This document shows, in pieces, positions 1 to 15,902 of a stretch of 15,902 bases of DNA. Below the pieces are notes generated by a model that was not told the origin of the DNA, searched no databases, and was given only the letters and a program-made list of their open reading frames with translations. Within the stretch, counting starts at the first letter, position 1. Each line of letters starts with the position of its first letter. Position numbers and translations under genes: made by a program. The stretch is from Verrucomicrobiota bacterium (lineage in GTDB: Bacteria; Verrucomicrobiota; Verrucomicrobiia; Limisphaerales; CANJSG01), in contig JBBQXJ010000096.1 of NCBI GenBank assembly GCA_038209745.1, forward strand, positions 1-15,902, written 5' to 3'.

Positions 1-1
1 C

Positions 2-1126
2 CCGCTGGAGCTGGGCGAGCGCGCCTTCGAGATCGTGCTCGCGCGGCGCATGGCCGCGGGCGAGGTGCAGACCACCTGGTTTGCCCGGCACGGCTCCACG
101 CCCATCACCGAGCTGCCGCGCCATTGGCCCGCCGCGTATCGGGAGCTGGTCGAGCGCCGCCTCCGCCGCATCGCCGACGACCCGAACATCCGCCTCATCG
201 AGCAGCCCGAATACAAGCGCCGCTGGAACACCGAGCCGTGGGACGAGCAATTCACCCGAGCCGCCCGCGACTGGCTGCTCGCCCGGCTGGAAGGCTACTT
301 CTTCGAAGGCGACCGCGTCTCAAAGCCCGACGCCGAAAGCGCCCGTGCGACCCGCACCTTCGCCCCCGCCACCCGCCCCGCCTGCACCACCACGAACCAA
401 CTGGCCGAAATCGCCAAGACCGACCCCACCTTCCAAGCCGTCGCCGAGCAGCTCCAGGGCGGCCCCGGCTTCTCCGTCCCCAAGCTCGTCCGCGAACTCG
501 TGGAAAGTGCCAGCGTCCCCGCGCTCCCCGCCCAGCGCTACAAACCCAGCGGCCTGCTCAAGCGCCACGATTGGGAACACGTCTGGGACCTCCAGCGCCG
601 CGAAGACGCCATCGACGCCGCCGAAAAGGTGAACGAACCCGGCATCAAGGACTACGAGCGCCTGTCCCGGCAGAAGCAGGCCAACGCGCGCAAGAAGGCC
701 GAGCTTGGCGACATCCCCGTGCCGCCAAAGTATGGCAGCGGCGATTTCAAGAAGTCCGTCTGGTGGTCTCTTCGCGGCAAACTCGACGTGCCGAAGGAGC
801 GCTGGATTTCTTATCCCGGCACCGAGCGCACCGAGGATCCCAGCCCCGTCATCGCGTGGGCCGGATGGGATCACGCGCAACAGGCGCGGGCGCTCGCCGA
901 ATACTACGTGGACGCCAAGCAGACCTTCGCTTTCCCGCCCGAAAAGCTGAAGCTCCTCCTCGCCGGCCTGCTCGAACTGCAACCGTGGCTGAACCAGTGG
1001 CGCCACGAGATCGACCACAACTACGGCACCAGCCCCGCCGAAGCGATCAAGGGCTTCCTCGACGCCGAGTGCCAAACTCTGGGCGTGACGCGGGAGGATC
1101 TGGAGAAGGTGCGTCTGGGCTCGTGA
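2..1126 (+). CDS. pglX: BREX type 2 adenine-specific DNA methyltransferase PglX, C-terminal part (5' end outside the window)
   Basis: The frame is open from base 2 (PLELGERAFEIVLARR...). It has C-terminal motifs typical of BREX-2 PglX: ERAFEIVLAR, WFARHGSTP, IEQPEYKRRW, WDLQRRED, IPVPPKY, LRGKLDVPKERWISYP and WAGWDH. It lies upstream of pglY-pglZ-brxD-brxHI. The catalytic MTase motifs are not in the window. Confidence 0.92.
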   Translation, partial: PLELGERAFEIVLARRMAAGEVQTTWFARHGSTPITELPRHWPAAYRELVERRLRRIADDPNIRLIEQPEYKRRWNTEPWDEQFTRAARDWLLARLEGYFFEGDRVSKPDAESARATRTFAPATRPACTTTNQLAEIAKTDPTFQAVAEQLQGGPGFSVPKLVRELVESASVPALPAQRYKPSGLLKRHDWEHVWDLQRREDAIDAAEKVNEPGIKDYERLSRQKQANARKKAELGDIPVPPKYGSGDFKKSVWWSLRGKLDVPKERWISYPGTERTEDPSPVIAWAGWDHAQQARALAEYYVDAKQTFAFPPEKLKLLLAGLLELQPWLNQWRHEIDHNYGTSPAEAIKGFLDAECQTLGVTREDLEKVRLGS

Positions 1127-1133
1127 TTGCCGG

Positions 1134-1161
1134 TGGACTAAAGTGCGACTTTTTGTAGATT
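1134..1161 (+). promoter_or_regulatory. Putative sigma70-type promoter with a palindromic operator for the Xre-RES TA module (probably leaderless)
   Basis: TGGACT (1134-1139), 16-bp spacer, TAGATT (1156-1161), then ATG at 1168 six nt later with no SD. The inverted repeat AAAGT-gcg-ACTTT (1140-1152) lies in the spacer. This is an AT-rich patch in a GC-rich context. Confidence 0.55.
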
Positions 1162-1167
1162 TCCGCC

Positions 1168-1752
1168 ATGCCAACGACCATTGAACGTCCGAGCCAACGA
1201 CCCAAAACAGTTCGCATCGCCTCCGAACCGAAATCGAAGGCCCCGTTCGGGACGATCGTGAGGACCTACGAACACTCGAAAGCCGGGCAAACCCTTGGGC
1301 AGATCGAAGAGGTTCTCAGCAAGCGGCCCGAGGCGGATGCCCAGGAGATCTGCACCGAGGTCGCGAGACTGCTGAGGGAGCTGGACGCCGCCCAGGCGCC
1401 ACAGATGGTTCTGCCCGAACTGCACGATCCCGCGACCGGTCGGATCGACGCGCAGAAGGTCGCCGACTTCATGGGGGTGCCGCTCAAACAGCTCTCGGAG
1501 GGACTCGGCCTCAACTACAAGGCCGTGCACCGCAACCCGTGCGCCCCGGCCTTCCAAAAAGCGCTGATCCCGGTGAAAAGCTCGCTCGAATACCTCAAGC
1601 AAGCGTTTCCGAAGCCGGAGGTCATCCGGGCCTGGCTGAACACGCCGCACCCGATGCTGGAGGGAAAAACCTCCTTGGAAACCATTCTCGAAGGCAAGTC
1701 GTTCGCGATAGTGCGTCTGCTCGGGAACGCGTGGGAAGGCGTGGTCTCCTGA
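1168..1752 (+). CDS. Xre/MbcA/ParS-family antitoxin (HTH plus C-terminal toxin-binding DUF2384-like domain)
   Basis: HTH-like segment IDAQKVADFMGVPLKQLSEGLGLNYKAVHR. The C-terminus RAWLNTPHPMLEGKTSLETILEG matches the WL..P...L.G..P pattern of MbcA/ParS/Xre. Its stop overlaps the RES start (TGATG at 1750-1754). Confidence 0.88.
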   Translation: MPTTIERPSQRPKTVRIASEPKSKAPFGTIVRTYEHSKAGQTLGQIEEVLSKRPEADAQEICTEVARLLRELDAAQAPQMVLPELHDPATGRIDAQKVADFMGVPLKQLSEGLGLNYKAVHRNPCAPAFQKALIPVKSSLEYLKQAFPKPEVIRAWLNTPHPMLEGKTSLETILEGKSFAIVRLLGNAWEGVVS

Positions 1753-2339
1753 TGCACAAAGAAGCGCGCCTGAAGGCGGCATTGACCAAGGCGAAACGGG
1801 TCGCCGTGCATGGCCCATGGTCACGGGCGGTCGAGTTTCGGCACCTGCACACCCGGAAGCCGGCCCCGTTGTGGGGTGGCGCTTCGAAGATCCACGGGGC
1901 GAGGTTCACGCCCAAGAGCGGCTTCGAAAGCATCTATCTGGCGTGGGATTCGGTCACGGCGTTGGCGGAGGTGCAGTCGCTGGCATTCCTCGCGGGAAGC
2001 CTCTTTCAGCCGCTGGCACCGCCTTGGGTGTTGATGAGCGTCAAAGGGATTGTGAGCGGCGTGCTCGACCTCACCGATCCCGCAACGCTCAATGCCTTGG
2101 GCACGAATGAACAGGAGATCAGTGGCGCTTGGCTGACATCGGCACACCCTCCAACGCAGTTGCTCGCGCAGGTGGCCTACGATTCCGGCATCGTCGTCGG
2201 CATCAAATACCCGTCGGCCCGGAACGTGGGCGGCGGGGTCAATCTGGTGGTCTTTCCGGACCGGTTGCCGCTGGCCGCGACGGACTTTCTGGAGGTCTTC
2301 GATCCGCACGGAAACCTGACCCAGCGGATCGGTGCTTAG
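1752..2339 (+). CDS. RES-domain toxin (NAD+-consuming / ADP-ribosyltransferase fold), 195 aa
   Basis: Start reassigned to ATG 1752, coupled to the antitoxin stop. RES motifs present: GARFTP (R), IYLA..S.TALAEV (E), VLDLTD, GIKYPSAR (S) and NLVVFPD. Confidence 0.9.
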   Translation: MHKEARLKAALTKAKRVAVHGPWSRAVEFRHLHTRKPAPLWGGASKIHGARFTPKSGFESIYLAWDSVTALAEVQSLAFLAGSLFQPLAPPWVLMSVKGIVSGVLDLTDPATLNALGTNEQEISGAWLTSAHPPTQLLAQVAYDSGIVVGIKYPSARNVGGGVNLVVFPDRLPLAATDFLEVFDPHGNLTQRIGA

Positions 2340-2370
2340 CGGGCGAGAAACAGGAACCAACCGACTCCAT

Positions 2371-5300
2371 ATGCCCACTCTGCTGAGAGACCTGATCACG
2401 ATCCCCGAGCACGTCGCCAAGGGCGACTTCGTGCTGAAGCTGACGGAGGGAACCGACCCGGCGAAGGTCAAGGCGACGCTCGACAGCTATGTGGTGACCC
2501 CGCAGCTCGCCGCCTGTTTCGACGCGGCGCTGAAGCTCGTCCAATCGGCGCTGCAAGGCTCCAGCAAGGCGGCCTACCTGCACGGGAGTTTCGGGTCCGG
2601 CAAAAGCCACTTCATGGCGGTGCTGAACTTCCTGCTGGCGGGCAACGCGGACGCGCGCTCGATCAAGGAACTGGGCGACGTGGTGGCGAAGCACAACGAG
2701 TGGCTGGTCGGAAAAAAGTTCTTGATGGTGCCGTTCCACCTGATCGCGGCGAAGGACTTCGAGTCGGCCATTTTCAAGGGCTATACCGACTACGTTCAGA
2801 AGCATTTCCCCGATGCCCCGTATCCGGCGCTCTTCAACTCCGACGCGCTGCTCGCCAACGCCCAACAGCAATGCGCGAACATGGGCGACGAGACGTTTTT
2901 CACGAAGCTCAACGAGGGCAAATCCGGCGCCGGTGGCGGTGGCGGCTGGGGCGAACTTGGCGCGAAGTGGGACGCGGGTTCGTTCAAGCAGGCCTGTCAG
3001 GCGGCTCCGACCGATGAAAAGCGACGTCGGCTCGTCAGCGATCTCGTGGAGACGCACTTCCCGGCGATGCGCTCGACCTCGGAGTTCGTGAGCATCGACG
3101 ACGGGCTCTCGATCATGAGCGCGCACGCGAAGGCGCTGGGCTTCGACGCGCTGATTCTCTTCCTCGACGAACTCATCCTCTGGCTGGCGAGCCACGCGGC
3201 GAATGTGGATTTCGTGAGCCGCGAAGCGCAGAAACTGCCGAAGCTCGTGGAGTCGCAGAACGCGAACCGACCCGCGCCGATCATCAGCTTCGTCGCCCGT
3301 CAGCGCGACCTGCGGGAGCTGGTGGGCCAGCATGTCGCCGGAGCGGAGAAGATGGGCTTCGTGGACGTGCTGAACTACTGGGAGGGTCGATTCGACACGA
3401 TCAAACTCGAAGATCGCAACCTGCCGGTGATCGCCGAGAAGCGCATTCTCAAACCGAGGTCGGAGACGGCGCGTGCCCAGATCGACCAGGCGTTCCAACA
3501 GACAAAACACTTCCGGGATGAAGTGATGAAGGTGTTGCTGACGACGAAGAGCAATCCCGACGATTTTCGGAAGCTGTATCCCTTCAGCCCCGCGCTCGTG
3601 GAAACGCTCGTGGCCGTCTCGTCGCTGCTCCAGCGGGAACGCACGGCCATCAAGGTGATGGTGCAGCTCCTCTCCCGGCAGCGCGACACGCTGGAACTCG
3701 GGGAGATCATCCCGGTCGGCGATCTTTTCGACCTCATTTCCGAGGGCGACGACGCCTTCAGCGCGGGAATGAAGGCCTACTTCGACGAGGCCAAGAAGCT
3801 GTATGAACAGAAGCTCAAGCCGATGCTGGAAGCACGGCACGCGCTGAACTTCGAGGACGCGATGGCGCTTCCAATCACCGATGCCAAGCGCACGGCGCTG
3901 CGCAACGACGACCGGCTCATCAAGACCTTGCTCCTCGCCGCGCTGGCACCGGAAGTGGAGTCGCTCAAGAACATGACGCCGCAGCGTCTTGCGGCGCTGA
4001 ACCACGGCACGATCAAGTCGTTCATCCCGGGCCAGGAAGCGAACGAGGTGCTGCGCAAGTGCAAGGAGTGGGCGGCACACGGCGGGGCGCTCCAGGTGCA
4101 GGAGGGCGCGGGCGGCACCCAGACGATTTCGATCCGGATCACCGGCGTGGATTTGCAGCCGATCCTCGAGAACGCCGAGAACGTCGACAACTACGGCAAC
4201 AAAGTGGCGCGGCTGAAGATGCTGGTCTTCGAGACCCTCGGAATGCCGGAGCATCAGGAGCTTTTCTTTCGTCACGAGTTTCGCTGGCGCGGCACCGACC
4301 GTCAGGCAGAAGTTTGCTTCGGCAACATTCGCGAAATCAGCGACGACCAACTCGAAGCGCGCGGCGAGGAATGGAAGGTCGTGATCGACTATCCGTTCGA
4401 CCGCGACGGCTACAACATCAACTGCGACCTCGAAAAACTGGACACGTTCCGCGCGACCTTCCCCGCGCAGCGCACCATCTGCTGGCTGCCGAGCTTTCTG
4501 AATCACGAGGCGCAGAAGGCCATCGGGACGCTGGTGCGTCTGGAGCACATCCTTTCGGAGAATCGCTTCAAGACGTTCGTGGCGCACCTTTCGGAGCAGG
4601 ATCAGGCGGCGGCAAAACCGTTGCTCCAGAACCAGCGCGACCAGCTCCACAACCAGCTCCGCAACCAGATCGAAGCGCTCTACGGGCTCCGGCCCGCGAT
4701 GCCCCAATACGCGGACACCACCAACCAGCTTGATCAGGCGGATCACTTCCAAGCGCTCTGCGAACTCAAACTGAAACCACCAGTCGCACCCAACCTCCGC
4801 GACGCGCTCAACGGTCTGCTTCATCAGGCACTCGAATTCCAGAATCCCGGACACCCGACCTTCGAGGACGAGACACGCTTCACCAAAGCGAACGTGTCGA
4901 AGGTGCTGGAGATCGTCGAACAGGCGCTCGCGACGACGGAGCCGAGCATCCATGTGAACGATTCGCCGGTGCGCACATTGGCGCGGCTCATCGCGAATCC
5001 GCTGCGGCTTGGCGAAATGCACCAAAACCGCTTTCAACTTGGGCACCATTGGCGGGGACATTTTGCCCAACGCCAGGCCCGCGAGGCGGGCCAGCCGGTG
5101 ACAGTGGCGAAGTTGCGCGCATGGATCGATGAGCCGCAACGCATGGGTCTGCCGCGTTTTGCTCAGGATCTCGTCATCCGTGCCTGGGCCGAGCAGACGA
5201 ATCATTCCTTCGCCATTGGCACTGTGGCCGTGCCGCCGCCCGCGCTCGGTGAACTGCAGGACGACATGACCCTGCGCGAGGTTGCCCTGCCAAGCGGGGA

Positions 5301-6192
5301 CGAGTGGAAACAGGCGGTGGAACGCGTGAAAGCGATCTTCGGATTCGATGACACGTCGCCGCTCGTGAACGCGAACAACGTCTCCGTGCTGTGTTCCAAG
5401 GTCCGCGCGCGCATCGAAGAGTTGTTGCCGAACTCGCAGTTGCTCGAAGCGGAACTCGATAGAACCGGGCCACTGTTTGACCTCGAACCGCGGAGTTTTT
5501 CGCGGGTGCAAACGACCAGCGAGGCGGTCGTGCTGCTCAAGGCGCTCAAGAACACGGCCGGTGAACTGCCCTTTGTGAAGGTATTGGTCACCCATCAGCT
5601 CGCAACCAAGCCCCTCGTCCTGAGCCACAGCATGAAGACTGCGCCTCACGTGACGCGCGCGGTGGAAACCATCCAGTGGGCGTTGTTCAAGGCGCTGCAA
5701 GCGGTGACGGACGCTCGCGCTGCCAGCGCGAAGGCTTTGGTCGCCGAGCTTTCTGACGCCTTTACACGCGATGAGATTGCGGTCGGCTTTCAAGCGAAAT
5801 CGACCGACCTGGTGAACCGGGCGGTGGAATTGCTGGCGGCGACACCCGCGTCTCCGCCACTGCCACTGCCTGGGCCTCCGACTATCGAGCCTCCGGTAGT
5901 CATTCCTCCACAGCCGCCAATCGTTCCGCAGCCGCCTCCCATCACGAAGCGGGTCCGTCGGAGCCAGATCAAGGAAGATGGCATCCCGCCGTGGGTTCCC
6001 GAGGGCCAGCGCAGCCTTGCGTTGGTCGAGGTGAATGTTCCGCGCGCGACTGGCGGCTCCGAGCAAATCGTGGTCACCGGCACGACTGCCAGGCTGATCG
6101 AGATGGCCGGCGACGCCATTTACGAAGCGGGGAAACTTCGCTTTCCGAAATGGGGATGTGAGGTCGGAGTCGAAACCCGCACCGAGGAATAG
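2371..6192 (+). CDS. pglY: BREX type 2 ATPase PglY (BrxC family), 1273 aa
   Basis: Likely start ATG 2371 (MPTLLRDLITIPE...DFVLKL). Walker A YLHGSFGSGKSHFM, Walker B LILFLDELILWLA, plus SFVARQRDLRELVG, YPFSPAL, LQRERTA and RLAALNHG, all typical of PglY. It lies between pglX and pglZ. Confidence 0.93.
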   Translation: MPTLLRDLITIPEHVAKGDFVLKLTEGTDPAKVKATLDSYVVTPQLAACFDAALKLVQSALQGSSKAAYLHGSFGSGKSHFMAVLNFLLAGNADARSIKELGDVVAKHNEWLVGKKFLMVPFHLIAAKDFESAIFKGYTDYVQKHFPDAPYPALFNSDALLANAQQQCANMGDETFFTKLNEGKSGAGGGGGWGELGAKWDAGSFKQACQAAPTDEKRRRLVSDLVETHFPAMRSTSEFVSIDDGLSIMSAHAKALGFDALILFLDELILWLASHAANVDFVSREAQKLPKLVESQNANRPAPIISFVARQRDLRELVGQHVAGAEKMGFVDVLNYWEGRFDTIKLEDRNLPVIAEKRILKPRSETARAQIDQAFQQTKHFRDEVMKVLLTTKSNPDDFRKLYPFSPALVETLVAVSSLLQRERTAIKVMVQLLSRQRDTLELGEIIPVGDLFDLISEGDDAFSAGMKAYFDEAKKLYEQKLKPMLEARHALNFEDAMALPITDAKRTALRNDDRLIKTLLLAALAPEVESLKNMTPQRLAALNHGTIKSFIPGQEANEVLRKCKEWAAHGGALQVQEGAGGTQTISIRITGVDLQPILENAENVDNYGNKVARLKMLVFETLGMPEHQELFFRHEFRWRGTDRQAEVCFGNIREISDDQLEARGEEWKVVIDYPFDRDGYNINCDLEKLDTFRATFPAQRTICWLPSFLNHEAQKAIGTLVRLEHILSENRFKTFVAHLSEQDQAAAKPLLQNQRDQLHNQLRNQIEALYGLRPAMPQYADTTNQLDQADHFQALCELKLKPPVAPNLRDALNGLLHQALEFQNPGHPTFEDETRFTKANVSKVLEIVEQALATTEPSIHVNDSPVRTLARLIANPLRLGEMHQNRFQLGHHWRGHFAQRQAREAGQPVTVAKLRAWIDEPQRMGLPRFAQDLVIRAWAEQTNHSFAIGTVAVPPPALGELQDDMTLREVALPSGDEWKQAVERVKAIFGFDDTSPLVNANNVSVLCSKVRARIEELLPNSQLLEAELDRTGPLFDLEPRSFSRVQTTSEAVVLLKALKNTAGELPFVKVLVTHQLATKPLVLSHSMKTAPHVTRAVETIQWALFKALQAVTDARAASAKALVAELSDAFTRDEIAVGFQAKSTDLVNRAVELLAATPASPPLPLPGPPTIEPPVVIPPQPPIVPQPPPITKRVRRSQIKEDGIPPWVPEGQRSLALVEVNVPRATGGSEQIVVTGTTARLIEMAGDAIYEAGKLRFPKWGCEVGVETRTEE
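5842..5946 (+). repeat. Low-complexity proline-rich linker near the PglY C-terminus
   Basis: Encodes TPASPPLPLPGPPTIEPPVVIPPQPPIVPQPPPIT. Confidence 0.8.
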
Positions 6193-6195
6193 CCC

Positions 6196-8889
6196 GTGAT
6201 TCTGACGGAAGGCCAAATCAAAGCGCAGGTCCGGTCGATTCGGAAAAAAGCGAATCGCTCCGCCGTCGCGTTTGCACTGCGCTCGGATGGGCCTTGGAGC
6301 GGGCCGCCGCGAGTGACGATTGATAACGTGCCGCACCGCGTGGCTTTTTGCCGTTCGGATCTGGAACTGCGCGAGCTCCTGCGTTCCGCCAGCGCTGAAA
6401 ACGAGCCTCTCGTGGCGCTGTGTCCGTTCGACAGCGCCCAACTCGGGGAGGATGTGCTCGCACGTCTGGCCAAGCGCCGGGTGCATCCACCGCAGCAGAT
6501 GGAGATTCTGGGAACTCTCTTTCAGGCGACCTCGGTTGACTCGCGAATCCTCACAAACGTCCCGCTGACGAATGCTCTCGTGGAGCACGCGCCATCGGAC
6601 GGCTACACGCCCGTCGCCGCCGGAGTTCTCGACCTTCAAACGGCGTGGAGCGAACTGCTGAGCCGCGCGCTGGGTGATCGCGAAGTGGCGACGAGTGTTG
6701 CCCGATTGCTGGAGGCAACGCTCGATGCAGGATTCCGCGGCCGGCTCGAAAAGCTGCCGTTTGAGCTGCGGCGGGAATTCTTCGGCTGGGCCGCACTGAA
6801 CGTCGACCGCTCGGGGGTATGGATGGCCTACCTGGTCAACGCCGGCAGAACTTCGGATCTGGTCCCCCTGGGCTTGCTGCTCGGGCTCGCCTTCGATCCG
6901 TCTTTGAACGCGCACGCCGAAACCGCTTCGGCACGGGTTCGTCTGGAGAGCTGGTTCGGGGGGCTCAACATCGACGGAGGAGCCGCTCGAAGTTGGGCCG
7001 CCGCCTCTCGGGCAGTCATTATGAGCCTTCGTCAGAAGGCCGGCTCACGTCCTCTCATTTCGACAATCCTGAGCCGCTTCGATGCGCTGCTCGCAGAATT
7101 CAAAATCTCGGATGCGGCAGTAAAAAGCGATTTCTCGCCGCTTGGGTTCGAGCAGAGGGTGCGTCTCTTCGCCGGCGTTCTTAGCCTGACGACCAAGCCA
7201 GCAGCGGTTCCGAGCCGCGAATCAAATAAGCTCGGAGAGGCCATCGACGCTTTGCAGAACCACCTGCTCGCCGGGGAAAGTCGGCCACGCATCGAGCGAT
7301 GCCAGATGGCGGCCCGCCTCGCCTGCTGGTTGGGAGAAGGCGCGAAGCTGACCGACGGTCCTTCGCTCGACGAAATGGTCGCTGGTTACGCGCGACTCGG
7401 CGGATTCATTGACTGGGCAAAAACCATCGTCCATGAAGGCGATTCCGAGCCCATACTGAACAAGTCCTTTGATTCGCTGCTCGCACGAGCGGACGCCATT
7501 TGTTCGGCATTCGAGGCGAATTTTGCGACGAAGCTCGCAGATTGGACATTGCACGGTTCGGCCCCCAGCGCTTCGTTCGTTCCGATCGAGAACACGCTGG
7601 AGAGCCTGGTAGGCCCGCTCGCGGCACAGGTGCCCGTGCTGCTGCTGGTGATGGATGGAATGAGCGTCGCGGTGTTCCGAGAATTGATCGGCGACATCGT
7701 GCAGCGGGGTAATTGGCTGGAGTGTCAGCCGGCGCAGCCAAAGGCACCGGCCGCTCTGCTCGCGACCGTGCCGTCGATCACGGAGGTTTCGCGGCGGGCT
7801 TTGTTTCGCGGGAAACTTCATCCCGAGTCCACCCCGACCGAGCAAAGTGCCTTCAGCGCGAACGACAAACTGTTCTCGCTGTGCGGCGGGCTGACCCGGC
7901 CCGTGCTCTTCCTGAAGGGCGATCTCCAAACAGCGGGCGAAGCGGGGCTGGCTTCGGATGTGAAAGCTGCGATTGCCAACAAGAAGTGCCGCGTGGTGGC
8001 GACAGTGCTCAACGCCATCGACGATCATCTCAGCGGCTCGGATCAGATCGCCCCGAGGTGGGATCTCGATTTTGTTCGGCCATTGCGTGAACTCCTCCAG
8101 GTCGCCGCCGAGGCGGGCCGCGCCGTCGTTCTCACGAGCGATCATGGACATGTTCTGGAACATCAGACTTCGCTCAAGCCCGGCATGACGAACGGCGGCG
8201 ATCGGTATCGCGCCGACGGCGGAGCGCCATCGGAAACGGAGCTGCGCGTCGCAGGACAGCGGGTTCAGCAAGCGATTGGGCGCACGGAGGTCACCGTGGC
8301 CTGGTCACGCAACATTCGATACTCGAGCAAAAAGCGCGGCTATCACGGGGGCGCCAGTCCACAGGAGATGGTGATTCCTCTCGCAATCCTCATCCACCGA
8401 AACAGCGTGACACCGGAGGGTTGGTCGGAAGCCGCGCCGTCGCCTTTTTGGCCCGACTGGTGGCGTCTTTCGCTCGATCAGCATAGCTTCGCGACCATCA
8501 CGGCCGTCCCCGAAGTGGTCACCAAGCTTACTGCTGGACTGGATCTGTTCACCCACGCCGCAACGAAGGCGCGTGCAGACGACTGGATCGAGAAGCTGCT
8601 CGATGGAGAAATCTACGCTGCGCAGTGCAAACTGGCGGTGCGCGGCGCTCAAGATCGGAAGCGGGTTGCCTTGTTTATCGAATCTCTCAGCTCTCGCGGA
8701 GGAACGATGCCCCGCGAGGCGATGGCCGAACGATTGGGGCTGCCACTGATGCGACTCAACGGCGTCGTTGCGGACATGGCTCGCGTTTTCAATCTGGATG
8801 GCTACGACGTGGTGAACATCGACGCCGCGAGCGGAACGATCGCGCTCAATGTCACTCTCCTAAAGAAGCAGTTTGCCGTCGTCGAATAA
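6196..8889 (+). CDS. pglZ: BREX type 2 PglZ (alkaline phosphatase superfamily phosphodiesterase domain with C-terminal winged helix)
   Basis: PglZ metal-binding motifs LLVMDGMS, TVPSITEVSR, NAIDDHL, VLTSDHGHV and GYHGGASPQEMVIPL. C-terminal wHTH-like segment ...AERLGLPLMRL...FNLDGYDVV. GTG start 3 nt after the pglY stop. Confidence 0.94.
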   Translation: MILTEGQIKAQVRSIRKKANRSAVAFALRSDGPWSGPPRVTIDNVPHRVAFCRSDLELRELLRSASAENEPLVALCPFDSAQLGEDVLARLAKRRVHPPQQMEILGTLFQATSVDSRILTNVPLTNALVEHAPSDGYTPVAAGVLDLQTAWSELLSRALGDREVATSVARLLEATLDAGFRGRLEKLPFELRREFFGWAALNVDRSGVWMAYLVNAGRTSDLVPLGLLLGLAFDPSLNAHAETASARVRLESWFGGLNIDGGAARSWAAASRAVIMSLRQKAGSRPLISTILSRFDALLAEFKISDAAVKSDFSPLGFEQRVRLFAGVLSLTTKPAAVPSRESNKLGEAIDALQNHLLAGESRPRIERCQMAARLACWLGEGAKLTDGPSLDEMVAGYARLGGFIDWAKTIVHEGDSEPILNKSFDSLLARADAICSAFEANFATKLADWTLHGSAPSASFVPIENTLESLVGPLAAQVPVLLLVMDGMSVAVFRELIGDIVQRGNWLECQPAQPKAPAALLATVPSITEVSRRALFRGKLHPESTPTEQSAFSANDKLFSLCGGLTRPVLFLKGDLQTAGEAGLASDVKAAIANKKCRVVATVLNAIDDHLSGSDQIAPRWDLDFVRPLRELLQVAAEAGRAVVLTSDHGHVLEHQTSLKPGMTNGGDRYRADGGAPSETELRVAGQRVQQAIGRTEVTVAWSRNIRYSSKKRGYHGGASPQEMVIPLAILIHRNSVTPEGWSEAAPSPFWPDWWRLSLDQHSFATITAVPEVVTKLTAGLDLFTHAATKARADDWIEKLLDGEIYAAQCKLAVRGAQDRKRVALFIESLSSRGGTMPREAMAERLGLPLMRLNGVVADMARVFNLDGYDVVNIDAASGTIALNVTLLKKQFAVVE

Positions 8890-8892
8890 CGC

Positions 8893-10218
8893 ATGACACC
8901 AACCATCAGCCCACGGCGCAGAGAACAAGTGCTGGATGCCCTCCGGCGGGGAACCGTGCCGCAGGAAGGCCTCGGGAGCCTCTCGGTTGGGTTGGAGCGA
9001 TTTCAAGCCACGGTTGCGGAAGACTTGGATCGCGTGGCTGCGGGCGGAGGCGCGTTCAAAGCGATTCGGGGCGAGTATGGTTGCGGGAAGACGTTCTTTT
9101 CCAGGTGGCTGCAAGAGCAGGCGCGTGCGCAAAAATTTGCGACTGCTGAGGTTCAAATCTCGGAGTCCGAAACGCCACTGCATCGCCTGGAAACAGTCTA
9201 TCGCCGACTGACGGAGCGGATCGCGACGGCGGCGGGATCGTCGGGCGCGTTCCGCAGCATCATCGACACTTGGTTCTATGCGCTCGAGGAGGACGTGCTC
9301 AGCAGCGGCAAAGTGGCGAGCAACGATCAGGCAGCGCTGATCGCCGCCACGAACACGTTGATGGAGCAAAGGCTGGATTCCATCTCGCGCACCGCGCGCG
9401 GTTTTGCTGCGGCGTTGCGTGGCTATCGAACCGCGCTAGCCGGCGGTGACAATGCGACGGCGGAGGGACTGATCGCGTGGGTAGCTGGCCAGCCCAATGT
9501 CTCCGCCACGATCAAGCGAGCGGCGGACTTGAAGGGTGACGTGGACCACTTTGCCGCACTGAGCTTCCTGCAAGGTCTGCTGGTTGTGCTCCGCGACTCT
9601 GGGCATCCGGGGCTACTGGTGGTGCTCGATGAAGTCGAAACCCTCCAGCGCGTCCGGGCCGACGTGCGTGAGAAGAGTCTGAATGCGTTGCGCCAATTGA
9701 TCGACGAGATCGACGCTGGTCGCTTTCCCGGTCTGTTTCTCGTCATCACCGGAACGCCTGCGTTCTTCGACGGCCCGCAAGGTCTGCAAAAACTCCCCCC
9801 ACTAGCACAGCGTTTGCAGACGGACTTCGACACTGATCCCCGCTTCGACAATCCGCGTGCGCCACAGATTCGCTTACGTGCTTTCGACCGCCCTGCTCTG
9901 GTGGAAGTGGGCATGAAGGTGCGGGACATTTTCGTCAATGGATCGAAGGACGCGGAAGGCGTCGCCCGGCGGGCAAACAATGCTCTCCTCGAATCGCTGG
10001 CCGATGCTGTGACCGGTCAACTCGGCGGCAAGATCGGGATCGCCCCGCGGATCTACCTCAAGAAGCTGGTCGCTGACTTGCTGGACCGCATCGAACTTCA
10101 TCCGGATTTCGATCCCGCAAAAGACTATAGGCTGACCATGCGCAACGAGGAACTGACGGCGGAAGAGCGCAACCTCACTGCGGCCACTTCGGTCGAGGAC
10201 ATCTCCCTCGACGTGTGA
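8893..10218 (+). CDS. brxD: BREX system ATP-binding protein BrxD
   Basis: N-terminal DALRRGTVP..GL, Walker A RGEYGCGKTFF, EVQISE.ETPLHRLETVYRR, Walker B LLVVLDEVETLQR, and FDNPRAPQIRL. Immediately follows pglZ. Confidence 0.93.
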   Translation: MTPTISPRRREQVLDALRRGTVPQEGLGSLSVGLERFQATVAEDLDRVAAGGGAFKAIRGEYGCGKTFFSRWLQEQARAQKFATAEVQISESETPLHRLETVYRRLTERIATAAGSSGAFRSIIDTWFYALEEDVLSSGKVASNDQAALIAATNTLMEQRLDSISRTARGFAAALRGYRTALAGGDNATAEGLIAWVAGQPNVSATIKRAADLKGDVDHFAALSFLQGLLVVLRDSGHPGLLVVLDEVETLQRVRADVREKSLNALRQLIDEIDAGRFPGLFLVITGTPAFFDGPQGLQKLPPLAQRLQTDFDTDPRFDNPRAPQIRLRAFDRPALVEVGMKVRDIFVNGSKDAEGVARRANNALLESLADAVTGQLGGKIGIAPRIYLKKLVADLLDRIELHPDFDPAKDYRLTMRNEELTAEERNLTAATSVEDISLDV

Positions 10219-12323
10219 ACGCCTTCGACCGCCTAGATCCGCTCGTTCAGCACCACGTCGTCAATTCGCTTGGATGGCGGTCGCTGCGGCCACTGCAAGA
10301 GCAGAGCATCGAACCCATTCTTGACGGCAAGCATTGCCTGCTACTCGCGCCCACCGCCGGCGGCAAAACCGAGGCTGCGATGTTTCCGATTTTCTCTCGG
10401 ATGATCGACGAGAAATGGAGCGCGCTCAGTGTCATTTATGTCTGCCCCCTCAAGGCGCTTCTGAACAACCTCCAGCAGCGACTCAACCACTACGCAACGC
10501 TCCTAGGACGCCGTTGCGAGGTCTGGCACGGGGACATTTCCAGCAATCGGAAGGACAGTATTCGAGACACGCCGCCCGACGTTCTCCTCACGACGCCAGA
10601 ATCGCTGGAAGGAATGCTTGTCTCCGTCAATCCGCTCGGTCGGCAGATGCTCGCGACAGCTCGCGCGGTTGTGATCGACGAAATCCATGCTTTCGCGGGC
10701 GGCGACCGTGGCTGGCACCTGCTCTCGGTTCTGGAGCGAGTCGCTCATCTTGCGGGCCGTGAGCTTCAACGAATCGGCTTGTCCGCGACCGTAGGCAATC
10801 CCGACGGATTGCTGGAATGGGCCGCCGGACATTGCAACGGCGAACGCCAGGTCGTCTCTCCTCCCTTCAGCACCAACGCGACACCGGAGATCGCTCTTGA
10901 TTTCGTAGGCAGCCTGGAAAATGCCTCAGTGGTCATCTCCCGGCTTTATCGCGGCGAGAAGCGGCTCGTGTTTTGTGATAGCAGGAGTCGGGTGGAGGAA
11001 CTGGCCAGCGCGTTACGGAACCACGGCGTCGAGACTTACCTCTCGCACAGTTCACTCAGCATTGAGGAACGCCGTTCGGCGGAGAAGGCGTTCATGGAAT
11101 CCCGGAACTGCGTCATCGTTTCGACGAGCACGCTGGAGCTTGGGATCGACGTGGGCGATCTCGACCGAGTCATTCAAATTGACGCGCCTGGTTCCGTCGC
11201 ATCTTTCCTTCAACGATTGGGCCGCACGGGGCGGCGCGCGGAATCCGGCCGGAACTGTCTCTTTCTGGCTACCAGCGAACGAGCACTGCTAAAGGCAGCC
11301 GGGCTGCTGGAACTGTGGAATAGTGGGTTCGTCGAACCCATCAAGCCTTCGCCGCACCCGCTGCACATTTTTTCGCAGCAACTGATGGCGGTAACGCTCC
11401 AACTTGGCGGCCTTGGCATCGCGGACTGGCGCGACTGGATCGGCCGGGTGCCTCCCTTTGCTGCGCTTGAACCCGGTCAAGTTGAAGCGATCCTTCGCTT
11501 TCTGAAGGAACAACGCATTCTCTTTGAGGACTCAGGGATTCTGAGCTTAGGAGTGGAAGGAGAGGAGCGATTTGGTCGGCGTCACTTTCTCGAACTTCTT
11601 TCCGTATTTTCGACGCCGTTCATGCTCACGGCATTTCATGGAAACCGTGAACTCGGGCAGATCGAAGCGGGATACCTTACGCGCGCCCGGGACGGGGATG
11701 GAACCAGGATCGCGCTCTGTGGACGCTCATGGCTGGTTCGGGAAATCGACTGGCGCACCCGAAAGGTCTCAGTCGACGAATCCACCGACAAGGGACGCGG
11801 TGCTTGGATCGGGAGCGGTCAAGGTCTAAGCCACTACCTAGCGTGCGCAGTGAAGCGGGTCCTGACTTCGTCGACCATCTCCGACCTTTGGAGCTCAAGG
11901 GCCAAAACCGCGATGGCGTCGATCCGGAGCGAGTTCGGCTACCTGAAAACGGAAGGCCATTCGCTGGCTGTGCAGAGAAATGCCGGGAGCGTCTCTTGGT
12001 TCAATTTTGCCGGAGGCGCAGTCAACGAACTCATTGCGGCTTACCTTGCCAAGACAAAGGGCATCGCCTGTCAACCGAACAGCCTCGCGATCCTGTTTCC
12101 AACCTGCTCCGATCCGACGGGGTTGCTGACGCTGCTTCGCGATTTGGATCCACGGCAAATCGAGGAAAGCACGACATTTGACGCGCGCGCTGTTGAAGCG
12201 CTCAAGTTCCATGAGTGCCTACCAGATGAATTGATCCAAACCGTCCTGAAGAGCCAGATGGTGGACAAATCTGCGCTGGATGCAGCGCTCTCCAGCCAAA
12301 CGACGCCGGTCTACTTGGGCTAA
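10215..12323 (+). CDS. brxHI: BREX type 2 Lhr-like DEAD/DEAH-box helicase BrxHI
   Basis: SF2 motifs: Q motif LRPLQ, APTAGGKT (I), PLKALLN (Ia), TTPESLE (Ib), DEIH (II), LSAT (III), STSTLELGIDVG (V) and QRLGRTGRR (VI). 4-nt GTGA overlap with brxD. Canonical last gene of type 2 BREX. Confidence 0.9.
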   Translation: MNAFDRLDPLVQHHVVNSLGWRSLRPLQEQSIEPILDGKHCLLLAPTAGGKTEAAMFPIFSRMIDEKWSALSVIYVCPLKALLNNLQQRLNHYATLLGRRCEVWHGDISSNRKDSIRDTPPDVLLTTPESLEGMLVSVNPLGRQMLATARAVVIDEIHAFAGGDRGWHLLSVLERVAHLAGRELQRIGLSATVGNPDGLLEWAAGHCNGERQVVSPPFSTNATPEIALDFVGSLENASVVISRLYRGEKRLVFCDSRSRVEELASALRNHGVETYLSHSSLSIEERRSAEKAFMESRNCVIVSTSTLELGIDVGDLDRVIQIDAPGSVASFLQRLGRTGRRAESGRNCLFLATSERALLKAAGLLELWNSGFVEPIKPSPHPLHIFSQQLMAVTLQLGGLGIADWRDWIGRVPPFAALEPGQVEAILRFLKEQRILFEDSGILSLGVEGEERFGRRHFLELLSVFSTPFMLTAFHGNRELGQIEAGYLTRARDGDGTRIALCGRSWLVREIDWRTRKVSVDESTDKGRGAWIGSGQGLSHYLACAVKRVLTSSTISDLWSSRAKTAMASIRSEFGYLKTEGHSLAVQRNAGSVSWFNFAGGAVNELIAAYLAKTKGIACQPNSLAILFPTCSDPTGLLTLLRDLDPRQIEESTTFDARAVEALKFHECLPDELIQTVLKSQMVDKSALDAALSSQTTPVYLG

Positions 12324-12374
12324 CAGCCAATGGGAACATGGCAGAGAACCTCGGAGGATGTCCCTCGGATCCAG

Positions 12375-12605
12375 CTATTCTGAGGCTCGGACCAACTCAA
12401 CCGACAGACCAAGGCCCCCCATGAGGCGGCAAGCGACATCAAGGGATGGGATCCGCTCTCCTTTTTCAACATAGCCGATCATCTGTTGCGAGACGCCCGA
12501 GAGCTTTGACAACCGGTAGCGGCTAAGCTTGAGCCGTTTTCGTTCGCGGACAATCGAACGGATCGTCTTCGTTGTGAGCGGATGGATTGAGGGCTGCTGG
12601 ACCAC
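12375..12605 (-). CDS. XRE/Cro-CI family helix-turn-helix transcriptional regulator
   Basis: RERKRLKLSRYRLSKLSGVSQQMIGYVEKGERIPSLDVACRLMGGLG is a typical HTH_3 pattern. 76 aa; start position uncertain. Confidence 0.85.
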   Translation of the reverse strand: MVQQPSIHPLTTKTIRSIVRERKRLKLSRYRLSKLSGVSQQMIGYVEKGERIPSLDVACRLMGGLGLSVELVRASE

Positions 12606-12630
12606 GTCGTTCGATTCTGCCGAATCTGAG

Positions 12631-12659
12631 TTGACTTGTTACTTCCCAGATGGGAAGTA
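12631..12659. promoter_or_regulatory. Operator-like inverted repeat (12640-12659) next to a -35-like TTGACT, between divergent genes
   Basis: TACTTCCCA-GA-TGGGAAGTA has perfect 9-bp arms. TTGACT lies at 12631-12636. A second small inverted repeat GATTC-tgcc-GAATC lies at 12613-12626. No convincing -10 at canonical spacing. Confidence 0.6.
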
Positions 12660-12665
12660 GTCGGC

Positions 12666-12896
12666 ATGTTCACAAAACGACTTGGCCTTTCACCACAGGA
12701 CCTGAACCACTGCGCCCACGGCTGCCCCGACATCCTTGAGATGGACAACGGCGACTTCGCCGTGATCGGCACCGACATCACCGGCGAAGCATCCGGCCAG
12801 TTGCCCGCCGGCTCCGGCTGCGCTCCGGCCGAACGGATCATCCGCATTCCGCGCCAGCTCCTGATTCGCGCGAGGCAGGACATCCCGGCGGCTTGA
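12666..12896 (+). CDS. Small hypothetical protein (76 aa) with a CxxGCPDIxE...GDFAVIG motif
   Basis: Start chosen at ATG 12666, since the upstream TTG lies in the promoter/operator. Strong GC3 codon bias. Sequence MFTKRLG...HCAHGCPDILEMDNGDFAVIGTDIT...GSGCAPAERIIRIPR looks like a compact globular protein. Confidence 0.75.
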   Translation: MFTKRLGLSPQDLNHCAHGCPDILEMDNGDFAVIGTDITGEASGQLPAGSGCAPAERIIRIPRQLLIRARQDIPAA

Positions 12897-12941
12897 TCCA
12901 GCCCCGTTTCCATTCTTCTTCGTCCGTGCTAAAAGATCGGC

Positions 12942-13397
12942 ATGGAGGAGATCGCGGGGTGGTTCAGGGACAATTGGTTTTCGCTCGTTCAGAGCGGCGG
13001 CATCGTCGCGGGCCTCGTGTTCACCGCGTGGTCCCTCCGAAGAGACGGTCGGGACCGGAGAACCGCCACCCGCTTGGGCTTGGCGGAACATCACCGGGAA
13101 CTCTGGGCCGAGGTCCATCGCCGTCCCGATCTGGCCCGGCTGCTGCGGGACGATACGGACCTGGTGCTCGACCCAGTCACCTCGGGCGAAGAAGAGTTCC
13201 TCAACGTCGCCATCTACCACTTCCAGACCTGCTGGGAACTGTCGCGGGAAGGACAACTGCTTTCACGGACAGCCCTCGAACTCGATGCGCGTTCGTTTTT
13301 CAGCCATCCGATCCCGCACACGGTGTGGACGAGGTCGCGTCATTGGCGCGACCCCGCGTTCGTGGCCTTCATCGACTCGTGTCTGGAGAGGGCTTGA
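12942..13397 (+). CDS. Hypothetical protein with an N-terminal transmembrane helix and a helical soluble domain (DUF6082/DUF4760-like, tentative)
   Basis: Hydrophobic stretch WFSLVQSGGIVAGLVFTAWSL followed by basic RRDGRDRR (positive-inside), then HHRELW...RPDL and a C-terminal W....WRDPAFVAFIDS. Coding-like codon bias. The family label is from memory only. Confidence 0.72.
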   Translation: MEEIAGWFRDNWFSLVQSGGIVAGLVFTAWSLRRDGRDRRTATRLGLAEHHRELWAEVHRRPDLARLLRDDTDLVLDPVTSGEEEFLNVAIYHFQTCWELSREGQLLSRTALELDARSFFSHPIPHTVWTRSRHWRDPAFVAFIDSCLERA

Positions 13398-14222
13398 GTG
13401 GCGGTGCGGAGCGCGGTGAAACGCAATCGGGACGAACAAGGGCAGATGGATCTGTTCACGGCGTCCTTTCCCAAAAATGAACCCTCAACCGAAACGCCCC
13501 GCGTCGACGTTCTGAAGCGCCGTAATCCAGTTCTGGCTGAAAGCCGGCTTCCTCCGACCAGTCCGGTGGTCGAAGACCCAGCCGCGATTCCGTCGGTTCT
13601 CCTTTCGCCAACCAGACCTGAGCCCGAACCGGAGGTTCAGCGTAACCAGCGCAACTACCGGATCACCGAGGCCGACCAGTTGGGTCGCGGTTCGGCTCGG
13701 CACAAGTGCCGGGACAACCTGGCCGCCATCGGGTTGCTGAAGCGGCTGGAAGAGGAGGCCCGTTCCCCCACCGCCGAGGAAAATCGGACGCTCGTGCGCT
13801 ATGTCGGCTGGGGTGGCCTGCCGCAGGCATTCGACGACTACAACGCGGTGTGGGCCAAGGAACGGGAACAGCTCCAAACCCTGCTCACGCCGGAGGAACT
13901 CGCATCCGCCCGCGCTTCCACGCTTAACGCGCACTACACCTCCCCCACCGTCATCCGCGCCATGTATGCGGTCCTGGAGCGGTTCGGGTTCAACGGAGGT
14001 CGCATTCTCGAACCGGCCTGCGGCATCGGCCATTTCATCGGGCTTTTGCCGGAGACGATGAACGCTCGTTCCCAGATCACCGGAGTCGAGATCGACTCTT
14101 TGTCCGCCCGCATCGCGCGAGCGCTCTATCCCGACGCGGATCTGCGCCATCAACCGTTCGAGGAGACGGTTCTGCCGGACGGGTTCTATGACGTGGCGAT
14201 CTCGAACATCCCCTTCGGGAAC
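13398..14222 (+). pseudogene. Fragment 1: N-terminal methyltransferase part of the DarB-like protein
   Basis: NYRIT, NLAAI.LLK.LE, RYVGWGGL, STLNAHYTSP (motif X), ILEPACGIGHF (motif I, SAM binding), TGVEID, DVAISNIPFGN (motif IV). Homology-like sequence stops at the palindrome. Confidence 0.88.
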
Positions 14223-14252
14223 TTATGTGGAGCTCCACATAAGTTCCCGAAG
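14213..14252. repeat. Perfect 40-bp palindrome at the deletion junction
   Basis: CTTCGGGAACTTATGTGGAG|CTCCACATAAGTTCCCGAAG equals its own reverse complement, with no spacer. Confidence 0.97.
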
Positions 14253-14580
14253 CCCACCACTTCAAGAACCTTTTCTATGTGACGAAGATGACCCGCGTGG
14301 CGGGACTGCCGCAGACCGCGTCGCAAAAAGCGTTGGACCTGTTCCTGAAGGTCTCGCATCTGCACCGGGTCCAAGGCGGTGTGGTCTTCGCCACCGGCAC
14401 GCCCATCGCCAACAGCGTCGCCGAGATGTTCACCATGCAGCGTTATCTCCAGATGACGGCGCTGAAAGGGATGCAGATCGACCACTTCGACGCCTGGGCC
14501 GGCACCTTCGGCGAACCGGTCACGGCGATGGAGCTGGCCCCGGACGGTTCGGGCTACCGGCTGAACACGCGCTTCGCCCG
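14249..14580 (+). pseudogene. Fragment 2: helicase motif II-III region
   Basis: Reads EAHHFKNLFYVTKMTRVAGL...VVFATGTPIANSVAEMFTMQRYL...FDAWAGTFGE...YRLNTRFAR. The D of DEAH is lost at the junction. Confidence 0.88.
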
Positions 14581-14606
14581 TTATGCCGCGCGCGGCATTA
14601 CGCCCG
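14575..14606. repeat. 20-bp palindromic insertion flanked by a 6-bp direct repeat (CGCCCG), a net +26 bp frameshift
   Basis: CGCCCG-TTATGCCGCG|CGCGGCATTA-CGCCCG. The core ATGCCGCGCGCGGCAT (14583-14598) is perfectly palindromic. Removing 14581-14606 restores in-frame YRLNTRFARFINVPELM. Confidence 0.93.
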
Positions 14607-15789
14607 CTTCATCAACGTGCCGGAGCTGATGCAGGTCTTCCGGCAAGTGGCCGACATCCAGACGCAGGAGATGCTACAACTGCCCATACCCGCGTTGCAC
14701 TGCGGCAAACCCACGACGATCAGCGCCCCGTGTTCGGCGGAGTTGAAGCAGATCGTGCAAGGTCTGGTGGCACGGGCCGAAGCTCTGCGCTCTGGCTCGG
14801 TCGATCCCCGGGTGGACAACATGCTGCTCATCACCTCCGACGGACGAAAGGCCGCGCTGGATCTGCGGCTGATGAATCCCTCGATGCCGGACCATCCGAC
14901 GAGTAAGGTGAACCTCGCGCTCGAACAGGTCTTCAACCTGTGGCGCGAGACGACGGAGAAACGTTCGGCCCAGTTGGTGTTTTCCGATCTATCGACGCCC
15001 ACGAGTGGCAAGGGGTTTTCCGTCTATGAAGACATGCGGGACAAGCTGGTCAGGCTGGGTGTTCCTTTGGAGGAGATCGCCTTCATCCAAGATTTTGACG
15101 CGGACAACGCCAAGCTGGCGCTGTTCCGCGCCGTGCGCGCGGGGAAGGTTCGTGTGTTCTTCGGCAGCACCCAGAAGATGGGTTCCGGCACCAACGTGCA
15201 GGAACGGCTCGTGGCCCTGCACCATCTCGACGCCCCGTGGCGACCGGCGGATGTCGAGCAAAGGGAGGGCCGGATCTTGCGGCAGGGCAACACCAACGCC
15301 GAGGTCCACGTCTTCCGCTACGTGACCGAAGCCAGCTTCGACGCCTACATGTGGCAGACATTGGAGACGAAGGCGCGGTTCATCGCGCAGGTCATGACCG
15401 GCGCGAGCAACCTGCGCCGCATCGAGGACGTCGACGGCGCCGCCCTCACCTACGCCGAGGTCAAGGCCATCGCCTCCGGCAATCCGCTGGTCGTGGAGAA
15501 GGCCAACCTCGACGCCGAAGTCGCCCGGCTTTCCCGCTTGGAAGGCCAGCATCGCGAAGCCCAGTTCCGCCTGCGCCATCGTCTGCGCGCCGAGTCCGAC
15601 GACCTGCCCCGGCTCTACCGGAGACTGGAGGCATTACGGAAAGATGTGGCCGTCCGCGAGGACACGCGCGGCGACCGTTTCGTCTTCCACTTGGACGGCG
15701 AGACCCTGCGTGATCGGGGCGTGGTCGGAGAACTCCTCAACCGCCGGGCCGACCGGATCAGAGTAAGCGTCCTGCCGAGCACCGGTTGA
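14607..15789 (+). pseudogene. Fragment 3: helicase C-terminal (motif IV-VI) region and coiled coil, probably truncated
   Basis: FINVPELM, DNMLLITSDGRKAALDLRL, QLVFSDLSTP, VRVFFGSTQKMGSGTNVQERL, HLDAPWRPADVEQREGRILRQGN, FDAYMWQ, LTYAEVKAIASGNP. Coding-like codon usage fades near 15760, just before the stop. Confidence 0.88.
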
Positions 15790-15790
15790 A

Positions 15791-15842
15791 GGCATAGATG
15801 TCGTAGCGATAGGCTATGACATCTATGCCGCGCTATGCCGCG
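15791..15842. repeat. 17-bp inverted repeat (1 mismatch, 5-nt loop) overlapping a 2x10-bp tandem repeat
   Basis: GGCATAGATGTCGTAGC (15791-15807), GATAG loop, GCTATGACATCTATGCC (15813-15829). CTATGCCGCG occurs twice (15823-15832 and 15833-15842). Confidence 0.9.
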
Positions 15843-15902
15843 ATTTTGTGGAGGGGCTGGCGGGATCTGGCCCAAGCGGCGGGGAGGATCTCGGGGAGCT
15901 GG

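Follow-up and report, generated by a model that had tools for sequence, protein, structure and literature searches.

The window, by which we mean the whole 15,902-nucleotide stretch of DNA under analysis, belongs to a 4.58 Mb draft genome of 140 contigs that is 92% complete. Beside its BREX-type gene cluster lies a ruined gene with three lesions, and the features that concern us are these:

13398..15762, plus strand: pseudogene of a DarB-like methyltransferase with an SNF2-type helicase, recognized by tblastn and Pfam
14213..14252, no strand assigned: scar 1, a deletion junction occupied by a perfect 40-bp palindrome
14575..14606, no strand assigned: scar 2, where 26 inserted bp cause a +2 frameshift
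15763..15902, minus strand: end segment (140 bp) of an IS66-family element, of which the genome has five copies; the full one, on contig C30, measures 2,423 bp

The three intact homologues that we aligned run to 1676-1756 amino acids; an intact homologue combines a methyltransferase domain with ResIII/SNF2 and Helicase_C domains, and Pfam recovers Methyltransf_25/11 and Helicase_C in the pieces of the pseudogene. By tblastn against the homologue G001, positions 13407-14222 correspond to residues 4-261, positions 14243-14584 to residues 1014-1127, and positions 14599-15759 to residues 1124-1510. With an NIPFGN motif of the (N/D)PPF type at 14205-14222 and a DEAH motif downstream of scar 1, these pieces point to a putative DarB-like protein in which an N-terminal adenine-methylase-type domain would be fused to an SNF2/DEAH helicase; relatives carry the names N-6 DNA methylase, SNF2-related or helicase-related in plasmid records. 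The gene is of a kind often met on plasmids; scar 1, scar 2 and the insertion of the IS66-family element jointly inactivate it, and a search of the genome found no second location for its missing parts.

A preliminary description of this DNA had proposed that each lesion coincides with a palindrome and that all three are related. The coincidence holds at scars 1 and 2 and fails at the third lesion, which is an IS66 end. Scar 1 consists of two 20-nt arms with 100% complementarity and zero loop, and no other perfect palindrome without a loop in the genome is as long; within scar 1, GGGAAC (14217-14222, the native target 6-mer) is followed by a 20-bp core (14223-14242) and by the inverted 6-mer GTTCCC (14243-14248). 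Homologue residues ~261 and 1014 abut here, with ~752 codons (~2.26 kb) deleted, and the native sequence restarts at GAAGCC, the Glu-Ala codons of DEAH. At scar 2, direct 6-bp copies of CGCCCG (14575-14580 and 14601-14606) enclose a 20-bp core (14581-14600), and positions 14579-14602 form a 24-bp palindrome whose one mismatch lies within that core. The DNA of the closest homologue is the same as that of the window around this insertion site, with no target lost, and CGCCCG differs from its own reverse complement in the middle two bases only.

The kinship of scars 1 and 2 was well perceived. They have in common a 20-bp core, TTATG-X5·X5'-CAT(A/T)A, in which all five inner pairs are complementary at both scars (chance 1/1024 each), and the pattern TTATG-N10-CAT[AT]A occurs twice in 4.58 Mb, namely at these two sites. 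The 10-mers quoted earlier are also where they were said to be, TTATGTGGAG at 14223 and TTATGCCGCG at 14581, at the start of the two cores. Alignment to the three intact homologues, proposed at that stage as a way to define the foreign bases, finds the scar bases in none of them and so marks these bases as non-native. Searches for a template of the filler returned only chance-level 9- and 10-mers in the window and, in the three homologues, best matches with 1-2 mismatches in 10 at no meaningful position; elsewhere in the genome, IS66 copies aside, the scar 10-mers stand in ordinary coding contexts only. The genome search for dif-like or stem-loop variants of the motif found none. Other long palindromes were considered as extra scars and rejected, as we read the next four longest as intergenic and terminator-like. 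Among seven genomes of the same genus, two have matches to the pattern, which are palindromic solely at the window's own matches, and homologous gene loci at 10 other places carry no such palindrome.

The third lesion is unrelated to the other two. Positions 15763-15902 are the terminus of an IS66-family element that truncates the last ~166 codons of the gene and terminates the contig; the same end occurs at four other places (contigs C20, C21, C26 and C30), three of which are contig ends, and is identical in the printed overlap. Read depth is 52 at this end versus ~4-8 in the contigs of the gene. The full copy carries tnpA-like, TnpB_IS66 and DDE_Tnp_IS66 genes and is an ordinary multi-copy member of its family, with Pfam matches to DDE_Tnp_IS66 (1.5e-86) and TnpB_IS66 (5.8e-34) and with 390 bits against NF033517 of NCBIfam (cut-off 180) for the IS66 ORF. 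Its two ends are alike, beginning with GTAAGCG, which we take to be typical of IS66 family ends, and 8-bp target repeats pair the contig ends C24/C21, C30/C20 and C26/C70; a search of the genome for a partner contig of C96, the contig of the window, found none. Its transposase and TnpB_IS66 genes, the inverted repeats at its termini and the 8-bp target repeat together identify the element as an IS66 member. The fold-back at 15791-15829 is its subterminal inverted repeat, and together with the near-copy 10-mers that had suggested kinship with the scars (CTATGCCGCG twice at 15823-15842 and TTTTGTGGAG at 15844-15853, present as quoted and all within the element) it spans the last codons and the stop of tnpC on the minus strand (stop at 15833-15835). 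These 10-mers match the scar cores at 9 of 10 positions each, with a nominal chance of ~0.0028 x 0.0049 that was reckoned post hoc over a pre-named 140-bp region; the palindrome-plus-6-mer signature is missing from the IS66 end, the motifs in its tail are spaced 10-11 nt apart versus 17 nt in the half-site arrays of RIT elements, and CATAA is imperfect in all three.

It is to RIT elements that the cores of scars 1 and 2 lead. A RIT is a recombinase in trio, ritA-ritB-ritC (Van Houdt et al., 2012, PMC3414803; Smyshlyaev et al., 2021, PMC8138268). The first of these papers places RITs in radC and in a transposase gene, gives their ends an inverted repeat with an "overlapping palindromic sequence", and treats their mobility as lacking experimental proof as of 2012 (PMC3414803); a further account mentions palindromic ends of 47 and 51 bp, proposes hairpin intermediates, and calls the mobilization mechanism still undeduced in 2017 (PMC5737581).

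We gathered the palindromes of relatives in two sets, one from species genomes (79 distinct matches listed) and one from metagenome contigs (85 matches). The scar-1 form, TTATGNNGAGCTCNNCATAA, occurs in at least 123 stretches of the species genomes; among the 79 distinct matches listed, both NN pairs are complementary in 66 (chance 1/16) and the core is identical to that of scar 1 in 24, several of which adjoin recombinase trios. For the scar-2 form, TTATGNNGCGCGCNNCATWA, 72/85 metagenome-contig matches are perfect palindromes, the commonest (34/85) being the perfect form of the scar-2 core. Tyrosine recombinase genes lie within 400 bp of 24 of the 79 species-genome matches listed and 35 of the 85 metagenome-contig matches, and in a first set of 13 loci from the same order, five had a gene of this kind next to the palindrome. 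A row of three recombinase ORFs typically stands 90-130 bp away from the palindrome, and all three genes of the trio are Xer-like by Pfam and NCBIfam.

Intact RITs follow one order: host, S (the 6-bp target), the 20-bp palindrome, S2, further half-sites, three recombinase genes, half-sites, S, and host. The palindrome, TTATG-X5·X5'-CATAA, is made of two back-to-back recombinase half-sites and falls within the 6-bp target repeat, the whole unit measuring 3.1-3.6 kb. The length by which the palindrome continues into its flanks peaks sharply at exactly 6 nt; S2, the 6-mer inward of the palindrome, is usually the reverse complement of S, and in ten one-palindrome RITs with both ends visible the outer 6-mer recurs at the far end exactly in six and with 5 of 6 bases in two. 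Lone palindromes, with at least 1.5 kb on each side and no recombinase ORF within 400 bp, make up 27 of the 79 species-genome matches listed, counting one (L087) at which far-end half-sites of a RIT were found later; three lone cores (L053, L080 and L184) are flanked by direct 6-mers.

Compared with these elements, both scar cores have the back-to-back half-site palindrome of a RIT end, and their flanks show the 6-bp signature of RIT insertion, CGCCCG on both sides of scar 2 and GGGAAC/GTTCCC around scar 1; scar 2 thus reads S-palindrome-S and scar 1 S-palindrome-reverse complement of S. Neither scar has the further half-sites, and the window has no recombinase ORF. Across the 92%-complete genome, in a draft assembly of the sort from which repeats are often missing, we found five tyrosine recombinase ORFs on five contigs, none adjacent to another. 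As no adjacent trio was found in the genome, the scars are classed as RIT remnants rather than as RITs, and the element that made them is not in hand. A resemblance of the scar-2 target to the YADD site hit by RITs that share its core was also considered and dropped, being out of register.

On this evidence we think it likely that scars 1 and 2 are lone RIT end palindromes that stayed behind after removal of the element's body, that the third lesion is an unrelated IS66 insertion, and that the gene was inactivated by the three together. Among the explanations offered in the preliminary description, footprints or minimal remnants of a hairpin-forming transposon family come closest and hold in essence for scars 1 and 2, where the elements are RITs.

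For the origin of the lone palindromes we infer a route in which one RIT would formerly have been present at each scar site and site-specific recombination between its inner site (half-site-S2-half-site) and another site would have removed its body. At scar 2 the partner would have been the far-end site of the element, leaving 26 extra bases in an intact target. At scar 1 it may have been a similar-looking site located 2.26 kb downstream, at the Walker-B (DEAH) codons, in which case the element and a stretch of the gene would have been lost together; the left edge of the deletion lies exactly at the S2 boundary and its right edge directly past the Asp codon of DEAH. The palindrome of scar 1 extends 4 nt past the 6-mer, and CGAAG is common to it and the native right side, features that fit a microhomology or template-switch deletion equally well as recombination. 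The route for scar 2 requires the inner and far-end 6-mers to be co-oriented, yet S2 and S are usually reverse complements of each other.

A full element need not have been in the gene at all if palindromes of 26 to 32 bp are a minimal MITE of the RIT family, inserted by RIT recombinases in trans. In favor of this, many lone copies at different loci have a core in common and sometimes their 6-mers as well (TCGGCC/GGCCGA surround the scar-1 core at at least seven loci with differing outer flanks), and scar 2 shows no target loss. However, a 20-bp unit could neither circularize nor hold a complete arm-spacer-arm site, simple insertion fails to explain the 2.26 kb missing at scar 1, and the palindrome of intact elements belongs to the 3.1-3.6 kb unit within the 6-bp target repeat; we regard this alternative as unlikely.

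The preliminary description had also entertained an enzyme that adds a short motif at DNA breaks. In that account the scars would record the repair of double-strand breaks, through a sequence-adding enzyme or through snap-back synthesis and microhomology joining, and scar 1 does repeat 10 nt of its left flank in inverted orientation, shares the 5 nt CGAAG with its right flank, and coincides with a large deletion. Its filler, however, is a fixed 20-mer that recurs beside recombinase trios in dozens of unrelated genomes from many phyla, without a nearby template; scar 2 has a direct 6-bp repeat rather than a fold-back of its flank, and a search of the genome with PF02735 found no Ku gene, the control genome being positive. 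Given the family evidence, break repair is largely refuted, and we hold it to be very improbable. The same observations (conserved family filler, no nearby template, Ku not found) led us to reject a scar of NHEJ or alternative end joining, and a hairpin element of the REP/RAYT or IS200/IS605 type was set aside because the genome has no more than two occurrences of the motif and the enzymes associated with it in relatives are tyrosine recombinases. HUH, Cas1, RT and LigD/Ku proteins, suggested earlier as candidate enzymes, were the wrong ones, RIT enzymes being Xer-like tyrosine recombinases.

An artefact of assembly or amplification would be a further source of palindromes, and the draft genome, in 140 contigs, has a depth of only ~4-8 over the contigs of the gene. 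We checked the junctions in Logan contigs (k=31) of two runs, X1 and X2, which represent two samples of one study. Scar 1 is present in both: X1 record 1 (14007-14247) and X2 record 17 (14218-14437) have 0 differences to the window, so that independently built contigs from two samples carry its center and right junction, although k=31 contigs alone cannot prove the join of its left and right flanks because a 30-mer palindrome breaks them. At scar 2, positions 14570-14621 are uncovered among the X1 contigs listed, a gap that by itself proves nothing, and the depth in its bin comes wholly from two X1 contigs that begin at 14622; X2 record 20, which matches 14592-14642 with 5 differences and is dissimilar in the remainder, may be an allele without the scar 2 insertion. 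Since independent contigs from two samples carry scar 1, and since both scars obey an RIT-end grammar followed by more than 100 other records, which an artefact would not reproduce, the suspicion of a chimera voiced in the preliminary description is hardly credible for scar 1 and, on grounds of pattern, for scar 2.

Lone RIT palindromes invite comparison with other transposon leftovers. Nearly precise excision of Tn10, a DDE transposon, leaves remnants that are short palindromic leftovers of its inverted ends between target repeats, produced by replication slippage between repeats inside the long inverted IS10 ends. As at scar 2, a target repeat there encloses a short palindrome of two ends and the gene stays broken, but the ends at the scars consist of recombinase half-sites, and the cause that we propose is site-specific recombination. 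SE elements and Tn554, transposons moved by tyrosine recombinases, leave behind a "fingerprint/footprint" of 6 bp (Idola et al., 2023, PMC10214605). In them the crossover takes place within a 6-bp spacer by inverted end motifs, and the 6-mer of the prior site is carried along as S2 is here, whereas the recombinase sets and end motifs are others and the SE footprint is a 6-mer beside the element rather than a residual 20-bp palindrome. RITs are the closest match in that the scar cores are the 20-bp palindromes found at the ends of relatives' recombinase trios, the 6-bp target repeats agree, and the scars, like the published insertions in radC and a transposase gene, lie in a gene of mobile-element type; they differ in that the recombinase genes are gone and the end palindrome alone persists. 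In the literature that we searched, neither lone RIT palindromes as footprints nor an RIT-linked deletion is described; Ricker et al. 2013, reportedly a further source on RIT elements, may bear on the point.

The gene beside the BREX-type cluster thus appears to have died through ordinary mobile-element traffic rather than through a new DNA-inactivation enzyme. The two scars, together with more than 100 relatives, give the RIT end a concrete grammar, a 6-bp crossover segment adjoining a back-to-back pair of half-sites, with two kinds of leftover, those with direct and those with inverted 6-mers, each of which predicts which sites recombine. The 20-bp signature also flags gene-breaking lesions that would otherwise be annotated as random frameshifts or assembly errors, and marks plasmid, insertion-sequence and intron genes that were struck by another mobile element. 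The targets seen here include the NPPF-like motif of the methylase, the Walker B motif of the helicase and of IstB, the YADD motif of a reverse transcriptase, the HNHPSG motif of RadC and an IS66 transposase, with Pfam answers on the flanking ORFs of lone palindromes from only a few loci. At L080 the lone palindrome interrupts a group II intron reverse transcriptase at its YADD codons, and two RITs with the scar-1 core (L049 and L105) interrupt the Walker-B motif IDELGY, in a gene read as istB, in the same phase as scar 1. From these targets we raise, tentatively and as a doubtful proposition for now, the possibility that RITs specialize in parasitizing other mobile elements, hitting the codons of conserved catalytic motifs and able to leave, on departure, either a permanent 26-bp palindromic frameshift or a recombinase-made deletion. 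Were this true, lone palindromes would be ready landing pads for later copies, and the gene would record repeated attacks by hyper-parasites rather than random decay.

The window is one entire contig (C96) from a draft genome of 4.58 Mb (140 contigs, 63% G+C, 92% completeness), and its DarB-like gene survives as three pieces.

~13398-15762, + strand: DarB-like gene, broken three times (tblastn against the closest relative, Pfam)
13407-14222, + strand: gene piece 1, residues 4-261 of the closest relative (tblastn)
14243-14584, + strand: gene piece 2, residues 1014-1127 of the closest relative (tblastn)
14599-15759, + strand: gene piece 3, residues 1124-1510 of the closest relative (tblastn)

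A search of 61 genomes turned up three intact relatives, whose reading frames stay open over 1676, 1756 and 1726 aa. Because the closest of these, from the same genus, combines a methyltransferase domain with a ResIII/SNF2 helicase core and Helicase_C, and because plasmid records name the relatives N-6 DNA methylase and SNF2-related or helicase-related protein, "DarB-like" is a fair label for the architecture, as distinct from similarity to P1 DarB itself. The missing middle and tail of the gene were not found anywhere else in the assembly.

Scar 1 (14213-14252) is a 40-bp perfect palindrome, the longest perfect zero-loop palindrome of the genome. By codon alignment, the native sequence on its left runs as far as the Asn of NIPFGN, a methylase motif (TTC GGG AAC; last base 14222). 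On its right, native sequence starts again at GAA GCC CAC CAC, which encodes Glu-Ala-His-His in the helicase's DEAH box, and the loss amounts to about 752 codons (2.26 kb). The insert consists of a 20-bp core (14223-14242) followed by GTTCCC, the reverse complement of the native GGGAAC left of the core, and the palindrome reaches 4 nt past this 6-mer (CTTC/GAAG), since the native sequence on the right by coincidence opens with GAAG. At scar 2 (14575-14606), the flanks in the closest relative (ACG CGC TTC GCC CGC TTC ATC AAC) are exactly those of the window minus 26 extra bases, which comprise a 20-bp core (14581-14600), palindromic with one mismatch, and a second copy of the 6-mer CGCCCG, so that a 6-bp direct repeat brackets the core; the target is complete, and the reading frame is displaced by +2. 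The preliminary description had taken these two scars to be palindromic and related, and had proposed aligning them to intact homologues and searching the genome for TTATG palindromes. Both comparisons bear it out: core and extra 6-mer are non-native at each scar, and the genome has just two instances of TTATG-N10-CAT[AT]A, namely the two scars, 358 bp apart, with the inner pairs complementary 5/5 in each. Single scar 10-mers elsewhere in the genome lie in ordinary coding contexts only, and no template for the cores was found in the window or in homologues.

The left 12 kb of the window (1-12323) contains a BREX-type cluster. The genome-wide pattern search found no palindrome of this type there, in keeping with the earlier remark that the BREX genes bear no such scars.

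1168-2339: Xre-antitoxin/RES-toxin pair, within the cluster
2332-6192: DUF6079 protein
6196-8889: PglZ-like protein
8893-10218: BrxC/D ATPase
10215-12323: Lhr-like DEAD helicase

Reads across the scars had also been proposed as a check; contigs assembled from reads uphold the centre of scar 1 in two samples but leave scar 2 uncovered among the listed contigs of run X1. This sequencing run contains 78% of the region's sampled words, and its contigs were built independently. X1 record 1 (14007-14247) passes through the centre of scar 1, and record 17 (14218-14437), assembled from another sample of that study, through both the centre and the right junction, each with 0 differences. The two records break off at opposite ends of a 30-base palindromic word, as is inevitable in a k=31 graph, and because both stop there these contigs alone cannot join the left to the right flank. 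Near scar 2, two contigs starting at 14622 hold all the depth in that bin. The gap in coverage at scar 2 is no proof either way, and an allele without the insertion may be what one contig from the second run represents. X1 record 2 (14007-14223), from the same sample, is a gene variant about 93% identical that diverges exactly at 14223, the start of scar 1; it is probably an intact gene copy from a related strain.

Palindromes of the core form recur beside recombinase genes in other genomes. In a survey of 400 genomes of the same order, at least 7 perfect 20-bp palindromes of this form lie outside the window's genome among the matches listed (about 150 of about 1,460). One surveyed genome bears an unpublished flag, and none of the conclusions depends on it. 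At 5 of 13 such loci fetched, an Xer-like tyrosine recombinase gene directly adjoins the palindrome, and these recombinase-adjacent loci hold extra single copies of the half-site (one arm of the palindrome) nearby. One contig carries two runs of three recombinase ORFs with a palindrome at one end of each, and one of these trios splits radC after its His-Asn codons. Recombinase trios with an end palindrome are known from the literature as RIT (recombinase in trio) elements. Their insertions have been described in radC of an integrative element and in a transposase gene, and their ends as an inverted repeat plus an "overlapping palindromic sequence" (Van Houdt et al., 2012, PMC3414803). Hairpin intermediates have been proposed, and palindromic ends of 47 and 51 bp reported (Nielsen et al., 2017, PMC5737581); 34-bp terminal repeats have been cited for RITs, and 6-bp footprints described for related elements (Idola et al., 2023, PMC10214605).

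Wider scans gave the same association. A scan for the scar-1 form with free NN on either side, taking one genome per species, yielded at least 123 stretches and, in the fetched loci, 79 distinct matches spread over many phyla; both NN pairs are complementary in 66 of the 79, against a chance of 1/16, and 24 carry the exact scar-1 core. Metagenome contigs scanned for the scar-2 form gave 85 distinct matches, with both pairs complementary in 72 and the perfect version of the scar-2 core in 34. A profile built from the recombinases of this analysis placed a tyrosine recombinase ORF within 400 bp of 24/79 scar-1-form and 35/85 scar-2-form matches, usually with 90-130 bp between the palindrome and a run of three, while a further 28 and 43 matches, respectively, lie too near a locus edge to judge. 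On these counts and this direct association, we are highly confident that both cores are RIT end palindromes. Such palindromes are absent from the DarB-like gene in the relatives.

Intact RITs commonly share one layout.

Palindrome end: host, S (6 bp), palindrome (TTATG-X5 joined to X5'-CATAA), S2 (6 bp), half-site, 6 bp, half-site
Genes and far end: three genes, then half-site, 6 bp, half-site, S, host

In the ten one-palindrome RITs with both ends readable, the far end repeats S exactly in six, at 5/6 bases in two and at 4/6 or fewer in two. Because S recurs there, the palindrome belongs to the mobile unit and S behaves like a 6-bp target repeat; S2 usually matches the reverse complement of S with no more than two changes, and some RITs carry palindromes at both ends (loci L040 and L088). 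The length by which the palindrome continues into its flanks peaks sharply at exactly 6 nt. A minority of copies (L052, L093, L086, L203, L224, L235) extend 9-12 nt instead, in excess of the chance prediction, and scar 1, with its 10-nt extension, belongs with them; given such extensions, palindromes may grow by template switching. Read from their flanks, RIT targets are conserved motif codons in genes of other mobile elements.

L026, L029, L048: radC, HNHPSG
L019, L020: IS66 transposase, one codon position in two diverged copies
L049, L105: istB Walker B motif IDELGY (putative, from flank translation, not family search)
L080, L085, L087: group II intron reverse transcriptase

L019 and L020 are two contigs of one genome (G309), in which RIT-type palindromes cut the diverged transposase genes at the RKNWLF region; one palindrome has inverted flanking 6-mers and foreign DNA beyond, and the other adjoins a recombinase gene. 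The catalytic YADD codons of group II intron reverse transcriptases hold RIT-type palindromes in L080 (4393-4412, Frankia) and L191 (a metagenome contig).

The third lesion is the end of an IS66-family insertion sequence and not a third scar. The repeat end starts at 15763 and recurs, identical in the printed overlap, at four other places (contigs C20, C21, C26 and C30), three of them at contig ends.

On C30: full IS66-family copy of 2,423 bp, with a helix-turn-helix ORF, a TnpB_IS66 protein and a 509-aa DDE_Tnp_IS66 transposase

On NCBIfam NF033517 (cut-off 180), the C30 transposase reaches 390 bits. Three contig-end pairs (C24/C21, C30/C20 and C26/C70) share 8-bp target repeats across the element, which shows that they are joined across IS66 copies; the partner of the window's own contig, which would hold the gene's last ~166 codons, is absent from the assembly. 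Read depth at the IS66 end is 52, against ~4-8 in the gene's contigs. The element has a subterminal inverted repeat, seen here as the fold-back at 15791-15829, and a similar one at its other end; the doubled CTATGCCGCG and TTTTGTGGAG span the stop codon and last codons of the IS66 transposase gene on the minus strand. The preliminary description had seen three related scars: the 9/10 likeness of these 10-mers (15823-15853) to the scar cores has a small nominal chance, a figure that is post hoc, and the palindrome and flanking 6-mers are missing. Its suggestion of hairpin-transposon remnants essentially holds for scars 1 and 2 as RIT end palindromes, but not for the third lesion. In 15823-15853, and in the same stretch of the four other copies, stand three direct half-site-like words spaced 10-11 nt apart, each with a single-base difference from the RIT half-sites in scars 1 and 2. 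No RIT grammar was found in these five tails, and the words could reflect chance, the CTATGNC repeats that belong to IS66 itself, or a former target or remnant.

Palindromes without recombinase genes also occur elsewhere. Of the 79 scar-1-form matches, 27 are lone, having 1.5 kb or more of sequence to each side and lacking a recombinase ORF within 400 bp, and 22 of these are perfect; 27 is an upper bound, because L087 turned out to carry RIT far-end half-sites. Lone copies come with inverted 6-mers (such as TCGGCC/GGCCGA at several loci) or with direct 6-mers (L053, L080, L184). L080, lone within the YADD codons, with GCCGAC on both sides and no target loss, is the exact counterpart of scar 2, and L074 is a lone copy at the break of an IS66 transposase domain. 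We found no description of lone RIT palindromes in the literature searched, although the main RIT paper (Ricker et al., 2013) may cover some.

No recombinase trio was found in the window's genome, at its 92% completeness, which has five tyrosine recombinase ORFs on five contigs; nor was a gene for Ku, which had been put forward with LigD as a candidate enzyme. Full RITs nonetheless probably once sat at both scars and left their palindromes behind. Once inserted, a one-palindrome RIT would offer three arm-spacer-arm sites: an outer site A (host, S, half-site), an inner site B (half-site, S2, half-site) and a far-end site C (half-site, S, host). Recombination of A with C would excise the element precisely and leave nothing. 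Pairing of B with C in parallel alignment would remove the body and leave S-palindrome-S, as at scar 2, whose 6-mer CGCCCG is identical to its reverse complement except for the two central bases and could allow such an alignment. Pairing of B with a look-alike site downstream would remove the body together with the intervening host DNA and leave S-palindrome-S2, as at scar 1. We offer these particular pairings tentatively, as a model that may well prove wrong in detail. Scar 1 could also have come from a palindrome-stimulated template switch through the shared CGAAG, with an identical product. We favor a recombinase cut over random deletion there, since the left edge coincides exactly with the end of S2, with zero bases of the next half-site, and the right edge, just after the Asp codon of DEAH, has the same phase as the same-core RITs in the putative istB Walker B motif. 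RITs with palindromes at both ends would likewise leave S-palindrome-S2 upon excision, and a circle could re-enter a lone S-palindrome-S2 site.
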